Part shown: one piece after another, positions 1-64,000 of the stretch | How the letters are laid out: the number at the start of each line of letters is the position of its first letter | Position numbering within the stretch: the stretch's first letter is position 1 | Made by a program: the position numbers and the translations under genes | The notes under the pieces: model-generated | Database searches by the model: none | What the model saw: the letters and a program-made list of their open reading frames with translations, nothing else | What the model was told of the DNA's origin: nothing | Assembly (NCBI GenBank): GCA_050011875.1 | Contig: JBEKIG010000013.1 | Coordinates: 4,928-68,927, forward strand | Reading direction: 5' to 3' | DNA length: 64,000 nt | Source of the DNA: Nitrososphaeria archaeon | GTDB lineage: Archaea > Thermoproteota > Nitrososphaeria > JACIWG01

Positions 1-165
1 TTGACAATGCTTAACAACAATCCCAAATCTGGAAAGGTCAAGACTGGCAATGTAAGTGCGGGCGAAGTAGGAACATGGATTTCCCGCGCAGACGTTGCTG
101 ATTTTATGCTCAAGCAGGTAGAGCACACGGAATACTTGCGGCAAGCACCAGCAATAAGCAATTAG
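1..165 (+). CDS. C-terminal fragment of an NAD(P)H-binding (atypical SDR/NmrA-like) oxidoreductase; the gene begins upstream of the window
   Basis: Frame 1 is open from the window edge to TAG at 163-165. The tail ...GEVGTWISRADVADFMLKQVEHTEYLRQAPAISN resembles C-termini of NAD(P)H-binding SDR-type proteins. Only 54 aa are visible. Confidence 0.35.
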   Translation: MTMLNNNPKSGKVKTGNVSAGEVGTWISRADVADFMLKQVEHTEYLRQAPAISN

Positions 166-397
166 CATTTGATAGATGAGTAAGGAAAGAAGAAGAATGA
201 AGAGTTGGGGTGGAAAAATCAACTCTTGTTAAAGTTGCTGAAACTTCATAGATACCTCTGGGACAAATGAAGATCGTAAAGCTTCCTGAAAAAGAAGTTT
301 TTGAGAAGCCTTCTAGATGGTTTCGGGTTGAAAAAGGAAATGATAGACGAGCTTCTTGACACCAAATACATGCCAAAACCAATGTGATCTAACAATG

Positions 398-425
398 TTG
401 GGGTCTTCTTGCAAATTTAGATAAA
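398..425. repeat. 28-nt segment nearly identical to 15664-15692
   Basis: ttggggtcttcttgca is identical in both copies. It is followed by aatttagataaa here versus tattttagataaa in the other copy (1 mismatch, 1 indel). Both copies sit in intergenic DNA on the same strand. Confidence 0.6.
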
Positions 426-499
426 ATGATTATAGATTATAGGTTTAAATTCAAGTTTAATAGCCACTGGAGGGTATCAATTTCTAAGGCGTATTGAAG

Positions 500-1384
500 A
501 TGCAGGAAGCCTCCTGTCCACCAGACAGCACAAGAAATCTAGGTATAGCTTTGGGCGTGACGGCTGTCTTCTTTGTAATTGAACTTGTAGGCGGTATTCT
601 AACAAACAGCTTAGCGCTGACGACTAACGCATGGCACATGTTGATCGATGTCTTCGGCCTTATCTTCACAATTACCGCTGCATGGATTGCTACAAGGCCT
701 GCTACGATCAGAAAAACTTACGGATATTATCGAGCTGAAATAATTGCAGGCTTCCTGAACGGCATTTTCCTTTGGGGTATCGTTATATTTATCATATTTG
801 AAGCCATTCAACGGATTCAGGAGCCACAACAGGTTAAAAGCCTGAGCATGTTGATTATCTCAATTCTCGGCTTGGGCGCAAATGGCCTCTCCGCTCTGGT
901 TATCTCAAGGACCAAGAGTTCAAGCTTGAATATTAGAGCAGCTTTCTTGCATGTTATGTTTGATGTTTTGGGTTCTGTAGGTGCTATTTCGGCAGGTGTA
1001 GTGATGCTGTTAACAGGTTGGTATCAGGCAGATGCCCTGATAAGCATAATGATTGGCGTCTTGATCTTCTATAGTTCAGGTAAGCTGATCTTTGAATCTC
1101 TTAACGTTCTCCTGGAAGGAGTCCCCAAAGGGGTTGACATAAACTGGCTTGAAAAGAAGATTTCTGAGATGGATGGTGTGATTAGTGTGCACGATCTCCA
1201 TGTCTGGTGTATTGCTCCGAACAAAACATGCTGTTTAAGCTGCCACATTATTGTAAACCAAAACGTGGACAGAAAGCGTTTAATTTCAGATCTGATTAAT
1301 GAATTGAAGAAAGACTTTGGGATAGATCATACTACCTTCCAGCTTGAAGATGAAAACTATCCGAAAGCCGCTAACGAACACTGA
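500..1384 (+). CDS. cation diffusion facilitator (CDF) family divalent-metal efflux transporter
   Basis: Six predicted TM helices. CDF signatures HMLIDVFGL and HVMFDVLGSVG are present, plus a C-terminal cytoplasmic domain with HDLHVW. ATG at 500 is preferred over the TTG at 494 given in the ORF track. Confidence 0.9.
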   Translation: MQEASCPPDSTRNLGIALGVTAVFFVIELVGGILTNSLALTTNAWHMLIDVFGLIFTITAAWIATRPATIRKTYGYYRAEIIAGFLNGIFLWGIVIFIIFEAIQRIQEPQQVKSLSMLIISILGLGANGLSALVISRTKSSSLNIRAAFLHVMFDVLGSVGAISAGVVMLLTGWYQADALISIMIGVLIFYSSGKLIFESLNVLLEGVPKGVDINWLEKKISEMDGVISVHDLHVWCIAPNKTCCLSCHIIVNQNVDRKRLISDLINELKKDFGIDHTTFQLEDENYPKAANEH

Positions 1385-1576
1385 TAAGGGATTGAGATAG
1401 GAATTTAGAATAGAAAAAATTTTAATGCCTCACTATTTACAGGTACTGATTTTGGGTCTAGACCAACTATGATTCCAATTCAATGTTCTATCTTATTTAT
1501 CCAAAATAGGTATATCTGAATAAAAGATTAAAACCTTTAAGTCTGCTTAACATCCAAACAATATAAGAGAAAGAAT

Positions 1577-2275
1577 ATGTCGAAACAAAACAGTCTCCAT
1601 GTTTTTTCCGCTGGTGCAGTAGCACCCCCCATAAAGAAATGTGCTGCAGAGTTCAAAGCGACATCTGGAACAGAATTTGAGTTTACTGTCGGAAAAGCTG
1701 AAGACCTCATAGAAGAAATCACAGAAACTAAAGAGGGCGACTTGCTGACTTGCGGTTCAGAATACATACTTGACCACGCACAGTTGAAGGGTTTAGTTCT
1801 TAAAGAAACAAGAAGAAGCCTTGGCTCAAGAACGTCTGCTATTCTTGTGCAAACAGGAAATCGGAAAAAGATAAAGTCAATATCTGATTTGGCAAAAGAA
1901 GGAATGCGTGTTGGCGTTTCTGTAGGCGGCTGCTTGACGGGAGTCTGGGATGATTTAGCAACTAAAGCGGGATTCGTCGAGCAAGTCAGAAAGAATACCG
2001 TTGCTTATGCGGATGGATGCGGGGAACTAATGTCTTATATCAACAAGAAGAAAGTGGATGCAATCTTGGGTTGGGATGCCTTCAAGAACTTGAACATGCA
2101 AACCATGGATATTATAGAGTTGCCAAAAGACCTTCAAGTGCAAAGAAGCACAGCGATAGGTGTAATAACCTTCTCCAAGAACAAGGAATTAGCCACGAAA
2201 TTCATTAACTTTCTAGTATCCGAAAAAGGCAAAAAGATTTACGAAGAATATGGATGGCATCACATATCACTTTGA
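1577..2275 (+). CDS. ModA/WtpA-like periplasmic-binding-fold protein lacking a signal peptide
   Basis: 232 aa. The N-terminus LHVFSAGAVAPPIKK..., the later ILGWDAF, and the overall length and pattern fit molybdate/tungstate-type binding proteins. No hydrophobic N-terminal segment is present. Confidence 0.5.
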   Translation: MSKQNSLHVFSAGAVAPPIKKCAAEFKATSGTEFEFTVGKAEDLIEEITETKEGDLLTCGSEYILDHAQLKGLVLKETRRSLGSRTSAILVQTGNRKKIKSISDLAKEGMRVGVSVGGCLTGVWDDLATKAGFVEQVRKNTVAYADGCGELMSYINKKKVDAILGWDAFKNLNMQTMDIIELPKDLQVQRSTAIGVITFSKNKELATKFINFLVSEKGKKIYEEYGWHHISL

Positions 2276-2361
2276 TAAATTGCTTTCTATGCAAAATAAG
2301 TTTAGTAAAAACAAATCGCTGATCTACACTCTAAACTATTCATCGTATTGGCTTAGCACTA

Positions 2362-3466
2362 TAATAGACCTTGTTGTGTCTTGAGAACTACGATTGATCA
2401 TTTGTGCCCTGCGATCGGTTTTGGCAAGTATGGTTCTTCCATGTAGGCGATGTCTTTTTCGGAGAGACCGACTTCTATCGATTCGACAGCCTCTTGCACG
2501 TGCTCGGGCTTCGAAGTCCCTATGATAGGCGCTGTGGCCCCCTTCTTGAACAGCCATGCCAACGCGATCTGAACCGGCTTCACCCCATTGTCCTGCGCTA
2601 CTTCAGTAACCCTTCTGACGATTTCAGAGTTTTCAGGAGGTTCGACGTAAGGTTTATAGACTAAACCGGCAAGTTTAGAGTCCGGTTGAAGCCTCGTCAT
2701 ATCGTTCCTACCGATCTCAATTCTTCCACCTTTCATATAGCGTCCAGACAGCAGGCCGACTGCGGTGGGATTGTAAGGTATTATTCCTATCTTCTGGTCT
2801 TTACATAGAGGCACCATCTCTCTTTCCTCCTCCCTGTACAGCAGGTTCCACTTGTCCTGCATGCTTGTAAATTTCTCATAACCCTTGATTTCACTCGCAT
2901 ACAAAGCCTTAGAAAACTGCCAAGCCCACATACTAGAACCCCCAATATAACGGACTAAACCACCTCTAACAAGATCGTTTAATGTTGAAAGTGTTTCATC
3001 AATAGATGTTTCATAGTCCCACCTATGCGTCTGGTAGAGGTCAATATAATCCGTCTTGAGCCTCCTCAGAGAACCCTTCACCTGTCCCATTATGTGCTTA
3101 CGTGAGAGACCCCTCTGGTTCGGCTTCTCCCCCATCGGGTTGAAGACCTTTGTAGCAATTATTACATCCTCTCGCACGTCTTTGAGAAGTTCTCCCGTGA
3201 TCTCCTCAGACCTGCCTAAGGAGTAGACGTTCGCCGTGTCGAAGAAGTTGACCCCCAAGTCAAGCGCTTTGCTTACAACCTTCCTCGCATCATCTAATTC
3301 GACCATCCATGGCTCAGCGTTTCCAAAATGCCAGCATCCAATCGCAATCGGGGACACTTTCAATCCTGACCAGCCTAATCTAACATACTTCATATCGTTC
3401 AACAAGCATGTCAACTTTGTTCTTCCTTAAAAGAATTAGCTGAACTTCTATGGTACAACTGAGAGT
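2362..3466. repeat. copy 1 of a ~1.1-kb direct segmental duplication (AKR gene plus both flanks)
   Basis: Nucleotide similarity to 16369-17476 extends about 37 nt past the stop (taatagaccttg.t.tgtcttgagaact.cgattgatca). It also extends about 70 nt upstream of the start (gttctt.cttaaaag.a.t.gctgaactt...caactgaga). Confidence 0.85.
2398..3393 (-). CDS. aldo/keto reductase family oxidoreductase (paralog 1)
   Basis: 331 aa from the ATG at 3393 (MKYVRLGWSGLKVSPIAIG...). AKR hallmarks are FFDTANVY, DYIDLYQTHRWD and GIIPYNP. The ORF-track start at 3414 adds 7 residues that are not conserved in the paralog. Confidence 0.9.
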   Translation of the reverse strand: MKYVRLGWSGLKVSPIAIGCWHFGNAEPWMVELDDARKVVSKALDLGVNFFDTANVYSLGRSEEITGELLKDVREDVIIATKVFNPMGEKPNQRGLSRKHIMGQVKGSLRRLKTDYIDLYQTHRWDYETSIDETLSTLNDLVRGGLVRYIGGSSMWAWQFSKALYASEIKGYEKFTSMQDKWNLLYREEEREMVPLCKDQKIGIIPYNPTAVGLLSGRYMKGGRIEIGRNDMTRLQPDSKLAGLVYKPYVEPPENSEIVRRVTEVAQDNGVKPVQIALAWLFKKGATAPIIGTSKPEHVQEAVESIEVGLSEKDIAYMEEPYLPKPIAGHK

Positions 3467-3709
3467 CTTAAAATCGTCATAGCTGATCACATATTATGCT
3501 CATGCTCCAAAACTGAAGCCCTTCGATAAATCCTCCAAACGGAACTTGGCTGAAATTTTCAACATATTATACAATTTTCAACAATAATAAATGGGGGAAC
3601 TATTCTCTCTTCATATCCTTGATAAAAGTAAGATCATGTCTTTTGAAATAGACTCTAGCACCTTCGACCATTGGACAACACCGCCAGAGTTGGCGATAGA
3701 ATAAAAAAT

Positions 3710-3940
3710 TTAATGAAGTCTTTTTCTCCTCAAAATGTAATAACCAAAGAGAAAGATAGCATAAATAACAGAGATTAAAAAAACGAGAATTGGAATAACA
3801 CCCTTGAGAAATAAAGAAATAAAGAGAAAAGCGGAAAGAACATAAGCAAGATACTTACACCAATCTGGAAAAATCTTTTCAGACATTATAATACATTTGA
3901 TGCATAGTAAAATAGTCATTAAAACCTTTCCAAATAACAA
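3710..3940 (-). CDS. small hydrophobic membrane protein, hypothetical
   Basis: 76-aa ORF with two or three hydrophobic helices. No recognisable family. Confidence 0.35.
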   Translation of the reverse strand: MLFGKVLMTILLCIKCIIMSEKIFPDWCKYLAYVLSAFLFISLFLKGVIPILVFLISVIYAIFLFGYYILRRKRLH

Positions 3941-4086
3941 AAAAAGTACTAGAGATAATAGAATAACATTTTATTTTACGTTATCATAAAACAGTAAGTT
4001 AGCTCTAAAAAATATGATAGTGGCTAGTTGTGAAGATTACATACTCTTATGAGTGAGAAGGTTCTTTCTAATACATAAGTGATAAA

Positions 4087-4353
4087 ATGATCTTTATCAG
4101 TTTAATGAAGTTCAGGCAGAAGCCTACAAAGGAATTGATTGCTGAAAACGCGAAGCTCTTTGAAAAAGATAAGAAAGAAGGAGTGAAGTTTCTTGGAATA
4201 TATTATACACTAGGCAGATACGACGCAGTCGGCATAATTGAAGCACCTGATGAAAAAACAGCTATGAAAGCCGCACTCAGAAGAGGAGGAATGTTCGCAG
4301 CTGAGACGCTCGTCGCAGTACCAGCTGAAGAAGCTAGAAAACTCGTCGAATAA
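4087..4353 (+). CDS. GYD domain protein
   Basis: 88 aa with the characteristic ...LGRYDAVGIIEAPDEKTAMKAAL... core of the GYD family. Confidence 0.75.
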   Translation: MIFISLMKFRQKPTKELIAENAKLFEKDKKEGVKFLGIYYTLGRYDAVGIIEAPDEKTAMKAALRRGGMFAAETLVAVPAEEARKLVE

Positions 4354-4773
4354 GCAAGACACACCTTCCCAACATTTTTTTTGATATATTATAACGCATA
4401 GGACATTTGAGTTAGTTTATTCCTAGCCTTTTCTGTTGAAGTTCTTTAACTATCTTCTCTATCTCTGAAACCTTAGAAATCTCCTTTTCAACTTCACTTA
4501 AGCGGTTTTTATGCTGATATTCTCATTTCTTAAACTAATATTTTCAGTAGCATGATATTTGATATCATATATGACCCTATAATTGTAATTGTCATAACCA
4601 ACCTCGAACAAAGTCTTAATAAAACAGAAATCTCAGGAACTTCAAGACGCTTTAAAAGATTTGGAAGAAAACTCCATTCGTAGTGTGTTTAGAAATCTCT
4701 CTAAGGATAATGCTCTCTAATCAGAATGATTTTTAAGGCGCCAATACCAAGAAGGTTCACCGCAGTTTGGCAT

Positions 4774-5109
4774 TTAACGTTGTCTGTAGATACGTTTTGA
4801 TCTTTTTTGTCGACTTTTCTGTTGTACTTTAGTCCGAGGCTTTGGGATCTTCTTCTTAAGAGTCGGAGTTAATTCAAGAAGCTGTTGAAGGCTGATCTCC
4901 TGACCTGTCAGTGAGATAGCATATGCATCTTTGGCTTCGACCACTAATAAGGCCCAGGGGGTGACCATGGCTCCGAAAAGGCCCCTTTTCTCTCCCCCTG
5001 TCAGATTGTAGACTAAAACTACAGGGTAGAGAATTCTTCGCCCTATCTTGAGCTCTTCACCTATCATTATTTTCGTTTGATAGCCTATTTCAAACCCCTT
5101 ATTCTTCAT
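4774..5109 (-). CDS. divergent GerW/YtfJ-like protein with a strongly basic C-terminal tail
   Basis: IGEELKIGRRILYPVVLVYNLTGGE...GAMVTPWALLVVE follows the GerW pattern but lacks the Gly-rich loop. The start overlaps the stop of 5106-5678 (ATGA). Confidence 0.45.
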   Translation of the reverse strand: MKNKGFEIGYQTKIMIGEELKIGRRILYPVVLVYNLTGGEKRGLFGAMVTPWALLVVEAKDAYAISLTGQEISLQQLLELTPTLKKKIPKPRTKVQQKSRQKRSKRIYRQR

Positions 5110-5678
5110 GTTCTCATCTTTCTAATTTCTCTGAACAGTCTTCTAAAGGGCTTCTTAGTGTAGGCTACTAAAAAGGCTAGGACAATACGTAGCAATCTCA
5201 CATTTGCCTTGGCTAATATTTCGCCATCGAACCTTGTTTCTTGGAAGTCCGGCTCCAATGTAAAAGATAACCTCGAATCAACATCCAGTATAGAAAATAG
5301 AGCCCACATGTAACCATATAAAACCGCTGTGTCAGCTGGGCTGTCTAAACCGACCTTCAGGTGACAGGAGAGCATCTTAAATGTAATGGATTTTCGTACA
5401 GCATTAAATAAATGAGTTAGTTGTGGAAATGAATCCCGTAAAGCTGAAATAACATCCAAAATTTTGGGTCTCTCAAACTTTGCGGCCACCTTCTTCCTTT
5501 CCGCAGTAGGCACAATCCTATGAATCATTGTAAGACGTAACCACTTAACTTTAAAGTCGCCCTTTATAGAAGGACCTTTTTTAGAGAATTGTACGATAAC
5601 CTGTAATGGTATAAGTAGAAAGCCTGCTATCAGTAGAAAAAAAATAAGTAGGATGACGGCGAGAACTTCGTAGATCAA
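5106..5678 (-). CDS. DUF2953 (YtfI-like) N-terminally anchored protein
   Basis: 190 aa with an N-terminal TM helix. It is placed directly after a GerW/YtfJ gene, as in the Bacillus ytfI-ytfJ pair. The family call comes from gene order and architecture. Confidence 0.5.
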   Translation of the reverse strand: MIYEVLAVILLIFFLLIAGFLLIPLQVIVQFSKKGPSIKGDFKVKWLRLTMIHRIVPTAERKKVAAKFERPKILDVISALRDSFPQLTHLFNAVRKSITFKMLSCHLKVGLDSPADTAVLYGYMWALFSILDVDSRLSFTLEPDFQETRFDGEILAKANVRLLRIVLAFLVAYTKKPFRRLFREIRKMRT

Positions 5679-5698
5679 ATAGACCTATCTTTAATTCT

Positions 5699-6082
5699 TC
5701 ACTCTTTCTTATGTTCCTCTTCTTTTTTGCTTTCTTTCATTTTATCCATCATTGAAGTTGCGATTTCGCCTATCATCTTTCCGATCGGCCCTGGAGTTGA
5801 AATGTTCATGACTTTTATTCCTTCAGGTCCTGGGACTCCCTTGAATATGACTATTATTGAGGTGGGCACAACTCCTGTTCCTCCTCCTCCGCCACTTCCT
5901 TTACCACCTTCACCACGTTCCCCTTTTCCTTCACCCGATCCTGCGCCAAATCCAACTCCGAACTTCTTTAATGGAATAATTATCTTGTCCTCGAATTCCA
6001 TTGGTTCGCCAACTACATTTTTTGTAGCTAACAGTTTAAGAAGTTCTTCGACCATCGTCTTTATGTTTTCTTCTGCGCTCAT
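5699..6082 (-). CDS. GerW/YtfJ family protein
   Basis: VGEPMEFEDKIIIPLKKFGVGFGAGSGEGKG...GGGGGTGVVPTSIIVI is the canonical GerW (Spore_YtfJ) pattern. Confidence 0.75.
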   Translation of the reverse strand: MSAEENIKTMVEELLKLLATKNVVGEPMEFEDKIIIPLKKFGVGFGAGSGEGKGERGEGGKGSGGGGGTGVVPTSIIVIFKGVPGPEGIKVMNISTPGPIGKMIGEIATSMMDKMKESKKEEEHKKE

Positions 6083-6178
6083 AGAAATCTTAATTTATTA
6101 GAATGTTGGCTTTTATTTAAGTATTGCAAAATAGCTTCCAGTAACTCTCCGAACTCTGCGTCATCAAGAATATCACAA

Positions 6179-6994
6179 CTATCTCTTTTGGTGTGTAAGG
6201 CCTACAACTTTGGCAGAGAGCTTCCATACCACTTTGGTTATGAATTGTCTGTCGTTCGTTTCAAAATGAGCGAAGGAATCGGAGTCGCAGTGACCCAAAG
6301 ACAAGCCGATATTATCACCGTCACGACGATCAAAACGAAATGCATCGACAGAATTAGCCACCCTAACAACAAAGGTCGACAGAATAGTGAGGGGGGCTCG
6401 AAAGTATTTAAAGTTCCAAAATGACAAATAGAGAATGCCATAAAGAATATAAAGCTCGGGATAAGTAGCCCAAAAAACAATTATTCTCTGTTCGCCTGCT
6501 AAGGCAGCATAATCATATGGATAATACGTCAAAAAATATATCCACCAAGAAACCACAAGAATTGAAGCAATTAAAGTACGCCGATTAAAGCTTAAAAATT
6601 TCCCCAAGCCATATGTTTTGAAAATCCATAGTAAAATTAATGAAAGTAAAATCAAACGCCAAAGTAAGCCGAACCAATATGTTAGCCAACTCCAAGACGG
6701 AGCATTACCAGTTATCATAGAGGGGTGGGTTGCAACTTCTACAACTTGGAAAATATAATCAAAATACTGATGAAAAGTATATACAATTAATGCACTTACT
6801 ATTAGGTTCAAAAAGACCAAAGAGACGACTACTAGCGTCTTCTTACTTGAATTTTTAAATGGATTGATTCTCGGTAAAAAAGCATAGGTTATAAAGGTTA
6901 AGCAAACTAACCATAGGAAGCCTACTATGTTTGCTCTCTTTCCGTATAACTGGATGAAGGGAATTGTATTATAGAGCCAAAGAATGATATTCAA
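6179..6994 (-). CDS. polytopic membrane protein with ~70-aa soluble C-terminus, hypothetical
   Basis: 271-aa ORF with about 7 hydrophobic helices rich in W, Y and F. No family recognised. Confidence 0.5.
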   Translation of the reverse strand: MNIILWLYNTIPFIQLYGKRANIVGFLWLVCLTFITYAFLPRINPFKNSSKKTLVVVSLVFLNLIVSALIVYTFHQYFDYIFQVVEVATHPSMITGNAPSWSWLTYWFGLLWRLILLSLILLWIFKTYGLGKFLSFNRRTLIASILVVSWWIYFLTYYPYDYAALAGEQRIIVFWATYPELYILYGILYLSFWNFKYFRAPLTILSTFVVRVANSVDAFRFDRRDGDNIGLSLGHCDSDSFAHFETNDRQFITKVVWKLSAKVVGLTHQKR

Positions 6995-7526
6995 TTCAAA
7001 TCATCCTATCGGTGCAGTTTCATATTAATTGCTATTTAATGGTTAGCAACACTAGTAGAGCCGAATGTTCAAGGGTTACCTCTCCGTCGGATTTGGTCTA
7101 TTCACAGTTCTGTTCACCGTCGACCTTCGAGGAACGATTTTTTAGCCCAGAATCATGCGAAAGTGGGAAAGTAAAGCCTCAGCAGATTTTTGAAAATACC
7201 ATAGCTGCGCTTTTTGCTATGGGAGGTTACTCGGTTGTACGACTTAACGGAGACGAACAATTACATAATTCGAAGACAAAGACTGAGATTGGAAGCGTCG
7301 ATCTGCCGGCACTAAAATATTAAATGTTCTTTTTGATTTCTCCTTATTTGGTATCTGCACCTATGTGCTAACCCCCACCGGGTTCACTTAGATTGATTAT
7401 CTGCATTATCTTTCTACAATCTGCATACTAAACTTCCACAGTCGTACCTGCGTCTTCTTGTGATAGGTTATCCATGCAAATGAAACCCAAAAATAAATGT
7501 TAACTTAGCTTAGGGACAGAGACTAT

Positions 7527-7640
7527 GTGAAAACTAGTTTCAATTTCAGAAAATTGCTAAGTTTACGGCTATTATGTAGGGTGTCAGGACGTATTTTTAG
7601 ATATAAGACGCAATTTCTAAAACTAAATTTGAGTTTTCAC
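7527..7640. repeat. imperfect 31-nt inverted repeat flanking a 52-nt core
   Basis: The left arm is gtgaaaactagtttcaatttcagaaaattgc (7527-7557). The right arm is gcaatttctaaaactaaatttgagttttcac (7610-7640). The outer 9 bp and the inner ~9 bp pair well, but the middle blocks are permuted. Confidence 0.4.
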
Positions 7641-7816
7641 ACACTCTCGACAAGCCAGCGCGCAGTTCTGAACCGAGAGGTAGCAGAAAATATCAGAAGG
7701 CCAAATAAAGCTGTCTCACCAACATTCTTCAAACATAATAAAGGGACAAGGCAGCAAAGAAAAAGCATAAAAAGCTTTTATACTAAAAAAGACGATAAAA
7801 AATAGAGAAAAAAACG

Positions 7817-8473
7817 ATGACTCTAGAATCAAATAAAACCTTAGGCGGCATAGGTGCAATACTGTTGTTCATCGGACTTGTACCGTATGGTGAACCATTT
7901 ACAGCAATAATTGCACTTGTGGGTTTGATACTGGTTTTAGTTGCTCTAGATGGTTTTGCAAACATCTACAAGGAAAGAGGAATATTCAACAATTCCATAT
8001 ACGGAATAATCGCAGGCATAGTGGGCGCAGTAATTGCAGGCGTTGTGGCTGTTGTTGTAGTTTTAACCACGCTAAAAAATTTCCTATACCAAATCTTTCC
8101 AGGCTGGAATGGCGACTGGTTAAAGCTTCCAGGATTAACCCCGAACACTTCGAACATAACCGTAAGTGCTGTCTTGCCTTTACTAGAAGGACTACTTTTA
8201 GCATTTGTTGTCCTGTGGATTTTCATAATAATTGTAGCTTTCTTTGTCAGACGATCACTAAACATTCTTTCAGCAAAAACAGGCGTAGGTTTATTCTCAA
8301 CTGCAGCACTGCTGCTATTCATTGGCGCAATTCTAACAATAATTCTCTTAGGCATCCTTCTAATGTGGATCGCTGTAATATTAATTGCAATTGCCTTTTT
8401 CCAAATAAAACCGCAACCAGAACAGCCTGTAACAACAATGACACCTCAACCCTCAACGCCGACAACGGTGTAA
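7817..8473 (+). CDS. DUF996-like polytopic membrane protein
   Basis: The N-terminus ...NKTLGGIGAILLFIG... and a 5-6 TM layout are typical of archaeal DUF996 proteins. The C-terminal tail is Pro/Thr-rich. Confidence 0.6.
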   Translation: MTLESNKTLGGIGAILLFIGLVPYGEPFTAIIALVGLILVLVALDGFANIYKERGIFNNSIYGIIAGIVGAVIAGVVAVVVVLTTLKNFLYQIFPGWNGDWLKLPGLTPNTSNITVSAVLPLLEGLLLAFVVLWIFIIIVAFFVRRSLNILSAKTGVGLFSTAALLLFIGAILTIILLGILLMWIAVILIAIAFFQIKPQPEQPVTTMTPQPSTPTTV

Positions 8474-8643
8474 AAGCCAACAAACAACTTTTTTTATTTT
8501 GCGTTCTTACAGCAAATGCGATTGCATAGCAATATAGCTCATAAATCTATCCATATATTAAAAAACATGGTGATATTTTAGTGTAAACAAATTCTTGAAG
8601 CTAAAAAAATGGGAACTCATCTTTGGAACAGGCAAGATAAGTC

Positions 8644-9417
8644 TTATTGTGTACCAACTACGTTGACCGTTGTCTTTATCGTAAGGTTTTCGCCTGTAAC
8701 TCCGATTATTAGTGTGTACGTTCCAGGTGTTATGTTTACGTTAAAATGTGTGTCTGTTGCTGCTTGCCAGTAGAGAGTACCTATCTGTCCCTGAAGACCA
8801 GGCTGAGGCGTTTGGGTCGAGTGCCCAAGCTGATACGCTAACCCCTTGACCTGCTGGTTTTGGGAATTAAAAACATCCAACTCCACGTACGAGGCGTTGA
8901 CCTCCTGTGCCCCTGTCAGATTGAAGCGTACCCCAAGGTAACCGTTAGGATTCACAGACGTACCTGAAAGTGTAACCTCCAGTTTCAGCCCTGAGGTTTC
9001 GTTGGTCAGCGTTGGACCGAGGAACTCGGCGGGTGGCGAAGTTGTAGTGGTCGTCGAAGTAGTCGTGGATGAAGGGGTTGGAGTTGAGCCGTAAACATAG
9101 GGCAGAACCATTACGGTTGCTATCACGAGAACCGCCAGTACTATTACGACCGTGAGAATTATTGCATTTTTTGAGTTTTTCTTGTTACCAATAAGAACAA
9201 ACTCGTAAGCGGACAGGGAGCCGAAGGTTAGAGTAAGCACTACAAAAGTAGCCAACAACACGTTTAGATTTATAGGGGACATAATGCTTGGGTTCTTTAT
9301 ACTTGGGTTCTTTAGGTGTTGAATTAGAGAGAATTCAGAGAATGATATGGAGTCGAATATTATCGTCAACACTGCAAAGGTCACCAACAACATGTTTCTT
9401 GTCTTCGAAGATGGCAT
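8644..9417 (-). CDS. membrane-anchored surface protein with Thr-rich linker and C-terminal beta-rich domain
   Basis: 257 aa with three N-terminal hydrophobic segments, a TPTPSSTTTSTTTTTSPP linker and a beta-strand-like C-terminal half. The start lies 4 nt after the stop of regulator 9422-9844, suggesting co-transcription. It contains a 15-nt tandem duplication (9287-9316, IKNPSIKNPS). Confidence 0.6.
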   Translation of the reverse strand: MPSSKTRNMLLVTFAVLTIIFDSISFSEFSLIQHLKNPSIKNPSIMSPINLNVLLATFVVLTLTFGSLSAYEFVLIGNKKNSKNAIILTVVIVLAVLVIATVMVLPYVYGSTPTPSSTTTSTTTTTSPPAEFLGPTLTNETSGLKLEVTLSGTSVNPNGYLGVRFNLTGAQEVNASYVELDVFNSQNQQVKGLAYQLGHSTQTPQPGLQGQIGTLYWQAATDTHFNVNITPGTYTLIIGVTGENLTIKTTVNVVGTQ

Positions 9418-9421
9418 TATC

Positions 9422-9844
9422 TTACATCTTCTTCAGCGCTCTAATCACTTCATACAGTGATGTTGCAACCCCTACCAAGCACACCGCTAAAGCGAAACCA
9501 TATGTGGACGTTATCTGAGGCGGCCTCAGATAGGTTAACAGAATCAGAAATGCTACAGCGAAGAACGCCATGTACGCCGTCTGGAATGGTATAAGCGTCC
9601 TCCTCACCCTGACTATGTTCTCAAAAACAACCTTATCCACCACATAGCCTTTGTCCTGTTCTCTGATGAGCCCAGCCTCGAGAAGCTTGTTGACGTGATA
9701 TGATGCAACGGACGAGGAGCCGAACCCAAGGCCCTCCTGCACGCCACTGATACCTACAGGCTTTCCCTCCTTGAATATGAAACGGTAAACTCTGAGAGTA
9801 GTACCCCTCAAAACCTTTGCTTCATCCTCTTCCTTCGCAGCCAA
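9422..9844 (-). CDS. membrane-tethered winged-helix transcription regulator (wHTH plus 2 C-terminal TM helices), paralog 1
   Basis: 140 aa. The N-terminal ~75 aa look like a wHTH (YRFIFKEGKPVGISGVQEGLGFGSSSVASYHVNKLLEAGLIRE). The C-terminal part has two hydrophobic helices. Apparent TTG start. By hand count, 98 of 140 residues are identical to 51082-51504. Confidence 0.75.
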   Translation of the reverse strand: MAAKEEDEAKVLRGTTLRVYRFIFKEGKPVGISGVQEGLGFGSSSVASYHVNKLLEAGLIREQDKGYVVDKVVFENIVRVRRTLIPFQTAYMAFFAVAFLILLTYLRPPQITSTYGFALAVCLVGVATSLYEVIRALKKM

Positions 9845-9891
9845 CAGTCTTCAACCTTATGATAAACGATAACATATTAAGTCTTACCAAA

Positions 9892-9926
9892 TTCTAAAAT
9901 TAGAAGAACGCTTTCTAAAATTAGAA
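9892..9926. promoter_or_regulatory. two exact copies of the inverted-repeat box TTCTAAAATTAGAA (putative operator of the wHTH-TM regulator)
   Basis: The boxes are at 9892-9905 and 9913-9926, 21 nt apart start to start. Half-sites TTCTAA and TTAGAA are reverse complements separated by 2 nt. The same box occurs at 51553-51566. Confidence 0.55.
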
Positions 9927-9958
9927 AACTGCGCTTTCCCGTCTTTCTATTAATAGCG

Positions 9959-9965
9959 CTATATC
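9959..9965 (+). promoter_or_regulatory. TATA-like element CTATATC upstream of the MSEYK gene
   Basis: It is centred about 34 nt upstream of the ATG at 9996. An identical heptamer sits at the same distance before the paralog (51599-51605). Confidence 0.35.
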
Positions 9966-9995
9966 CAGGTTTATGCGTACTGGCTGACGAGCACA

Positions 9996-10829
9996 ATGTC
10001 GGAATATAAAAGGCAGATAGTTGTAGGAGTTTTCGTAGCTGCTGTAATAGCGTTGGTTCTAGCAGGAGGAGCAATCTACCTCCTTCCACTGCAACCCATG
10101 CGGACGACATCCACAACACTTATCACTCCTACAACTACAGCTACAGGCACAGCTACAACAACTGCTACAGGAACTTACAGTAGTACATCTACGTTTGGTG
10201 GTTCACCTACTACTACACCGTCAACTTCGTCTGGTACGACGATTACTCTCGGTCCCCCTTATACATCTGTTACAACTATTACTACTGCAGGTACGACTAC
10301 ACCTATTACAATTACGTTCACTCCTACGATTACATCTATTACATCTACAGCTGGAACAGCTACTACAAGTGGTTCTACGACTATAACGTCCGGACCTACT
10401 GTAACTGTTACTGTGACAGAAATATTAGGTACTGTGGTATCGCCTGGAACTACTGAAACAGTTACTGTGACAGAACAAGTTGGCACTGCGACTGAGACCG
10501 TGACAACAACTGAGACACAAGGTTTAACGACAACTGTAACATCAACCACAACAGTAACAAGTGTAGGAGGGCTTGAAATAACAAACGCCTATGCTAATAG
10601 CACGACTCAGGTGGTTGTAAGCGTCATGAACACAGGGAGCACAGACCAGACCATTACAGGCATACTCGTAAACGGAAAATCTCTTTCAAGCGTGAACGGT
10701 GGCACTTCAAACCCAAGCCTACCTATCAAGGTGGCAGCGAATGCATCGCTAACCATCAACCTAACCTTCAGCTCTCCACTATCATCGAACACAATATATT
10801 TCGTAACAATTCAAACCAGCACAAGTTGA
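9996..10829 (+). CDS. signal-anchored Thr-rich surface protein (MSEYK family), paralog 1
   Basis: MSEYKRQIVVGVFVAAVIALVLAGGAIYLLPLQP anchor, about 150 aa of T/S/G/P linker, and a conserved C-terminal domain ...MNTGSTDQTITGILVNGKSLSSVNGGTSNPSLPI...LTFSSPL. Confidence 0.7.
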   Translation: MSEYKRQIVVGVFVAAVIALVLAGGAIYLLPLQPMRTTSTTLITPTTTATGTATTTATGTYSSTSTFGGSPTTTPSTSSGTTITLGPPYTSVTTITTAGTTTPITITFTPTITSITSTAGTATTSGSTTITSGPTVTVTVTEILGTVVSPGTTETVTVTEQVGTATETVTTTETQGLTTTVTSTTTVTSVGGLEITNAYANSTTQVVVSVMNTGSTDQTITGILVNGKSLSSVNGGTSNPSLPIKVAANASLTINLTFSSPLSSNTIYFVTIQTSTS

Positions 10830-11758
10830 TCCAAAGGAGTAATGATACGATCAAACAATCGGTCGATAAAAGCTCCTATAAGATAGCTTTTGTCGCCCTT
10901 ATAGTTACAGCTGCAGTTGTTGGAAGTACTATCTACTCTAACCCAACATTATTCAAAAGTTCAACAATCACTTCAACAATGACTACAACGACAACGAAAA
11001 CTCAGTATATAACTACCGATAAGAATGTGTATAATGTTGGTGATACTTGTCATTGGACGGCAACAGGTCTGATTTCAGGCACAACCTATTCGATTTACTG
11101 GTCTGAATATTTTTCAAACTCCCAAAGTTACTACTCTCTTAGCACTTGGAATGCTACCTCATCTTCGATGATAGGTACTTTTACTGTTACAAACGACATG
11201 CAAGGAGGCGGAGATCTAATATTAAACGAAGGTTATGGAGCTTCTCCAGACGCAAACATCGTTATTTGGATTAACTCGCTATCATCAACAACTTCTATAT
11301 CTACCATTCCGATAACAACTACAACAGGAACAACTACTTCTAATATTACTTCCGGAACCAATACTACGACAACCGTAATTTCAGTGCTGAATGTGTCCAG
11401 CTTAATCTCATCCGATGAATCGTTAAACGCTGTGATGGAGTTCCAGGGATGGAACGCTACCCAAATGGCATCCTATGGAGTTTATACACAGCTTAGATAC
11501 CTGAAAGAAGAAAATGGATGGCTCAACATATACACGGTCGACCCTAATACGACTAAAATATTGAGTTTGGAAGCGAGCGAATCTCTTCAGATTCCTGACC
11601 CCACAGTAAAACTGCCGGGGTACTTTTGGTTCATAGACATTAACGCAGATGTAAAAACAGTTGCACCAGGCAACTTTCCAGAGGCAGGTACATATTACGA
11701 CTTCTGGGTAGACGCCGTTAACGCCACAGTAGTGTACTCAGAAGGGCCGGTCCCGTAG
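10826..11758 (+). CDS. signal-anchored secreted two-domain protein, translationally coupled to 9996-10829
   Basis: The TTG start overlaps the upstream stop by 4 nt. One N-terminal TM helix is followed by two globular regions separated by a Thr-rich linker. No family recognised. Confidence 0.6.
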   Translation: MIQRSNDTIKQSVDKSSYKIAFVALIVTAAVVGSTIYSNPTLFKSSTITSTMTTTTTKTQYITTDKNVYNVGDTCHWTATGLISGTTYSIYWSEYFSNSQSYYSLSTWNATSSSMIGTFTVTNDMQGGGDLILNEGYGASPDANIVIWINSLSSTTSISTIPITTTTGTTTSNITSGTNTTTTVISVLNVSSLISSDESLNAVMEFQGWNATQMASYGVYTQLRYLKEENGWLNIYTVDPNTTKILSLEASESLQIPDPTVKLPGYFWFIDINADVKTVAPGNFPEAGTYYDFWVDAVNATVVYSEGPVP

Positions 11759-12145
11759 TATAAATGTAATCAAAGATAAAGGATAGAAAAAAGTACTTCT
11801 TTCTGCCTCCATTTTTACACCCTTCTAAAGATGCGACACGAACAGAGACTAAAGGTTTCCAATTAAAAACTAATCTAACTCCCTTTTTTCGGGAGCATGC
11901 CAAAAATAATACATGTTATCATGCCACTAATCTTGGAAATTGTCAAAACAATAAAAAAGATTTAGAACTAAGCCAAATGCATTTATTAATAAGATGGATA
12001 ATTATTATTTTTAAAACATTTCTTTTAATAATTTATTCAATATCTAAAAGCTCGATATTAATAACAATATATCTGAATTTTGTTAATATTGGTTATATTA
12101 ACCAGAAAACTTAATAACTTTCTACCCATATCTAATACAGTTTAA

Positions 12146-12610
12146 TTGAATAATCAAACATTAAGGAGTGCCAGAACTTATGCTTTCATCGGGTTCATAT
12201 TTTACCTGCTAGCTACCGCAGCTGGTTTCATAGGCTTATTCGTCATTGGCTTATTTATCTACGTACCTATAGCCTTGCCCTACATCTTGATAGCTATAGT
12301 CTTCTTGCTGCTGTCCATCCCAGGAATAATACTGACGATTTTTGCATGGATGACGGTGAAAAATATTGAAGTGGGGAAATATGTTCAAGCGCGCACCTAC
12401 AGCCTAATACTCGGAATAATAGGTCTATTCTTCGGCGCCATAATCGGCGGCATCTTCTTCCTTCTCGCCTACGCAAACCTAGGTGAATCGATGACACCTC
12501 CGATGGCGGTCCAACCTTTACCTCAGAGATTCTGCGTAAACTGCGGCAGAGCTGTAGTAGCCCCTAACACAAAATATTGCGCCTACTGTGGAAAAGAGCT
12601 GCCTCCATAG
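12146..12610 (+). CDS. four-TM membrane protein with C-terminal CxxC...CxxC zinc ribbon
   Basis: 154 aa. The hydrophobic core is followed by FCVNCGRAVVAPNTKYCAYCGKELPP. The start codon is non-ATG (TTG) in the ORF track. Confidence 0.6.
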   Translation: MNNQTLRSARTYAFIGFIFYLLATAAGFIGLFVIGLFIYVPIALPYILIAIVFLLLSIPGIILTIFAWMTVKNIEVGKYVQARTYSLILGIIGLFFGAIIGGIFFLLAYANLGESMTPPMAVQPLPQRFCVNCGRAVVAPNTKYCAYCGKELPP

Positions 12611-12912
12611 AGAAGCCTGCAATTTAAAACGCCTGGAGGCGACCTAATGAACTTCCACTCATCTTGTGCATCAGACGGAATATCTTATGCTGTGCTTGGT
12701 AGAGATACGATATTTTTGAAATATGATGTGACATTTAGAGAACATATGGAACAAATTGTTTTTAAATCTTGTAAGACAAATGAAAATACATTTAATCGCA
12801 GTGTTTTTAAAAGGAAATGAAACGTTAAATTTGTTGTTCGACAATTAAATCCTAAAAGAAACCTAACCGATGCAGGAAAAAGCAGGACGATTGAGGGATG
12901 CGGAAGGTTAAC

Positions 12913-13413
12913 TCAAGGATTGCCAACATTCCGCCGTGATGACATCCTCTTGGCGATCCACCTAATGAGTAGCATGGACGCTCCCATGAACAGCGAAATA
13001 AAAGATCCCTGCCCTATGGAGTAGCCAAGAGACTGGCCAAGGTAAAGGTATGAAACCACTCCGAAAGAAATGAAGGCAGATATCATCCAGATCAGGATGA
13101 ACACGTTGGAGATGGAGTTGGCGACCCCAGTCTTCCTCTGACCCGCTTGGTCTCTAGCAGCTGCACTCGTCTCTATGATTCGGACCGCCACCAAGGCTTC
13201 CTTCCCTTCATCGGAAAGCCGATAGTTCCCTTCAGGATCGAGGACAATCAACCCTTCCAGTTTCTTCAGGTGGTAGTCCAGGTTGCCGCTGCTTGAGATT
13301 CCCAGCTTATTCTTCAGCTTTCCAAAGCTCAGGGGAGTGGACTCAAGAACTTCCAGAACCCTGATTCGCGTAGGATGAGCGATCTTCTCAAAGAGCTCGG
13401 CTGAGCTGGACAT
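12913..13413 (-). CDS. ArsR-type wHTH regulator fused to C-terminal transmembrane helices
   Basis: IAHPTRIRVLEVLESTPLSFGKLKNKLGISSSGNLDYHLKKLEGLIVL is a classic ArsR/SmtB-like HTH. The C-terminal ~60 aa form 2-3 hydrophobic helices. Confidence 0.75.
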   Translation of the reverse strand: MSSSAELFEKIAHPTRIRVLEVLESTPLSFGKLKNKLGISSSGNLDYHLKKLEGLIVLDPEGNYRLSDEGKEALVAVRIIETSAAARDQAGQRKTGVANSISNVFILIWMISAFISFGVVSYLYLGQSLGYSIGQGSFISLFMGASMLLIRWIAKRMSSRRNVGNP

Positions 13414-13628
13414 TGCCTCTCGGGGTGCTCTACGGTCCGAAGCTATTTAATTCCTCCATCCTTGACCAGAAGTCAACAGTTCGAGACGAGTGATTGGAAT
13501 CGTTTAGAGTTTCGAATATCTTTTGCTGCTGGAGAATTGCGAACATAGCAACCATATATTAGTTCTCTTTACTGATATTGGGATTATGGGGCTTTTCAAC
13601 TTTTATTTCTAGACTTGTCAGAGGGCGA

Positions 13629-13943
13629 TCATGGTGCGTGAGAAGGTCGGTGTAATTCTGCAATCCTGCCCCCGTTAAGAAGCAACCAGTATCCTAAAAC
13701 CACATACAGCATACCAACGAATGGGAAAAAAACTGCTATCAAAAACAATGTTAGCCTAGATACAGTAAAAATAAGGAGAACTAAAAATGGCAATAGAAGA
13801 AATGTATCTAATAAGCTATTTTGCATAAAAGGATACCATATTTGTCTTTCGGCAAAAAAAGAGAGAATAAAAATCACTCCAAAGACACCGGAAACCATAA
13901 AGTAAACACCAACAAGTCTTAATGCTAAGCTTGTTACGCTCAT
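13629..13943 (-). CDS. small three-TM membrane protein, hypothetical
   Basis: 104-aa hydrophobic ORF. No family recognised. Confidence 0.4.
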   Translation of the reverse strand: MSVTSLALRLVGVYFMVSGVFGVIFILSFFAERQIWYPFMQNSLLDTFLLLPFLVLLIFTVSRLTLFLIAVFFPFVGMLYVVLGYWLLLNGGRIAELHRPSHAP

Positions 13944-14188
13944 CTACTTTTTACACCCCTTTTACTTGCCATTTTAATACCGCCAACCTTTTATTAAAAG
14001 TTAATTTGGTCCACATTCAAATCCAACTGACTTATCCGCATTTACATTCACATTCGAATTCAAAGCTTGCTCCCAGTGTGTTTAGGTTTGGGATTAAATT
14101 TTAATTTCCTTTCCTTCCTACTACTTAGATTAACCACATAAAGATAAATAGAAAGACATCACATCCACAATAATCTAGCTTAGAGAGG

Positions 14189-14392
14189 TCACTTCTTTTC
14201 GTTTAGATGCACCGTAGAGATCCCTGTAAGCAAGAAAAGCCAACAATACATCAAGCTCAAATAAATTATAAACCATGAGTTTTGTCTAATTATGTCGCTT
14301 AATGATGCCCCAAGACTACCCACAGCAATAGCAGTCATGACCCATAGTATTGTGGTTCGTGAATTAACCCATCGTCTGTCAAGTTTTACCAT
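14189..14392 (-). CDS. small two-TM membrane protein, hypothetical
   Basis: 67-aa ORF with two hydrophobic helices. Weak support. Confidence 0.3.
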   Translation of the reverse strand: MVKLDRRWVNSRTTILWVMTAIAVGSLGASLSDIIRQNSWFIIYLSLMYCWLFLLTGISTVHLNEKK

Positions 14393-14616
14393 AATAAATA
14401 ATCAGAGCTCGATTTTATTTAAATCTTCTTTCCTAGACCAATTATCTTGATCTGTCTAGAATATTGGACTTCAATCAATTCATTACTTGGTTCCCTTCCA
14501 GCCATGTCCTTGCCCTTAGTAGCTAATTTTATTTCCTTCAAACACCTGGAAAGGTCGTCTGCCTAGTTAGAATTATTACCTTCATAGATCTCGGACTTCT
14601 CCGACCAGTGGCACAC

Positions 14617-15378
14617 CTACCGAATAACAAGGTCCAGTCCGGTCACCCCGACCCCCTCACGGACGGTCTGGTTGGTGGCGAAGTAATAGTCTGTCGTGCC
14701 GTCAGCGTACTGCCAGAAGACCTTGACTTGGTAATCCATCATGTTAGGAAGTCTTATGGAGAAAGTGGTGTTCTGCACTGCGGCCTCGAACGTTTCGCCA
14801 TCTGAGGCCGTGTACACGACCTTGACCGGGGTCGCTGAAGTAATCGACTGCAGAATCGTCCCCTCGACTGCAAGGATGGTGGGCGGGGTCTCGACCTGAA
14901 GGTTGTACGACATGGCGCCCATCGAGCCTGCCGACATGTTGACCGTCAGGTCTCCTCTGTCAACGTCGCCTGTCTGCCACGAGTAGTTCCCCGCCCATCG
15001 CGCGACTACATCGTAGACTTCTCCGTTGGGGAGGTCAATGGAGAACTTCCCGTTCGAGACGGGGGCGGTAAGATTCACGCCGGTGTTGACGTTTGTGAAC
15101 ATCAAGGCAACCAAGTGGGTTCCCTGACCTACGGTGGATACGAGCCCGAAGACATTGACCGTCGCAGGCGTCGGAAGCGGAGAAGTGGTCTGTGTGGTCC
15201 GAGTCCCTAAGTATCCCGTAACATCTAGGTAGAGCCCCGCACCCAACGCTGCTGCGACGATAAGTATCGCGAGGAGTGCCATCGCCATGGCCTTTCCAAG
15301 TGCCACGGGTTCGTGTGCTAACTCTGGTTCGTGAGCTCGTTGTTGTCTTTCTTTAACATTCGATTGGGGCATTGACAA
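14617..15378 (-). CDS. signal-anchored secreted beta-rich protein, visibly G+C-rich
   Basis: 253 aa with a charged N-terminus, one TM helix (AMAMALLAILIVAAALGAGLYL), a short Thr linker and then beta-strand-like sequence. Codons are noticeably richer in G/C than those of neighbouring genes. Confidence 0.65.
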   Translation of the reverse strand: MSMPQSNVKERQQRAHEPELAHEPVALGKAMAMALLAILIVAAALGAGLYLDVTGYLGTRTTQTTSPLPTPATVNVFGLVSTVGQGTHLVALMFTNVNTGVNLTAPVSNGKFSIDLPNGEVYDVVARWAGNYSWQTGDVDRGDLTVNMSAGSMGAMSYNLQVETPPTILAVEGTILQSITSATPVKVVYTASDGETFEAAVQNTTFSIRLPNMMDYQVKVFWQYADGTTDYYFATNQTVREGVGVTGLDLVIR

Positions 15379-15492
15379 TCAAGTCCTCCTTTACCTGATG
15401 TAAGCAAAAGACGCCGATTTATGCATTGGGGACGGTTCTCAATCCTGAGAATTAGGCTATCAGGGACCGTACCGGTGGTTTTCTGACCCTAA

Positions 15493-15693
15493 TTAAGTGC
15501 AGATACCTTTAGTCCGTTGGTGCTCTGTAATAGATAGACCTTCTATGCCGCATACTTTCCTAAGTCGCGGATCTTTCCACATTTGTCTAATAAGCATGCG
15601 GTCACTGGGAACGTGCTTTAGTCGCCTTACAAGATGCGCTTTGAACAATCCAAGAGGGTTTCTTTGGGGTCTTCTTGCATATTTTAGATAAAT
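15493..15693 (-). mobile_element. relic of the N-terminal (DUF772/InsH-N-like) domain of an IS5-type DDE transposase
   Basis: The minus-strand frame reads ...ARRPQRNPLGLFKAHLVRRLKHVPSDRMLIRQMWKDPRLRKVCGIEGLSITEHQRT...stop. This matches the pattern GRP..P..lfK..l...l..vSdR.L...l..d..lr..cGi. There is no start codon and no DDE domain follows. Confidence 0.4.
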
Positions 15694-15803
15694 TCCCTTT
15701 CTATTTCAATGCTGATCAAGATACAACTTAGCAATTATGAATATGTCGGTCAACAATATAAGACAATACTTGTAAAATATGATCTCTAGGTAATATTAAT
15801 CAA

Positions 15804-16304
15804 ATGACATCAGCGGAGATAATCGCAGTTTTGTCTTCTGCGTTAGCGATAGGTTTAGTAATTTACTGGTATACGATGGGTGGAGAAAAAGAGAAGGAAT
15901 CAAAAACAAGCGTTGCTGTAACTGAAATAAAGTATCCGATGGCCCAGGGCAGTGCCTTTGTTGAAGAAAAACCTGCGTTCTCAAACCAAGAGATAACAAA
16001 TCAACCTACAGCAAGCGCTCCAATAGAAGACCCTCTTCATGCAGTTGCATCAGAAAACATCAAAATTGAAGCCGAATATATTCAGCCAGAAACCTCACGA
16101 GCGATCGTTAAGGTAGAGCCTATTGCGGGAAAAGAATCAGAGCCTGCAAAACTGCCTGAAAATGTTCAGGAAATAGCTAAGGCACCTAAAGCCAAAGACG
16201 AGAACATAGCCAGTGGGGTACGAGCAAAAAGCACCGGCAGAAGGAGAGCCGGGGGTACCAGAAGAAAAAAAGCAGCTAGGCTGGAAACTAAAGCGCCACA
16301 ATAA
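15804..16304 (+). CDS. N-terminally anchored protein with acidic linker and Arg/Lys-rich tail, hypothetical
   Basis: 166 aa. One N-terminal TM helix, a low-complexity E/A/P/K-rich body, and the C-terminus ...STGRRRAGGTRRKKAARLETK. Confidence 0.5.
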   Translation: MTSAEIIAVLSSALAIGLVIYWYTMGGEKEKESKTSVAVTEIKYPMAQGSAFVEEKPAFSNQEITNQPTASAPIEDPLHAVASENIKIEAEYIQPETSRAIVKVEPIAGKESEPAKLPENVQEIAKAPKAKDENIASGVRAKSTGRRRAGGTRRKKAARLETKAPQ

Positions 16305-16368
16305 CAAAGAATCTTAGATTAATAGCTTCCTCTTAGATACAACCTTCGATACGTATACCTCAGAAATG

Positions 16369-17476
16369 TAATAGACCTTGCTATGTCTTGAGAACTGCGA
16401 TTGATCAGGTGTGCCCTACGATCTTTTTTGGCACGTATGGTTCTTCCATGTAGGCGATGTCTTTTTCGGATAGGCTGATATCCACCGATTCGACCGCTTC
16501 TTGCACGTGCTCGGGCTTCGAAGTCCCTATGATAGGCGCTGTGGCCCCCTTCTTGAACAGCCATGCCAACGCAATCTGAACCGGTTTCACCCCCTTGGTC
16601 TTCGCTACTTCCGCAACCCTTCTGACGATTTCAGAGTTTTCAGGAGGATCAACGTAAGGTTTTCGATACACCCCAGCAAGTCTATAGTCAGGCTGAAGCC
16701 TCATCAAATCGTTCCTGCCGATCTCAATTCTTCCACCTTCCGAATAGCGTCCGGATAGCAGGCCGGCTGCGACGGGGTTGTACGGGATGACCCCTATGTT
16801 CTGGTCCTTGCAAAGCGGTATCATCTCCCTTTCCTCCTCCCTGTACAGCAGGTTCCACTTGTCCTGCATGCTCGTGAACTTCTCGAAGCCTCTGATTTCG
16901 CTTGTGTACAGTGCTTTTGAAAGCTGCCACGTCCACATGCTCGATGCCCCGATGTATCTGACTGTTCCACTTCTCACAAGGTCGTTTAACGTCGACAGCG
17001 TCTCCTCTATCGGTGTCTCGTAGTCCCACCTGTGTGTCTGGTAGAGGTCAATGTAATCCGTTTTAAGCCTCCTCAGAGAATCCTTCACCTGTCCCATTAT
17101 GTGCTTCCTTGAAAGGCCTCGCTGGTTCGGCTTCTCCCCCATCACACTATGGACCTTTGTAGCAATTATTACATCCTCTCGCACGTCTTTAAGAAGCTCT
17201 CCCGTTATCTCCTCAGACCTACCTAAGGAGTAGACGTTCGCAGTATCAAAGAAATTGATCCCCAAGTCGAGCGCTTTACTTACAACCTTCCTCGCATCCT
17301 CTACTTCAACCATCCATGGCTCAGCGTTTCCAAAACTCATGCAGCCAATCGCGATCGGAGACACTTTCAATCCTGACCAGCCTAATCTAACATACTTCAT
17401 ATCGTTCAACAAGCCTTCTAACCGCGTTCTTTCTTAAAAGGATTTGCTGAACTTTTTCAATGATGCAACTGAGATA
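16369..17476. repeat. copy 2 of the ~1.1-kb direct segmental duplication
   Basis: See 2362-3466. Same orientation, about 14 kb downstream. Confidence 0.85.
16405..17400 (-). CDS. aldo/keto reductase family oxidoreductase (paralog 2)
   Basis: 331 aa from the ATG at 17400 (MKYVRLGWSGLKVSPIAIG...). I counted about 46 differences in 331 aligned residues against paralog 1. Confidence 0.9.
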   Translation of the reverse strand: MKYVRLGWSGLKVSPIAIGCMSFGNAEPWMVEVEDARKVVSKALDLGINFFDTANVYSLGRSEEITGELLKDVREDVIIATKVHSVMGEKPNQRGLSRKHIMGQVKDSLRRLKTDYIDLYQTHRWDYETPIEETLSTLNDLVRSGTVRYIGASSMWTWQLSKALYTSEIRGFEKFTSMQDKWNLLYREEEREMIPLCKDQNIGVIPYNPVAAGLLSGRYSEGGRIEIGRNDLMRLQPDYRLAGVYRKPYVDPPENSEIVRRVAEVAKTKGVKPVQIALAWLFKKGATAPIIGTSKPEHVQEAVESVDISLSEKDIAYMEEPYVPKKIVGHT

Positions 17477-17574
17477 ATAACTGAAGTAATATTGAACCAT
17501 CTATTCATTATCAGAAGTAATATAGAATCTATTCTTATATGTTTCATCCACATGTAGTTATTGTTTCTGATAGG

Positions 17575-18501
17575 TTAATATCCGAGAATTAAAAGCCAAA
17601 CATTCAGATATATTCCCGCTAAAAGGGATGAAATAAGAAGCAAAGAGGCCATCTTATCTTTGTAAAAATTGTAGCGTTCGCAGAAGACGATCATAGGTAT
17701 TGCCAGCGGTGTACCGTGCATTATTACGATCGCAGTCACTTCTATCCTACTTAAATTGGCCAGAGTAGCGATTATCAAGGCTATAGTGGGCAGAAGGGCC
17801 ATTCTAAGAAGACTCAGTTTGAAGCCACTAGCAAGTTCTCTGAACTTTCTTCCATAAAAAAATACTCCAAGTAGGAAGGTGGCAACAGGAACGGTGGTTG
17901 CTCCTAACAAGTTTAAAGGATTCAATATGGGGACAGGAACCGTAATCCTCGAAACAGAAAGGATAATGCCAAAGAGGACTGAGACCACTACAGGGTTCTT
18001 TGAGAGACCCTTCAACACCCGCCTTGAGCTTTCAAGTTTGTCTGATCCCTGTATGTTATAGGATTCTAGGAAGGTCATGGTAACCGGAATTGCTAAAATG
18101 GAAATGGAGGCCGCTGAAAGCATGGCGAGGGATTCCGCCCCAGGGAAGGCGAAGTCCATGAACGGTATTCCAAAGAACAGTAAATTACCAAAGACGGTGC
18201 TCAGAACGAGAAGGTAGAAGGTTCCCCTAGAAAATTTAAACAGCATTCGTAGAAGGCTAAAAATTACTAATACAATTAATATGGGTATCACTCCGGCTAA
18301 TAGGAAGATGAAGTTCACTTGAGTGAAATTGATCTGAGAAAGATTGCTCACAAAAAAGGATGGAAGGGCAAAATAGAATACGAAGGACATAAGAACCCGT
18401 TCATCTCCTTCCTTCAGCAGGCCTCCCTTTCTTGATATGAAACCTAATCCTATTAGAATTAGAAATGGTATTGTAGTATTAAATGCTATGTCTAAATCCA
18501 T
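17575..18501 (-). CDS. AEC (auxin efflux carrier) family transporter
   Basis: 308 aa with about 10 TM helices. The N-terminus ...IPFLILIGLGFISRKGGLLKEGDERVL... is typical of the AEC family. Confidence 0.8.
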   Translation of the reverse strand: MDLDIAFNTTIPFLILIGLGFISRKGGLLKEGDERVLMSFVFYFALPSFFVSNLSQINFTQVNFIFLLAGVIPILIVLVIFSLLRMLFKFSRGTFYLLVLSTVFGNLLFFGIPFMDFAFPGAESLAMLSAASISILAIPVTMTFLESYNIQGSDKLESSRRVLKGLSKNPVVVSVLFGIILSVSRITVPVPILNPLNLLGATTVPVATFLLGVFFYGRKFRELASGFKLSLLRMALLPTIALIIATLANLSRIEVTAIVIMHGTPLAIPMIVFCERYNFYKDKMASLLLISSLLAGIYLNVWLLILGY

Positions 18502-18717
18502 CTATTTTTCATTGGATGAAGCATTAAATAACGACAATTTGAACCTTTCCAACACATTCATCTAATAGGTTTAGTGTAGGGGTGAGCTTTCAAATTTGAC
18601 TTTAAGCTTCAATTAAGTATAGTGCATCGACTTTCTAACAAGTTTAGCTTGTTTTGAAATGATTAATAACTACTATATAGCACTATCCATAACGAAAGAA
18701 AGAGAAGTAGTTAAAGG

Positions 18718-18837
18718 ATAAAAATTATCGACATCAAGGCATACATTGTTGGCACAGGGTGTGCAGTTAGTTGGGTGTTCGTGAAGCTTTTCACTGAGAA
18801 TCCTAAAATCTCGTTAGTGCCGTATAGAAAGATATAA
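18718..18837 (+). pseudogene. N-terminal relic of an enolase-superfamily sugar-acid dehydratase
   Basis: aaagga then ATA (not ATG), then KIIDIKAYIVGTGCAVSWVFVKLFTEN, then unrelated residues and a stop after 39 codons. The pattern MKI.dik.yiv....WvFVKl.Td is the N-terminus of DgoD/ManD-like dehydratases. Confidence 0.4.
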
Positions 18838-19135
18838 GAAAATTAATTTCAGCTGTCCATCAATAGAAATTATTGCTGATGTCCATTTTTTGCTGAGCAT
18901 TTCTTGAATGGTTTCTCTCAGACTCTCACTAATGATAAACTCTCTCTTCTTCAAGGTTCAATTATGCTCGCTTAATGGCCTCCTTATTGTTTTCACGACT
19001 ATCATTATGTAAACAAGCTGTGGTAAGTGAAAACTGCGTTTACTATCCCAAATTTAGCGAAGTGGTTTATAGATTTCCAAAAGTGTTTATAGTTGACTTT
19101 GATTGCGCATAAATGTTGCAACCAAGGTAGTCGCA

Positions 19136-20803
19136 ATGGATACACCTGACAGTAAACATTTAACATATCGGTTTAATGTTTCAATTAACAAAGATGTATT
19201 AGTATATGTTGTGTTTATTGTCCTCTTGATTCTAAATATTTGGGTGTTTCTGGAAGCTAACTACCTATCTTTTTTGCAAAAAAATCAACCCTACGACTTT
19301 TATAGCATATTAAGGGCTTCAAGTCAGGTCTGGACAAAACCAAATGATGTGTATGTCTTCTGGAATACGGTACAGTTACCTTCTTTCTGGCAGAAATGGT
19401 GTTGGTCCGGATCGGATTATGCATACACTCCGATGTTCGCTGCATTATTATCCCCTTTATCCGCACTGTTCCCTACAAGTGCAAAAATTATTTGGGAAGT
19501 CATTTCATTATTTGCCGTCACAATCGCTGGATTCATATCCTTAAAGATGTTTAAGGGCTTTAAAACTAGACTATTTTTTCTATTAATGATCTTCATAATG
19601 CCCTTCCAACTTCTCTATTTTGGACAGGCCATATCACAGTACCCTTTGTTACCGCAGAATTTGGCTATGACGATATCCCCTGTTTACTTTACAGAATATT
19701 TTTGGGGGGATACGAATGTCCTGATCCTTTTATTTGGACTTCTATCCATTTGGTGTTCAACTTTCAGTACGGTAAAGATCCCCTTTCTGGGAAAGATCAG
19801 GAATAACGAATGGCAGGTGCCTGGCTATGTCCTCAGTTCATTATTTCTGGCGTTAGGGTCATTCCAGGCAACGGTGTTGCTTTTTTATTTTCCCTTCTGG
19901 TTGCTATTAAACTGGTTTATATTAAACAGAAAAAATTTGATAAAGGCCATCGCATACTTTGCCGCTTTCGTGGTCATGCTTAACTTCATAATATTTATTC
20001 ACCCAACACTTTTTTCTGGTTATGCGAACAGTTTCACAGAACTGTTTAATTATTTAATCAATTACCGTTATGCAAACCTCTATTCTTTTGCCACTGCTTC
20101 AGGGCCTTCTTTGCAAGATTTCATCAGAAACAACATCTACAGTTATGTTTGGATATTCACCCTCCCTTTAGCAAGTATATTCACTCTATGGAATAACAGA
20201 AAGGGTGGAATACGGTTAAAGCCGTATAGCATCTTAGGGGCAACCCTTTTCTCAGCCGGCTTCGGGCTTTCGGCGTATATATTCACCGTTGTGCAGATAC
20301 TTAATTCTTATCCTTTCTACCCCTCTCTTTCCCCCGATATATTCGGGGGAGATCTAGTATCCAAAAGTTTACCTTTAACACTTACCCAAACATTAGAAGT
20401 CGGTGTTGTCTTGGCATCCGTCGGTCTTTTCATTTGGAAGGCTTCATCTTTGGGAAAGCTTAACGGTGGCGCCATCCTTTGCGCTTTTGGCTTCACATTG
20501 CTCGTCATAGGGGCTATGGGAGCAGCTATCGTTTACACTGAAATTCATCTCGTTTGGGGAGAACTTTGGCTCGGATTCACCGTATGGAAGTTTTGGTGGA
20601 GCCTCCCTGCTGGTGGTGGGGGTTGGCCTTGGGGTACGTGGCGTGTGGCTTATAACACCTGTTTTATCAAAGCCTGGAATTTTACTGAGGCAGATCCCAA
20701 CTGTATCTTTATGAATTACAATGATGTGCTGTACATTTCTATCCTGATGGTGATCATCGGTTTTATCCTCTTTAGGCACTATGCCCGAAATAGAAAAAGC
20801 TAG
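19136..20803 (+). CDS. large polytopic membrane protein, candidate GT-C (DUF2029/GT87-like) glycosyltransferase
   Basis: About 555 aa from the ATG at 19136 with 14 or more TM helices. The segment ...DYAYTPMFAALLSPLSAL resembles the Y.Y.P.fa.l..Pl motif of DUF2029-type GT-C enzymes. Confidence 0.5.
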   Translation: MDTPDSKHLTYRFNVSINKDVLVYVVFIVLLILNIWVFLEANYLSFLQKNQPYDFYSILRASSQVWTKPNDVYVFWNTVQLPSFWQKWCWSGSDYAYTPMFAALLSPLSALFPTSAKIIWEVISLFAVTIAGFISLKMFKGFKTRLFFLLMIFIMPFQLLYFGQAISQYPLLPQNLAMTISPVYFTEYFWGDTNVLILLFGLLSIWCSTFSTVKIPFLGKIRNNEWQVPGYVLSSLFLALGSFQATVLLFYFPFWLLLNWFILNRKNLIKAIAYFAAFVVMLNFIIFIHPTLFSGYANSFTELFNYLINYRYANLYSFATASGPSLQDFIRNNIYSYVWIFTLPLASIFTLWNNRKGGIRLKPYSILGATLFSAGFGLSAYIFTVVQILNSYPFYPSLSPDIFGGDLVSKSLPLTLTQTLEVGVVLASVGLFIWKASSLGKLNGGAILCAFGFTLLVIGAMGAAIVYTEIHLVWGELWLGFTVWKFWWSLPAGGGGWPWGTWRVAYNTCFIKAWNFTEADPNCIFMNYNDVLYISILMVIIGFILFRHYARNRKS

Positions 20804-21266
20804 AAATCAACTAGCCCGCTATATTCTTTTTTACGCTCTTCTCTAAGTGTATGAAGGAAGATAACGCCCAGGAAGGAAGTTATCAAGATGATTTCTATTA
20901 ATGGAGCCATTCAACATCACTTCTTGTGTATTTGAATATGTTGTAATTTATTAAAAGGTTTTTCAGAATTATACCAAAATGTACTCCTAATGTTAGACAA
21001 ATTATATCTGGTCAAATTACATGGAATGAATAAACAATCTACCATACGTCAAAGAATGAAAAAGGAAAAAATTATCTTTTTAAATCTTCCTTCAAAAACA
21101 TAGACACCTTAAATCCCTTTTTCTTCATTCCGACAGGACAGCTTGGGTTTGTTTGAAAGAGCAAAAGCATCTAAGACGTCTTTAACACTTTTTCCACTGA
21201 ACTACCAGTGCCGAAAATAATTGTCATTGTTATGGTTGCTCTTGCTTATACTGATTATTTTAGCTA

Positions 21267-22313
21267 TTATTTAACGATGTGAGGGTATATACCATATTTT
21301 CTTGTGGCGTCGATCATCGCTTTGAAGTTGTCAACTTTAACTGCGTTGTGGATTGAGTTACTGGAGCTGAGTATATATCCGCCACCACTCGCTGCTTCAC
21401 CTATACATCTTTTAACTTCGTTAACTGTTTCCTCGATTGTGCCAAATGGGAGCACATTAGTAACATCCACATTACCGATTATGCATATGACTTCACCATA
21501 TTTGTCTTTGACATCTTTAAGGCTCATATTTGCTCGGGGCTCTATTGGATGTAAAGCATCTATTCCTGTACCAATCAAGTCTTCCAAGATAGGGTAAATG
21601 TAACCGTCTGTATGTTTGATGAAAGGTATTCCTTTTTTATGTACAGCATCGACAATTTTTTTCAAACCGGGTGCTATTAATTCTCTAAAGTGTTTAGGTG
21701 CCATCATTGGCCCTTGCTTATAGGCATAGTCATCGCCTGATATTATCGCATCTACTCCAATATCAATCATTGCTTTAGCTAATTCTATATTAAAATTTAC
21801 AGCAGCGTCTATTAGTTTTTTTACAAAGCTCGGATTCCTGTACAAGTCTATAAGAAAATTACTTACACCCCTCATTTGTGAAGGGATTTCATAGCCATCA
21901 TGAATGCCACCAACAACCGCAAGTTGATCCTTATTGTTACTTATCACTTGGTGCAGTCTATCCAGCCGACTATAATCATATGGATTAGGTGGAGAAAATT
22001 TTTCAAAATCTTCGATAGAATTTATTGTACCATTAATGTAATAAGTAACATCGTTTGTACTAGTTTTCCAAATTCTAGCCCAATCATCGATGAAGCTTTT
22101 AGCATCAAGATACTTTACGGGTACAGGAACATCCCAAAAGTTTATTCCATCTAACCCAAATTTGCTGTAAACTTCATAAAAGTCCATAGCACCATTAGGA
22201 TTTCTACCAAGTATTTCTTTTACCACAGGTTTGTTTATTTCAATTTCAAAAAGAGGAACAATATCCGGCTCCTCTCCGTATAGTGCTTCAAGCAATCTTT
22301 CGCGAGGAGTCAT
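21267..22313 (-). CDS. uroporphyrinogen decarboxylase (URO-D) family protein (MtaA/CmuA-like fold)
   Basis: 348 aa. The N-terminus MTPRERLLEALYGEEPDIVP, overall length and the later ...IISGDDYAYKQGPMMAP... fit URO-D family proteins. Confidence 0.75.
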   Translation of the reverse strand: MTPRERLLEALYGEEPDIVPLFEIEINKPVVKEILGRNPNGAMDFYEVYSKFGLDGINFWDVPVPVKYLDAKSFIDDWARIWKTSTNDVTYYINGTINSIEDFEKFSPPNPYDYSRLDRLHQVISNNKDQLAVVGGIHDGYEIPSQMRGVSNFLIDLYRNPSFVKKLIDAAVNFNIELAKAMIDIGVDAIISGDDYAYKQGPMMAPKHFRELIAPGLKKIVDAVHKKGIPFIKHTDGYIYPILEDLIGTGIDALHPIEPRANMSLKDVKDKYGEVICIIGNVDVTNVLPFGTIEETVNEVKRCIGEAASGGGYILSSSNSIHNAVKVDNFKAMIDATRKYGIYPHIVK

Positions 22314-22382
22314 TTAACTAATCAGCTCCAAAATATAAAAAATTTTCCATTCTGCAATTCAGCTCCGATTCACAAATGATCT

Positions 22383-22694
22383 TTACCAATATGTTGTAAT
22401 GGTAGGTTTTTCTAGGAGAATTGCTTTGGTTTCATTTGGTTCAAGTGTTTTTCGGGTACTTATTTTGTAGTGCCAGTCAAAACAGCACCATCTGAGGAGT
22501 TTGATTTGCTTTCCTTTTACTTTCATAGGTAAAATCTTTTTTGGTGTTCTTTTTGAAAATCCAATTAATTCTACGGTTATGATACATTTCTTCCAAAGGT
22601 TTCCTTGTTCATCCTTCTTCTTTTCGTCTGTCTTTTCAATGTTTGTAACCCTTCCTTGCAGTCTCTCTTGTCTTCCTTTTACTTTTTTTGACAT
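22383..22694 (-). CDS. hypothetical basic protein
   Basis: 103-aa Lys-rich ORF in a very AT-rich stretch. No family recognised. Confidence 0.35.
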   Translation of the reverse strand: MSKKVKGRQERLQGRVTNIEKTDEKKKDEQGNLWKKCIITVELIGFSKRTPKKILPMKVKGKQIKLLRWCCFDWHYKISTRKTLEPNETKAILLEKPTITTYW

Positions 22695-22897
22695 TATTTT
22701 CTAAAGTAAACTAGCGTATTCTTCTATTTATTTCTTTACCCTTATGGGTTCAAATTTTATTAATATGACCTTCTCAAAACGCTATTCGTGATTGGCCTGA
22801 AAGTAATTTTGTTTTAGGTGATTTTACGGAAATAAACAAGCGTCATTAGGTACGTATTCCTATTTCAATCTTGTCAAAAGATAGGAGTTGATGACAC

Positions 22898-23704
22898 TCA
22901 GCCAAGTCCAGCAACGTAAGACTTGACAGAACCCCCATACATGTAAAATCCTTTATATGGTATGATAACTGGTTTTATATCCGGGTTTCTTTCCAATAAT
23001 CGGACGAATTCTTTGGGGTCTATTGTTCTATCGGCAAAGCAGTCGTAATGGCATGGGATGACGATCTTTGGTTTTATGAATTTGGTAACCATATATGCAT
23101 CTTCGGGGATTCTTCCCTTTACATCACCTATTATTGGTACTATTGCGATATCCGGGGACGCCTCCTTTATAGGATTCAGAAGTACTTCAGGTTCTTTCGC
23201 TATTTCTCTATCGGAGTCTCCCATACTGTATACCTTTGAATTCTTAATTTGGAATAGATAACCAAAATGTGTCGTATCCGCTTTCTCAGGAGGAATAGAG
23301 TAGTATGCTGTCGCTGTAAAATCTTCTGCGATATAGGGGCGATTAACTTCGAGTGCTATCAAGCGGTCTCTGTTGATACCCAAATCTGCAAGATGTTCGC
23401 AAGACTCACGAGGACCTAAAAATATTGTTTCTAAATGATTTTTGGCAATTATTGGTAGGGCTTTAGGGTCCGTATGATCTCCATGATCATGGGTGCAAAA
23501 TATGTAATCGACTTTTAAATCTTCAGGTTCTACTGGTGGCTTGGAATGAACATAACTGTGTCCTTTATCCCTTGAGAGATATGGGTCAATCGCGATACTT
23601 GTTCTAGGGGTTATCTTAATTACGTATGAGTTTTGGCCTAACCAGAATATGGCAAACTGATTACTTTCAAGTTTCAAGCTTTTAATTCTATCTATTATAC
23701 TCAT
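22898..23704 (-). CDS. MBL-fold metallo-hydrolase (UlaG/COG2220-like; possible sugar lactonase)
   Basis: HxHxDH motif within CTHDHGDHTD. 268 aa, with an N-terminal ...FAIFWLGQNSYVIK... beta-lactamase-fold start. Confidence 0.8.
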   Translation of the reverse strand: MSIIDRIKSLKLESNQFAIFWLGQNSYVIKITPRTSIAIDPYLSRDKGHSYVHSKPPVEPEDLKVDYIFCTHDHGDHTDPKALPIIAKNHLETIFLGPRESCEHLADLGINRDRLIALEVNRPYIAEDFTATAYYSIPPEKADTTHFGYLFQIKNSKVYSMGDSDREIAKEPEVLLNPIKEASPDIAIVPIIGDVKGRIPEDAYMVTKFIKPKIVIPCHYDCFADRTIDPKEFVRLLERNPDIKPVIIPYKGFYMYGGSVKSYVAGLG

Positions 23705-23889
23705 ACCACATATCTTATGGAAATGCTATAAAAGTTATTATACGGATATTTCTATATATTATTAACTTCAAAGAGTAAAATTGAAAAAAGCTCTTTTATG
23801 CTCTCAAATCGTCTTGATGCTTTTAACACTATGTGCTGGTGTTGGAAAGGCTGAGGTCAAAGCAGGTGACCAGAGACTGTTGGGAAGGC

Positions 23890-24516
23890 TCACATATATT
23901 CGCAAATAGAGCATAAAGGAACGATTACTTCAACATTCCCGTCAACAGTTATTTCGTTTGGTTTATCAAGAGTTATTTTATATTCTCCTAATTTACAAAA
24001 ATGATTTTCAAATGCTTCTAAAATATTTTTATTTGAAATTTGCTGATTCAAATCTTCCCTCAATTTTATGATTTCAGCATTTTCTGTCTCACTTGATTTG
24101 TTTTTTTCCAAATATTCTCTAACATTTGATAATGTTAATTCAATGTTGTCAGACCTAAGGATAACTCGAGGGATACGATAAATGCGATTAATGTCTTCTT
24201 TATTTTTTTCAGCATATGATAAAAGAAAATCTAAATGGGGTATTAATCCGTAATATTCCATAGGGTCGTGTTTTAGAGTATCATAACCAAGAACTAGGTA
24301 AGGGTTTCCTTCTGTTTCTTTCAGAACATTCTCAATGTAGTTTTTATAGTTATCAACTTCATGATTTAATTGGTCCTGTGTTTCTTTGATTTTAGTCGTT
24401 AATTCATTTATTATGTCATCGTATATTTTTTTTAGCTCTTCTTCTTTTCTTCCGCAAACATAACATTTATAATCGTTTTTAATATGGATTGCAACAACTT
24501 TTTCTACCATATCCAA
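23890..24516 (-). CDS. hypothetical coiled-coil protein with CxxC pairs at both termini
   Basis: 208 aa from extremely AT-rich sequence. CYVCG lies near the N-terminus and CSICEYM at the very C-terminus. The middle is heptad-like and rich in E, K and N. Confidence 0.5.
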   Translation of the reverse strand: MDMVEKVVAIHIKNDYKCYVCGRKEEELKKIYDDIINELTTKIKETQDQLNHEVDNYKNYIENVLKETEGNPYLVLGYDTLKHDPMEYYGLIPHLDFLLSYAEKNKEDINRIYRIPRVILRSDNIELTLSNVREYLEKNKSSETENAEIIKLREDLNQQISNKNILEAFENHFCKLGEYKITLDKPNEITVDGNVEVIVPLCSICEYM

Positions 24517-24722
24517 ACGCTATCTGTGGATACTAATTTAACTGACTAATATTTAATCTTTCAATCAATTACGCCAGATGTAAGTGATTCAGTCACATTA
24601 AAATAATTTTAAAATAATAAATCTGTCTGTGCGCGACGATATAAAACAATTTATATCTTGGAGTGTTCAAAATCTTCTTGGTTTAGGAGGTCTGAATTAC
24701 GTCTAAAGAAAGCCAGAAATCC

Positions 24723-25913
24723 GTGTACAAATTGATATTGCGAAGAACAGGGGTTCATCCATTTCTTATATCTTCTGCGCCTGGTAGAGCCGACTTCCTT
24801 AACACCCATCAGGATTACAAAGGATTGCCAGTTGTTCCTATAGGCGTTAACCTAAGAACCTACATGCTTGCAACACGTATACTTCCGAGAAGGTTTAGGA
24901 TAATCAGCTTGGATTTAGAAGGGCAGAGAACAAATTATGTAGATGAATTTGATTTAAATGGTCTAGTTTTGGAGCGTGGCGCATGGTTCGGAAATTATTT
25001 AAGGGGCGTCCTCATGGCTTTACAAGCCTTCACAGGAAAAACATTTGACGATGGCCTAGAAGTACTGATTAAAAGCGATGTTCCAATCGCAGGTGGTTTA
25101 GCAAGTAGTGCAGCACTCGAAGTGGCTTTTGCCACACTCTTGAACAGCTATTATGATCTTAGGCTATCATGTAAAGATCTAGCGGAACAATGCTTTATCT
25201 CAGAAAACAGGATTCTAGGCATCCCCTGCGGCCGTCTCGACCAATACGGTTCCTCTTACGGTAAGGCGATTTTGTTGAAAACTAGGCCTCCCGTTGATGT
25301 AGAACTCTTACCTCTTGAAGACATAGATATCGTAACAGCAGATTCGGGCATAAGACATAGTACAGCAGATATACATCCTAGAAGACAAGAAGATATCAAT
25401 AGAGGCCTAAAAAAATTGATGGACTCCCCAGATGTCCCAGGTATACTTAAGGAAAGACTTGGCTACAGATTTGATGAACCCAAATGGGAAGGCATAAATG
25501 AACAGGAGGTAGCCCCCTATCTTAAGCAATTGGATAAAACGGCTGCTAATCGAATACTTTACACACTTCGAGCACATGCTTCCACCATGCAAGCGCTTAA
25601 GCTGATAAAATCAGGGCAGGTTAAAACAGAACTCGAAAAAATGGGAGAGATAATGAATGAGCAGCACATAATGATGAGAGACATGTATGACTTAAGTCTG
25701 CCGCAGTTAGAAGGGATAAGGAATGCAATGATCAAAGATGGAGCATTTGGCGTGAAGATCAGTGGTGCAGGTCTTGGAGGCTGCCTTATAGGTTTAGTTA
25801 AAGACCCTTATTCAGGTGATAAAGTATTGAAAGCAGCATTAAAGGCAGGAGCTCTAAGAGGCTGGGTTCTCAAGGTAGACAGAGGTGCAGTCATAGAAAG
25901 TCAAGGTGGGTAG
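24723..25913 (+). CDS. galK: galactokinase (GHMP kinase)
   Basis: APGRADFLNTHQDYKG (the GalK signature region) and the GHMP motif PIAGGLASSAALEVA. The start codon is GTG or TTG and is uncertain. Confidence 0.85.
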   Translation: MYKLILRRTGVHPFLISSAPGRADFLNTHQDYKGLPVVPIGVNLRTYMLATRILPRRFRIISLDLEGQRTNYVDEFDLNGLVLERGAWFGNYLRGVLMALQAFTGKTFDDGLEVLIKSDVPIAGGLASSAALEVAFATLLNSYYDLRLSCKDLAEQCFISENRILGIPCGRLDQYGSSYGKAILLKTRPPVDVELLPLEDIDIVTADSGIRHSTADIHPRRQEDINRGLKKLMDSPDVPGILKERLGYRFDEPKWEGINEQEVAPYLKQLDKTAANRILYTLRAHASTMQALKLIKSGQVKTELEKMGEIMNEQHIMMRDMYDLSLPQLEGIRNAMIKDGAFGVKISGAGLGGCLIGLVKDPYSGDKVLKAALKAGALRGWVLKVDRGAVIESQGG

Positions 25914-26925
25914 CTTGAGCAACGAGCTTAGATGGAATCCATTATTAGGTACATGGATAATAGTTTCAAGTAAGAGAAAAGTTAGACCTTGGAGAGAAGA
26001 AACGTGCCCATTTTGCCCAGGGGGCCCAGAAATAAAAGGCAACTGGGATATCAAAGTACTCGATAACCTCTTTCCGGCTTTAAAAAAAGATGCCCAACCC
26101 TCCATAGGCACCAAAGACGTTTACAGGGTAAAACCCGCATATGGCTACTGTAAGGTGATTGTCGAAACACCTGAGCACGTAGGTGACCTCGACACCATCC
26201 CGTTTGACAATTTAGTTAAGGTAATCAAAGCTTTCCGTGAAGAAACAGTAAAACTGTGTGACGATAGGAGGATCAGGTACGTTTATCCCTTTCGAAATAA
26301 GGGTGAACGTATAGGAGTGTCGCTGACACATCCTCATTCACAAATATACGCGTTATCATTTGTACCTTTCAGGATCAGGAATGAACTGAACAATGCTAGG
26401 AGATTCTACAAGAAGAATGGAGAATGTATGTTTTGCCATATACTGAAACTTGAAGAATCAGAGGGAAAGCGTCTACTATATTTCAATAGATCTTTCACAT
26501 TGTTTATGCCTTTCTTTGTGATGTGGCCCTACGAAACTCACATATACACAAACAGACATGTACCCGGATTATCTGATCTGACAGACGATGAAATAGTGGA
26601 CTTGGCTGATATCATCAAAGTAGCAGTAGCGATGTACAATTCTCTCTTTGACTTTGATCTCCCCTACATTATGGCAGTACATCAAGCACCATGCAAAGAC
26701 AACCATCAGCTCTATCACTTACACATAGAATTCTATCCTATACACCTATCCAAAGACAAAACGAAATACGCTGCTGGCATAGAATGGGGTGCTGGAGCTT
26801 TCACATATGACGACCTTCCAGAAGAGAAAGTGAATGAACTGAAAACAGCTCTTAAGAAAGCAACTGACAGACTAAGCAGTAACAGTTACCTAACGAAGGG
26901 GAAACCTGCCTATTCTTATTATTAA
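25906..26925 (+). CDS. galT: galactose-1-phosphate uridylyltransferase
   Basis: RWNPLLGTWIIVSSKR..., a CPFCPG zinc site and the active-site HPHSQIY (His-Pro-His). It overlaps the end of galK by 8 nt. Confidence 0.85.
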   Translation: MGSLSNELRWNPLLGTWIIVSSKRKVRPWREETCPFCPGGPEIKGNWDIKVLDNLFPALKKDAQPSIGTKDVYRVKPAYGYCKVIVETPEHVGDLDTIPFDNLVKVIKAFREETVKLCDDRRIRYVYPFRNKGERIGVSLTHPHSQIYALSFVPFRIRNELNNARRFYKKNGECMFCHILKLEESEGKRLLYFNRSFTLFMPFFVMWPYETHIYTNRHVPGLSDLTDDEIVDLADIIKVAVAMYNSLFDFDLPYIMAVHQAPCKDNHQLYHLHIEFYPIHLSKDKTKYAAGIEWGAGAFTYDDLPEEKVNELKTALKKATDRLSSNSYLTKGKPAYSYY

Positions 26926-26992
26926 TAATATTACCACATTAGGATGGTTGGGATGATAATAAAATTGAAACCGTGCTTAAGGGATGAAATAC

Positions 26993-27484
26993 TCAGCCTT
27001 TGCTTTCATTTATCAATCGCTCTATGTTGTTTGCAAATTCTTCAGTAAGAGATTTCAAGTCTGATTCCTTAGCTATAAAGAAGAAGCAACAGGTTTTCTT
27101 TCCTGAACTATTTTGGTAACGTACATTTAAGTAGTAAAATCTTTGCGCTTTAGGAAATCCAAACAAACTGTTAGGTGCAAAGCCGCTGACCATTACAGCA
27201 TCTCTCACTTGCCCTATCGGAATCTCAAAGCTACCCTCGTTCTTCAAACCCTCTTCTATCCTGTTTGAGAAGTCTCCAGCATTTACCCATACCTGACTTC
27301 CTAGGAACTTCCTAGTAACTTCCTCCGGATATTTTATGTACACGAGTCTCCGATTTGTTAGGATCAGTTGACCTCTTGATGACGGCGTATCCATACCAGA
27401 GAGCTGCTCCTTCTCGTAGAATGAGGTCACAACTTTTTGCACAAAATTCTCGGACAAGGAGCTCAAAACTATTAGGTCAGGCAT
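26993..27484 (-). CDS. hypothetical protein (possible PH-like domain)
   Basis: 163-aa ORF. ...GQLILTNRRLVYIKYP... resembles bacterial PH/GRAM-like domains. Weak family call. Confidence 0.45.
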   Translation of the reverse strand: MPDLIVLSSLSENFVQKVVTSFYEKEQLSGMDTPSSRGQLILTNRRLVYIKYPEEVTRKFLGSQVWVNAGDFSNRIEEGLKNEGSFEIPIGQVRDAVMVSGFAPNSLFGFPKAQRFYYLNVRYQNSSGKKTCCFFFIAKESDLKSLTEEFANNIERLINESKG

Positions 27485-27938
27485 AATTATAAATTTATCT
27501 ATCCACGGTTCTCTTAGGCCTTCGGTTGACTGATAAGGGTGTCAACGTTCTTTAATCCATTCTTAACCTCCTCTGCCTTTGTCTTCTCCCTTCATCTTTC
27601 CATTCTAGAAATTCTTCTATCGTCATAAACAACCATTCAAGTTCCTTAAGCAATTTAAGACCGCTCAAGACATAGTAGAACTTCTCAAATCCTCCTTTTC
27701 TAAGTATTTCGAATATTACGCTGCTGTTAAGTTTTTCAAAATGGGATAATGTCTAGAAGAGTTTTATTCTATCATTGTTTTTGTGATTTGGGAAAATCGA
27801 TGCGCACCCATGTCATGTAATCTAAAGGCAGCTGAGTGGACACTGAAGGCAGATCCCTTTTGTAAATCTGGAACCGGATCGATGGCATAGGTTCTAGTGA
27901 CCTCCCGGAAGATTAATAAATTAATTAATTGCTAGCAA

Positions 27939-29309
27939 ATGGAAGTAATTAAAATGGATAAGATCAGAATTGGTTTCGTTCCAGGAAAAAGGGATAGTAG
28001 TTGGTATAGCGATGAATGGGCTAGAGATATGAAGCAACGCACACTGGGAGCTCTCTCAAAGATAAAGGGTTTAGAGATAGTCACTCCAGATGAGAAACTG
28101 ACTCGAGCAGGAATGGTACGGAACGATGACGACGCAAGGAAAGTCATCCAGCTATTCAAAGAAAAGGAAGTATCAGGGATTCTCATAGGAGGAATGGACT
28201 TCTCAGACGAAATCTCAGCCTGCATGGTTCCCGCGGCCTTCCCAAGCGTTCCTGTTTTAGTCTTCGCCACCGAAGAGTCACCCAAAGTCCCCCTACCGAC
28301 CATGACAGTTCAGACAAGCGACTCCTTCTGCGGCACCCTTTCCATAGCCTCAGGACTATATCGAAGGAAGATTCCCTATCTCTTCTATGGTGTATGTAAT
28401 CCTGAAGACCAACCATTCGTTGAATATGTTGAGAATTTTGTCCGCGCCTGTGCTGTAGTAAAGAACTTCCGTGGGACATACATTGGTCAAATAGGTACAA
28501 GGCCGCCTGACTTTGAAACCTGCTCCATCGACGAGCTAATTCTGCTTTCAAAGTTCGGGATTAGAGTAGTACCAATTTCCCCCCAAACAATATTGTCTAC
28601 AGCGAATAGTTTAAAAGATGACGACCCCGACGTGGTTAAGGTTCTCGAGGATACCAAGAATGGGGCGGATACATCTGCTGTGCCTACAGAACAACTTAAG
28701 AAAATGGCAAAGATCGAGATTGCAATAAAACGTTGGGTTGACCATAAGAAGCTTTCAGGATCAGGCATCAGTGGGGATCTGTGGCCAACAGGATACATCG
28801 AAGGTAGACTGATAGACCAAGGTATCATGATGGGGTTCGAAACCGATGTGATGGGCTGTCTCACAATGCTAATGCAGTACTCTGCATCAATAAATACGAA
28901 GTCTGTGTTCCTGATAGACTGGACCCTCAAGCATCCGGAGAAGAAGAATGTCTTCCTCGTATGGCATGTAGGAAACGCCCCCCCTTCAATGGCGGTGGGG
29001 AAGGTCATATTAGATCAGAGTGGTATGCCCCACTTCAAGCTTAGGCCAGGAGTGGTCACCTTCAGCAGACTCGTCGAGTACGATGGGAACTTTAAAATGT
29101 TGCTCTCTAAAGGGAATCTTCTAGAGATTGGGGAGAGACATGAGGCAAGGTTCACATGGGCTTGGGCCGAGGTAGAGGATCTCGCTAGGTTGTACACGAC
29201 CATAGGTAGAGAAGGATTCATCCATCACGCGGCAATGATCTATGGCGACTACACTCAGGCCATTAAGGATGCATGTTTCTTTCTAGGTATCCAAGTAGTG
29301 GAAGCCTGA
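27939..29309 (+). CDS. L-fucose/L-arabinose isomerase family protein (divergent paralog)
   Basis: 456 aa. It is collinear with 47456-48868 (IRIGFVP..., SDSFCGTLS.AS.LYRRKIP, ...GF.HHA.MI.GDY...). The region around the expected metal/acid-base residues is shortened here. Confidence 0.7.
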   Translation: MEVIKMDKIRIGFVPGKRDSSWYSDEWARDMKQRTLGALSKIKGLEIVTPDEKLTRAGMVRNDDDARKVIQLFKEKEVSGILIGGMDFSDEISACMVPAAFPSVPVLVFATEESPKVPLPTMTVQTSDSFCGTLSIASGLYRRKIPYLFYGVCNPEDQPFVEYVENFVRACAVVKNFRGTYIGQIGTRPPDFETCSIDELILLSKFGIRVVPISPQTILSTANSLKDDDPDVVKVLEDTKNGADTSAVPTEQLKKMAKIEIAIKRWVDHKKLSGSGISGDLWPTGYIEGRLIDQGIMMGFETDVMGCLTMLMQYSASINTKSVFLIDWTLKHPEKKNVFLVWHVGNAPPSMAVGKVILDQSGMPHFKLRPGVVTFSRLVEYDGNFKMLLSKGNLLEIGERHEARFTWAWAEVEDLARLYTTIGREGFIHHAAMIYGDYTQAIKDACFFLGIQVVEA

Positions 29310-29618
29310 GTTAGAACTGGGTTAACAACATTCAACTGGACACAAACAACTTAGTAGTAAAAACCAAAAGCATCATATAACATGATACAGATTGTGACTC
29401 AACTCACAATCTGCAGAGTCATTTCTATAGATTTCTTGCTGAAGAGCTTGATTGATAAACAATGCATGCGCGTTCTTAAGTCTCTGTCTTTTAAGAAGTC
29501 TAATAGCTGAAGATTCTTCTATTAGCTTATTCTGTTTTAATATAACCCAAATTTGGTCCTAGAAGGGTATCCAAACCTTAATTTAGTAGTGGTGAACAAC
29601 TATAGAGAAGAAGGAAAT

Positions 29619-29993
29619 ATGTCAATCTTAGGATTAAGTCATTTCATGATACAAGCCAAAGACCTGAAGGCAACCTTGCATTTTTACAGTAAGGTCATGG
29701 GGTTACCAGTCCTACGCATAACAGGTACCGAGGATAATCCCCAATTCCTGATCTTCAGGGACATAGAGATCTCCCAGCGAAAGGGCATGGCAACAATCCC
29801 TGATCCGGACACAGCGTCAATTCTCCATATAGCATTCTACGTCGATAACATCGAGGAGATCGTTAAGCAGATGACAAAGAAGGGTGCTGAGTTCTTTGTC
29901 CCGATAACTCTGAACAAGGATGGAAGCAAGTGGGCTATATGTCGGGACCCCGATGGTAATAGGATAGAAGTTACTACTGCCCCTCACTTTTAG
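29619..29993 (+). CDS. VOC (glyoxalase/bleomycin-resistance/dioxygenase) family protein
   Basis: MSILGLSHFMIQAKDLKATLHFYSKVMGLPV... and ...WAICRDPDGNRIEV are typical VOC beta-alpha-beta modules. ATG at 29619 with ggaaat upstream is preferred over the TTG at 29553. Confidence 0.75.
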   Translation: MSILGLSHFMIQAKDLKATLHFYSKVMGLPVLRITGTEDNPQFLIFRDIEISQRKGMATIPDPDTASILHIAFYVDNIEEIVKQMTKKGAEFFVPITLNKDGSKWAICRDPDGNRIEVTTAPHF

Positions 29994-30216
29994 AATAAAA
30001 CTTCTTAATAATCCATCGCAACGAAGCCTTTTCTATTATGCTTTGGCATCCTCAGCCCACTCTTCTCATCCTGCTTAGTCTATTTCACCCTCTCTTATTA
30101 TTTCATTTTCTTCCAATTCTCTTAAACTCTGTACACCATATTTAAGCCTGTAATTAGTGCACTTATCCCCGCGCTGGGCCCACTTACTATTATAGTAATT
30201 GTGAAATTTATTAGCT

Positions 30217-30729
30217 TTAAGATATTTCCTTGATTACCGCTGTGTCTTCATCATTAGATTTATGGATGATCTCTACACGATACCTATCCTTGGGTATCTC
30301 ATCAACCATTTTTCGTACTCCTGAGAAATCGTAGTTGTGGACAAAGACCGCCGTTTTACCTTGCATGAGAAGCCTTGAGCACATCCAATCGTTGTAGGCT
30401 TCACTGTAGGATTTGCCTGCGTCGATGAATATCAGGTCCATTTTAGGTAAAGCTTTGACGGACCTGGGAAGAGTATCCGCGGTATCACCCTTGAAAAGCC
30501 TAAACTTACACCCTGTCCCCTCAAGCTTTTCCTCTATCTGTTCTAAACTGTAGTTACTGAAAAAGTCGAACCCGTAATACTCCACCTCTTCGGGCGGAAG
30601 ATTTTCTATGGCAGCTTCAACCATGGCTTTTGCGTTTTCACCGTTTAAGACACCGATCTCCATGATCCTCCTACAGCAGTTCCTGCGGATATACTCGTTA
30701 AGGAATGAATGTGATCCATACCAAGGCAA
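30217..30729 (-). CDS. class I SAM-dependent methyltransferase
   Basis: Motif I-like IMEIGVLNGENA and DLIFIDAGKSY (O-methyltransferase family 3 / Methyltransf_24-like). 170 aa. Confidence 0.7.
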   Translation of the reverse strand: MPWYGSHSFLNEYIRRNCCRRIMEIGVLNGENAKAMVEAAIENLPPEEVEYYGFDFFSNYSLEQIEEKLEGTGCKFRLFKGDTADTLPRSVKALPKMDLIFIDAGKSYSEAYNDWMCSRLLMQGKTAVFVHNYDFSGVRKMVDEIPKDRYRVEIIHKSNDEDTAVIKEIS

Positions 30730-30927
30730 AGTTGACTTCGTCCTTCCTAGTAAATACTAAAAATCTGTATCCTTTAAGTCTTATCTGAGATAGGCAGCTC
30801 AGATTAGAAGTGGGAAATTTATTAGCTTTAAAATCGATTATTTAAATCATGAATTAGCACTTTTTGATGTTATTATTAGCCTATGATCAAGACATTTTGG
30901 TAACAACCTAGCGAAGAATGGGTTAGT

Positions 30928-31970
30928 TTACTTTTGAAGTCTCTTATGAATAGCAGTCAACAGCTCCATTTCCGTCATTGGTTGGAAGTCGGCGCCAAAG
31001 CGCTCTTTGGCTATTTCGTAGACCGTTTGATTAATAGGCATTATAAGCCCAGCTTTTTGAGCGAGGGTCAGCATGTATACCCGTTGAGGGATTCAAGTTC
31101 GGTGTTGGTTTTGCCCGCTAAGAGGTCCTGCGCGGTGCTATTCAGGCCCAGTTCTTCACGCACTGCCAACCTGTAGAAGACGCTGGTAACGGATCTTGGG
31201 AGCATGGCGCTCATTCTGATGACACTCCAAGATGGGATATTGCCGAGCTCGTGTTCCTTAAACCCGGCTGCCTTAATAACTTGGATTCCTTCCCAGATGA
31301 GCCTTACGGACATATGTGTAAGGGCGTCGAAGGACCTAAGAGGCCACTCTTGGAATCCTATTAGAGCAGCCAAAGCGTTTGTTAGGTTGATCGCTAATTT
31401 ACAATGGACTGCGTCTTCCAAGCGGTTCGTAATATTGCAATCCAATCCCAATCGCAGGATGGCTGCGACCTGCTGCTGTTCGGTCTGAAGGTCGTTCCTT
31501 AGAGTGCCGAGGGTGATGTATCCCCGTTTTTGGTGTCCTACTCTCCCGGGTCCATCTCGCCACGCGTTGAAACATACCACGCCGTAAATGACCTTTGTAA
31601 AAAATCTGGGAAGAATCCGCTGATTTTCTACACCGTTCTGTAAAGCAACAACAATCGGTTGATGGGACCCAAGTTGTTCCCGAAGTCCCGCAGCTGTCGC
31701 TTCAAGGTCGTAGTTTTTAACGGTGATTACAATTATGTCTGGAGGCGAAATCTCGTCTAACGATTCAACGATTTTGACAGAGATTGGAGCAGCATTGGCT
31801 TGTTCGCCTTTGAGGTAGAACTTTAATCCTTCATTCCTGATAACCTCGGCGCTCTCTCCCCGTGCGAGCAAGAATAACCTATCATACTTCGGCGAAATCC
31901 ATCCGGTCACGCTCGAACCGATGGCGCCCGCTCCCACAACCACAAAACTGAGTTTTTCATCCAACGACAT
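30928..31970 (-). pseudogene. 2-dehydropantoate 2-reductase (ApbA/PanE) family oxidoreductase, frameshifted near the 3' end
   Basis: Rossmann motif FVVVGAGAIGS at the N-terminus. The ORF stops at ...ELESLNGYTC(stop, 31068). The expected continuation YMLTLAQKAGLIMPINQTVYEIAKERF...KRLQK(stop, 30928) is intact in another frame. The junction is gggtatacatgctg (plus-strand 31071-31080). Confidence 0.7.
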
Positions 31971-32222
31971 CGACGTTTAATGTATCTTCGGAAATAACGT
32001 TAATAAACTTGGGGACATTGCAGGTGAACAGATGCGTTTTGATTTTTGCTCACTGAACTTTGGGTTCTCCTATAATGCGATAACTTGCATCTTTTTTAGG
32101 TTTGCAGATCAAGGTTAAAGTAGGTATTACATTTGTATATATATTACATACTTACCTTTACACAATCTTACAATATATTTGATACTATTATTGTAATTGC
32201 GAAATTTCTTGGCTTAAATCGG

Positions 32223-33038
32223 TTACTTACTGATACCTGAAAGGGCCTGTCTGACTATAGGCATTTTTTCTTTTATCCATCCATATAGAATTTGAAGATC
32301 AGTACCATTGCAGAAGTCCATAACCCCTAGGTCGGTATACTTCTGAACTTCTTCTTTAGTGAACTTAGTGCCCAACTCAACTCTTGGTCTAATTCCCATT
32401 TTGATAGCTGTCTTGATGGTTTTAAGTTCAGCCTCCTTTACCTTTGGATGGTTGAATTCACCTGCGATGCCTAAACTTATCGAATAATCGCACGGGCCGA
32501 ATTGGACCATGTCTATTCCCTTAAGTGATAGTATTTCTTCCAAATTGTCAACTGCAGATTTTTTTTCAATCATAAATGCAATTACTGTTTCATTCATAGC
32601 TTTAACAAATTCTTTAGAGCCGCCTTCAAGCCCGTAGTTCGCGCTTCTTCTTGAATTGCAACCGTGAACTCCTTTGTCTTCTGGAGTCTCCATTTTAACA
32701 GCCTTAATACATTCTTCACCCTCTGCGACATTTCTGACATCAGCAAATAGTAGATTTTGTATGCCTGAGCCCAATGCTCTCGTTGCTAAGAATGTTTTTG
32801 GCTGTTGGTCAATTTTCATCATAGACGACATTCCCATCAAATCACAGGCTCTTGCGATATTTTCTAGACTGAACAGATCAAACGGCGCGTATTCTCCGAC
32901 AAATTCTATGTAGTCGATTTCTTTTGCAGCCCCAATTATTTCTACTACACCTGGCCAAGTGTTAAGTATATGTGTTCCTAATGTTGGCTTGCCTTGTTTT
33001 ATTAATTCCCTAAGCTTATTGTTCTTCAAATTAAACAC
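32223..33038 (-). CDS. HpcH/HpaI family 2-keto-3-deoxy-acid aldolase
   Basis: 271 aa. The N-terminus NKLRELIKQGKPTLGTHILNTWPGVVEIIG... and ...DMVQFGPCDYSISLG... fit class II pyruvate aldolases of the HpcH/HpaI/YfaU type. Confidence 0.85.
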   Translation of the reverse strand: MFNLKNNKLRELIKQGKPTLGTHILNTWPGVVEIIGAAKEIDYIEFVGEYAPFDLFSLENIARACDLMGMSSMMKIDQQPKTFLATRALGSGIQNLLFADVRNVAEGEECIKAVKMETPEDKGVHGCNSRRSANYGLEGGSKEFVKAMNETVIAFMIEKKSAVDNLEEILSLKGIDMVQFGPCDYSISLGIAGEFNHPKVKEAELKTIKTAIKMGIRPRVELGTKFTKEEVQKYTDLGVMDFCNGTDLQILYGWIKEKMPIVRQALSGISK

Positions 33039-33310
33039 CGATTAAAGATTGGATGTAGCTTATATAAATATATATAAGTAAACGTCCAAAAGAAATAAAA
33101 GTCTCAAGGCAATAATCATTAGAATATTGAGACACATGACATCGTTGAACATCCTATAAAAGACAAATTGAGTGAAGGAGATTACAACTATCTGCATCAG
33201 ATAGAGAACCTAGCTGATTAATAAAAAAGTAGGAGGTCAGATGAAAGAACAGCACTTGAAGGAAATCTCAGGATTAGAAGCATTCTTGCAATCTTGAGCG
33301 AAATGCATGT

Positions 33311-34363
33311 TTATTTATTATCTCGATATTTTTCCAGTGCTCTATTGTTCAGTACCATGCCAAGCCCTGGTCTGTTTGATACTTTTACGTAGCCTTTTTC
33401 TGCTCTGATCTGCATATCTACAAGCTCATTTCTTAATGGCGTTTCATACACAGGGAATTCTATGAATGGGCTGTTCGATAGCGAACATATGACATGGAGA
33501 TTTGCGGCAAGTCCGAAAGCTGGTACTGACGAACAAGAAATGTGGGGTATACATTTTATTCCCCAAACGCTAGCCATCGTACCCACCTTCTTACATTCAA
33601 GGATTCCTCCTACCGAAGTGGCGTCTGGTTGAACAACGTCAACGGCCTGTTTGGAGAGCAATTCACCGTATTCATATCTGGTAAAAAAGCATTCCACTCC
33701 TGAAAGTGGGATATCTATCTTATTTTTCAGATTCAGCATTTCTCTGACATATTCCTCAACGCTATGCGCTTTGACAGGCTCTTCGAACATGCTTACTTCA
33801 TATCTCGAATACTTTTTGGCCATTTCAACAGCTTGATTATGGTCGTAGGCCATATTACCGTCAACAAAAAGCTCAACTCCATTGTCAACCTCCTCTCTAA
33901 CGCCCTTAACGATCTCTATATCTTTGTTTAGACCTAGTCCTGTTCTTAGTTTTATTGCGGTATAGCCTTGTTCGACAAACTCTTTACATTCCTTCCTGAT
34001 TATTTTAGGTTCCTTTAGACTTGGTGCAGCATATGCTCTTACGGAATTTTTATATCCACCAAGTATTTTGTATACAGGTTTCCAACAAGCCTTTCCGATG
34101 ATATCCCATAATGCATTCTCTATTCCACTAATAGCGTATGTTTCAAAACCTCTCCTACCCCACATATGGGTAACATCATACATCTCCTGCCAGATAGATT
34201 CGACGTCAAAAGGATCTCGCAATAGAACTACCGATTTCAACTTTTCAACTTGGGGCTTGATGAAGGGTTCATAGGTTGAGCTAAACCCTGCTTCACCAAC
34301 GCCCTCAATATTATCGTCAGTTTCTACTCGCACAAGAGTACTCCCAAGAACTGGCACCTTCAT
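33311..34363 (-). CDS. enolase-superfamily (mandelate racemase/muconate lactonizing) sugar-acid dehydratase
   Basis: ...LVRVETDDNIEGVGEAG..., AIKLRTG, ...LFVDGNMAYD..., ...FEEPV... and ...VQPD... place the metal-ligand and capping motifs as expected. aaggtgg lies 5 nt upstream of the ATG. Confidence 0.85.
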   Translation of the reverse strand: MKVPVLGSTLVRVETDDNIEGVGEAGFSSTYEPFIKPQVEKLKSVVLLRDPFDVESIWQEMYDVTHMWGRRGFETYAISGIENALWDIIGKACWKPVYKILGGYKNSVRAYAAPSLKEPKIIRKECKEFVEQGYTAIKLRTGLGLNKDIEIVKGVREEVDNGVELFVDGNMAYDHNQAVEMAKKYSRYEVSMFEEPVKAHSVEEYVREMLNLKNKIDIPLSGVECFFTRYEYGELLSKQAVDVVQPDATSVGGILECKKVGTMASVWGIKCIPHISCSSVPAFGLAANLHVICSLSNSPFIEFPVYETPLRNELVDMQIRAEKGYVKVSNRPGLGMVLNNRALEKYRDNK

Positions 34364-34572
34364 TGCACCCCACCTTAATGGCGAACCTAATTTCTATGAG
34401 ACAGATATTATCTCAATATTCGAAATTTTCAAACACAATACCTATTGTAACCTAGTTTTAATCACATATTTACGATTTTACAAATTTATCACCGCTTCTT
34501 ATAGCTTAGTTTATACCCCACCGGTTGCAGTAAAATTCAAATAGATGAATTAAACAGAAAAATAGAGTTCAA

Positions 34573-36556
34573 ATGACAGGTTGGATTCGTGAAGAGGAAA
34601 AAACTCTTATGTGGAAAATGAATCATGAAACGGTGCGCATACAGGCTTGGGGAGAAGACGGAATCAGAGTACGTGCAACTAAAACGCCTCAGATAAACGA
34701 CTTGAATTATGCTCTCCTAGATATGCCAGCCTCTAAATCTCATATTGAAGTTGCTGATGATGTAGCAACTCTCGATAATGGTAAAATAAGGGCAGAAATT
34801 TCCATGAACGGCCTTATTCGTTTCTTTAAAGAAACCAATAAAGTTTTGTTAGAAGAGTATGCCTTTGGCCCTTATTTATATCCTGCCAGACGTTACAAGG
34901 CTAGAAGTAGTGATCTATTTGAATTGCAAGTGGCGTTTAAAGCCTACGATGATGAACGGTTTTATGGCTTAGGTCAGCACCAACATGGTTTTCTCAATCA
35001 AAAGGGTTGTGTAATCGAACTCTCCCAACGTAATAGCGAGGTATCTATCCCATTCTTGCTTTCAAGCCGTGGTTACGGCTTTCTATGGAACAATCCAGCT
35101 ATAGGGCGGGTTGAACTTGGAATGAGTAACACTAAATGGATTGCTGATGCCGCAAGGCAAATTGATTATTTCATTACAACCGGTAATTCATTTGCGGAAA
35201 TAATGAAAAAATATGGTGGATGCCACAGGCCATTCTCCAATGATTCCTGAATGGGCGGCTGGTTTCTGGCAGAGCAAGCTGCGTTATAAGACGCAAGATG
35301 AATTATTATCAGTAGCTCTCGAATATAAGCGTCGCGGTTTACCGCTATCCGTCATTGTCACAGATTTCTTTCACTGGACTGTCCAAGGGGACTGGAAGTT
35401 TGACCCCGTCTCTTGGCCTGACCCCGCTAAAATGGTGCAAGAGCTGGAGGGGATGGGGGTTAAGCTCATGGTATCAATTTGGCCTACTGTAAATGAAAAT
35501 AGTGTCAACTATAAAGAGATGAATGAACGGGGACTGTTAGTTAGTACTGAACGAGGTGTTCGTGCCCTCCGTTCTTTCTTTGATAATAGACCGGAAGGAC
35601 CAATTTACGTATACCTTTATGATCCAACCAATCCAAATGCTAGGAAATTCATATGGGAACAAGTCAAGCAAAACTACTACCTGAATGGTGTTAGGGTCTG
35701 GTGGTTGGACTTATGCGAGCCTGAACTTGAAGATGCGCATGATTACGACAATTTGCGATACTTTCTTGGCAACGGTCTAGAGGTTGGCTGCATTTATCCA
35801 TTAATGCACGAGCAAGCGTTTTACGAGGGCATGAAGTCGGAGGGAGAAAATGAAATCATACTCCTATGCAGATCAGCTTGGGCTGGAAGCCAACGTTATG
35901 CGGCTGCTGTCTGGTCAGGTGACATACAGTCTACTTTTGAAGCCTTGAGGACTCAGGTCAAGGTTGGAATGAATATCGGCTTAAGTGGAATTGCATGGTG
36001 GACCACCGATATTGGAGGATTCTCTAATGGGGACATAAGAACTCCGTATTTCCGCGAGCTTATCGTACGTTGGTTCCAATTTGGTGTTTTCTGCCCAATA
36101 TTCCGGTTGCATGGCTTTCGGGAACCAAAGACTTCGGAGCCGCTCAACCGAGTAACCGGCGCGCCAAACGAGGTTTGGTCTTTCGGTGAGGAAGCATACA
36201 AGATTATCAAGGAAATGCTCTTTCTTAGGGAGAGATTGCGACCATATATAATTGAACAGATGCGTCGTGCACACTTAAATGGTACTCCAGTTATGCGACC
36301 TCTTTTCTTCGATTTCGCTGAGGATGAGTATTGTTGGTCTATAGAGGACGAGTTTCTGTTTGGCTCTGACCTCCTTGTAGCGCCAATATTAGAATATGGG
36401 GCAAGATGCCGTGACGTGTATTTGCCAGCTGGGACGACTTGGACTGATGCATGGACGGATGAGAAGATTGATGGCGGTAGACATATAAAAAGGGAAGTTC
36501 CGCTTGAAATAATTCCTCTTTATTTGAGAGGAAGCGCATCCTTGCCCATTAGGTAA
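34573..36556 (+). pseudogene. glycoside hydrolase family 31 (alpha-xylosidase/alpha-glucosidase-like), split by a +1/-1 frameshift
   Basis: ORF 34573-35250 is the N-terminal beta-sandwich. ORF 35213-36556 starts at ...DATGHSPMIPEWAAGFWQSK and carries WWLDLCEPE (nucleophile region) and WWTTDIGGF (acid/base region). The frames overlap at 35213-35250, right after an A6 run (35206-35211). Confidence 0.8.
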
Positions 36557-37004
36557 ATCACCCACCCTAAATGAAAATTTCGTACTTTTGCGCTTTAGCG
36601 CATAGATGCTTTAGCATAATGGCTCGTTCATATCTTCTTAGCGGATTCCCTTCTAACAGTTTTAATAATGATTTTTTGATTTATTAGATAAGATACATTT
36701 TTGGTAATCTGCCAAACCTAGAAGGACAAGATACGCTGTTTTATTAGGAGTAAGGAAACTGCGAAGGGAATCGTTAGAAAGAAGAAATCACACAATCCAT
36801 AACCATTATAAAACTTTAATAATTACAAGAATAGTTTTACAAAGTTGACACAGGTATAAGATTAACTAGATCCAAAGTTCTATTAAATGCATCATTGCTC
36901 AAAATCTAAAAATATTTTAAAATAATGGGATTTAAAATCTAAAATTATGTATTTGTGCACATGTTTTTAGCTTTCAAGTGCGAAGGAAAAACTCTAGCTA
37001 AAAA

Positions 37005-37016
37005 CTTATATAAAAG
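37005..37016 (+). promoter_or_regulatory. TATA box (cttatataaaag) of the ABC permease operon
   Basis: It is centred about 28 nt upstream of the ATG at 37038 and preceded by an A-rich BRE-like stretch. This implies a leaderless or very short-leader mRNA. Confidence 0.45.
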
Positions 37017-37037
37017 AGATAGACATACTGACGACAT

Positions 37038-37997
37038 ATGAAACTGGCAGACCTGTCTACCGAGTTTACAATAATCATAATGATCGTCGGGTGCGTTGCC
37101 GTTGTTACTTATATTGAACCTTCATTTTTTAGCTATGCCACATTTGTTGTTGTCGCATTTACATCTGCAGAGCTAGGTTTTATTGCGTTAGGCATATCAC
37201 CCCTAATAGCAACAGGGGAAATAGACCTCTCTGCAGCAGCGGTTCTCACGCTTACTCTGTGGGTGTACGACGGTTTTGCCACGGGTTTAAGCTTTTCACT
37301 ACCCTATGGCCTGATAGTACCTCTATTAGTCGCAATATCCATTGGCTTTATTCAAGGATACATTTGCTTAAAGATGCGTATACCAGCCTTTATTGTAACC
37401 TTTGTGGGAATGATAGTATGGGAAGGGATAGAGGTAGCTATCACGGGTGGATACAATTCAGGTTATACGGGTATTACCACTGGCTTGTTTTCAAAAGTCC
37501 TCAGTGGTTATATAGGAAAGGTTCCTCTTGAATTCGTATGGTTCGTCGTCTTGACGGCTATCTTTGCGGTCATAATTACCAGGACCCCATTCGGTAGTCA
37601 TGTGCTTGCTGTCGGAGGCAATGAGACAGTTGCCAGAAACCTAGGAGTTCGAGTCGATAGAACCAAGGTACTCTGCTTCATGATCTCTGCGTTGATGGCA
37701 GGTGTGACAGCTATCTTTTTCTTTAACCGCCAATTTTATGTATCGTCAACTGTGTATACCCAGGCTCCATTGTTCGCGATATGTGCTAGCGTAGTGGGTG
37801 GAAATAGGGCAGGGCATGCCAATATGGTAGGAGCAGCTTTAGCCTCGATACTCGTTATAATTATTCAAGAAGGAATGGTTATGGCTGGTGTACCTTCAAC
37901 TTTGTACATGGCTGCGGTCGGTATAGTCCTTGTTATATTCGCGACCATTCACGTCAAGGCGCGAAAGTTCTCTTGGGCGATGGTGAGGAGAAAATGA
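37038..37997 (+). CDS. sugar ABC transporter permease (CUT2/RbsC-AraH type), subunit 1
   Basis: 319 aa with about 9-10 TM helices. It carries the family motif ...FGSHVLAVGGNETVARNLGVRVDRTKVLCF... Confidence 0.85.
   Translation: MKLADLSTEFTIIIMIVGCVAVVTYIEPSFFSYATFVVVAFTSAELGFIALGISPLIATGEIDLSAAAVLTLTLWVYDGFATGLSFSLPYGLIVPLLVAISIGFIQGYICLKMRIPAFIVTFVGMIVWEGIEVAITGGYNSGYTGITTGLFSKVLSGYIGKVPLEFVWFVVLTAIFAVIITRTPFGSHVLAVGGNETVARNLGVRVDRTKVLCFMISALMAGVTAIFFFNRQFYVSSTVYTQAPLFAICASVVGGNRAGHANMVGAALASILVIIIQEGMVMAGVPSTLYMAAVGIVLVIFATIHVKARKFSWAMVRRK
37599..37690. repeat. ~90-nt tract nearly identical to 38573-38664 inside the tandem paralogous permease gene
   Basis: gtgcttgctgtcggaggcaat..gacagttgccagaaacctaggagttcgagtcgatagaaccaag.tactctgcttcat.atct. 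There are about 5 mismatches, including a 43-nt perfect run, while the rest of the two genes is far more diverged. Confidence 0.75.
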
Positions 37998-38986
37998 AAA
38001 TCCGTGATTTTCTGTTATCACCTGAAGTCAGAATAACCATAGCCGCGGTGGCGATATTTATAGCGTTTGGATTGCTTAACTCAAAATTTTTCACACAATT
38101 TGTATGGAGGGGAATTTTAACGGATGGAGCAGACCTCAGTTTCCTAATACTTGGTGAAAGTCTTGTTATAACATCTGGTGAGATAGATCTTTCAGTGGCC
38201 TCAACGTGGGCTTTAACTGCATACATTTTCCAATTCTTCACAAATCCTACTGTAATGGGGGGTTTGGCTTTAGATCCAAATCTTGTTGCGGTAGCGGTTT
38301 TGTGTCTAGGTATCGGAATAGGTGCTGCCAACGGCGTTGTCTCAGTTAAGAGTGGTGTCCCTTCCTTCCTTGTAACCTTGGCTTCGTTGTGGATAGTAAG
38401 GAGCGTAGTATTTATCATAAGTCCGGGTACCTATAGTTATTTGCATGTTACTAACACAGTGTTTGATAAAACCTTGAAAGGTTACGTAGGAGTGTTCCCT
38501 TATGAATTCATATGGTTCATCGTCCTCACAGCGATCTTTTTATTCATACTTACTAGGACTAAATTTGGTGGTCACGTGCTTGCTGTCGGAGGCAATCGGA
38601 CAGTTGCCAGAAACCTAGGAGTTCGAGTCGATAGAACCAAGATACTCTGCTTCATAATCTGTGGTTTCATGGCAGCTCTAGGGGGAATAGCGTTTATAAC
38701 AACGTACGGGGTGATGCAGCCTGTCTCTGGTATGGAAGCGGAGTTCGGAGCTGGTTTGGAGTTCGAAGCAATAGCTGTATGCATGATGAGCGGTATGTCG
38801 CCTTGGGGTGGACGAACAAGCATTATTGCGGTGTTCATCGCAACCGTTGCATATTCATCGTTCAAGGATGGGCTGGTACTTTCTGGGCTGCCAGGCTATT
38901 GGTATCTCCCATGTGTGGGAATCATGGTTTTCGTCCTCGTTGGCTTGCATTTGATTGGAAGGAGAAGAATAATTAAGCAACAGTGA
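37994..38986 (+). CDS. sugar ABC transporter permease (CUT2 type), subunit 2
   Basis: The ATG at 37994 overlaps the upstream stop (ATGA). About 330 aa, with the same family motif ...FGGHVLAVGGNRTVARNLGVRVDRTKILCF... Confidence 0.85.
   Translation: MKIRDFLLSPEVRITIAAVAIFIAFGLLNSKFFTQFVWRGILTDGADLSFLILGESLVITSGEIDLSVASTWALTAYIFQFFTNPTVMGGLALDPNLVAVAVLCLGIGIGAANGVVSVKSGVPSFLVTLASLWIVRSVVFIISPGTYSYLHVTNTVFDKTLKGYVGVFPYEFIWFIVLTAIFLFILTRTKFGGHVLAVGGNRTVARNLGVRVDRTKILCFIICGFMAALGGIAFITTYGVMQPVSGMEAEFGAGLEFEAIAVCMMSGMSPWGGRTSIIAVFIATVAYSSFKDGLVLSGLPGYWYLPCVGIMVFVLVGLHLIGRRRIIKQQ
38573..38664. repeat. partner of the 37599-37690 near-identical tract
   Basis: See 37599-37690. Confidence 0.75.
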
Positions 38987-39064
38987 AAGTGAAGTACAAA
39001 GACAGACGATGTCTAAGGTGCAACGCCAAAATCCCTATTTTTACAATAATATAGTATAGAATTG

Positions 39065-39184
39065 TTATTTAAATATTAAAAGGATCTTACCTGATTTAGT
39101 AGTTTGGAAAAGTTTCATGGCCTCTGGTCCTTCTTCAAAAGGAAACCTATGCGTTATCACCTTTTCTAGTTTAATATTATGCCT
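39065..39184 (-). pseudogene. C-terminal relic of a zinc-type (MDR) alcohol/polyol dehydrogenase
   Basis: The minus strand reads RHNIKLEKVITHRFPFEEGPEAMKLFQTTKSGKILLIFK(stop). This is the typical ...l..lITHrfpLee..eAf.l......gKvvl tail. A stop lies immediately upstream and no N-terminal part is present. Confidence 0.4.
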
Positions 39185-39412
39185 TTAGACCTTGAAAAAG
39201 AGATAATGTCTCATAACACATCTCCACCACTTCTATTTAGGGCTGTAAATAAGAAAAAATACATTTGAGTGGATAATTGTTAATACTTTTCTATTAAAAA
39301 TCCCCAAATCTGCTTTACAGTGGAAACAATAAAAAAGAATAAAGGTGATGATGCAAACCTATTAATATTTTTTATTTTAATGATATAGAATTATTATAAT
39401 TATATGTTATAA

Positions 39413-39423
39413 CTTTATATAAG
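39413..39423 (+). promoter_or_regulatory. TATA box (ctttatataag) of the solute-binding protein gene
   Basis: It is centred about 27 nt upstream of the ATG at 39445. It is similar to the box at 37005-37016. Confidence 0.45.
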
Positions 39424-39444
39424 ACCGGATTTACATAAACAGGT

Positions 39445-40683
39445 ATGAGTCAAGAACCTAAAAAGGTAGAAAGAAGGAATTTTCTTAACTACGCAGTTGC
39501 TATCATAGCAACAGGAGTTGTAGTTGGCGCTGGTGTATACCTGCTAAAGCCATCTGTTACTTCAACAGTTACTTCATCAACTACTTCAACTGTCGCCGGA
39601 CCTACGACTACTGTCACTGGACCTACGACTACTGTCTCCGGAGCTGGTGGTACTTCAACAGTTACCACAACTGTAAGCGGTGCTGGCGGAGGAACAACGA
39701 CAGTTCCAACGACGATTACTGCAACTATCGGCACAGCAACAGCGACAGCAAATACGTATACAATCTGGATGGCCGACCATGGAGAGGTTGGCAGCTCGTT
39801 CTGGGCACCCTGCTACAAAGGAGTACAAGATGCTATCAATCAGTTAGCAATGTCCGGAAATGCAACGATAAACTTTAAGCATACCTACACCAATGAGGAT
39901 TACGCAGCAGAGGCTACCGACCTTCAGGAGGCGGTTGCGTCTAAACCTGATGGCATTCTGATGACAGTTCCAAGTGATCCTACGTTACTTGATGCGACAG
40001 TCAGAGCGGGCGTCGCTGCAGGTATACCATTCATAGATCTCAACGCTAATGACCCAAGACCTCTTAACCAGCAGATGCCTTATCTATACTACGTTGGCGA
40101 AAATTCTACAGAATCTGGTGTCGCACTGGCGATGGACCTACCAAGATGGATCAAAGCAAATAGTAGTTTCACGCCTTCGAACTTTCTGTTATGCAATCCG
40201 GTGGCTGGGCATGTTATCTGGGAAGCAAGGTTGCAAGAGTACGCGACATTCATGACATCACAATATCCTGGTTGTACTGTCAATACTGTAGTAACTGGAA
40301 CAGATACAACGAAGGTTCCAGGCATAATGACGTCGTTTTTGACACAGTACCCCAAAACAGACATGATAGTTATGTCTGGTGGGTCAGTCGATGTCCTATG
40401 GCCGGTACTTACCGCAGCAGGAAAAACACCTGGTCCTAAGGGCAATATGTTGGTAGCAGCTTTCGATCCAACCACGACATGTATGACACACATGAGCGAC
40501 TTATCGATGGCCAACTGCTTCGATCAGCAACAGTACCTACAAGGATGGATACCTATGTGGGGGATATTCATGGATATTAGACATTCATTTGCACTTTACG
40601 GGACAGTTGCTACAGGGCCTTTCATAATAAACGAGCTCAACGTCGCTACCGTAATGAAGAGCTCAACAGAAGGCTTCAGATAG
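39445..40683 (+). CDS. sugar ABC transporter substrate-binding protein (PBP type I, RbsB-like) with Tat-like motif, membrane anchor and Thr-rich linker
   Basis: ERRNFLNY twin-arginine-like motif, hydrophobic anchor, and about 70 aa of T/S/G/V linker containing a tandem GPTTTV(T/S) repeat (39598-39636). This is followed by a PBP1 fold (...YTIWMADHGEVGSSFW..., ...GILMTVPSDP...). Confidence 0.8.
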   Translation: MSQEPKKVERRNFLNYAVAIIATGVVVGAGVYLLKPSVTSTVTSSTTSTVAGPTTTVTGPTTTVSGAGGTSTVTTTVSGAGGGTTTVPTTITATIGTATATANTYTIWMADHGEVGSSFWAPCYKGVQDAINQLAMSGNATINFKHTYTNEDYAAEATDLQEAVASKPDGILMTVPSDPTLLDATVRAGVAAGIPFIDLNANDPRPLNQQMPYLYYVGENSTESGVALAMDLPRWIKANSSFTPSNFLLCNPVAGHVIWEARLQEYATFMTSQYPGCTVNTVVTGTDTTKVPGIMTSFLTQYPKTDMIVMSGGSVDVLWPVLTAAGKTPGPKGNMLVAAFDPTTTCMTHMSDLSMANCFDQQQYLQGWIPMWGIFMDIRHSFALYGTVATGPFIINELNVATVMKSSTEGFR

Positions 40684-40782
40684 ATTAGGGTTTCCTTCCC
40701 CCTTTCTTTTTTTTGTAATAAGACTATTTTGAATTTTATAATAAGACTGTTTTGAATAGACCAATGTCGCTTCCGTTATGAA

Positions 40783-41235
40783 CTAGGTTCCACTTGAAGT
40801 CACATTTAATGTGACAGTTCTCTCGGCAAGACCTAGGCCGATTGCATCTAGGAACTCGAAGGTAAGTTGAACTTGGGATAATCCAGAAAATGGTTCCTGT
40901 ACCGAAAGGGTGCAGTTTCCGGTGCCTGGAGTCAGCATATTAACCGTCACCTTAGTGTATGGTCCGAACAGACCGACCTGACCTGTGGTAATATATGCTT
41001 GGGCGGTGGTGATTAGGTTTTTGCTAACAGAAGAATAATATACAGTTATATTAAAAGTGGATTGAGCTTTGACTGTCGAAGGGTACGACATACTGATTAT
41101 CGTTACATGTGTTGCCAAGTCATCGTTTGTAATTACAACGGCCAGCACTATGACAATCATGCAGAGCACAAGGGCGACCTCATACCCTCTTTTCTTGATT
41201 TTAGCTGACCACATCTTTCCCAGCACTTCCAACAT
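40783..41235 (-). CDS. small signal-anchored beta-rich protein tightly coupled to the ABC ATPase gene
   Basis: 150 aa with one TM helix followed by a ~105-aa beta-strand-like domain. The start is 2 nt after the stop of 41238-42011. Confidence 0.5.
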   Translation of the reverse strand: MLEVLGKMWSAKIKKRGYEVALVLCMIVIVLAVVITNDDLATHVTIISMSYPSTVKAQSTFNITVYYSSVSKNLITTAQAYITTGQVGLFGPYTKVTVNMLTPGTGNCTLSVQEPFSGLSQVQLTFEFLDAIGLGLAERTVTLNVTSSGT

Positions 41236-41237
41236 TC

Positions 41238-42011
41238 TTAATGGGATCCTTCTTGTAATTTCGCTTTTCTAAGCATATTTGTAATGTCCTCCGGTGTTAG
41301 ATCGGGTCTCTCCTTCTTGCTTAAAGATATGACCTTTACCCCTCTGTCCAAGATCTCAAATCTGTCTGCAATAGAAAATGCTTCATAAATATTATGTGTG
41401 ATATATATGAACGATATATTATGTTCCTTAAAGTTATTCAATGTCTCGGTGACTTTATCTCGTTCGACGACGGAAAGGGCCGTTAAAGGCTCATCAAGAA
41501 ATAAGAGCTTAATGCCAAAGTAGTTAGCCCTAGCCATGGCTATCGACTGCCTCTCCCCCCCAGACATGACGCCTATTTCTTCATCTGACGACCTTAACCC
41601 TATTCCGATAGCCCCTATTCTGGATAATGTTTCATCGCGCATCGCACCAACACGTAGCAACTTGAAGGGCCCCCATCCTCTAGTCCGTTCCTTCGCCAGA
41701 AAGAAATTTCTCCAAACGTTCATCGAATCTACTAAGTTCGCGTCTTGGTAAACAATATCTATTCCTGCTCCTCTCGCATCTGCAGGGGAAGCGAAAGAGA
41801 CCTCTTTTCCCTCAAAGTATATCTTTCCTTCGTTTATTGGGTGAACACCAACAATACATTTTATCAGTGTTGACTTTCCAGCGCCGTTGTCACCAAGCAA
41901 TGCTACACATTCATTGTAGCCTACTTGCAGATCTACTTTTTTTAAAGCATCAACACTTCCAAACCTTTTAGTAATACCTTGTGCATCCAAAAGCCATTTT
42001 TCTTGAGTCAT
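41238..42011 (-). CDS. ABC transporter ATP-binding protein (single NBD, sugar type)
   Basis: Walker A GDNGAGKST, signature MSGGERQ, Walker B LLFLDEP and an H-loop ITHN. 257 aa. Confidence 0.9.
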   Translation of the reverse strand: MTQEKWLLDAQGITKRFGSVDALKKVDLQVGYNECVALLGDNGAGKSTLIKCIVGVHPINEGKIYFEGKEVSFASPADARGAGIDIVYQDANLVDSMNVWRNFFLAKERTRGWGPFKLLRVGAMRDETLSRIGAIGIGLRSSDEEIGVMSGGERQSIAMARANYFGIKLLFLDEPLTALSVVERDKVTETLNNFKEHNISFIYITHNIYEAFSIADRFEILDRGVKVISLSKKERPDLTPEDITNMLRKAKLQEGSH

Positions 42012-42290
42012 CGACCTTGAGATAATTATGTTCTTCTATTTAAATTTTAAAAAAATACTATATGAAACAATAAATATAATTCTCAAATAAATCAAGCCTT
42101 TCTCAGTTTAACATAGAACAATAGTGAAATACTGTTCATGGAGAAATCATCGATGTCAAAGCGGATTTCTCTGTCTTAAACAGCAGATGACTTTAGGGTT
42201 AATATGTGACATCTTCCTAAGCTTTTAGTTCTAAAAGATTGTGTTTGAAAACCAAATACTTCTTAATTCTATCTTCTATAAACTATTGTC

Positions 42291-42461
42291 TTACAATTCC
42301 TCTACAATTATCTTTTTTTCTTTCGTAAAACTTACCTTCACCTTGATAGATGAATGCAAATGGAATGGAAAGCCCGTGTCTTCTACCAGATTCTTTGGCA
42401 GGTACAGGAAGTACTTTCCATCATTTCTCCTGGAAATGCTCCCGACACTCTTGTCCACCAT
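42291..42461 (-). CDS. 56-aa AbrB/SpoVT-like DNA-binding protein (not in the ORF track)
   Basis: ATG at 42461, TAA at 42291-42293. The peptide is MVDKSVGSISRRNDGKYFLYLPKNLVEDTGFPFHLHSSIKVKVSFTKEKKIIVEEL. It follows the swapped-hairpin pattern y.v.iPk.l.e..g.......v.v.....k.iii. Confidence 0.4.
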   Translation of the reverse strand: MVDKSVGSISRRNDGKYFLYLPKNLVEDTGFPFHLHSSIKVKVSFTKEKKIIVEEL

Positions 42462-42801
42462 TTTAACTCATTTTTAATTCACAGGGTTCGAATAACCCCA
42501 TTATAAATATTTGCTAATTAAAATATTTTTTAATACGCGGTTTATCGAACACCTTGCCGATGACTGGTTTTGGAAAAGGCCTTATGTCAATTATTTTCAA
42601 ATTTCAAAACTTTGGTCCCCTTGAAATATAAATTCTCTTATGAGCGTTTGCGGAAATAGTTGAACCCTGATTATGATAAATGTATTTTTAGATTCCTCCA
42701 TATATCTTGACCAGTTCTTTTTCTTGCTGGAAGAATTGATGACTGATTCTTGTACGAATCGACCCAAAATGTTTAAAAGAATCTCAAGTCATAATTCGAA
42801 T

Positions 42802-43539
42802 ATGGATGAAAGAAAAAGTAAAGTCAAAGAAATTACCGAAATGTCAAATGTTGAAATAATGAAGGAACTCAGGAAGTTTGACACTGCCACCATCTGTAAC
42901 GTCGTTGCAACCTATCCAGAAAATGATATCTGTCTGAAACTATACGATGCATGGTACGGGGAATATTATACAAACCAGAGCTTGCGTTGTATATATCCTG
43001 AGCTTGGTCCCCTCTGTGGTTACGCCGCAACCGCCTGGTACTCTGAATGGTCTGAAAATTATACAAAGTTTGATGATTGGGTGTTGTACGATCATGTAAA
43101 TCTGACCAAGAAGCCTACAATTCTTGTTACAAAACAGACATATCCTTCAGGACTTGTCGGTGGTGGTCTTTTCGGAGGCAACTTTACGACCCAACTGAAA
43201 TTTTTGGGTGTTGTCGGCGTTTTGACCGATGGGCCGATGAGGGACTACGAAGAGATTAAACCTATGAAATTCCAGTACTTGGCATCCGGGCTTACTTCGG
43301 GGCACGGCCCTTGGAGTTTGAGGGGAGTGAATATACCGGTTACAGTTGCTGGGATGTCAGTCCAGCCAGGCGACATAATACACATGGACGTCTGTGGTGC
43401 AGTAAAGTTCCCAGAAAAGTACCTACCAAAGGTACTAGAATATGCAAATGAGCTAATAAAACGTGAAAGCAAGCATCAAGGCAGATTTCACGATCTGGAC
43501 TTCACATACGAAAAATGGAAGAGTAGTGGCAAGCAGTAA
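42802..43539 (+). CDS. RraA-like (4-hydroxy-4-methyl-2-oxoglutarate aldolase/oxaloacetate decarboxylase family) protein
   Basis: ...FDTATICNVV... and ...GGLFGGNFTTQLKFLGVVGVLTDGPMRDYEEI... match the RraA/HMG aldolase fold motifs. The start is uncertain (42673, 42802 or 42841). Confidence 0.7.
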   Translation: MDERKSKVKEITEMSNVEIMKELRKFDTATICNVVATYPENDICLKLYDAWYGEYYTNQSLRCIYPELGPLCGYAATAWYSEWSENYTKFDDWVLYDHVNLTKKPTILVTKQTYPSGLVGGGLFGGNFTTQLKFLGVVGVLTDGPMRDYEEIKPMKFQYLASGLTSGHGPWSLRGVNIPVTVAGMSVQPGDIIHMDVCGAVKFPEKYLPKVLEYANELIKRESKHQGRFHDLDFTYEKWKSSGKQ

Positions 43540-43603
43540 TACAGACAAGCAAAAAAAGCGATACATTTATTAATATATCATTAGATATATTTAACGATAT
43601 AAT

Positions 43604-44116
43604 ATGTGCGGATTTAGATATGGATGTTCAGACGATATGAGAGGTTTCGGAGGAAGACACATGCACTTGAAAGGGGCGTTTGGGGTCAGGAGGGGCGATT
43701 TCCGTTTCCTTGTCTTGATGGCTCTGTCAGAAAAGCCGATGCACGGATACGCCCTTATTCAAGAGATAGGAAGGGAACATCAGCGACCTGTAAGCGCAGG
43801 GCTAGTCTATCCTACACTTCAGGAGCTTGAGGATCTGGGATATATTGTTTCCGAAGAAAGGGAAGGAAAGAAGATCTACTCGTTGACTTCTGAAGGCAGG
43901 AAGTACCTTGAAGATAAGAAGGATATAGTTGAAAGGATTAGGGCTGGGAAGGAGTACACCGAAAGGATGGGCATATTCGCTTTCGTGAAAGATGTGAGGG
44001 ACATCCAATCGATGATCTTCCAAAATGAGGAATACGTTGACGAAGAAAAGATGAACAAGATACATGAGATACTAGCGGAATCCAAGAAGAAGGTCGCTTC
44101 TGTAATCTTTGAATAG
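43604..44116 (+). CDS. PadR family transcriptional regulator
   Basis: FLVLMALSEKPMHGYALIQEI...GLVYPTLQELEDLGYIVSEEREGKKIYSLTSEGRKYL is the canonical PadR wHTH. Confidence 0.85.
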   Translation: MCGFRYGCSDDMRGFGGRHMHLKGAFGVRRGDFRFLVLMALSEKPMHGYALIQEIGREHQRPVSAGLVYPTLQELEDLGYIVSEEREGKKIYSLTSEGRKYLEDKKDIVERIRAGKEYTERMGIFAFVKDVRDIQSMIFQNEEYVDEEKMNKIHEILAESKKKVASVIFE

Positions 44117-44127
44117 GGGAATGTCTA

Positions 44128-44196
44128 ATGAAGGTAGCCGTAGTCGCAGACGACGGGAAGACTATATTGTCACATTCTTCAGGCAACACTTCCTAA
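44128..44196 (+). pseudogene. truncated NifX/NifB-C-like (Fe-Mo cofactor-binding domain family) ORF
   Basis: MKVAVVADDGKTILSHSSGNTS(stop) resembles the MKIAV.sddG..vs.HFG start of the family. A shifted frame downstream reads ...KDVNVIVGL(stop). Very short. Confidence 0.3.
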
Positions 44197-44505
44197 TAAT
44201 TCTGAAAAAGACGTTAACGTTATCGTCGGTTTATGACTGAGGCAGGATATACTTGAATGTTTACAATTAACTCTAAAGCGTCTGTTACAACTTTAATAGT
44301 TAAAGATAGCCTGCTGGGCCATAACCTGGTAATCACCCTCTACAACAACTGTCATAAAAATGTAATAGAATCGCAGAAAAGGAAATGGACCTTTTTTACA
44401 ATTTTAATAAAATTGGTGTGTAAATGGGTGATATGGAATGGTGAGCAGGAAAGACAGCGAGAAAGAAGGCCCAATTTTCGAATATGATCGTAGTTCATCA
44501 GAAAC

Positions 44506-46920
44506 TTACTGCTTCAACCAAAACTTCTTTATCAAAGGCACCTTGATGGAATCATTTACTAAGAAGGCTGCGATGAAAGAAAACGCTGGAACCGTTAGAG
44601 CGATGATGGGGGTTATCGGCGTCACTCCGGGTAACCCGAAAATAGCGATTAGGAAGACAAACAGTAAGTCAACTAAAATTATTATTAGTAAAGGATTACT
44701 GGGCCTCGAATCCCAGAAATGTTTGCGTTCCCTAATTATCAACAAGTCAAATAATTCCACAAAAATCAGCAGTTCGAACGAAAAGGTCTGCAATTGATTG
44801 ATATTGTTCCCGAGCCCAAAGTAATTAAGGCCTATTTCGAGTATAATCAGCAGCTCAGCTACGGCTGCGACCCCAAGGCAAACAGCCACTTTGATGAGAC
44901 CTGTTATATTCCAGCTGTCAGGTTTTTCAGAATATCGAACATTGTCTGTTGATAATGATAAGGTTACAAAATCTGTTAAGAATATCAGTAAAATCATGTG
45001 AAGCGCGGATATTATGTACGTTCCTGTCAGAAGGAAGGCGATAACTACTAAAATGGTTATCTGGAATGTTTTTACCACTTTATTGAGAATCCAAGTTATG
45101 ATCCGCTGATATATTATCCTACCACTTTTAATTAAATCCAGTATACTCACTAACCCTTCTGTTGTAAGGACAACGCTGGCAGCGTTCTTAGCCACATCCG
45201 TGGCGTTACTGACAGCTATACCCACTTCAGCTTGTTTCAAGGCAGGGGCATCGTTTATACCATCACCCGTCATTCCAACAATGTGACCCCCTCTCTGAAG
45301 GCCTTTAACGATGTAGTACTTGTCCTCAGGATAGATCTCTGCGAATCCACTATTATCTTCCAAAGTCTTGATGAGCTCGCTCTCTGGAAGCCCCTTCATA
45401 TCTGAGAACTTTACAATGTTCTGGTTTAAGCCGACCTGCTCTGCAACTTCTTTGGCTACCGGTAGAGCATCGCCTGTCAACACCTTTACTGAAACGCCAA
45501 CTTCTTTAAGTTCACTTATGAGCTCTTTTGAATCAGGCCTGGGCTTATCATATAACGCAGCTAGACCTACTAGTTTAACGCCGTTTTCCGTTTCACCTTC
45601 GGCGACAGCTATCACTCTATAGCCCCTTTTTGATAATCGCTCAACTGCCATCCCCATCTGATTTAATTCTTCTTGTCCCATCTTGCATAAAGCGAATATG
45701 GTTTCAACCGCTCCTTTAAACACATAAAATAGCTTCCCTTCTATGGAGATGATAGCTTCGGTCCTCCTAGTCGAAGGGTCAAAAGGGACGAACTTCTCCT
45801 GCAAATAACTCCTAAATTGGAAACTGATATTATTCGCTGCTGATAGGAAAGCAAGGTCGATAGAGTCCTGGTTCGCTTCATTAGATGCTAAAGCGCCGAA
45901 CAATATTACATCATCGTTTTTGTAACCTCTTGCGGGCATAATCTCCGCCATCTGAAGCTTGTTCATGGTAATTGTCCCGGTCTTATCGACGCATATCACA
46001 TCCGTGGTTGCAGCGTCCTCACTTGCACTAAGCCTTGTAATCAATATCCCTTTCTTCATCATATCCAAGGACCCAAGCGCCATGGTGATCGTAAACATCG
46101 TAGGCAGAGCAACAGGTATAGCCGAAATCAAAAGTACGACCGCTAACGGAAGTATTTCCAGTATATTCATCCCCCTTAAGATGGAGACAACTATGCTAAT
46201 TGAAAGAAATGATCCCACAATTGCGATCAACCATTTTACGATCTTTGAAGTCACCATCTCAATGTGCAACTCGGGTTTCGCGAATTGGACTAATTCCACG
46301 GTTCTTCCAAAGTACGTTTTTACACCAGTTGAGACAACAATACCAGATATTTCTCCCCTTCTAAGGATTGAACCACTATACAATACGTCATCGACCTTTT
46401 TTTCAATCGCTTGCGACTCTCCGGTCAGAGATGACTGATCAACTTCAGCGCTTCCGTCTAATACCTTGGTGTCTGCTAGGACAAGGTCACCTGACCTAAT
46501 CCTAATGATATCTCCCGATACTAGTTCCCTAGCGGAAACCGAGGTCCAGACGCCGTTACGTTTTACTTTTGCATTAACTTTCAGCCTTTGCTTAAGAAGC
46601 TCTAGTGCAGAGTTAGCTCTTTCCCCTTCTATAAAGCCGAGAACAGCATTAAAGACTAAAAGCCCGGTAATTATGTACATCTCAAAATATTTTTCTAAAA
46701 AGAATTCGAGTATTATGGTTACTTCAAGCAACCATGGGGTTACACCCCAAAACTTCTTTACAAACTGATAAAGAGGGTTAGCCTTCTTCTCTGGAACTTC
46801 GTTGAATCCGAACTCCTTTAATCTTTTCTGGACTTCATCAGAACTTAAGCCTTTATCGATATCAATATCAAACTTGTTTCCATTTGGTTCTTCTATTGAC
46901 GAACTCCTTTTTATGGCCAT
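44506..46920 (-). CDS. P-type ATPase, plasma-membrane H+-efflux (P3A-like) type
   Basis: 804 aa. Phosphorylation site CVDKTGTITMN, hinge MTGDGINDAPALKQAEVGIAV and TGES. The N-terminus GLSSDEVQKRLKEFGFNEVPEKKANPLYQFVKKFWG is typical of H+-ATPases such as the ~805-aa archaeal type. Confidence 0.9.
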   Translation of the reverse strand: MAIKRSSSIEEPNGNKFDIDIDKGLSSDEVQKRLKEFGFNEVPEKKANPLYQFVKKFWGVTPWLLEVTIILEFFLEKYFEMYIITGLLVFNAVLGFIEGERANSALELLKQRLKVNAKVKRNGVWTSVSARELVSGDIIRIRSGDLVLADTKVLDGSAEVDQSSLTGESQAIEKKVDDVLYSGSILRRGEISGIVVSTGVKTYFGRTVELVQFAKPELHIEMVTSKIVKWLIAIVGSFLSISIVVSILRGMNILEILPLAVVLLISAIPVALPTMFTITMALGSLDMMKKGILITRLSASEDAATTDVICVDKTGTITMNKLQMAEIMPARGYKNDDVILFGALASNEANQDSIDLAFLSAANNISFQFRSYLQEKFVPFDPSTRRTEAIISIEGKLFYVFKGAVETIFALCKMGQEELNQMGMAVERLSKRGYRVIAVAEGETENGVKLVGLAALYDKPRPDSKELISELKEVGVSVKVLTGDALPVAKEVAEQVGLNQNIVKFSDMKGLPESELIKTLEDNSGFAEIYPEDKYYIVKGLQRGGHIVGMTGDGINDAPALKQAEVGIAVSNATDVAKNAASVVLTTEGLVSILDLIKSGRIIYQRIITWILNKVVKTFQITILVVIAFLLTGTYIISALHMILLIFLTDFVTLSLSTDNVRYSEKPDSWNITGLIKVAVCLGVAAVAELLIILEIGLNYFGLGNNINQLQTFSFELLIFVELFDLLIIRERKHFWDSRPSNPLLIIILVDLLFVFLIAIFGLPGVTPITPIIALTVPAFSFIAAFLVNDSIKVPLIKKFWLKQ

Positions 46921-47000
46921 TTCTTACCACTTTTCCTCATACCATTGCATTGTGGAAATTGGCAAAGCCTTCTAAGATGTTCGAACCTATAAAGAACCCT

Positions 47001-47303
47001 TTATAGCTCCAAGTGAACTTGAACCACTCGGTCGTATTGTTTTCCCGCTTTTGTCACACTAAACTCTATTAGAAATATTGCCTTGCGCACCTGAACAAAC
47101 TTATGAGAAGCTAGGCGTTTCTGTCTCGTATCCACTCCCCGATAAGTCACCGAAATCCCATCCTTGGTCTCAATTTTCGACTTTACAGCGGCGACACATA
47201 GATCGTAGAGTGTTCCTTTTGGAAAGCCTGACTTCCCGTCAAGAAACTCAAGATAATCCTTCGATGTCAGATGGGCCTTCCTTGCTCCTGAACGGTAACC
47301 CAT
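47001..47303 (-). CDS. hypothetical protein
   Basis: 100-aa ORF. No family recognised. Confidence 0.35.
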   Translation of the reverse strand: MGYRSGARKAHLTSKDYLEFLDGKSGFPKGTLYDLCVAAVKSKIETKDGISVTYRGVDTRQKRLASHKFVQVRKAIFLIEFSVTKAGKQYDRVVQVHLEL

Positions 47304-47455
47304 ATCCTCTTGGTATACATTCGAGTGTTATCAGCTTTGCCTTTTATTACTAACTTAGACCATACTAAGGTTTTTAAATTGGGTCAGTCTTAACTATTAA
47401 AGAGAAATCCTTTAAGCTGCGAAGACCTTAAAGACTATAGGATAGGGAGTTCTAT

Positions 47456-48868
47456 TTAGACTTCGATTACCTTTATGTTCAGAAGCATGCAAGCTTGTTT
47501 TATACATTCACTGTAGTCACCATGTATCATACTTGCATGGTGTACGAAGCCTTCTGCAACAAGGGTTCTATATAATTTATCAAGGTCAGCTACTCTTACC
47601 CACGCTGATGATCCAGCTTTTAACGCTTTTCTGCTTAGTTCATCGTTCATCTTTACGATTTCTCCCTTGGTTACGAGCATCTTGAATTGGCCATTATATT
47701 CTGCAAGTCTGCATAATGTGACTACACCTGGTTTTAGAATCATATCCATGGTACCATAGCATTTTTCTCCTGTTGATGTGTAGTGACCATTGTGGTAGGT
47801 GAGGGCTGAGGGGGAATAAGCACATGCGAGGTTTGAGGGGGCGTTACCACAGTGCCAAGCAAGGAACACATTGCGATCTTTAGGATTCGCTATTGTCCAA
47901 TCAATAAAGTGCGGTGGTGAAGTTCCAAGAGATGCTTTATATTGCATGAGCATAGTTAAAGCGCCATAGACATCAGCTTCACAAGAAGTCATTATACCAG
48001 ATTGAGTCAGTCTACCCATTGTAGAGCACGGATAAATTCCGTAGTAATTTTCGATTTCCGTCCAACATCTGACGCCCATTATATCCAGGCCTTTTTCGTT
48101 TACAAGATTTCTCAAGGCTACCTCTAACTTCGCCATCTTAACTAACTCCTTACTGGGAACCCCTGAAACATTGACGGCCCCCATATCCTTTATGATTTTA
48201 GTTACTTCTTTGTCTTGATCATTAAGCTTTCTTGCCGCCTCTACTATTGAAAAGATGGTAGCATGAATGACCCTCTGCTTGTAAAGCTCTGCCATAACAG
48301 CTTCATTGTATGTAACTGTTTCAAAACCTTCAGGTCTTTGACCTACTAAGCCCACTCTTGCACCTAGAAAGCTTCTGACTACTGCGGACGTTCTTACAAA
48401 ATTTTCTAAGCCCTTCAAGAAGGCTTCTTCCTCCGGAAAGACTATTCCTAAGAATATGAATGGTATTTTTCTCCTATATAGATCAGACGCCAAAGACAAT
48501 GTACCACAAAAGGAGTCCGACCATTTAAATACCGATGGCTTAGTTTCGGGCTCTTTAGTTCCAAAAACCATCAGAGGATACCTCTCGAACTCTTCGGCTA
48601 CTGTAACCCCCGCTAACTCCTCTCCAAAGGTCATTGTTCCCAGCAAAATTCCTTGCACATCCTTCTCTTTGAAAAGATGAATGGTCTTCTGTGCATCCGC
48701 TTCGTCACCAACCAAACCCATATTGGTAAGTGAACCGTCAGGATAAACTAATTCAACCATCTCAAGCTTTGCAGATGCCTTCACAACTCTATTCTTTATT
48801 TCAACAGCCCATTTCGTATCAAAGCTATTTCTGTGTAAAGGGACAAAACCTATTCTTACCTTCTTCAT
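47456..48868 (-). CDS. L-fucose/L-arabinose isomerase family protein (canonical-looking paralog)
   Basis: 470 aa. VRIGFVP..., SDSFCGTLSLASDLYRRKIP, ...VRCWTEIENYYGIYPCSTMGRLTQSGIMTSCEADVYGALTML..., ...GFVHHASMIHGDY... Confidence 0.8.
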   Translation of the reverse strand: MKKVRIGFVPLHRNSFDTKWAVEIKNRVVKASAKLEMVELVYPDGSLTNMGLVGDEADAQKTIHLFKEKDVQGILLGTMTFGEELAGVTVAEEFERYPLMVFGTKEPETKPSVFKWSDSFCGTLSLASDLYRRKIPFIFLGIVFPEEEAFLKGLENFVRTSAVVRSFLGARVGLVGQRPEGFETVTYNEAVMAELYKQRVIHATIFSIVEAARKLNDQDKEVTKIIKDMGAVNVSGVPSKELVKMAKLEVALRNLVNEKGLDIMGVRCWTEIENYYGIYPCSTMGRLTQSGIMTSCEADVYGALTMLMQYKASLGTSPPHFIDWTIANPKDRNVFLAWHCGNAPSNLACAYSPSALTYHNGHYTSTGEKCYGTMDMILKPGVVTLCRLAEYNGQFKMLVTKGEIVKMNDELSRKALKAGSSAWVRVADLDKLYRTLVAEGFVHHASMIHGDYSECIKQACMLLNIKVIEV

Positions 48869-49171
48869 ATTTGAAAGATTCTCAATAATATTATATAAGT
48901 CTTCCTATGCTATGAAAACCGTCTATAGAAGATAATTTTAGATTTCAACCAATCTTGTACTAATTGAATTTCTTGGACATAACGTATGTAAACTTGAAAA
49001 TACCAAAGATTTTTCAACGAGAGGTTAGATGTGGTTTATGCATGAACGGAACGGATTCGGTAACAAGGTTATATGTAGAAGTCGGACTCATTAAACCCTA
49101 TATGAACCGTAAACAATCTATGACTTTAGCAGTATACAAACGAACTGTGGCAATTTGGAAATTCAATATAT

Positions 49172-50074
49172 CTATTTTTTAAGTAAGGGTTCAAGTTTAT
49201 TCTTTATATCATCTGTTTTGGGTTCAAGTTTGCCTATATCAAGTATCTTCCAGGTTTCTGTGTACTCCATACTAGTAGAAGGTTCGAGTGTTTTCAAGGG
49301 ACTGAGTGTTTCAAATTCTAGCGTGTTAGCGTTTGTATATACCTCTACGTTGCAGCCAAAGTCAGGATAATCTCCTTCCATATTTGGAAACTCTTTCACA
49401 AAAGCCATTCCGTCAACTATGCATGTAGCCCATTTTGGATTAGCCATCGTTCCTATCTTCATTGCTTTTTTTACTTCTGATTTTTTCATTACATAGATGT
49501 ATTCATCTGTAAGTTTCAGTCTTTTATCTTCTAAATTCGTGTATGGCCATATAGCCAGGTGTCTGTCTGGAAGAAGCCCCTCCTTGTCTACTTTTGACGC
49601 TTTTATTGGCACAACAACGAAACCTTCTCCCTCCATTAGAGATAGAGCCCAACATCCTAGCTTTATCGGCCATCTGCCGATATTCTGAATTTGGTAAACG
49701 AGCTGGACACCATCATTTCCAAAAGGCTTTATAGTAATTTCCTTTTTTATGGAATTCTCTTTTTCAGGATTACCATGTATTGTAACACTATCCTTTTCTA
49801 TCTTGATTTCTACGGGTTTATCATCCATTGAGTAAGACCGCGGTATAGCTTCTGGCGAACTCCAGAGTCTGTGGCCTCCGTATACTCTCCATAATCCTTC
49901 AATAGTTTTCATTTCGTTCTTCGGGTATATGGCGAAAAGATTTTTTTGAGGTCTATTTTTGCTTGCTAGGTATAGAATTCTCGGCCCAATGTCTGTAGCT
50001 ATACCTATTATTAGGTTGTTTATCGAAACTATCTTTGTGTTAAAACCTTCTAACTTTCTTTCTACAACTCTCAT
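49172..50074 (-). CDS. hypothetical protein, possibly galactose-mutarotase-like fold (DUF4380-like)
   Basis: 300 aa. ...YGGHRLWSSPE... and an all-beta character recall DUF4380/aldose-epimerase-like proteins. The call comes from memory of the motif only. Confidence 0.4.
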   Translation of the reverse strand: MRVVERKLEGFNTKIVSINNLIIGIATDIGPRILYLASKNRPQKNLFAIYPKNEMKTIEGLWRVYGGHRLWSSPEAIPRSYSMDDKPVEIKIEKDSVTIHGNPEKENSIKKEITIKPFGNDGVQLVYQIQNIGRWPIKLGCWALSLMEGEGFVVVPIKASKVDKEGLLPDRHLAIWPYTNLEDKRLKLTDEYIYVMKKSEVKKAMKIGTMANPKWATCIVDGMAFVKEFPNMEGDYPDFGCNVEVYTNANTLEFETLSPLKTLEPSTSMEYTETWKILDIGKLEPKTDDIKNKLEPLLKK

Positions 50075-50452
50075 TTCTCACACCTTTCTATGTTACCTTT
50101 TCTGACCAAATATATAAATTGTTGCATACGTTTTCAATTCTATTTTATGATATTGTAACCGACGGAAAATGAAAGCACCGCATAGGGGGGAGAATCTTAA
50201 ACTGGCACCTTGCCATCGACCAACTTCTTTGAAATCATATTTCTAACGATAGCTTTTAAACATTCGAAGGGAGAGAGATCTAGAAGCTAAAGGTCATTAG
50301 GATCAGTTTACACTTGGCGTGCTGATTCTGTTGCTGGAAAAGGTATTTGTTGAATGAAATCCAGAATCTCGTTATACTCTAATCGTCAGAAAACATCTAA
50401 CCACACTAAACTTCTAGGAAAAGATAAATCTCGCAAAATAGCTATATAAAAT

Positions 50453-50929
50453 ATGGATAAGATAAAGATCCTTTTCCTATGCACCCATAACTCAGCGCGA
50501 TCCCAAATGGCTGAAGGATTTCTTAGACACTTCTATGGAGAAAGGTATGAAGCATTCAGCGCAGGCTCAAAACCGACACGTGTCCATCCTCTTGCCATAA
50601 AGGTGATGTCTGAAGTGGGGATAGACATTTCGAAACATACGTCTAAGAGCATCGAAGAGTTCCGGAACAAGGACATTGACGTAGTTGTAACCGTGTGCCG
50701 TAGCAGTGCAAAGGAGGTCTGTCCGTTTTGCTCTTCACCGATACTTGGAAGTAGACCGGAGATAGTAGCCTCGACCGTGCCAAGCGCTCGGAAGTATATA
50801 GAACACGGTTTCAGCGACCCTTCTGAAGTTTATGGAAGTGATGAGGAAAGGACTGAAGCCTTCAGACGCGTGAGGGATGAAATAGCTAGTTGGATTAAAG
50901 ATACTTTTGCGGACCTCGGCGATCTTTAA
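50453..50929 (+). CDS. arsC: arsenate reductase, LMW-PTPase (thioredoxin-coupled) family
   Basis: ILFLCTHNSARSQMAEG (CX5R P-loop), ...AFSAGSKP... and ...VVVTVC... 158 aa. Confidence 0.85.
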   Translation: MDKIKILFLCTHNSARSQMAEGFLRHFYGERYEAFSAGSKPTRVHPLAIKVMSEVGIDISKHTSKSIEEFRNKDIDVVVTVCRSSAKEVCPFCSSPILGSRPEIVASTVPSARKYIEHGFSDPSEVYGSDEERTEAFRRVRDEIASWIKDTFADLGDL

Positions 50930-51081
50930 GCGCCTGCATCAGATCTTATGTGGTGTCCGCGATTCATCTCTGAATTGAAATGCAAACACACTGAATTACT
51001 CACTTATATTATTGATGCTAACACACTGAACAGTGTTTCTTTTCCTCGTGGCATGTAAGATTCCTTCTTTTCTCCCGAACG

Positions 51082-51504
51082 CTATACTTTCCTTAACGCT
51101 CTTGTAACTTCGTATAATGAGGTCGCAAGTCCGACAAAGATCACCGTTAAAGAGAAGGCATAGGTGGACGTTATTTCAGGTGGTCTCAGGTAGGTCAGCA
51201 GGATCAGGAATGCCAGTAAGAAGAATATGGCGTACGTGGTCTGTAAGGGTATAAGCGTCCTTCTCACCCTGATCACATTTTCGAACATCACCCTGTCTAC
51301 GACGTAGCCTTCATCCTGTTGCCTGATGAGGCCCGCGTCAAGGAGCTTGCTGATATGGTATGATGCGAGTGAGGATGTGCTAAATCCGAGGCCCCGTTGC
51401 ACGTCATGGACGCCAATGGGCTTCCCCTCCTTGAACATAAAGCGATAGACCTTGAGAGTAGTGCCCTTCAATACGTCTGCTTCAGCCTTTTCCGCTGTAC
51501 TCAA
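51082..51504 (-). CDS. membrane-tethered winged-helix transcription regulator (wHTH plus 2 C-terminal TM helices), paralog 2
   Basis: 140 aa, collinear with 9422-9844 (98 of 140 identical by hand count). Apparent TTG start, as in paralog 1. Confidence 0.75.
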   Translation of the reverse strand: MSTAEKAEADVLKGTTLKVYRFMFKEGKPIGVHDVQRGLGFSTSSLASYHISKLLDAGLIRQQDEGYVVDRVMFENVIRVRRTLIPLQTTYAIFFLLAFLILLTYLRPPEITSTYAFSLTVIFVGLATSLYEVTRALRKV

Positions 51505-51552
51505 AGTCTTTCCAACATTGATGGACCAGCATTCAATTTAAACCTTACTCCA

Positions 51553-51598
51553 TTCTAAAATTAGAACACAGTCTTCCATCATCAATCTAAAATTAGTA
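51553..51598. promoter_or_regulatory. inverted-repeat boxes TTCTAAAATTAGAA (51553-51566) and ATCTAAAATTAGTA (51585-51598)
   Basis: The first box is identical to the two boxes at 9892-9926. It lies 48 nt from the regulator start codon (47 nt in the paralogous locus). The second box abuts the CTATATC TATA-like element. Confidence 0.55.
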
Positions 51599-51605
51599 CT
51601 ATATC
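51599..51605 (+). promoter_or_regulatory. TATA-like element CTATATC upstream of the MSEYK gene (paralog 2)
   Basis: It is centred about 35 nt upstream of the ATG at 51637. The same heptamer and spacing occur at 9959-9965. Confidence 0.35.
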
Positions 51606-51636
51606 GTTGCTCACCTTTACCTTAAGCCGTGGAAAA

Positions 51637-52314
51637 ATGTCAGAATATAAGAAGCAGATCGCTGCAGGAGCTTTGACGGCTGTCGTGATAGCGTTAATTT
51701 TGGCAGGTGGAGCAAGCTATCTTTTCCCACTTCAGCCCACGCAGACGACCTCCACAATAATTAACCATTCCTCTGCAGCTGCAGCCACAGCGTCTACCAC
51801 TAAGGCTACAAGCGCTGCTATTACATCTATACCTCAGACAACGTCGTCAGGAACTACCTTCACGACGTCTACGACATATTTAGGCACTACGACAACGATA
51901 TATTTACCTCCGACCATGACTCTACCCACTAATAATGGCACTACGATAATTACAAACGGCACTATGACATATACAATAACTCCTCCTATCACCACGGTGA
52001 CTACGACAATTGGACCGATTGTAACTGTAACCGTGACCCAAAACCTCATAAAAGATATTGAGATAACATACGTGAACTTCAACGCCAGCATCCCAACTCA
52101 TGTGTTCGTAGGCGTCAAGAACGCCGGCACCACGGACCAGACCGTCACAGAAGTACTCGTAAACGGAATACCGTTATCAAGCGTGAACGGAGGTACATCA
52201 AATCCAAGCCTGCCCATTACAATAGCAGCAGGTAGATCACAGGAGATCACCCTAACCTTCAGCTCGCCACTGCCATCAGGAACATACTTCATAACAATTC
52301 TCCCCGGTGATTGA
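51637..52314 (+). CDS. signal-anchored Thr-rich surface protein (MSEYK family), paralog 2
   Basis: MSEYKKQIAAGALTAVVIALILAGGASYLFPLQP..., a Thr-rich linker, and a conserved C-terminal domain ...KNAGTTDQTVTEVLVNGIPLSSVNGGTSNPSLPI...LTFSSPL. Confidence 0.7.
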   Translation: MSEYKKQIAAGALTAVVIALILAGGASYLFPLQPTQTTSTIINHSSAAAATASTTKATSAAITSIPQTTSSGTTFTTSTTYLGTTTTIYLPPTMTLPTNNGTTIITNGTMTYTITPPITTVTTTIGPIVTVTVTQNLIKDIEITYVNFNASIPTHVFVGVKNAGTTDQTVTEVLVNGIPLSSVNGGTSNPSLPITIAAGRSQEITLTFSSPLPSGTYFITILPGD

Positions 52315-53242
52315 TACGCATCAGAATCTATTGGAAGGAGCCGTGCCGAAGGCTCAGGTTGTTTTGTTATTGGCCATACTTTTGGTTGGAGCAGTCGGCG
52401 CCTACTATGTTGTACAGGAAGAACTGCCAAAGAATAGTAACCCTTTGACTACTACTTCGACCTCGGGCACATCAACGTCCGCTCCGGTAGACGCAGGCCC
52501 GCTAACCGTAGTTTCAGTTAGTCTTCTTCGGCCCTATAACCCGGGTGGACCGACAATTGAAGTCATCCTGCAGAACAAGGCAAACAACCCAGTGGTTAGC
52601 CTTCAAACGGTATTGTCATTATCGGGACGCAACTACACGTACGTTTTCGACGACGTTTCTTCAAGCAATCCGCTGTTGACCAATCAGGACGCATCTCAGA
52701 CAGCCACTCTGATCGGTCCTGCCGGATTTGAAACAAATCAAACGTACCCGATGGAGATACGAGGCACTCTGCAAAATGGATCCTTGTTCGATTACGTAAC
52801 TCCTGTGACAATAGCCCAATACTCCAATCAGCTCGTGGCGTCCGGAGGAAACGGCAATCTCCAACTTACCATGGTCCTCGGAAAAACCGTGTACAGTTTA
52901 GGCGAACCTGTTAACCTAACTTTGACCATCACCAACATCAGCAATCAGACAATAAACTTTATGCACTCAGGATTGGATTTTGATTTTCGAGTTTACAACG
53001 GCACAAACAACGTCGTGTACCAGTGGTCAAATTTCAGAGGCATCGCTCAATTCATAATGATCGTGCCGCTTCACGCCGGAGAGAGCAGGTCGGCCAACTT
53101 CACTTGGCTGCAGACATGCAATTTCAACGCCTCAGTTGAAGGAGACCCAGTCTCACCAGGGACCTACAACATAATTGGCCAAACTGGCTCAGTGTACGGT
53201 TTACAGACGACGCCGATACAACTCACAATCGTCAACCCTTAG
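52307..53242 (+). CDS. signal-anchored secreted protein with C-terminal BsuPI-like (proteinase-inhibitor) beta-sandwich
   Basis: The GTG start overlaps the upstream stop by 8 nt. C-terminus: VNLTLTITNISNQTINFMHSGLDFDFRVYNGTNNVVYQWSNFRGIAQFIMIVPLHAGESRSANFTW. It follows the BsuPI pattern (sG..yDF.V.d..g..vw.wS......q.....l..GE.....w). Confidence 0.55.
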   Translation: MIDTHQNLLEGAVPKAQVVLLLAILLVGAVGAYYVVQEELPKNSNPLTTTSTSGTSTSAPVDAGPLTVVSVSLLRPYNPGGPTIEVILQNKANNPVVSLQTVLSLSGRNYTYVFDDVSSSNPLLTNQDASQTATLIGPAGFETNQTYPMEIRGTLQNGSLFDYVTPVTIAQYSNQLVASGGNGNLQLTMVLGKTVYSLGEPVNLTLTITNISNQTINFMHSGLDFDFRVYNGTNNVVYQWSNFRGIAQFIMIVPLHAGESRSANFTWLQTCNFNASVEGDPVSPGTYNIIGQTGSVYGLQTTPIQLTIVNP

Positions 53243-53756
53243 TTCACGAAAAGGAAAAGACACGATAAAATTCTATTTATTGGAAGGATGTACAAAAGAT
53301 GTCGCAGGTATCATAGAGAACATTAAAAGTCCAAAGATTGTTTCAATTGAAGCAAAATTGTCGATAGATGCCCGGGAATTCTTATCAGCTGTCTCTCAAG
53401 GTGAGATGTATCAAGAAGTATCTACAATTGTTTATTTAGCTTTCCCCATAGATGAGATAAATTCGTTTATAATTGAAATTATAAACCAGACCCCAAACAC
53501 TTACAAACTCTGCTGCAAGAAGACACAAAAACGTAATAATGTGCCACTTAAATCTAAGGTTCTTCAATTGACAGTCGATCTAAGATCGTATTTAAGACAG
53601 AAAGTTATTAAATTTTTTGGGGCGTATTCCAGAAAGTGGTGTCACCATATGAATCCTGAGTGCAAGGTTTGTTGCTCATAGATACCTGCGTCAGATTGAA
53701 TGTCGATATCCCTGAGAACTGAGATGTTGGAACTTACTCTGCTTTACCCTCATCAA

Positions 53757-56700
53757 CTATGATGTCTTTGGATGGTCGATTCGGACCCGGTCATGCTTAC
53801 CTGCTTTCCGCCTCGGCAATACAACCCTCCAAAGGATTACGATTACCGCTAAGATAACCGCTAAGATAATAACTATCAAAATGGACGTGTAAACCCAGTT
53901 TATCGAGAAGCTTGCCTGCACGCTCTCAGCAGAGTTCACCACAACACTAACTTCAGTTTCGCTTGAAGACGTTGCACCAGACCAGCCGTCAAACTTGAAC
54001 AGGAAAAACGCAGGACTAGCTGCAAGCTGAACAGTCGAACCCAAAGGCACAAACAGCGTCCTATTACTCGCACCACCCACCTTACCAGCAAGCGAGGCAG
54101 AGCTGTAGGAAACACTTCCGAAACTCGAAGAAACAACAGAGAGACCAGGATAGAACGCTGCGCTTTCAACGATAGGATCCTTGACCGTAACAGTGAACGG
54201 ATTACTCACCCCCCCATACGAGCCGACCCCTGAACCGTTCCATAACTCGAACTGCCAACCACCATTTGAAGCAGCAGAAAGCTGAACCTGCTCACTGGAA
54301 TTAAACCAATCCGTCAAAGGAGACACGAAACCACCCTGCTGGCTGTTGGAAAGGACCTTAACATAATACTGGTGGTAGTAGAAAGGAGACAAGACGACGG
54401 CCGAGCTCACCGAACCTGTGGTTGCCTGCGCAAGGACCGACCATCTCTCGTTCGAAGAAGCATAAGCAACGCTTGCAAAACTAAACGTACTGCCCGAGTC
54501 TGCCCAAGCTGTCCCCTGCGTGACACCAATCAGTGAAGTCGACGGCGATCCAAGCGAAGAGAAGTTCAACTCCAAAGAACCTGGGTTCCCCCCGCCGGAT
54601 ACGCTGTAGCTATAAACAATGGTGTACTGGTGATAGTAGACAAGGGTCATTGAAACAGCTGCGTTCACACTGCCGGAGCTAGAGCTATTGGTGTACCAAC
54701 GCTCAGATGAGCCAGACCCCTGAAGAGGATTCGGCAAGCTGAATGAAGTGCCTGCGTCAAGCCAATTGGAACTTAGGGTCGCGTTTATCGGAAAAGCCGC
54801 TGACACTCCGAAAGCTGTCCCCGACAACAACGGAGAAGTAGGATTCCCGCCACCATTGATGACATATCCTACTGAGATGTCGAATTGGTGGTAGTATTGG
54901 AAGGTCGCGGTGGTAGGTCCCGAGACAGCCCCTGCGTCGGTCTGAGACGTAATCCACCTTTCAGATGAATTAGAGCTGGAGAGAGGGTTAGTGACCGACC
55001 AAGATGAACCATAATCAAACCAGTAGGCTGTAGGTATGCTCGTTATGGTAGGCGAAAACGCCACACCATTCTGCAAACCTGACAACAGCGGAACGGCCGG
55101 CGAACCACCTCCAGACACAGAATACGCCAGAGTCCAAGCTACCTGAAAGTAATACGGAACAACTACCACAGACCCAGAAACAGTTCCCGACGTTTCGTTA
55201 GTGGCCATCCACCTTGTGTTTGAATTCGACCCTGATAGCAAGCCTGTGAACGAATAGGATGAACTCGCGTCTGTCCAGTCAGTGAAATTCGCCACCCCTT
55301 GGGATTGTGATCCGAACTTGGTGTAGGAGACGGTCGGAGCCGTGTAGCCCGACTGATTAGAGTTCATAATGTTGAAGCCAAACAGAACGTAGTACTGGTC
55401 ATAGTATGTGAAAAGAACGGACTGGGCGGCGGAAACGGTTCCTGAGGTCACATCCTGAGTGTACCATCTCTGCACGCTACTCGACCTCTGTAAGGGGTTT
55501 GAAACAGACCAGAGCTGTCCGACGTCGGACCAATAGGCCGTGGGTGAGCCGGAAAGGCTAACAGCAGCCGCCGAGCCGAACTGGGTTAGGGCAAGGCTGG
55601 GCGCAGTAGGACCTCTTCCCCCCACTGTCGTATAGCCGGAAGTCAACCTGTACTGGTGGTAGTATGTCGCAGAAAACAACGTACTAGAGTTAACCATGCC
55701 AGTCGGAGACTTAGTGGCCCACCGTTCGTTTACGTACGATCCGGGCAACGGATTCTGAAAGGAATACAATGAGCCGGCGTCCACGAAGGCCAAGAAACCG
55801 GGCGTAATGGATACAGATGACCCGAATTCGCTGACATTCATGCTTGGCTGTGAGTAACCGCTGCCACCGTTTGCGACAGCATAGAGGAAGGATACGCGAA
55901 ACTGGTGGAAATATACGAAGTTCAACGTTGTACCGTTCGTGGGAGCAGTGCCGCTAGTTTTATTTTGTGTGTCCCAGATCTCTATCGAAGTTGAGCCCTG
56001 TAACAGGCCGTTCACGCTCCACGGAGATCCGCTGTCCATGTAGTAGGTGGTAGAATTAGTGGAAAGCTGGATGATGTGCTGAATCCCGCCGGAATAGTAG
56101 ATGAAGAATGGTGGAGAATATCCACTTCCACCACCTTGAACTGAATAATTTACGTTAACTGTGGCAGGACTATATCCTGTGATAAACAGATACGAGTCAG
56201 AAGCCTCCGTGGCGTTATGGGATGATAGGTACTGCAATGTTTTCGGAACCGTGTAGACGACAGGACCACTCGTGGAAGCCACGAACAACGTTTGGCCAGT
56301 GCTCGGCACCCATTCCTCCATCCACATCCAGGCGGAGGATTTTGCGAAGTCGTTTTCCCAATAGGTGACATTTGCCTCTTCTCCGTAATAGGCGGAGGAG
56401 TGCCACCATTCCGTCATAAGCCCGGTGAAGAAACCGTTACTGTTTTCTGGCGATGAAGCTAAGCCCACGAAAACGGAAGAGCCCTCCTGGTTGAACATCT
56501 TTACGGCCCCTGCCCCCGTGTTATAATCATATGCTTGCATCACGACGTTGCCGCCAGAAAAGAAAAGGTTAAGGAGGACTGTATCCCCCTGTTTCACGGT
56601 CCCTGAGAAGGACGATAGTCCGACTCCGCTTGCTGGGTAGATTGAATTACCACTTGGGTCAAAGACTTCGTAATTCATGCTAAAGCCCGATGCGTAGCCG

Positions 56701-57233
56701 CCAACCAGATTAGGCCAATGCCAAGAAAGGCCCACCTGATACCAATACCCCGTATCAGTAAGGCCATCCAGATCGTAGCCCGGTCCGTATCCGTTGCTGT
56801 CCGACTGAGCCACAGCGGTGACGTTGTAGGCCATACTTGTGAAGTTCTGGGTGAAAGTTAACCCCAGCTGCTCGTCGTAAATCGCGGATGGTTGATTCTC
56901 AACCGGGTAATCCTGGTTGTTTACAGTAGACAGCTCCAAACCAGCCAATCGATGGCCTTGCGATTGACCCGCCGGAGAATCAGAGCTGAAAGATTCTGGT
57001 ACGTTTTGACGACACAACGAGCAAGAGTAAGATCCATCCGAACCCAGTCCAGTTGAAATGTTAACACCACCTGAAGAGGGATTAATGACGGAGGAAGTTG
57101 CTCCAAAAACGCCAACATGAGGCGCTGTCCAACCAAGAGCGACAAGCATTACAATTAACAGAATGCAGAAACCTAATCCCTTGGTAATCCTTCGAACTGG
57201 GCAACCATGAATCTTAATCAAAGCCAGTTTCAA
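53757..57233 (-). CDS. 1158-aa C-terminally anchored, repeat-rich surface protein with an N-terminal concanavalin-like (thermopsin/eqolisin-like?) domain
   Basis: N-terminal signal or anchor, a ~190-aa domain (aa ~125-310), seven tandem ~84-86-aa modules, two InlB-B-repeat-like modules (...GGWQFELWNGSG..., ...FKFDGWSGATS...), then a C-terminal TM helix and basic tail. Visibly G+C-rich. Start codon uncertain (TTG in the track). Confidence 0.85.
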   Translation of the reverse strand: MKLALIKIHGCPVRRITKGLGFCILLIVMLVALGWTAPHVGVFGATSSVINPSSGGVNISTGLGSDGSYSCSLCRQNVPESFSSDSPAGQSQGHRLAGLELSTVNNQDYPVENQPSAIYDEQLGLTFTQNFTSMAYNVTAVAQSDSNGYGPGYDLDGLTDTGYWYQVGLSWHWPNLVGGYASGFSMNYEVFDPSGNSIYPASGVGLSSFSGTVKQGDTVLLNLFFSGGNVVMQAYDYNTGAGAVKMFNQEGSSVFVGLASSPENSNGFFTGLMTEWWHSSAYYGEEANVTYWENDFAKSSAWMWMEEWVPSTGQTLFVASTSGPVVYTVPKTLQYLSSHNATEASDSYLFITGYSPATVNVNYSVQGGGSGYSPPFFIYYSGGIQHIIQLSTNSTTYYMDSGSPWSVNGLLQGSTSIEIWDTQNKTSGTAPTNGTTLNFVYFHQFRVSFLYAVANGGSGYSQPSMNVSEFGSSVSITPGFLAFVDAGSLYSFQNPLPGSYVNERWATKSPTGMVNSSTLFSATYYHQYRLTSGYTTVGGRGPTAPSLALTQFGSAAAVSLSGSPTAYWSDVGQLWSVSNPLQRSSSVQRWYTQDVTSGTVSAAQSVLFTYYDQYYVLFGFNIMNSNQSGYTAPTVSYTKFGSQSQGVANFTDWTDASSSYSFTGLLSGSNSNTRWMATNETSGTVSGSVVVVPYYFQVAWTLAYSVSGGGSPAVPLLSGLQNGVAFSPTITSIPTAYWFDYGSSWSVTNPLSSSNSSERWITSQTDAGAVSGPTTATFQYYHQFDISVGYVINGGGNPTSPLLSGTAFGVSAAFPINATLSSNWLDAGTSFSLPNPLQGSGSSERWYTNSSSSGSVNAAVSMTLVYYHQYTIVYSYSVSGGGNPGSLELNFSSLGSPSTSLIGVTQGTAWADSGSTFSFASVAYASSNERWSVLAQATTGSVSSAVVLSPFYYHQYYVKVLSNSQQGGFVSPLTDWFNSSEQVQLSAASNGGWQFELWNGSGVGSYGGVSNPFTVTVKDPIVESAAFYPGLSVVSSSFGSVSYSSASLAGKVGGASNRTLFVPLGSTVQLAASPAFFLFKFDGWSGATSSSETEVSVVVNSAESVQASFSINWVYTSILIVIILAVILAVIVILWRVVLPRRKAGKHDRVRIDHPKTS
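54381..56168 (-). repeat. seven tandem ~84-86-aa protein modules inside 53757-57233
   Basis: The modules begin near aa 359, 440, 524, 610, 694, 780 and 866. Each has YY(H/F/D)Q(Y/F)...GG(G/S)...P...W.D.GS..S...PL......(E/Q/T)RW......G.V. Confidence 0.8.
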
Positions 57234-57516
57234 CCTTCTCCTTACGCATCGGCATGTATTATAGCTTTCTCCAAGTTTTTCATATTTTAAGTATGGATTA
57301 TTTAAATTTGAACTCGGGAATAGGTCTAATCATTTCTGAAGTGAACTTTTATGAACCCATTACTTTGTGAGCGTTCATCTCATGCTATAGTCTTTAAAAC
57401 TGAATATTTATTCGATGTGGTAATATAACGCTAATGGGTTTACTCTGTTTATGGAGCTTCCACATCTTTAACCAGTTCTATGATAGGCTTCCAAAGACCT
57501 TCCGAACGCTCTGTTT

Positions 57517-58311
57517 TTATGCCAACACGTTTGATGGGCTTGAGCGGTTCTCAGGGTTTTTGCGCAGTTCTCTTGTTGTAAACCACGCTACAATTACAGA
57601 AATCAGGGATAACGCAAAAACTAAAGCTTCAAAACCGAGTAGTGTGAAACTCTGAGCAAAGGGAACCAAGAAATCTACAAAACCCATGGGGAGGGCGAGT
57701 AGTAAATAACGCTTCTTATTGACATAGGCAGACATTATGCAAAGGTAGCCCCATGCGAAATGAAAAAAGGTCGAGGAGATCCTCTCAACAACACCCAGGG
57801 CCATCGTTCCAATTACTTGGGAAGCGGGAGAAAAAAGTCCAGGTGAACTCTCGACTAACTGAGCATAAACGGTCTGTGCTAGTGGTGTATTTGTGGAGAG
57901 GATAATGTAATAAGCCACAAGATTAATTATTGGAAGCACACCGAGCAGGACAACGTTTTCCCAAAAAGCCAACCCTAAACCATATGCCTCGGCGTCTTTC
58001 CCCGTAAGCATGCCGCGAGAAATCACATACCGTGCGACTAGGTAAGCGCCTCCAACCTCAAAAACAACAGTTTGGAGACCCACGTATATCCCATAACCAA
58101 CGCTTTGCGCACCAAAATACCCCACAACTTTTGAGGCAGTCGGTATTTGCACTGCGTACTTAAGGGCTATAGCACCGCCATATGCTAATAGCGAGTAGAG
58201 GAAGACAAGCCCCCTAAAGCTACGTTTATAGCGCCAGTACACAACCAAACCCGAAGTAATTAAGATGACAATCAAGGGCTGAAGGATATACAAAATATCG
58301 ATATTTTGCAT
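57517..58311 (-). CDS. seven-TM membrane protein, hypothetical
   Basis: 264-aa hydrophobic ORF. No confident family assignment. Confidence 0.55.
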   Translation of the reverse strand: MQNIDILYILQPLIVILITSGLVVYWRYKRSFRGLVFLYSLLAYGGAIALKYAVQIPTASKVVGYFGAQSVGYGIYVGLQTVVFEVGGAYLVARYVISRGMLTGKDAEAYGLGLAFWENVVLLGVLPIINLVAYYIILSTNTPLAQTVYAQLVESSPGLFSPASQVIGTMALGVVERISSTFFHFAWGYLCIMSAYVNKKRYLLLALPMGFVDFLVPFAQSFTLLGFEALVFALSLISVIVAWFTTRELRKNPENRSSPSNVLA

Positions 58312-58418
58312 AAACTACGTTACTTTGGCTTAGTTTTAAAAACTTTCATTGCAAAGGCGCAAGGGACATAAGAATTTCAGTTTTTGTAGGCTATAATAAT
58401 CTAAACATTAAATGAAGC

Positions 58419-59396
58419 TTAAATTCTAAGTCTAACATTTTGATCTTTAAGAAACTTGTTAAGCTCCTCCTTAAAAGGCAAAGCTGTTATTGCACCCCGT
58501 TTAGTAACTACAAATGCACCGACCGCGTTGGCAATTTTGACACAATCTTCCAACCCCAACTTTTTAATTAATCCGACAAGCAATCCCGCATTCCAACCGT
58601 CGCCAGCACCGGTTGTATCGATAACATTGACTTTATAGGGGGGTGCAAAAACTTCAACTCCATCTTTTGACCTAATCAACGCTCCTTTTGCGCCTAATTT
58701 TACTCCCACTATCTCAACACCAAATTCTAGGGCCCTTTCTGCAGCTTCTTTCGGCTCTTTGGTTTTGAACATGAACTCTGCCTCTTCACTTGAAAAGGTC
58801 GCTATGTCAGCCATTTTAAGCACATGGTTATACATCTTTCTGATTGAAAGCTGAGAGTTCCAAACATCCGATCTGAGGGTTGGGTCAAATGAAATTTTCA
58901 CTCCTTGCTCTTTAGCGAATCTGATAGCCCCAAGAATAGCCGTTCTAGAAGGGTTCTGGGAAAGTGCAAAACCTGATATGTGCAATATCTTCGATCTTGA
59001 AATATATTTGTGATCTATATCTTTAGTCGTTAATGCACTATCGGCTGTCCCTCCTGCCCAAGGCTTCCTATAGAAGAAAAACGTTCTTTCACCAGTAACA
59101 GGTTCATTGATGACAAACGCCAAGGTCGTACGTTTTCCCTTTTTCATGATTACATGAGATGTGTCAACATTATTTCGCTTGAATTCCTTTATTATATATT
59201 CACCAAAAGGATCTTCTCCCACTGCTGCCACAGCACCAGCTTTTACACCTAATCTTGCTACACCTACAATCGTGTTCATAGGAGCACCTCCAAAACATTT
59301 GATGAAGGTAGAAGCTTCTGTATAGTGAACTGGTTCAGATGCGATAAAGTCTATTAAAACTTCACCCAATCCGATTACTTCAGGATAGGTCGACAT
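58419..59396 (-). CDS. PfkB family sugar/keto-deoxy-sugar-acid kinase
   Basis: N-terminal GLGEVLIDF...GGAPMN and C-terminal DTTGAGDGWNAGLL PfkB signatures. 325 aa. Confidence 0.85.
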   Translation of the reverse strand: MSTYPEVIGLGEVLIDFIASEPVHYTEASTFIKCFGGAPMNTIVGVARLGVKAGAVAAVGEDPFGEYIIKEFKRNNVDTSHVIMKKGKRTTLAFVINEPVTGERTFFFYRKPWAGGTADSALTTKDIDHKYISRSKILHISGFALSQNPSRTAILGAIRFAKEQGVKISFDPTLRSDVWNSQLSIRKMYNHVLKMADIATFSSEEAEFMFKTKEPKEAAERALEFGVEIVGVKLGAKGALIRSKDGVEVFAPPYKVNVIDTTGAGDGWNAGLLVGLIKKLGLEDCVKIANAVGAFVVTKRGAITALPFKEELNKFLKDQNVRLRI

Positions 59397-59408
59397 TACT
59401 AAATAAAT

Positions 59409-59933
59409 CTACGGAATATTATATAATACTATATAATAGACCCCTGAAGCAGTTTGGATCTTTATTTCGACGGTCTGTCCTGCGATAAATGCCTTAACAT
59501 TTCCACTATCAGGGAAAGAAACGACAATCTGACCGGAGGCTCCTTGAGGCACATAAATATTTGACATGGGTTTACCATTTACTGTTGCAGTATTCCAGAA
59601 AATGTTCAAAGTTTTCTCATTAATGAATATATTTTCAATGGCGATATTGGTAGATCCTGAGTTCTGATAGCTGACCGTTATAGTGTAGTTATTTGTGTTG
59701 CGATTGATAAATGCGTTTGTTGTTTCAAGTTCCTCGAATCTTATTGATGTCTTATTTGTGTTTGTTAAGTTTCCGGTTAATGTTACTGTTACGGTAACTG
59801 TTTCACTAACAGTAGTTGTTAAAGTTTGAACTCCCTGAGTATAAAAGTATCCAACTATACCAGTTAAGACGACAACTACTATAACGAGAATACCTACGAC
59901 GCCATATACGACCCTTGGAAAATGCGAACTCAT
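59409..59933 (-). CDS. signal-anchored surface protein, third member of the MSEYK-family C-terminal domain
   Basis: Start taken at the ATG at 59933 (MSSHFPRVVYGVVGILVIVVVVL...). LETTNAFINRNTNNYTITVSYQNSGSTNIAIENIFINEKTL aligns with LEITNAYANSTTQVVVSVMNTGSTDQTITGILVNGKSL of 9996-10829. The upstream 80 codons in the track look non-coding. Confidence 0.55.
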   Translation of the reverse strand: MSSHFPRVVYGVVGILVIVVVVLTGIVGYFYTQGVQTLTTTVSETVTVTVTLTGNLTNTNKTSIRFEELETTNAFINRNTNNYTITVSYQNSGSTNIAIENIFINEKTLNIFWNTATVNGKPMSNIYVPQGASGQIVVSFPDSGNVKAFIAGQTVEIKIQTASGVYYIVLYNIP

Positions 59934-60414
59934 ATCTAAGTTTAAAATTAGTTTATGTTCTATAAAAGCATAAAGATCAGGTAACGATATAATTTTAAAA
60001 TTAACTTTAAATAAAACAATAAACCGCTTAATTGCGATCTTATGCCTAATACAGAGGTTGAAGACAACCAAAAACCTGTGAAAAATAGGAAATCTGAAAA
60101 ACAAGAAGAAAGTTGGGAAAAAAAGATGGAGGATACAGAAGAGGACGAAGGAACTGAGGCAGAGGATTCCCAAGAATTTGAAGAATCAGTTGAAGAAAAT
60201 GAACGCATAGAAGAAGAAAAAGAATAGATTGAGAAAGCTTGAAATAATAGAAAAAGTAGAAATGTGAATTGACGCAATCTAAAGAAATATTCAGAGACTA
60301 CCTAGAAGACTAGAATCCTATTAATTTCACATTGGGGCATACCAACCGGATTACATGAGCTATTACTTTCTATCCAAAACTACCTTCTTGGCAGTTATAT
60401 GCTCTATCTTATCA

Positions 60415-61557
60415 TTATTCGGTTATACATGCTCTGTCAAAGTTGGTCAGAGACCTTCCTCCAGTCTTTGTTATAGTGCAGACATCTTCAACCCTAACTG
60501 CTCCCACGCCTTTCTTGCCTGTACCGACTGCTAATGTAAAGGTCATGCCGGGTTCCATCATCCATTCATTTATGAATCCATTTTCTTCAAACTGTATGCC
60601 TATACCATGTCCATATAATAGTGATGGCAGTGCTCCTACAAGTTCTTCGTTAACTGACTTTGCGGCCTTAAGTATCTCTGATCCTTTGACCCCTGGCTTC
60701 ATAACTTTCATCGCAGCTTCATGCGCTTCTTTTGCTACCTCAAGCAGTTCTCTTTGTTCATTTGGGATCTTTCCAAATCCTATTCCTCTGTCAAGATCAC
60801 AACAGTAACCCTGATATCTTGGTGTCACATGAAATTCGAGCATTGTTCCCTTCCTTATAGGAACGTCTCTAGCCTTTCCAAGCATTGTCTCCTCATACTT
60901 TCCGCCCATAACCAAAATATCAGAATTGACCTGATCAGCTCCATAACTTATCGCAGATACTATTATCTCTCTTGCAATCTCCGACTCCATCTTACCAGGT
61001 TTAAGGATGGTTTCAGTTATATCTTCATATACCCTATCGGCTATTGCACCAGCTTTTTCAAGAAGTTTAACCTCTTTTTCATCCTTGATGATCCTCATCG
61101 AATCAGGGATCCTTGAGTCGATCATCTCACCCATTGCTTCTTTGATTGATGTGTAGATTGGATATGGTACTATGTCTTTGCCAGTAAAAGCTATCCTCTT
61201 CAGCCCTTTTTTTTCCTTTAATCCTTTTAGAGTACTCAAGGATTTACTCCAAGGCTCAAGCCTTATCCAAGGTTGATCTTCTATAGGTTCTACCTCCAAA
61301 GTAATGGAATCTACAAAACCATCTGGGACAAAATAAATTGGTTCACCATCAATTGGTATAGTGAGAAGAGAGAAGGGCCCATATGGCGCCTCATAGTCTG
61401 TGTTAAGCGCTGCAAAGGGAGATAGCCCCGCAAAATATCTGAAGTTTCCATCCCTCCAGGAATCTCCATATATAATCAAGAAATCTATTCCATCTTTCTT
61501 CATCCTTCTTTTTGCTTCCTCTATTCTTCTAAGATAATCGTCCTTTGATATTGACAT
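60415..61557 (-). CDS. M24 family metallopeptidase (Xaa-Pro dipeptidase/creatinase-like)
   Basis: 380 aa from the ATG at 61557. A creatinase-like N-domain is followed by a pita-bread domain with ...YQGYCCDLDR..., ...GHGIGIQFEE... and ...VRVEDV.... Confidence 0.8.
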   Translation of the reverse strand: MSISKDDYLRRIEEAKRRMKKDGIDFLIIYGDSWRDGNFRYFAGLSPFAALNTDYEAPYGPFSLLTIPIDGEPIYFVPDGFVDSITLEVEPIEDQPWIRLEPWSKSLSTLKGLKEKKGLKRIAFTGKDIVPYPIYTSIKEAMGEMIDSRIPDSMRIIKDEKEVKLLEKAGAIADRVYEDITETILKPGKMESEIAREIIVSAISYGADQVNSDILVMGGKYEETMLGKARDVPIRKGTMLEFHVTPRYQGYCCDLDRGIGFGKIPNEQRELLEVAKEAHEAAMKVMKPGVKGSEILKAAKSVNEELVGALPSLLYGHGIGIQFEENGFINEWMMEPGMTFTLAVGTGKKGVGAVRVEDVCTITKTGGRSLTNFDRACITE

Positions 61558-61821
61558 AATCTTTCTTTTCCGTCTCCAATATTTAAATCTTAAATTTGAC
61601 ATTAATCTTAATTTCAATTTGGATAGCCCAAAAAGGTAGGTGAATGAAAAGAGAAGTCGCCAAAATTATGAGATAGATTAACAATAAATAACGAAGACTT
61701 GAAGAAGATAGTTTTAAAACGTCTGTCGCATATATCATTATAAGTTAATGCAATATCTGAAAAAGTCATGCAATTAGAACACCGAAAATCAACCATTTAT
61801 ATTATTGTAAGAAGATAAAAG

Positions 61822-62079
61822 TTGATGCATGGTCCGGAACACCATTTTCTGGTCCCGGCAGTCCTTTTATCCTCTTTCTGGTCCCGATGTCCTGATGACG
61901 GCGTTGGGCGTAGGATTCGCTTTGGTTCGTGGGGAGCGACTCTTCTTATCCTTACCATCGTCGGGGTCGCACTCGGCTATCACATCCACGTCGAGGAGAC
62001 GCTGCTCGTCTCTGAATTCGGCGACGAATATATCCAGTATTCAAAGCAGACAAAGAAATTGATACCATTGTTGTTATAG
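61822..62079 (+). pseudogene. C-terminal relic of an isoprenylcysteine carboxyl/phospholipid methyltransferase (ICMT/PEMT) family gene
   Basis: ...GSWGATLLILTIVGVALGYHIHVEETLLVSEFGDEYIQYSKQTKKLIPLLL matches the family tail (EE..L...FG.eY..Y...t..liP). The preceding ...GPDVLMTALGVGFAL... is in a different frame. It has no N-terminal half and is G+C-rich relative to its flanks. Confidence 0.5.
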
Positions 62080-62144
62080 AACATTGGGTAGAGCGATTTT
62101 CACTCCTATGACCCTCGTCACCCCACCAGTAAAGAAGTCGGCTG

Positions 62145-63011
62145 CTAGGGTATTTCAGCTCGTGGGAAAAGGGGTTTATATGTAGAAGCTTTTAGCAGTA
62201 GCTCTTGTTGTTCTTTCTTGTTCATCGGGGTATAGCGTTCAGCGGCATCTATCATCATCTTGGCTATTCTGATATCAGAGGAACTGGCCGCTGTAGTTAC
62301 GTACTGGGATAATGTAAACCATAGGGCTTCATCAACCTCTTTCTGAGTGTCAAAGGGTTGATACCAGCAGTTATAAGTTCTCTCATCAGTGGGCCAAGGC
62401 TTCTTCACAACCGACTTCATGGCTATTACCCCAAGGTTTCTCTTCTTGGCTAGGGCGAGTACTGGTTCGTAATCATTCTTTGGTTCAGGATGGGCATGTA
62501 GAACGTAGTTGACAGGAAGTAGAACTGTATCGAAGTCAAAGCTTTTAAGTGCTTTCATAATGTTTTCAGGATTGTGACTAGTTATACCAATGTACTTAAC
62601 CAAGCCCTGCTTCTTAGCATCTAGTATAGCTCTTATTGCACCGTCCTTGCTTAACGCAATTTCGAGTTCTTCTGGATCATCGAGTCCATGCAGTTGATAG
62701 AGGTCAAAGTAGTCGGTCTGAAGGTTCTTTAGACTTCTACTGAACTCGTCCGCAGCCTCTTTTTTTGTCCTCTTCTCTGTCTTACACGCAATGAATAGAT
62801 TTTTACGGTATTCCTTAACCCATTTGCCTAGAATACGTTCTGCCTCACCGCTGCCATATGTGGGTGCTACATCGATGTGATTCACCCCGTAATCTAAAGC
62901 CAGTTTAATAAAAGCGTCTGATTCTTTGCGGGTAGTTGGGCGTACGCTTGCGCCACCTAAAGTAATTAACGTACTTTTATGTCCCGTCCTTCCTAGGATT
63001 CTCTTCTCCAT
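62145..63011 (-). CDS. aldo/keto reductase family oxidoreductase (third, distinct AKR)
   Basis: MEKRILGRTGHKSTLITLGGASV..., ...HIDVAPTYG... and ...DYFDLYQLHGLD.... 288 aa. Confidence 0.85.
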   Translation of the reverse strand: MEKRILGRTGHKSTLITLGGASVRPTTRKESDAFIKLALDYGVNHIDVAPTYGSGEAERILGKWVKEYRKNLFIACKTEKRTKKEAADEFSRSLKNLQTDYFDLYQLHGLDDPEELEIALSKDGAIRAILDAKKQGLVKYIGITSHNPENIMKALKSFDFDTVLLPVNYVLHAHPEPKNDYEPVLALAKKRNLGVIAMKSVVKKPWPTDERTYNCWYQPFDTQKEVDEALWFTLSQYVTTAASSSDIRIAKMMIDAAERYTPMNKKEQQELLLKASTYKPLFPRAEIP

Positions 63012-63531
63012 TTTAACTCAATTATAAATTATTGTAAAATACTATTTAAATTTTTATTTTTTTATCATTTACTACTTTTCCCATGCTTAAATGGGTGTTT
63101 TTCGGGCTATTTTGCGGGTTTAAACCCTTTTTCTGGCTTATTTGGACAGGGAACACCCAAAACAAGCCCATCTCCAATATTTGGTTGGACAAGTATTATT
63201 TTTAAATATATTTTTAAATAAGAATTCTGAATTATGAAGGTAGATGTACCAAGATTGGAAGAGCTTGGTTACATCATACCAGATGAAAAAGTTATCATAG
63301 AAAGTTATTCACTTTTGTAGCAATCAGCACATATTGAAATGTTTGACAAAAAAAAGGTCTAGATATCAAAATATAAAAACTTGATTTTGATAAAATTGAT
63401 GTCTCCTTCAAAAAGAATATTCCAAATATAAGCCCAAGTCATATGTTCAAGGAAAAACAATTCATCGCCGTCAACAAAGACTTAAAGCAAGCTATTTTCT
63501 AGGTATACTAAAGAAAAAAGGAGTGAACGAA

Positions 63532-63867
63532 ATGGGTTTTAGAGATAGACGAAGTTCTAACCGCGCGCGCAGTCCTAGAGGTAGGTATGGTTTTGATCGC
63601 AGCTCCATAGAGATGCATAAAAGTGTTTGCGCTGACTGTGGTAAGGAATGTGAAGTTCCATTCAAGCCAACAGGAGATCGCCCTGTCTACTGCAAAGAGT
63701 GCTGGGCTAAGAGAAGACCGCCAAGAACAGAAGACCGCCATCGAGGAGAATATCCCAGAGAAGACCGTCAGAGAAGACCTTCACTGGCTCCAGAAAATGT
63801 TGATCTCCAAATTTTGGCTGAGTTAAAACGTATTCGGGAGCTTCTAGAGAAGGGGAGGCCTAACTGA
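63532..63867 (+). CDS. CxxC-x17-CxxC zinc-finger protein with Arg-rich flanks
   Basis: CADCGKECEVPFKPTGDRPVYCKECW has exactly 17 residues between the two CxxC pairs. ggag lies 8 nt upstream of the ATG at 63532. Confidence 0.7.
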   Translation: MGFRDRRSSNRARSPRGRYGFDRSSIEMHKSVCADCGKECEVPFKPTGDRPVYCKECWAKRRPPRTEDRHRGEYPREDRQRRPSLAPENVDLQILAELKRIRELLEKGRPN

Positions 63868-64000
63868 GAGGCGGAAACGATGTCGCATCAAGTACACGAT
63901 AAAGAATCTTCAGGTTAATAGCAAGCTAAATTTAAATTTTTATCATTTTGTGATTGATTACCCAAAATGAATGTAACAAACCGCTATCTAGCACGCCTAA

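Follow-up and report, generated by a model that had tools for sequence, protein, structure and literature searches.

We found that a 140-aa membrane regulator, an adjacent gene for an anchor protein and palindromic boxes form a conserved unit, which occurs twice in the 64-kb stretch of DNA analysed here (the window) and recurs in uncultivated soil and peat archaea. We interpret this module as a minimal transmembrane transcription regulator (TTR) system, of the class of ArnR, ToxR and CadC, in which the transmembrane (TM) hairpin of the regulator probably reads the anchor of its partner protein. This reading is inferred and has no experimental evidence behind it, and the balance tips only modestly in its favour. 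The module appears to link the cell envelope to transcription in a manner that has not been described.

In module A, regulator A (9422..9844, minus strand, 140 aa, TTG start) stands next to the gene of partner protein A, the 277-aa MSEYK protein (9996..10829, plus strand). The regulator gene is followed by a gene for a 257-aa protein (8644..9417, minus strand), and the partner gene by one for a coupled second anchored protein of 310 aa (10826..11758, plus strand, TTG start). An initial annotation had described these four open reading frames, and they were present exactly at the coordinates it gave. Two junctions that it had reported were also confirmed. Direct reading of the sequence showed a 4-nt gap at the 3' end of regulator A (TAA stop, GATA, ATG), and the TTG start of 10826-11758 overlaps the TGA stop of the MSEYK-A gene by 4 nt. 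The claimed second module 41 kb away held as well, with regulator B (51082..51504, minus strand, 140 aa) and an MSEYK gene for partner protein B (51637..52314, plus strand). The start of the latter had been placed at the TTG at 51607; the anchor HMM indicated that the ATG at 51637 is more likely, giving a 225-aa protein with an anchor and C-domain of the same type as in partner A. In this module, the GTG start of the third gene, which encodes a coupled anchored protein with a BsuPI-like domain (52307..53242, plus strand), overlaps the preceding stop by 8 nt on reading of the sequence. Regulators A and B are 70% identical over 140 aa, and the MSEYK proteins are 67% identical in their anchors and 60% identical in their C-domains. 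Across the window, the anchor HMM matched just two genes, those adjoining the two regulators.

The regulator is predicted to be an ArsR-like winged helix (wHTH) running via one long helix into a two-TM hairpin, an inference drawn from sequence alone and from an AlphaFold2 model (pLDDT 82). Regulator A comprises the wHTH (residues ~12-70), a juxtamembrane helix with FEN.IR.RR..IP (71-86), TM1 (87-104), the loop LRPPQITS and TM2 (113-136). In the model, helices at 15-26, 32-39 and 44-56 and a wing at 60-69 are followed by a continuous helix at 71-104, a loop and a helix at 113-139. Pfam HTH_20 matched regulator A at threshold (27.7 bits, cut-off 27) and regulator B below it (20.9 bits); HTH_5 reached 12 bits against a cut-off of 22, NCBIfam HTH_metalloreg reached 13-20 bits against a cut-off of 55, and the OmpR-type Trans_reg_C gave no match to the regulator even at E<=1. 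Foldseek returned ArsR 6j05 (TM 0.45-0.48), IclR 1mkm and the CggR-DNA complexes 8r3g and 7oyk, covering the wHTH part only, together with wHTH domains of RuvB and O-methyltransferases. No solved ArnR structure turned up among the structure matches. With HTH_20 and the AlphaFold2 model, the claimed combination of a wHTH and two C-terminal TM helices in the 140-aa protein held. Matches of the module proteins to characterised families would have counted against the initial annotation; the sole match was the borderline ArsR-type HTH, and the claim was not refuted. To count as a TTR, a single protein must combine a predicted DNA-binding domain with one or more predicted TM regions (Demey et al. 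2023, PMC10269533), and the regulator fulfils this operational definition with its predicted DNA-binding domain and TM helices.

The AlphaFold2 model contained no sensor domain, with only a 16-residue juxtamembrane helix between the wing (residue 69) and TM1 (residue 87). The cytoplasmic residues 1-86 showed no Cys/His site for a metal or metalloid; they hold no Cys and only one His (His50, within the recognition helix), so the ~70-residue wHTH has no obvious ligand or metal site. The regulator family comprised 394 clusters (50% identity clustering, E<=1e-10). Almost without exception, its 150 best matches were 135-185 aa long with full-length alignment. The alignment revealed that the recognition helix S..A.YH..KL..AGL is nearly invariant and that the hairpin carries near-invariant, non-hydrophobic residues at R107, P108, Y115, F117, S129, Y131 and E132.

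The pairing of regulator and anchor gene was conserved across loci. An anchor gene was present in at least 74 of the 84 related regulator loci, being divergent and adjacent in 65 and elsewhere in the locus in 9, for the most part immediately upstream on the regulator strand; the initial annotation would have been refuted by a lack of such linkage elsewhere and was not. Eight loci had a same-strand anchor gene directly upstream of the regulator (gap 19-60 bp), and in seven of them a box was found 43-48 nt upstream of the anchor gene. When the search was started reciprocally from the anchor, five of seven true anchor genes had a divergent regulator, and the remaining two still had boxes. Two regulators without a nearby anchor gene (L004 and L015) retained all conserved hairpin residues, indicating that hairpin conservation needs no adjacent partner. 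Where the locus had no anchor gene, a box was still present in front of the regulator gene itself, a sign of autoregulation. Among remote members, L091 had a partner of different topology, and L093 and L094 were without any anchored partner. The core claim of a self-contained unit of regulator, operator and surface protein, with the MSEYK gene divergent, was upheld and strengthened.

The operator had merely been postulated, and the boxes between the regulator and partner genes had been overlooked. These boxes are palindromic, with the consensus TnCTA-N4/5-TAGnA, and lie in an intergenic region of 100-190 bp. We propose that they are the operator of the module, which is inferred from sequence alone without binding data. 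In module A, box A1 (9892..9905, TTCTAAAATTAGAA, arms TTCTAA/TTAGAA) was located 11 nt upstream of the TATA-like element of regulator A (9873..9880, TTAATATG on the minus strand), which itself lies ~28 nt upstream of the TTG start. Box A2 (9913..9926, TTCTAAAATTAGAA) is 21 bp from A1. Box A3 (9945..9958, TTCTATTAATAGCG), which retains the CTA-N4-TAG core, is 32 bp from A2 and directly abuts the TATA-like CTATAT of MSEYK-A (9959..9964, plus strand), beginning 37 nt upstream of the ATG at 9996. In module B, box B1 (51553..51566, TTCTAAAATTAGAA) was located 10 nt upstream of the TATA-like element of regulator B (51535..51542, TTTAAATT on the minus strand). Box B2 (51585..51598, ATCTAAAATTAGTA) is 32 bp from B1 and abuts the CTATATC of partner B (51599-51605), which begins 38 nt upstream of the ATG at 51637. 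The boxes are given without strand, and the promoter assignment of both regulator elements is inferred; TATA-like motifs in the window were most frequent 30-39 nt before start codons, with 12 per bin vs a background of 1.1.

With up to 2 mismatches allowed, the 14-bp box occurred in the window solely in the two intergenic regions, and none of 100 shuffles reached the observed count. CTA-N3-6-TAG was found in 50 of 55 family intergenic regions, amounting to 85 boxes against 7.8 expected (maximum 15 in 200 shuffles). The proximal box of these regions begins 40-58 nt before the partner start codon, and a TATA-like element abuts it in 38 of 50. Only two spacings occurred between neighbouring boxes, 21-22 bp in 9 cases and 31-32 bp in 20. 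The box arms covaried, 27 of 51 being complementary against 15.7 expected, via T:A, C:G and G:C. The half-sites were kept family-wide alongside the near-invariant recognition helix, the remote member L091 included.

These data bear on the possibility that the protein is not a transcription factor. In that case, the wHTH would serve protein contacts, the protein would act on the anchored surface protein as its membrane chaperone, assembly factor or receptor, and the boxes would be bound by another factor. In support, winged helices also mediate protein contacts, the Foldseek matches include the wHTH domains of RuvB and O-methyltransferases, the HTH_20 score is borderline, and the operon order with the partner gene is typical of physical partners. 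However, the ArsR-type recognition-helix signature is the best-conserved stretch of the protein, the half-sites are conserved in step with it even in L091, anchor-less regulators keep the box before their own gene, and a palindrome with integral-turn phasing suits a membrane-tethered dimer. We consider this explanation very unlikely.

In our favoured reading, a TTR system, the C-terminal helical hairpin would hold the regulator in the membrane with the ArsR-like winged helix at the cytoplasmic face; the parts are well supported by the sequence, and insertion into the membrane is inferred. A symmetric regulator dimer would bind the TnCTA-N4/5-TAGnA boxes between its own gene and that of the partner, the boxes being shown and their binding inferred. 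The proximal box abuts the partner TATA on the BRE side, and the distal box in the window lies 10-11 nt upstream of the TATA-like element of the regulator, so that one protein would control both divergent promoters at pre-initiation complex assembly. At the observed box spacing, an exact two or three helical turns, every bound dimer would lie on one and the same DNA face, as tethering to one flat membrane demands. The direction of control is undetermined. We merely lean towards the view that occupancy of the BRE-overlapping box represses the partner promoter, which would be typical of ArsR-type behaviour. That the proximal box overlaps the presumed BRE is, taken alone, compatible with either repression or activation.

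The hairpin could also be a passive tether, which would only localise the regulator and its bound locus to the membrane, perhaps aiding insertion of the membrane-protein product during its transcription (transertion), while the signal would enter elsewhere, for example through a small ligand at the wHTH or through proteolysis. TTRs are a common class in which many members lack an identified input (PMC10269533), the target gene encodes a membrane protein, and the helical phasing of the boxes fits tethering per se. However, near-invariant non-hydrophobic hairpin positions would be superfluous in a passive anchor, the wHTH offers no obvious ligand or metal site, and the conservation of the partner anchor is left unexplained. 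A passive tether is regarded as unlikely.

In partner A, an N-in conserved anchor (residues 1-31, nt 9996-10088) is followed by ~150 aa of T/S-rich stalk and then by a C-domain modelled as a 7-strand beta-sandwich (nt ~10548-10826). The anchor consensus is M-S-E-Y-K/R-R/K-Q-I..G...A...A..L..FP (Q/E at position 7), with E3, Y4, G11, A15, A19, L22 and P31 conserved; E3 is a cytoplasmic acidic residue, contrary to the positive-inside rule. The same anchor and Thr/Ser stalk precede at least 19 unrelated ectodomain clusters. The conserved ~85-aa C-domain of the initial annotation held only in part: the N-terminal anchor is the conserved part, and the C-domain is just one of at least 19 ectodomain types. 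The AF2 model of the window C-domain (pLDDT 84, pTM 0.76) gave FlaF/FlaG (5tug, 6pbk, 5tuh) and the Aap pilin 8q30 as top PDB fold matches in Foldseek, all of them weak (E 8e-4 to 2e-2, TM about 0.5). A class III signal peptide consists of a charged leader ending in [KR][GA] and then a hydrophobic helix. Such a peptide was absent from the MSEYK partner, which has no G or A before the hydrophobic stretch, and no prepilin peptidase, assembly ATPase, archaellum or pilus genes were found in the neighbourhood.

Divergence of the anchor tracked that of the regulator TM hairpin (rho 0.48; partial 0.43 given the wHTH) and did not track the wHTH with the TM region controlled for (partial 0.07). This mirror-tree correlation suffers from confounding, as the two segments share hydrophobicity and may co-drift with composition, and the pairs are phylogenetically related. 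As the regulator lacks a sensor domain, we suggest, with less confidence than for DNA binding, that the input is the TM hairpin itself. The hairpin may contact the partner anchor, namely its cytoplasmic MSEYKRQ tail and its TM helix with the G11xxxA15xxxA19 face; this contact is inferred and similarly tentative. Transcription might then be set by the amount or state of the partner in the membrane, an inventory feedback comparable to PilS reading PilA, and this step is also only weakly supported. Alternatively, and no more securely, the input may be whatever the variable ectodomain of the partner binds outside the cell.

A membrane-state sensor remains possible. As has been proposed for ArnR, the hairpin would here respond to membrane potential, to lipid composition or to stress on the envelope, with the boxes working unchanged. 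Cleavage near the hairpin might occur, and the anchor would have another role such as insertion, oligomerisation or retention, leaving the partner as no more than the regulated target. In support, ArnR/ArnR1 are considered to receive their input through the two C-terminal TM helices, and their C-terminus is cleaved when GDGT cyclisation is lost (PMC12107092). In addition, regulators without an anchor gene in the locus keep the conserved hairpin residues, and the MSEYK-type partner is missing from remote members. However, such a sensor does not explain why one anchor, with its acidic E3, is kept before 19 unrelated ectodomains, why this anchor is essentially confined to the vicinity of the regulator or box, why adjacency outlasts the change of gene order to an apparent operon, or why anchor divergence follows the hairpin and not the wHTH.

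Returning to the TTR reading, ArnR of Sulfolobus had been named as the nearest known concept; ArnR and ArnR1 of Sulfolobus acidocaldarius are membrane-bound one-component activators of archaellum and pili genes. ArnR combines an HTH with two TM helices at the C-terminus; it recognises a pair of inverted-repeat boxes, TCGAC-N5-GTCGA, and both are required (PMC6396743). The module resembles it in being archaeal, in the N-terminal wHTH with two C-terminal TM helices, in paired short inverted repeats whose centre is variable or AT-rich and which precede the core promoter, and in a target product that joins an N-terminal TM helix to a predicted beta-sandwich. In contrast to the 140-aa regulator with its 16-residue juxtamembrane helix, ArnR has HAMP-like and sensor domains between the HTH and TM helices. 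Because these domains are missing here, ArnR held as an architectural analogue and not as a demonstrated relative. The box sequences also differ, and the pflaB41 fragment with both ArnR boxes spans -43 to -84, whereas the proximal box of the module abuts the TATA. Moreover, archaellum and pilus genes are absent from the surroundings of the module, whose target is something other than an archaellin, and ArnR has no described counterpart of the conserved target anchor.

Bacterial transmembrane regulators with co-components have been reviewed as a class (PMC10269533, PMC11323476). As in ToxR-ToxS, TcpP-TcpH and CadC-LysP, a membrane-held wHTH would bind DNA while tethered and be modulated by an adjacently encoded or membrane-resident partner; LysP modulates CadC via TM contacts. 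In those proteins the wHTH is of the OmpR type, only one TM helix is present and the periplasmic sensor domain is sizeable, whereas the module has an ArsR-like wHTH, a two-TM hairpin with an 8-residue outer loop and a partner that doubles as the transcriptional target. In Pseudomonas aeruginosa, PilS senses PilA directly via its TM segments (PMC6058289, citing Kilmury & Burrows 2016). By inference, the module would share with it a membrane-embedded regulator without a large external domain that senses the conserved N-terminal hydrophobic helix of its target, a variable C-terminal domain in the target, and the resulting autoregulation. However, PilS is a six-TM histidine kinase acting via PilR and sigma-54, whereas one 140-aa protein would combine sensing and DNA binding here. 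The module regulator resembles ArsR/SmtB proteins in its predicted wHTH fold, with profile scores at or below the thresholds, in its recognition-helix pattern and, by inference, in autoregulation and dimeric binding to promoter-overlapping imperfect palindromes. ArsR/SmtB proteins differ in that the module regulator has no metal or metalloid site and that a juxtamembrane helix and TM hairpin replace the C-terminal dimerisation helix. The partner protein resembles FlaF/FlaG (ArlF/ArlG) and archaeal type IV pilins in its N-terminal TM helix followed by a modelled beta-sandwich and in its conserved N-terminus with variable C-domains. Unlike these, it has a ~150-aa Thr/Ser stalk between helix and domain, no class III signal-peptide motif and no assembly genes nearby; the fold matches are marginal (E about 1e-3), and other members of the partner family carry unrelated ectodomains.

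The translationally coupled extra proteins that the initial annotation had counted in the unit are real and not conserved parts of it; we regard 10826-11758, 52307-53242 and 8644-9417 as lineage-specific add-ons. The third genes of modules A and B are unrelated to each other, and the regulator of module B has no coupled gene downstream. The product of 8644-9417 looks composite, with two MSSxKxRN-type anchor remnants, a third TM helix, a Thr linker and a C-domain.

The four open reading frames of module A were confirmed at exactly the coordinates proposed in the initial annotation, namely the regulator gene at 9422-9844(-), the divergent MSEYK gene at 9996-10829(+), and two extra genes at 8644-9417(-) and 10826-11758(+). 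The 4-nt gap and the 4-nt overlap that it had claimed also held on reading the sequence: the TAA stop of regulator A was followed by GATA and then by the ATG of 8644-9417, and the TTG start of 10826-11758 overlapped the TGA stop of the MSEYK gene by 4 nt. TTG start codons were unusually common among the open reading frames of the window. The claimed recurrence 41 kb away was likewise upheld, as a second module (module B) was found, with a regulator gene at 51082-51504(-), an MSEYK partner gene ending at 52314(+), and a coupled gene at 52307-53242(+). Regulator B was 70% identical to regulator A across all 140 residues, and the two MSEYK proteins shared 67% identity in the N-terminal anchor and 60% in the C-domain. 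According to the anchor HMM, the module B MSEYK gene probably begins at ATG 51637 rather than at TTG 51607. The coupled gene of module B overlapped the MSEYK gene by 8 nt and encoded an anchored protein with a BsuPI-like domain (Pfam), which was unrelated to its module A counterpart. As a separate observation, the product of 8644-9417(-), downstream of regulator A, appeared fusion-like: two tandem remnants of an MSSxKxRN..LLVTFVVLT.IFGSLS.YEF anchor (residues 1-30 and 46-75) were followed by a third TM helix (84-108) and a Thr linker, and the C-domain was of the type encoded at 8355-8993 in the relative locus L001. In two other relative loci, L002 and L013, anchors of the MSSxKxRN type headed separate genes behind the regulator, with the identical 4-nt gap.

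The structure of the regulator was modeled with AlphaFold2 using a 29-sequence alignment as input (pLDDT 82). The model revealed a canonical winged helix (helices 15-26, 32-39, and 44-56; wing 60-69), after which residues 71-104 formed a single unbroken helix comprising a juxtamembrane segment and TM1, followed by an 8-residue loop and a second helix at 113-139. Charged segments flanked the TM hairpin, with RVRR before TM1 and RALKK after TM2, and this distribution placed the wHTH in the cytoplasm. The HTH_20 (ArsR-type) Pfam match was borderline, as regulator A scored 27.7 bits and regulator B 20.9 bits where the cut-off is 27, and no significant NCBIfam match was obtained for either regulator. 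In the family alignment, the ArsR-type recognition helix was almost invariant (S45, A47, Y49, H50, K53, and L54). R79, R82, and P86 were invariant in the juxtamembrane helix, and the hairpin contained conserved non-hydrophobic positions (R107, P108, Y115, F117, S129, Y131, and E132). The PDB fold search returned matches to the wHTH only, including ArsR (6j05), IclR (1mkm), CggR-DNA complexes, and MarR, with TM-scores of 0.4-0.5; no solved structure resembling the entire regulator was found, and a PDB sequence search with the regulator profile gave no match below E=0.1. An exhaustive profile search with the regulator yielded 394 clusters (50% identity) at E<=1e-10 and 780 at E<=1e-3. The best 150 matches were almost all 135-185 aa long and aligned end to end, indicating that the family is sizeable, homogeneous, and devoid of a sensor domain. 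Taken together, sequence analysis and structure prediction indicated that the regulator is a membrane-embedded ArsR-like wHTH protein without a sensor domain. Its relatives were annotated at source only as ArsR-family or hypothetical proteins. A defense or phage module was considered and rejected, as PADLOC and PHROGs gave only weak matches, to the wHTH of Csa3-like proteins.

A different wHTH protein with two TM helices was encoded 3 kb from module A at 12913-13413(-) (166 aa; DUF7347, 56 bits, plus HTH_20), with a syntenic copy in L002 at 975-1475. Membership of this protein in the regulator family was rejected, as its relation to the module regulators was confined to the wHTH (hhalign 92%, 54 columns). 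Another DUF7347 protein was located near the module in the relative locus L009, from 9771 and running off the locus end. Several families of membrane-tethered regulators appear to be present in these archaea.

The initial annotation had stressed the C-domain of the MSEYK protein as its conserved part; this claim failed, and the conserved part proved to be the N-terminal anchor. The anchor followed the signature M-S/A-E-Y/F-K/R-R/K-Q/E-I-x-x-G11-x-x-x-A15-x-x-x-A19-x-x-L22 ... [YL][FL]P31, in which one helix face has a small-xxx-small pattern and the short cytoplasmic tail carries an acidic residue. Behind the anchor lay a Thr/Ser-rich stalk and then an ectodomain, and the ectodomains of 59 partner proteins fell into 19 unrelated BLAST clusters. 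When 40 partner proteins were compared with Pfam, only 4 gave a match, in each case to an Ig/Fn3-like domain. Conservation of the anchor through a constraint at the DNA level is unlikely, because the third, synonymous positions of the MSEYK codons are not the same in module A and module B; the many differing start codons also oppose this explanation. The C-domain of the window's MSEYK protein was confidently predicted as a 7-strand beta-sandwich (pLDDT 84, pTM 0.76). Its nearest PDB folds were the archaellum stator proteins FlaF/FlaG and the Aap pilin, and these matches were marginal (E ~1e-3, TM ~0.5). A pilus or archaellum operon was rejected on two grounds: the N-terminus of the partner, unlike that of archaeal pilins and archaellins, is no class III signal peptide, and assembly genes for such structures were not detected within ~8 kb of module A or module B.

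Database searches recovered few partner proteins: the MSEYK C-domain gave 3 matches only, and the 42-aa anchor profile gave 1, the profile being statistically weak and the genes often mis-called. At two relative loci (L006, 4158-4907(-), and L009, 4195-4893(-)), the automatic public gene calls passed over the Thr-rich partner gene in favor of antisense ORFs rich in Val and Glu. The severe under-representation of partner proteins in databases is thus likely due to gene callers often choosing the antisense strand of the stalk. Ectodomain shuffling was also observed: the C-domain of the 10826-11758 protein (...VLNVSSLISSDESLNAVMEFQGWNATQMASY...) occurred in L013 at 4640-5254 behind an MSS-type anchor.

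The linkage between regulator and anchor genes was assessed in relative loci comprising five genomic loci, ten places from exact-protein look-ups, and 80 metagenomic loci (222 relatives detected). An HMM built from the first 42 residues of the partner proteins was scanned in all six frames, and the 84 loci with >=150 bp upstream of the regulator served as the denominator. A search with the full 29-sequence regulator alignment was of no use for finding loci, the alignment being too diverse; narrower alignments succeeded. An anchor gene was divergent from and adjacent to the regulator in 65/84 loci, with a start-to-start distance of 97-242 bp, and lay elsewhere in the locus in 9 more. The remaining 10 were scored as having none, and several of these, on inspection, were co-directional (L076 and L080) or carried a variant anchor (L060 and L062). 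Judged from gene order, 8 loci had an apparent operon in which the anchor gene immediately preceded the regulator gene on the same strand, separated from it by 19-60 bp. Within the 64-kb window, matches to the anchor HMM were confined to the two genes beside the two regulators.

In a reciprocal test, a back-translated MSEYK[RK]QI pattern was searched against 185,579 species genomes and returned 15 loci. Nine of these were non-target loci (8 bacterial and 1 from Methanobacteriaceae) without an anchor, and the 6 archaeal loci contained 7 true anchor genes, 5 of them with a divergent regulator 100-150 bp away. The other two were an extra copy with its own boxes (the palindromic sites described below) and an orphan with a box and a TATA element. 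These sequence comparisons demonstrated that the adjacency of regulator and anchor genes is near-obligate, except in remote family members, which did not share the pairing. Inclusion of the coupled extra genes in the conserved unit was rejected, since their occurrence was lineage-specific: a second anchored protein behind the anchor gene was confined to the window's clade and a few others, and the gene 4 nt downstream of the regulator occurred in the closest relatives only and was absent in 50/66 informative loci. The named hosts included Candidatus Gagatemarchaeum stordalenia, whose lineage consists of deeply rooted, non-ammonia-oxidizing Nitrososphaerota of acid soils and peat (PMC10640624). 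Separately, a regulator subgroup ~62% identical to regulator A (L004, 5977-7953, and L015) had no anchor gene, although a single palindromic box was retained upstream of the regulator's own gene; at L004, the next gene after the regulator encoded a secreted protein of 478 aa.

The palindrome TTCTAAAATTAGAA was found in both intergenic regions of the window, at 9892-9905, 9913-9926, and 51553-51566, and a variant, ATCTAAAATTAGTA, at 51585-51598 in module B. With <=2 mismatches allowed, these four were the only sites in 64 kb, a count reached by 0/100 shuffles; a third, degenerate box of module A, TTCTATTAATAGCG, was located at 9945-9958. Across the family, CTA-N3-6-TAG was present in 50/55 intergenic regions, with 85 boxes against 7.8 expected and a shuffle maximum of 15 (n=200). 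The flanking arm bases covaried (T:A, C:G, and G:C), being complementary in 27/51 unique boxes compared with 15.7 expected, and gave lineage variants such as TTCTAA/TTAGAA, TCCTA/TAGGA, and TGCTA/TAGCA. Such covariation across lineages is the signature of a symmetric dimer site, here inferred from sequence alone.

The proximal box, nearest the partner gene, started 40-58 nt upstream of the partner start codon, and 38/50 proximal boxes abutted an ACTATAT-like element. Across the 53 ORFs of the window, TATA-like motifs were sharply concentrated at 30-39 nt before the start codon, at 12 per 5-nt bin compared with a background of 1.1. The box-adjacent element thus occupies the canonical TATA position of this genome, and the peak suggested that mRNAs in the window are mostly leaderless or very short-leadered; the proximal box therefore overlaps the presumed BRE position of the partner promoter. 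In both modules of the window, box 1 lay 10-11 nt upstream of a TATA-like element facing the regulator gene, so both inferred divergent promoters were box-associated. Neighboring boxes were spaced 21-22 bp (9 cases) or 31-32 bp (20 cases) from center to center, with no other spacing. At co-directional loci, a box was located 43-48 nt upstream of the anchor gene in 7/8. Boxes were also kept at orphan anchor genes, upstream of the orphan regulator's own gene at L004 (TTCTATTGTTAGAA), and, together with the TATA element, in the remote member L091. The alternative that the box is a mere core-promoter element was dismissed on two grounds: repeated copies, 21 or 32 bp apart, are not each followed by a TATA element, and the arms covary. 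Sequence analysis, without binding data, thus established a phased palindromic site at core promoters throughout the family. Extra boxes were observed at L013, ~60 nt upstream of the gene at 4640-5254 with the MSS-type anchor, and at L001, upstream of a second MSEYK gene (start 6303) and of an anchored protein gene at 5298-5858, suggesting that the regulon reaches past the adjacent gene in some genomes.

We propose that the regulator would bind its boxes as a parallel dimer with a two-fold axis normal to the membrane, a natural match to a palindrome lying parallel to the membrane. The integral-turn spacing would put every bound dimer on one DNA face, as tethering to a flat membrane demands. 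The input would have to enter through the TM hairpin, and the best candidate signal may be the partner's anchor helix, because it is conserved before 19 unrelated ectodomains, is found solely with the regulator or its box, and remains adjacent in two gene orders. Anchor divergence correlated with that of the hairpin (rho 0.48; 0.43 as a partial correlation given the wHTH), and controlling for the TM region left no such relation to the wHTH (partial 0.07); the correlation is merely suggestive, because composition and phylogeny confound it. The output might be inventory feedback, for which the reading of PilA by PilS is a precedent (PMC6058289), or ligand sensing by the variable ectodomain. Repression of the partner promoter is favored by the overlap with the presumed BRE and by the ArsR ancestry, although activation is not excluded.

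A bolder reading, which the evidence does not exclude but against which we lean slightly, is that the regulator and the anchored protein form a split transmembrane signaling device. The 140-aa protein would provide only DNA binding and the TM hairpin, and the partner would contribute an exchangeable domain outside the cell, carried on a stalk that can be glycosylated, together with the conserved anchor helix, which would dock into the hairpin. Partner abundance or the binding of an outside ligand would then be conveyed to DNA purely via intramembrane helix-helix contacts, and a genome might hold several orthogonal pairs with differing ectodomains. If true, the logic of RsgI/SigI and PilS/PilA would have an archaeal counterpart that operates in one step, and no smaller transmembrane system leading from signal to transcription would be known.

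By the operational criteria for transmembrane transcription regulators (PMC10269533), the regulator belongs to this class. Little is understood of how transcription factors tethered to the membrane receive their signals and gain access to DNA, and, to our knowledge, ArnR is the only archaeal one that has been studied. ArnR had been named as the nearest known concept, and the architectural parallel held: both have an HTH, two C-terminal TM helices, and paired inverted-repeat boxes (PMC6396743). Unlike ArnR, the regulator lacks HAMP and sensor domains, and the parallel is drawn on architecture alone, without a demonstrated relationship. In contrast to ToxR/CadC, its wHTH is not of the OmpR type. 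No description of the regulator family, anchor, or box was found in the literature searched. The family reduces the problem to its bare minimum, a wHTH joined by a single helix to a TM hairpin, with a clearly defined operator whose two-/three-turn phasing fits the geometry expected of membrane-tethered dimers and with a candidate signal, the conserved anchor helix, encoded right beside the regulator. Such a small system could be made by gene synthesis and would suit the study of intramembrane signal transfer, membrane-surface DNA binding, and archaeal BRE/TATA regulation. It also offers a first handle on the control of rapidly diversifying stalked surface proteins, whose genes gene finders often call wrongly and which are scarcely represented in protein databases, in the abundant, uncultivated acid-soil and peat Nitrososphaerota (Gagatemarchaeaceae and relatives).

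Several other genes were located near the modules. A low-molecular-weight phosphotyrosine phosphatase/ArsC-like gene at 50453-50929(+), beside module B, raised the possibility of an ArsR-ArsC arsenic module. This was rejected, because the gene is convergent with regulator B and syntenic only in the close relative L003, and because the regulator, unlike metal-sensing ArsR proteins, has no Cys/His site; the gene is likely unrelated to the module despite the regulator's ArsR-like HTH. Directly after module B and syntenic in L003, 53757-57233(-) encoded a 1158-aa protein with an N-terminal signal, a C-terminal TM anchor, and internal repeats of roughly 90 aa (recurrent YYHQY and GGG.P motifs), for which no Pfam match and no DNA-level tandem repeat (TRF) were detected. 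In the metagenomic contig of L006, fragments of a group II intron reverse transcriptase/maturase (RVT_1 and GIIM; 1915-2802) lay ~2.5 kb from the module. Module A was flanked by more small polytopic membrane proteins, encoded at 7817-8473(+) and 12146-12610(+), one of which belongs to DUF996 and has a tail rich in Thr and Pro, and the other of which has four TM helices and a terminal zinc ribbon; the genome region around module A is rich in envelope proteins.

Follow-up and report, generated by a model that had tools for sequence, protein, structure and literature searches.

A predicted membrane-bound transcription regulator and a divergently encoded surface protein form a recurrent gene pair in Nitrososphaeria and Bathyarchaeia

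Two loci in the window (the whole stretch of archaeal DNA analysed here, 64 kb long) each pair a small putative regulator gene with a divergent gene for a Thr-rich protein that starts with MSEYK, and the second of them, module B, raises the question of whether it is a true copy of the first and which of its parts are conserved. Module B comprises regB (51082..51504, minus strand, TTG start), encoding a predicted membrane-anchored winged helix-turn-helix (wHTH) regulator of 140 aa; MSEYK-B (51637..52314, plus strand, 225 aa); and gene3B (52307..53242, plus strand), which overlaps MSEYK-B by 8 nt and encodes an N-anchored protein with an unassigned domain and a BsuPI domain. Independent public gene calls gave the same 140-, 225-, and 311-aa genes. 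The corresponding genes of module A are regA (9422..9844, minus strand), MSEYK-A (9996..10829, plus strand, 277 aa), and gene3A (10826..11758, plus strand), which encodes an N-anchored Thr-rich protein and overlaps MSEYK-A by 4 nt.

BLASTP aligned regB with regA without gaps and with 98 identities in 140 positions (70%, E 4e-78), the same count as in an earlier note on this DNA. By region, the identities amounted to 5/11 in the N-terminal tail, 43/59 in the wHTH, 16/22 in the first transmembrane helix (TM1), 7/8 in the outer loop, and 16/23 in TM2; the TM helices thus exceed the tail in conservation, as the note had stated, but not the wHTH. It had also described the MSEYK paralogs as keeping the anchor and the C-terminal domain while their Thr-rich linkers differ in length and sequence, and this was reproduced: the two proteins have residues 1-40 in common, as well as some 85 residues at the C-terminal end (tblastn, 63% over 82 aa, E 2e-21). 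In the nucleotide comparison that it had proposed, two collinear blocks were found, B51089-51810 with A9429-10169 (68% over 750 nt) and B52096-52300 with A10605-10812 (74% over 210 nt), so the similarity is not one of low-complexity Thr codons. Although roughly half of each MSEYK gene codes for the Thr-rich linker, a chance neighbourhood or a low-complexity similarity is already refuted by these E-values, by the linker falling outside the similarity blocks, and by the recurrence of the linkage in more than 35 independent loci. Module B was confirmed as a true second copy of a conserved archaeal regulator/surface-protein gene pair.

More than 160 homologues of the regulator were found, the named ones all from Nitrososphaeria or Bathyarchaeia. 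The comparison covered 45 copies from MAGs of both groups; 40 genomic loci plus 3 extra copies were gathered. A gene with an MSEYK-type anchor lies beside the regulator in 36-39 of the 45 copies, which come from other genomes, arranged as 32 divergent pairs, 4 tandem pairs, and 2-3 looser ones; the partner was not detected for six copies (L003, L024, L035, L038-40). Genomes hold up to 6 copies, with 4-6 in soil and peat Nitrososphaeria. The modular, non-chance character of the unit, which the earlier note had made dependent on such linkage in related genomes, is borne out by this recurrence and by a common intergenic palindrome. Judged from these comparisons, the conserved unit is the 140-aa regulator (a predicted wHTH plus two-helix hairpin), a putative palindromic operator, and, of the partner, no more than the initial ~31 residues. 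The proposed division into a conserved core and a variable cargo thus stands for regulator and operator; it does not extend to the full MSEYK protein or to a slot for a third gene. On the same grounds, the regulator/surface-protein pair is widespread in uncultured Nitrososphaeria and Bathyarchaeia. The neighbours of both modules are metabolic and transport genes. A functional partnership on the ArsR/ArsC pattern was also considered, as an arsC-like gene is convergent with regB; it was rejected, since regB lacks Cys, arsC is missing from module A, and this gene order is not kept elsewhere.

The AlphaFold2 model of regB (pLDDT 83) featured a wHTH with a wing and helices spanning residues 71-104 and 113-139. 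The protein can be divided into the wHTH (aa 12-70), a juxtamembrane RVRR, TM1 (~83-104), the outer loop LRPPEITS (105-112), and TM2 (~113-135). The two predicted TM stretches, at aa 83-104 and 113-135, are 22-23 residues long, contain no charged residues, and were modelled as helices; basic flanks (RVRR and RALRK) mark the cytoplasmic ends of the hairpin. Only residues 71-82 (~12) separate the wing from TM1, and there is no ligand-binding domain. The best reading of regB is therefore a minimal transmembrane transcription regulator (TTR), with a predicted cytoplasmic wHTH joined directly to a two-helix hairpin that has an 8-residue outer loop; the two elements by which a TTR is defined, a DNA-binding domain and at least one TM segment in one polypeptide, are both predicted in it.

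Assignment of the wHTH to a known family was less distinct. Pfam HTH_20 matched regA with 27.7 bits (cut-off 27, passed by 0.7) and regB with 20.9 bits (E 3.5e-4), below the cut-off, and NCBIfam HTH_metalloreg reached 19.8 (regA) and 13.3 bits (regB) against a cut-off of 55. The best Foldseek matches were the wHTH domains of IclR, ArsR, and MarR proteins, at E of only ~0.01; a PDB sequence search with the regulator profile returned nothing below E 0.07, and no Pfam match to Trans_reg_C (OmpR/PhoB-type wHTH) was found in regB at E <= 0.1. Within the family, all of 26 sequences have S45, A47, Y49, H50, and L54 in the recognition helix, and 25 of them have K53; the conserved hairpin residues are P86, Q88, Y91, F94, F95, R107, P108, Y115, F117, Y131, and E132. 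Regulator-ectodomain fusions were sought among the longer homologues and none was found, the extra length consisting of miscalled N-termini or acidic wing insertions. PADLOC matches were weak and covered the HTH part of Csa3/CARF3 only, and a link to defence systems was therefore rejected.

The intergenic region between regB and MSEYK-B contains two putative operators. O2 (51553..51566) is a 6-2-6 inverted repeat, TTCTAA-AA-TTAGAA, with both arms perfect, and O1 (51585..51598), 32 bp away centre-to-centre, is the degenerate copy ATCTAAAATTAGTA. TATA and BRE positions in both modules were assigned by eye. The probable TATA-like box of MSEYK-B, CTATATC (51599..51605, plus strand), is centred ~35 nt upstream of the ATG and is abutted by O1 in the BRE position; that of regB, TTTAAAT (51536..51542, minus strand), is centred ~35 nt upstream of the TTG, and O2 lies ~21 bp upstream of its centre. 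The operator array of module A (9892..9958) holds exact copies of TTCTAAAATTAGAA at 9892-9905 and 9913-9926 and the degenerate TTCTATTAATAGCG at 9945-9958, which again abuts CTATATC (9959-9965); the equivalent of the regB box is TTAATAT (9874-9880).

The exact 14-mer TTCTAA-AA-TTAGAA occurs three times in the window, always within the two module intergenic regions. When 30 family intergenic regions were scanned, CTA-N4/5-TAG was found at 8.2 per kb against 0.32 per kb in the flanks (26-fold), with 38 occurrences observed, where shuffles averaged 2.7 and never exceeded 10. Flanking half-site bases change across loci while the palindrome is kept, and the O1-equivalent site next to (A/T)TAT(A/T)TAG is retained in most of them. 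The palindrome, TTCTAA-N2-TTAGAA in this genome, is thus conserved as the putative operator of the unit. A regB dimer would bind these 14-bp palindromes in the common 132-bp intergenic region, one of them placed against the MSEYK TATA/BRE and the other some two helical turns upstream of regB's own TATA, a placement suggesting that a membrane-tethered regulator would control both promoters, be it positively or negatively.

In MSEYK-B the anchor (aa 1-31; 51637..51729, plus strand), delimited by the anchor alignment and HMM, consists of MSEYKKQI, a TM helix, and then SYLFP. The family pattern is MSEY[KR][KR]QI, a TM helix on which small residues form a stripe, and Y-x-x-P, ~31 residues in all. 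The small residues fall at positions 11, 15, 19, and 23; among 29 partner anchors, A15 is present in 27 and P31 in 28, and the spacing from the motif to P31 is fixed at 24-25 residues. Applied to the window, the anchor HMM recognised the two MSEYK genes only, although other N-anchored Thr-rich proteins are present, and it found no match in L043-46. A DNA-level signal behind the conserved N-terminus was ruled out: synonymous positions vary freely, and the conservation therefore lies at the protein level.

The remainder of the protein behaves differently. The Thr/Ser-rich linker (51730..52056, plus strand) is conserved neither in length nor in sequence and shows no DNA similarity to module A. 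It is followed by a C-terminal beta-sandwich of ~85 aa (52057..52314, plus strand, with the stop codon), modelled by AlphaFold2 with seven strands and pLDDT 92. An exhaustive HMM search with this C-domain retrieved 83 representative relatives, whereas a word-indexed homology search returned 3 fragments only. The domain was found next to the regulator in L001, L002, L004, and L005, the closest relatives, and not in others; elsewhere in the family it is replaced by unrelated ectodomains that have no Pfam match, and Pfam found one PepSY match, one Cep192_D3 match, and essentially nothing else in 28 partner proteins. By sequence, then, all of the partner beyond the anchor varies across the family, the MSEYK C-domain included. 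MSEYK-B is best read as a surface protein of N-in, C-out topology, built from a family-specific anchor, a stalk that is rich in Thr and probably glycosylated, and a small beta-sandwich as its head. A clean recombination breakpoint was sought between the modules of L004 and L005, but with ~86% identity throughout they show no sharp one.

Identity matrices of regulator and anchor were correlated (r 0.52, Mantel p ~2e-4), a correlation confounded by shared phylogeny, and residue-level covariation between the regulator loop/tail and the partner juxtamembrane motifs, looked for by eye, appeared as a clade-level correlation only. Small residues arranged in a stripe are characteristic of helices that pack against each other. 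Since only the anchor is conserved, co-diverges with the regulator, and carries such a stripe, we infer that it may contact the regulator hairpin inside the membrane. We consider it fairly probable that the membrane-tethered regulator controls its own promoter and that of the divergent surface-protein gene, with the partner anchor feeding back within the membrane. The amount or state of the surface protein would then feed back on transcription; alternatively, the variable ectodomain might act as a sensor. A more specific version, in which the hairpin recognises the ~31-residue anchor of its own partner, or this anchor after signal-peptidase cleavage, is put forward tentatively. If true, transcription would be tied directly to one cognate surface protein being inserted into the membrane or secreted, and duplication would yield several insulated regulator/operator/anchor triplets per genome, in a role comparable to that of ECF sigma/anti-sigma pairs. 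A transcription factor that senses a signal anchor or signal peptide within the membrane would represent a signalling principle undescribed in archaea.

It is possible, though we doubt it, that the two genes are an ordinary local regulator-target pair without physical coupling, in which the regulator alone senses the membrane or envelope, the partner's N-terminus is an inherited Sec signal peptide that is cleaved, and the mature partner is released or held at the surface by other means. The anchors resemble Sec signal peptides in their basic n-region and hydrophobic core of ~16-19 residues, and small residues occupy -3/-1 before Tyr27/28 (GGA/SY, ASA/V, AAA/SY); a cleavable signal peptide would leave no stable anchor-hairpin complex. 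The operator evidence requires no protein-protein contact either, and an orphan MSEYK gene in L004, which has a full operator array and no adjacent regulator, points to regulation in trans. Signal peptides normally diverge fast, however, whereas MSEY[KR][KR]QI, the P31 spacing, and the 11/15/19/23 stripe are retained in both Nitrososphaeria and Bathyarchaeia, even though the mature part has been exchanged. The anchor motif is missing from other secreted proteins of the window, and the hairpin lacks a sensor domain while many of its polar and aromatic positions are conserved, which likewise speaks against this reading.

We regard as unlikely a surface-filament or adhesion cassette with MSEYK as a pilin- or FlaF/FlaG-like subunit and the regulator as an ArnR-like membrane-bound activator. 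This possibility is raised by the C-domain, whose best Foldseek matches (E 2e-3 to 4e-3) were the Aap pilin of S. acidocaldarius (8q30, E 2.2e-3) and FlaF/FlaG, with the P. calidifontis type IV pilus (8fk7) also matched. The FlaF/FlaG structures 6pbk, 5tug, and 5tuh gave TM 0.56-0.65, normalised to the query (6pbk and 5tug, TM 0.65 and 22% identity), values to be read with the promiscuous matching of small beta-sandwiches in mind. ArnR binds the flaB, aapF, and upsX promoters (PMC6396743), and membrane-bound regulators lie beside pilin genes in Halobacteria (PMC4858521). FlaF/FlaG and type IV pilin heads, like MSEYK, have an N-terminal hydrophobic helix followed by a small beta-sandwich; however, E-values of ~2e-3 are weak for such a fold, a Thr-rich stalk of ~110 residues separates helix and head, unlike in pilins, and most family members carry a different, unrelated ectodomain. 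No T4P ATPase, platform, or peptidase genes were found near either module, and the class III (prepilin) signal peptide pattern, taken as [KRDE][GA][ALIFQMVED][ILMVTAS]x3, was present in 0/29 anchors.

Regulated intramembrane proteolysis, by which a regulator inactive at the membrane, possibly held there by the partner, would be released by a protease as a soluble factor, seems very improbable. Helix-breaking P86 and R107-P108 are conserved at the hairpin ends, and a gene for a YhfC-type intramembrane metalloprotease (57517-58311) lies 6 kb from module B; however, a gene of this kind is absent from the neighbourhood of module A, linkage of a protease gene to the modules was not seen across loci, and the transmembrane regulators known from archaea and bacteria work while in the membrane (PMC6396743, PMC10269533).

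Archaeal membrane-bound transcription factors are numerous, with 1,384 in 367 of the 404 species surveyed (PMC10269533). ArnR/ArnR1 of Sulfolobus acidocaldarius, membrane-bound one-component activators of the archaellum, are the only archaeal ones that we found with biochemical characterisation (PMC6396743). ArnR shares with regB an N-terminal HTH, two C-terminal TM helices, paralogs within one genome, and promoters with two cis boxes, and its target, like the proposed target of regB, is a gene for an N-terminally membrane-inserted, glycosylated surface protein (PMC6396743). ArnR (arCOG05969) is confined to Sulfolobales and Desulfurococcales and lies in archaellum loci (PMC4858521), in contrast to modules A and B with no T4P genes nearby. 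It also has HAMP-like and sensor domains between HTH and TM, where regB has its ~12 residues; the proposed targets of regB are no prepilins, and a conserved anchor that is cognate to ArnR has not been described.

In bacteria, ToxR/ToxS, TcpP/TcpH, and VtrA/VtrC combine a membrane-bound wHTH regulator with a single-pass partner whose extracytoplasmic domain modulates or stabilises the regulator. This class, reviewed in PMC10269533, resembles the regB unit in its membrane-tethered DNA-binding domain and adjacently encoded single-pass membrane partner. ToxR-like systems have an OmpR/PhoB-type wHTH, one TM helix, a partner-binding periplasmic domain, and a co-transcribed partner, whereas regB has an ArsR/MarR-like wHTH, a predicted TM hairpin without an outer domain, and a divergent partner, so that any partner contact would have to be intramembrane. 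ArsR/SmtB metalloregulators bind metals or metalloids at a Cys/His site (an alpha3 CXC or an alpha5 site). They provide the nearest sequence profile to regB (HTH_20/HTH_5) and some of the nearest folds (6j05, 3f72), and share palindromic operators and a divergent autoregulated arrangement with the regB unit as proposed here; regB, however, has neither a cysteine nor a metal-site motif, and has a TM hairpin in place of the C-terminal dimerisation helix of soluble ArsR.

The regB family would come close to the smallest conceivable membrane-bound regulator, with a wHTH, a hairpin, and no sensor domain. Small as it is, and supplied with an evident target promoter, a clear-cut palindrome as putative operator, and a candidate partner inside the membrane, it would make a tractable model for signalling from the archaeal membrane. 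No genetic system exists for the host groups, and a large share of their surface proteins is uncharacterised; given the latter and the expansion in copy number, the family may organise the expression of much of the variable cell-surface repertoire.

The third gene lies apart from all this. The earlier note was right that gene3B and gene3A are unrelated (best E 0.44) and that gene3B has a BsuPI domain (PF12690, aa 191-289, E 1.5e-12, 47.8 bits against a gathering cut-off of 22.9). A PDB sequence search with gene3B gave a BsuPI entry only, at E 0.22. Its 238 homologues, 60-90% identical, have PF12690 as precomputed Pfam domain, and some are named 'BsuPI-related putative proteinase inhibitor' by NCBI; in three other genomes examined they stand alone in unrelated contexts, with no regulator or anchor gene within 4 kb. 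The cargo slot suggested for the third position was not supported, a tightly coupled downstream gene being found in 4 of 30 modules and in this lineage only. On this distribution, gene3B is a lineage-specific passenger outside the conserved unit, and would be co-transcribed here solely through its capture downstream in this lineage. The C-terminal domain of gene3A is fused to an MSEYK C-domain in P0127.

Module B consisted of the regulator gene regB (51082-51504, minus strand, 140 aa), the divergent surface-protein gene MSEYK-B (51637-52314, plus strand, 225 aa), and a third gene, gene3B (52307-53242, plus strand, 311 aa). Gene models of this locus were identical in the public gene calls of two other assemblies. 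A tblastn search of the window with the module B proteins located module A at 9422-11758. All factual statements of the earlier note held: its figure of 98 identical residues out of 140 between the two regulators was obtained again in a gap-free alignment (E 4e-78), and tblastn and protein alignment confirmed that MSEYK-A and MSEYK-B have residues 1-40 and the last ~85 residues in common, with dissimilar Thr-rich linkers. At the DNA level, two collinear blocks were found, the first covering the regulator, the intergenic region, and the partner's N-terminal anchor (68% over 750 nt) and the second the C-domain (74% over 210 nt); neither the linker nor the third gene gave a DNA match between the modules. 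As had also been noted, gene3A and gene3B were unrelated and gene3B carried a BsuPI domain; this domain scored above the Pfam cut-off. TTG starts were unusually frequent in this lineage, occurring in both regulators (51504 and 9844), gene3A (10826), and roughly one in three partner genes at related loci.

The linkage of regulator and partner was examined in 45 regulator copies, drawn from 40 loci, three extra copies within those loci, and the two window modules. For 32 copies, a gene encoding an MSEYK-type N-terminus lay divergently at a distance of 90-240 bp, and in four (L009, L011, L031, and L034) the partner lay directly upstream on the same strand. The layout was looser in two to three copies (L016, with an intervening secreted-protein gene; L033, with an IS-like insertion; L025b, weak), and no partner was found for six (L003, L024 (contig edge), L035, and L038-40). 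At L033, the IS-like zinc-finger transposase ORF (3757-4644) sat between the MSEYR-anchor gene and the regulator, apparently splitting the module. The conserved stretch of the partners comprised only ~31 residues: M-[SA]-E-[YF]-[KR]-[KR]-[QE]-[IV], followed by a TM helix whose length is fixed and by Y-x-x-P. A15 was present in 27 of 29 anchors, P31 in 28, and G11 in 18, and the small residues at positions 11, 15, 19, and 23 formed a stripe on one face of the helix. Synonymous anchor codons varied freely, which places selection at the protein level. Within the window, an HMM of the anchor matched both MSEYK genes and nothing else; gene3A, gene3B, upA, and the other N-anchored Thr-rich proteins gave no match. 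Ser/Thr- or Pro/Thr-rich linkers followed the anchor, leading to unrelated ectodomains for which no Pfam match was obtained. In L001, the closest MAG (MFD03726.bin.1.205), the MSEYK-B orthologue was split over two reading frames (5379-5865); it is a pseudogene, or the homopolymer-rich Thr linker was misassembled.

Tight coupling to a downstream gene (at most 20 nt of gap or overlap) was seen only in modules A and B, L004, and L005 among the related loci surveyed. The gene3B family gave 238 matches, with full-length homologues 60-90% identical and NCBI labels some of them 'BsuPI-related putative proteinase inhibitor'. Three other genomes carried stand-alone homologues (73%, 72%, and 59% identical), next to helicase/TldD, glycerol-kinase/SMC-like, or polymerase/nitroreductase genes, with no regulator or anchor within 4 kb; elsewhere, only L001 had a homologue (90% identical) beside a regulator. 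The stand-alone homologues therefore indicate that gene3B is a lineage-specific capture behind MSEYK-B. The proposal of a conserved core carrying a variable cargo stood for the regulator, operator, and anchor, and required recasting for the rest: the module is better described as a regulator-operator-anchor unit to which exchangeable parts are added, namely the ectodomain and, where present, a downstream gene.

The 14-nt inverted repeat TTCTAAAATTAGAA (6-2-6) occurred in exact form three times in 64 kb, always in the two module intergenic regions, and each module had one additional degenerate copy. In module B, the predicted site O1 (51585-51598) abutted a CTATATC box whose centre lies ~35 nt before the MSEYK-B ATG. 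The predicted site O2 (51553-51566), 32 bp from O1 centre to centre, was ~21 bp upstream of a TTTAAAT box, which in turn precedes the regB start by ~35 nt. Module A had the same layout with three sites. Across 30 intergenic regions of related loci, the core CTA-N4/5-TAG occurred 38 times (8.2 per kb), compared with 0.32 per kb in the flanking 412 kb and a mean of 2.7 (maximum 10) occurrences in shuffled intergenic regions. The outer half-site bases varied by locus with the palindrome retained (TGTGCTAC-TTTTAGCACA, GGTCTAAAATTTAGACC, AACCTAAACATAGGTT), an example from Bathyarchaeia being TGTTCAA...TTGAACA. Both module B sites precede the presumed TATA boxes, and O1 occupies the BRE position, a placement that fits activation and BRE occlusion alike. 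In L004 (5228-5241 and 6199-7037), an orphan MSEYK gene stood behind a TATA box and a complete array of three operator sites with no adjoining regulator, and an exact operator copy preceded another N-anchored Thr-rich ORF; these arrangements suggest small regulons acting in trans.

The AF2 model of regB (pLDDT 83) featured a wHTH (helices up to residue 56, wing at 60-69), followed by a long first helix (71-104) and a second one (113-139), connected by a loop of 8 residues. No charged residue occurred within 83-104 or 113-135, and these stretches were flanked by RVRR and RALRK, so that, by the positive-inside rule, the wHTH would lie inside, the hairpin in the membrane, and the loop LRPPEITS outside. 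Among 26 family members, G14-T15-T16 near the N-terminus and S45, A47, Y49, H50, and L54 of the recognition helix were invariant, and K53 was present in 25. Many hairpin positions were also conserved (P86, Q88, Y91, F94, F95, R107, P108, Y115, F117, Y131, and E132), which argues that the hairpin is more than a passive tether.

The best-supported reading of these sequences is that a minimal transmembrane transcription regulator binds the palindromes in the shared intergenic region and would control its own promoter together with the promoter of its cognate surface-protein gene. With less confidence, we infer that the partner anchor packs against the regulator hairpin inside the membrane; this contact could provide feedback about how much surface protein is present or what state it is in, or could make the variable ectodomain a sensor. 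A comparable arrangement operates in bacterial ToxR/ToxS-type pairs, except that contact between regB and MSEYK would be made within the membrane. Regulator and anchor identity matrices were correlated (r 0.52, Mantel p ~2e-4), as co-divergence would predict, although shared phylogeny confounds the comparison. In the main rival reading, the anchor makes no contact with the regulator and is simply a cleavable signal peptide that has been conserved; the small residues before Tyr27/28 are as expected at a signal-peptidase site.

Regarding known classes, the regB wHTH was closest to IclR, ArsR, and MarR domains, with weak matches in Foldseek and profile searches. Transmembrane transcription regulators are an already known and widespread class (PMC10269533); ArnR/ArnR1, which combine an HTH with two C-terminal TM helices, are characterised archaeal examples (PMC6396743), and membrane-bound regulators adjoining pilin genes were noted earlier in Halobacteria (PMC4858521). 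Membership of regB in the ArnR family was rejected for lack of a HAMP or sensor region and of archaellum surroundings, a ToxR type for lack of an OmpR-type wHTH and an outer domain, a functional metal-sensing ArsR because regB has no cysteine, and sensor-domain fusions among longer homologues on inspection. In the limited literature searched, we found no published description of the regulator family, operator, or partner anchor, and no functional study of the pair. That regulator, operator, and anchor form a real family is well supported by comparative genomics.

The MSEYK C-domain accompanied the regulator only in L001, L002, L004, and L005 among related loci. An exhaustive profile search gave 83 representatives (30 at E <= 1e-10), most of them small N-anchored proteins with a Thr linker, and the anchor often differed. 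Relatives often carried an additional C-terminal '...GxDYPKAVVIP' segment, found in most distant homologues (P0130-P0161); the window C-domains (52057-52311 and 10563-10826) end ~10 residues short of it. In P0127, the C-domain was fused to a domain resembling the gene3A C-terminus, a Rosetta-stone hint that these ectodomains may work together. The AF2 model was a confident seven-strand beta-sandwich (pLDDT 92), with best PDB matches to the S. acidocaldarius Aap pilin, FlaF/FlaG, and a P. calidifontis pilus (E 2e-3 to 2e-2; TM 0.53-0.65, normalised to the query). A pilin-like reading is only a lead, because none of 29 anchors fitted a class III signal-peptide pattern and no type IV pilus machinery was present among the window neighbours.

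Named homologues came from Nitrososphaeria, Nitrososphaerales, or 'Thaumarchaeota' MAGs, and some from Bathyarchaeia. The window neighbours were ordinary chromosomal genes (P-type ATPase, sugar kinases/isomerases, aldo-keto reductases, CDF transporter, PadR, and an arsC-like gene), with no mobile-element genes among them and no defence-system link in PADLOC. The arsC-like low-molecular-weight phosphatase gene (50453-50929, plus strand; CX5R motif and two further Cys) is convergent to regB and probably unrelated to the module, since regB lacks Cys and module A has no such gene. A wHTH protein of another family (12913-13413, minus strand, 166 aa; DUF7347 and HTH_20/HTH_5, with hydrophobic C-terminal helices) is also membrane-anchored and has no MSEYK-type partner, bringing the transmembrane regulators to three in 64 kb. 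Four nt after regA, on the same strand, a gene (8644-9417, minus strand) encoded a membrane protein of 257 aa that combines a Thr-rich linker with a beta-rich domain; it had a weak, sub-threshold sulfocyanin match (E 7e-4), and its C-domain recurred at L004 8355-8993 and L005 2576-4420 in differing positions. Convergent with gene3B, a gene at 53757-57233 (minus strand) encoded a Ser/Thr-rich protein of 1158 aa that contains internal repeats, has a TM helix at its C-terminus, and matched no Pfam family; the next gene (57517-58311, minus strand) encoded a YhfC-type intramembrane metalloprotease.

Follow-up and report, generated by a model that had tools for sequence, protein, structure and literature searches.

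To our knowledge, ArnR is the only archaeal family of membrane-bound regulators that has been studied experimentally, and transcription control in the uncultured archaea of soil and peat is almost unexplored. Members of the class of transmembrane transcription regulators (TTRs) such as ToxR, TcpP and CadC combine a DNA-binding domain and transmembrane segments in one polypeptide. ToxR and CadC are activators that read direct repeats; they combine a winged helix of the OmpR type with a single membrane helix and a periplasmic sensor. In a census of TTRs, archaeal genomes averaged about four of these proteins, and two membrane segments were present in 17% of all TTRs (PMC10269533). ArnR and ArnR1 from Sulfolobus acidocaldarius are membrane-bound one-component activators of the archaellin promoter and recognize two 15-bp inverted repeats of the 5-N5-5 type, both of which are needed for binding (PMC6396743).

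The position of a binding site relative to the promoter is informative in archaea. Repressors hinder TBP/TFB when bound at the promoter or block RNA polymerase when bound downstream, and activators bind upstream of the BRE (PMC5512572, PMC4158304). Promoters that depend on an activator typically deviate from the consensus (PMC5512572). The Ptr2 UAS and the EarA sites consist of several short sites next to the archaeal BRE/TATA and act through TBP/TFB access (PMC5512572, PMC4158304). Finally, the ArsR/SmtB proteins carry a winged helix of the HTH_20 type, read inverted repeats over the promoter as dimers and are autoregulated, usually as repressors.

Two paralogous modules, A and B, that resemble these systems in part were found in the window, i.e. 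the whole 64-kb stretch of Nitrososphaeria DNA that was analysed. Each module pairs a regulator gene with a divergent operon, and a tblastn search of the window for further module paralogues returned these two only. Their genes are:

9422..9844, minus strand: regulator A, 140 aa, TTG start, a paralogue 70% identical to regulator B
9996..10829, plus strand: target A, an MSEYK protein sharing the architecture of target B; the two C-terminal domains are 63% identical
10826..11758, plus strand: second gene of operon A, membrane-anchored, overlapping the target stop by 4 nt
51082..51504, minus strand: regulator B, 140 aa, TTG start, with an N-terminal winged helix-turn-helix (wHTH) and a C-terminal two-helix membrane hairpin
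51637..52314, plus strand: target B, an MSEYK protein with an N-terminal membrane anchor, a disordered Ser/Thr-rich linker of ~95 aa and a C-terminal beta-sandwich
52307..53242, plus strand: second gene of operon B, membrane-anchored, with a BsuPI-like domain, overlapping the target stop by 8 nt

Against the Pfam family HTH_20, regulator A scored 27.7 bits (cut-off 27) and regulator B a sub-threshold 20.9 bits. The NCBIfam model HTH_metalloreg reached 19.8 bits, below its cut-off of 55, and NCBIfam offered nothing useful for the regulator or the targets. The AF2 model of regulator B, built on 31 homologues (mean pLDDT 83.5), comprises a three-helix bundle with a beta wing (pLDDT ~90) followed by helices at residues 71–104 and 113–139. 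The two predicted membrane helices are hydrophobic at ~84–104 and 113–135, helical in this model and conserved in the 31 homologues; hydropathy in regulator B peaks at 84–102 and 116–134, with Kyte–Doolittle 19-aa maxima of 2.13 and 1.52 (1.99 and 1.91 in regulator A). Residues 71–83 run straight from the wing into the first membrane helix, leaving no further Pfam domain in the regulator, and a conserved hairpin loop of about six residues, RPPEIT, is predicted on the far side of the membrane. A profile sequence search and a Foldseek search of the PDB with the regulator gave a generic winged helix and nothing beyond: the best structural neighbours were the DNA-binding domains of IclR, ArsR, CggR and PadR, at weak E-values, and the matches to the ArsR structures 6j0e and 6j05 were likewise weak. 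The TTG start codon is supported by the homologues, which begin at the same alignment column. The protein database lists more than 160 members of this family, nearly all of them unnamed, from Nitrososphaeria-type MAGs and metagenomes.

With a DNA-binding domain and a transmembrane region predicted in one polypeptide, the regulator would fall within the working definition of a TTR, and the conserved operators next to its gene suggest that it binds DNA and regulates from the membrane. Unlike ToxR and CadC, it has an ArsR-like wHTH, a hairpin with only ~6 residues outside, and palindromic sites. The parallels with ArnR and ArnR1 are closer. These are also archaeal proteins with an N-terminal cytoplasmic HTH and two C-terminal transmembrane helices, their targets are genes for membrane-anchored surface structures (here, a surface protein that is not termed a pilin or archaellin), and they act on at least two short 5-N5-5-type inverted repeats (TCGAC-N5-GTCGA, compared with TYCTA-N4/5-TAGRA here). 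However, in ArnR the HTH and the membrane helices are separated by a HAMP-like and a sensor domain, whereas the 140-aa protein consists of wHTH and hairpin only and is therefore placed outside the ArnR family. At the sequence level the apparent resemblance is that of a generic HTH, and none of the 120 homologues listed bears the name ArnR. Further, the boxes of ArnR occupy −43 to −84, upstream of the BRE, whereas the invariant box described below abuts the TATA element. The sites of Ptr2 and EarA also lie upstream of the BRE and activate, and their proteins are soluble and of the Lrp or EarA type.

Compared with the ArsR/SmtB proteins, the regulator has the same type of winged helix and would share their dimeric reading of inverted repeats and their autoregulation, but it lacks the metal-binding cysteines of the alpha3 CXC or alpha5 site: regulator B contains no cysteine and regulator A a single one, inside the second membrane helix. 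Its match to this family is below threshold in NCBIfam and marginal (A) or sub-threshold (B) in Pfam, it is membrane-anchored, and its partner is a surface protein instead of a resistance gene. An ArsC-like gene in the neighbourhood had suggested an As(III)-sensing ArsR; this candidate was rejected because of the missing cysteines and because that gene is convergent and found in module B only. The regulator is thus an uncharacterised transmembrane one-component regulator, closest to ArnR; the class is known, and no concept is overturned.

The target model shows a helix at residues 3–29 and a confident beta-sandwich at 130–225, separated by ~95 disordered residues. Its best Foldseek matches, FlaF/FlaG, the Aap pilin and a Pyrobaculum pilus, were weak (E ~2e-3). 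The G/A expected at −1 of a class III signal peptide is absent from the N-terminus, MSEYK(K/R)Q-I(A/V)..., and Q occupies this place in all 17 homologues that include the N-terminus (17/17). As the prepilin-site G/A is missing and the fold matches are weak, the target is not termed a pilin; it is described as a surface protein with a membrane anchor and probable glycosylation. The 8-residue cytoplasmic tail and the anchor (MSEYKRQI...ASYLFP) are far more conserved than the remaining protein. The second genes of operons A and B showed no detectable homology to each other.

The two divergent intergenic regions hold the boxes and the predicted promoters:

9873..9888, minus strand: predicted core promoter of regulator A, GGTAAGA, C, TTAATATG, 36 nt before the TTG
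9892..9905, no strand: box A1, a perfect copy; its offset from the regulator start matches that of box B1
9913..9926, no strand: box A2, also perfect, 21 bp from A1
9945..9958, no strand: box A3, degenerate TTCTA-TTAA-TAGCG (TTCTATTAATAGCG), abutting CTATATC, its centre 32 bp from that of A2
9959..9965, plus strand: predicted TATA of target A, CTATATC, beginning 37 nt before the ATG
51534..51548, minus strand: predicted core promoter of regulator B, GTAAGG (BRE-like), T, then TTAAATTG as TATA, 37 nt before the TTG
51553..51566, no strand: box B1, perfect TTCTA-AAAT-TAGAA, ending 11 nt upstream of the regulator B TATA, just upstream of its BRE
51585..51598, no strand: box B2, degenerate ATCTA-AAAT-TAGTA (ATCTAAAATTAGTA) with two mismatches, abutting CTATATC
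51599..51605, plus strand: predicted TATA of target B, CTATATC, beginning 38 nt before the ATG

The perfect box, TTCTAAAATTAGAA, is an inverted repeat of the form TTCTA-N4-TAGAA, and all its exact copies (9892–9905, 9913–9926 and 51553–51566) lie within these two regions. It is the sole 14-mer with at least three copies in the 64-kb window. Its 11-mer core TCTAAAATTAG has exactly four occurrences, every one at the boxes of modules A and B, and a scan for TYCTA-N4/5-TAGRA returned three perfect TYCTA-N4-TAGRA sites, again confined to the two regions. The 26 further 9/10 matches in the window occur at chance density and lack promoter context. Between two random intergenic regions of the sizes of A and B, ~9e-5 shared 14-mers would be expected.

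The initial annotation of this DNA had called the box at 51553–51566 identical to the module A boxes, which is exact, and had placed it 48 nt beyond the start codon of the regulator, compared with 47 nt in module A; both offsets, taken from the TTG, were reproduced (51504 to 51553 and 9844 to 9892). The degenerate box that it saw next to CTATATC is likewise present, and its figure of about 35 nt from the heptamer to the MSEYK ATG is acceptable given the 38 and 37 nt measured. It overlooked, however, the third box of module A, so that its list of boxes there was incomplete. Its remark on agreeing flanks holds in part: CTTAC stands 4 nt before the box in both modules and represents, on the opposite strand, the BRE-like stretch of the regulator promoter, whereas 'ca' falls at different positions. 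The fixed geometry that it proposed relative to both genes was supported, but on the MSEYK side this geometry is kept through the TATA-abutting degenerate box and not through the perfect boxes, since A3 abuts CTATATC as B2 does. The layout common to both modules runs from the regulator start over 47–48 nt to a perfect box, 32 bp from centre to centre to a degenerate box, then the TATA-like heptamer, ~30 nt and the ATG; module A has one additional 21-bp unit with a perfect box. Conservation is specific to the motif, as had been claimed by eye: 26 of 27 box columns are identical between the modules, against 49% of the aligned non-box intergenic columns and 47% of the four-fold degenerate sites of the regulator genes.

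To describe the promoters, a local pattern was derived from 25 other genes of the window; it consists of an A-rich BRE-like stretch followed by TTAWATAA, 25–43 nt before the start codon. Both regulator promoters, GGTAAGA-C-TTAATATG and AGTAAGG-T-TTAAATTG, fit this pattern, and close orthologues keep GCTTAAAT at the place of the regulator B core promoter. The TATA-like 8-mers 36–38 nt before both start codons lie at the same distance as in the other genes of the window. The target promoters deviate, with CTATATC in place of TTAWATAA and no A-rich BRE. Instead, the right arm of the box sits where the BRE is expected, with 0 nt between the box and the TATA-like element; in module B this is box B2, whose centre is 32 bp from that of B1. 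A scan for bacterial sigma-70 promoters and terminators, which is not meaningful for an archaeon, added nothing.

The comparison covered 31 genomic and 80 metagenomic loci from Nitrososphaerota (including Candidatus Gagatemarchaeum) and Bathyarchaeia. It yielded 88 unique orthologous upstream regions from MAGs and metagenomes, in which a match was defined as at least 9/10 to TYCTA-N4/5-TAGRA and dinucleotide shuffles served as control. The initial annotation had staked its claim on relatives keeping the box, and most do: a match was present in 80 of 100 loci with a usable 200-nt upstream region and in 68 of the 88 unique regions (shuffles: mean 4.4, maximum 11), and a perfect box in 48 of the 88 (mean 0.18, maximum 2). 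Boxes with a 4-nt spacer reach 2.85 per kb upstream versus 0.16 per kb in the rest of the loci, and those with a 5-nt spacer 3.45 versus 0.14 per kb; the upstream density is ~20 times that of the remaining sequence. Only these two spacers are enriched, with no enrichment for spacers of 3 and 6 nt. About 20% of the orthologous regions have no match of at least 9/10, and some of these, such as loci L006 and L007, have a degenerate version that abuts the TATA element.

The most widely conserved element among the orthologues is the box adjoining the target's TATA-like YTAWAYN. In relatives with GC-rich genomes, whose regulators are 50–58% identical to those of the window, it takes the form TCCTAAAAC(A/G)TAGGA-CTATATCG. 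The arms are kept there while the spacer changes from AAAT to AAACG or AAGCG, which argues against conservation for AT-richness or for a role as a TATA element. The position of the box is kept across distant taxa with unrelated flanks. From the end of the box to the target start codon, the distance is 30–32 nt in the GC-rich clade and 36–41 nt in the clade of the window. For leaderless mRNAs, the TATA element is centred 26–27 bp before the start (PMC4158304, PMC5512572). Assuming that the heptamer serves as this element, the spacing in the GC-rich clade is the one expected for a leaderless mRNA, and the spacing in the window clade implies a leader of ~6–10 nt.

The number of boxes on the regulator side varies: L002 and L035 lack them, module B, L001 and L032 have a single one, module A and L038 have a pair, and L037 has four. 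Module B accordingly carries one copy of the 21-bp unit, module A and L038 carry two, and L037 carries four exact copies in tandem. The position of box B1 is conserved at −62 to −49 from the regulator start in L001, L032 and L036–L038, and L037 and L038 have TTCTATTAATAGCA at the position of box A3. In the L008-type clade, a 14-nt box abuts the regulator-side TATA-like CTATTAG and mirrors the 15-nt box at the target TATA. The centres of neighbouring boxes are 21–23 bp (26 cases), 31–32 bp (13) or 27 bp (1) apart; spacings of 21–23 and 31–32 bp are two or three helical turns. The invariant element is the TATA-abutting box, which is degenerate in the window, and the perfect boxes are variable regulator-side copies that number from zero to four.

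The DNA runs that contain the window sequence are peat and soil metagenomes, and no RNA run containing either module of the window was found. Eight peat metatranscriptomes yielded contigs over the target of the orthologous locus L013 (Ca. Gagatemarchaeum), and in four of them the regulator is covered as well. This shows that target and regulator are expressed in situ there and is compatible with boxes between two starts. No RNA contig covers the box region of this locus; one run of unlabelled kind, probably DNA, does. The RNA contigs break within the conserved N-terminal coding parts of both genes, at ~2761–2771 and 3008–3031, and these breaks, which are not transcription starts, probably stem from assembly across conserved paralogous sequence.

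The boxes are very probably operators bound by the adjacent regulator, judging from their strict co-location with its gene and from the covariation of its recognition helix with the box arms. The helix, SSPS[VL]AxYHxxKL, is conserved across the family, and its variable residue is position 48 of regulator B: E accompanies TCCTA/TAGGA arms, and H or S accompanies TTCTA/TAGAA arms. The counts of 22/31 versus 1/56 sites give a Fisher p of 1.8e-12, a value that is uncorrected for phylogeny and confounded by shared ancestry, so the covariation is taken as supportive only. Alternatively, a factor encoded elsewhere might bind the boxes and merely count the neighbouring wHTH membrane protein in its regulon. 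A common factor would be conceivable for two paralogous modules with identical boxes. We nevertheless regard this as very unlikely, because the box accompanies the regulator gene in ~80% of 88 diverged loci, always upstream of it, follows residue 48 in its arm sequence and is enriched nowhere else in the loci or the window. It is hardly conceivable that the boxes are no factor sites at all but AT-rich TATA/BRE core promoter sequence or leftovers of a duplicated or mobile repeat. The window boxes are indeed AT-rich and contain TAAAAT, the 21-bp unit is duplicated in tandem, and the right arm in the BRE position partly resembles a purine-rich BRE. However, GC-rich orthologues keep the palindromic arms around an AAACG or AAGCG centre, the inverted repeat is preserved in both arms and tolerates just two spacer lengths, separate TATA-like elements lie at the expected distance from both start codons, and the position persists across distant taxa despite unrelated flanks. 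For this last reason a mobile-element terminal repeat was rejected. An RNA hairpin was rejected as well, since each arm spans just 5 nt and both predicted starts lie downstream of the box.

Taken as a whole, the reading that we favour, and that we consider probable though by no means certain, is that the boxes are operators of the adjacent membrane regulator, which would repress the target by blocking TFB and feed back on its own promoter. The regulator would be a minimal transmembrane one-component transcription factor with an ArsR-like winged helix in the cytoplasm and a C-terminal two-helix hairpin in the membrane, and its dimer would read both arms of TTCTA-N4/5-TAGAA. Several dimers could occupy the same face of the DNA, given that the box centres are 21–23 or 31–32 bp apart. 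The TATA-abutting box would lie where TFB reads the BRE of the divergent MSEYK operon, and the zero to four additional boxes would reach towards the regulator promoter; the copies in the window stop 11 nt short of the regulator TATA, immediately upstream of the BRE-like GTAAGG. The bound regulator would then block TFB and keep the surface-protein operon repressed until a signal from the membrane or envelope changes the hairpin and the DNA is released. The same array of boxes would feed back on the promoter of the regulator itself. As both modules share identical boxes, the paralogous modules probably cross-regulate.

The sign of regulation is less secure than the operator assignment. Repression of the MSEYK operon is favoured, with about an even chance of being correct, because the TATA-abutting box leaves no room for a BRE and because of the general archaeal rule on the positions of sites. 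Yet the boxes might instead form an upstream activating array through which the membrane regulator recruits TBP/TFB both to its own promoter and to an intrinsically weak MSEYK promoter, in the manner of ArnR, Ptr2, EarA and TFB-RF1. Several observations would suit such a role: the target promoter is off the local BRE/TATA consensus, the palindromes form a phased array (as many as five in L037), a box occupies the classical activator position at the regulator promoter of the window clade, directly upstream of its BRE, and ArnR and ArnR1 are themselves membrane-bound activators acting on two inverted repeats. Further, an orthologous locus shows in situ expression of both genes, and the strict spacing of zero between box and TATA would also fit a stereospecific contact with TBP/TFB. 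Against activation stands the invariant box itself, which directly adjoins the TATA-like element and so leaves a BRE no space. Activation is therefore possible, but it is the less expected outcome.

A more speculative extension, which we think improbable, is that each module is a self-contained product-feedback circuit in which the regulator senses the insertion or abundance of its own target in the membrane. The conserved tail and anchor of the target would touch the juxtamembrane helix or the hairpin and thereby switch the hold of the regulator on the TATA-abutting operator. If this were true, the gain of the circuit would be tuned by the copy number of the 21-bp operator unit, which ranges from 0 to 4 among close relatives, and the circuit would be widespread in non-ammonia-oxidising Nitrososphaerota and in Bathyarchaeia.

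Returning to the operator reading as such, four motif strings (the window box, the commonest orthologous box of the GC-rich relatives and their reverse complements) found no match in the literature searched. The finding is a well-supported regulatory prediction and not a new mechanism. The attraction of the locus lies in a protein of only 140 aa, a sharply defined operator, TYCTA-N4/5-TAGRA, and its fixed position relative to TATA. Nature supplies variants in the form of spacers of 4 or 5 nt, 0–4 extra boxes, and joint changes of arms and recognition helix. Collectively, these features would offer a testable system for how a membrane-tethered factor acts on the archaeal TBP/TFB machinery, and for which surface proteins the archaea of soil and peat regulate.

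The number of operators predicted between the regulator and its target, inverted repeats of the form TYCTA-N4/5-TAGRA (boxes), varies through tandem duplication, because an orthologous locus, L037, carries four exact tandem copies of the 21-bp unit TTCTAAAATTAGAAAAACACT, whereas its close relatives have 0, 1 or 2. The array lies in the intergenic region upstream of the regulator gene at 2501 (L037:2320-2450), together with the box that directly abuts the TATA-like heptamer of the target.

The intergenic regions hold further palindromes. An ACCT(A/T)AAG element is found at 51619-51626 in module B, with the target TATA on one side and the ATG on the other, and sequence comparison shows that it is kept across the module B clade, including the equivalent position of the orthologous loci L001 and L032. 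In these two loci, the element is part of ACCTAAAGTCATAGAA, a palindrome that resembles the boxes but has a 6-nt spacer and spans the predicted transcription start. The element could be an additional, weaker operator. In L002 and L035, a differing palindrome, AAGAG-N5-CTCTT, takes the place expected for a regulator-side box; it lies between the one box of these loci and the TATA of the regulator.

Several genes near the modules, or elsewhere in the window, deserve mention:

8644-9417, (-): membrane, Thr-rich surface protein, 257 aa
12913-13413, (-): small protein, 166 aa; N-terminal ArsR-like helix-turn-helix, C-terminal hydrophobic helices
37038-37997 and 37973-38986: adjacent, overlapping ORFs, both holding aacctaggagTTCGAGTCGATAGAAccaag
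50453-50929, (+): low-molecular-weight phosphatase/ArsC-like (Pfam LMWPc, 8e-20; CX5R loop CTHNSARS)
53757-57233, (-): ORF encoding a repetitive protein of 1158 aa, rich in Ser, Thr and Gly; N-terminal signal-like region, C-terminal membrane anchor

The ArsC-like gene is convergent to regulator B, and its position adjoining an ArsR-like regulator is suggestive. However, the regulator has no cysteines, and an ArsC-like gene is absent from module A. The 257-aa surface protein gene starts 4 nt past the regulator A stop codon and is probably co-transcribed with this regulator; if so, the gene would also come under the autoregulation of regulator A. Module B has no counterpart of this gene. Many surface proteins are encoded around operon B, to which the repetitive-protein ORF is convergent. 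The 166-aa protein is a candidate second transmembrane regulator in the window, unrelated to those of the modules.

Duplication may also extend to genes. The 35-nt stretch aacctaggagTTCGAGTCGATAGAAccaag is identical at two window sites (core 15-mer at 37648-37662 and 38622-38636), one in each overlapping ORF, which points to a tandem gene duplication with no relation to the boxes. In three orthologous loci (L051, L060 and L082), the top tblastn match to the regulator lies far from the position first assigned to it, for example at 4191 versus 2501 in L060, and each may therefore contain a second regulator gene copy. If these loci do carry two copies, the module would be dispersing and multiplying locally, as it has in the window.
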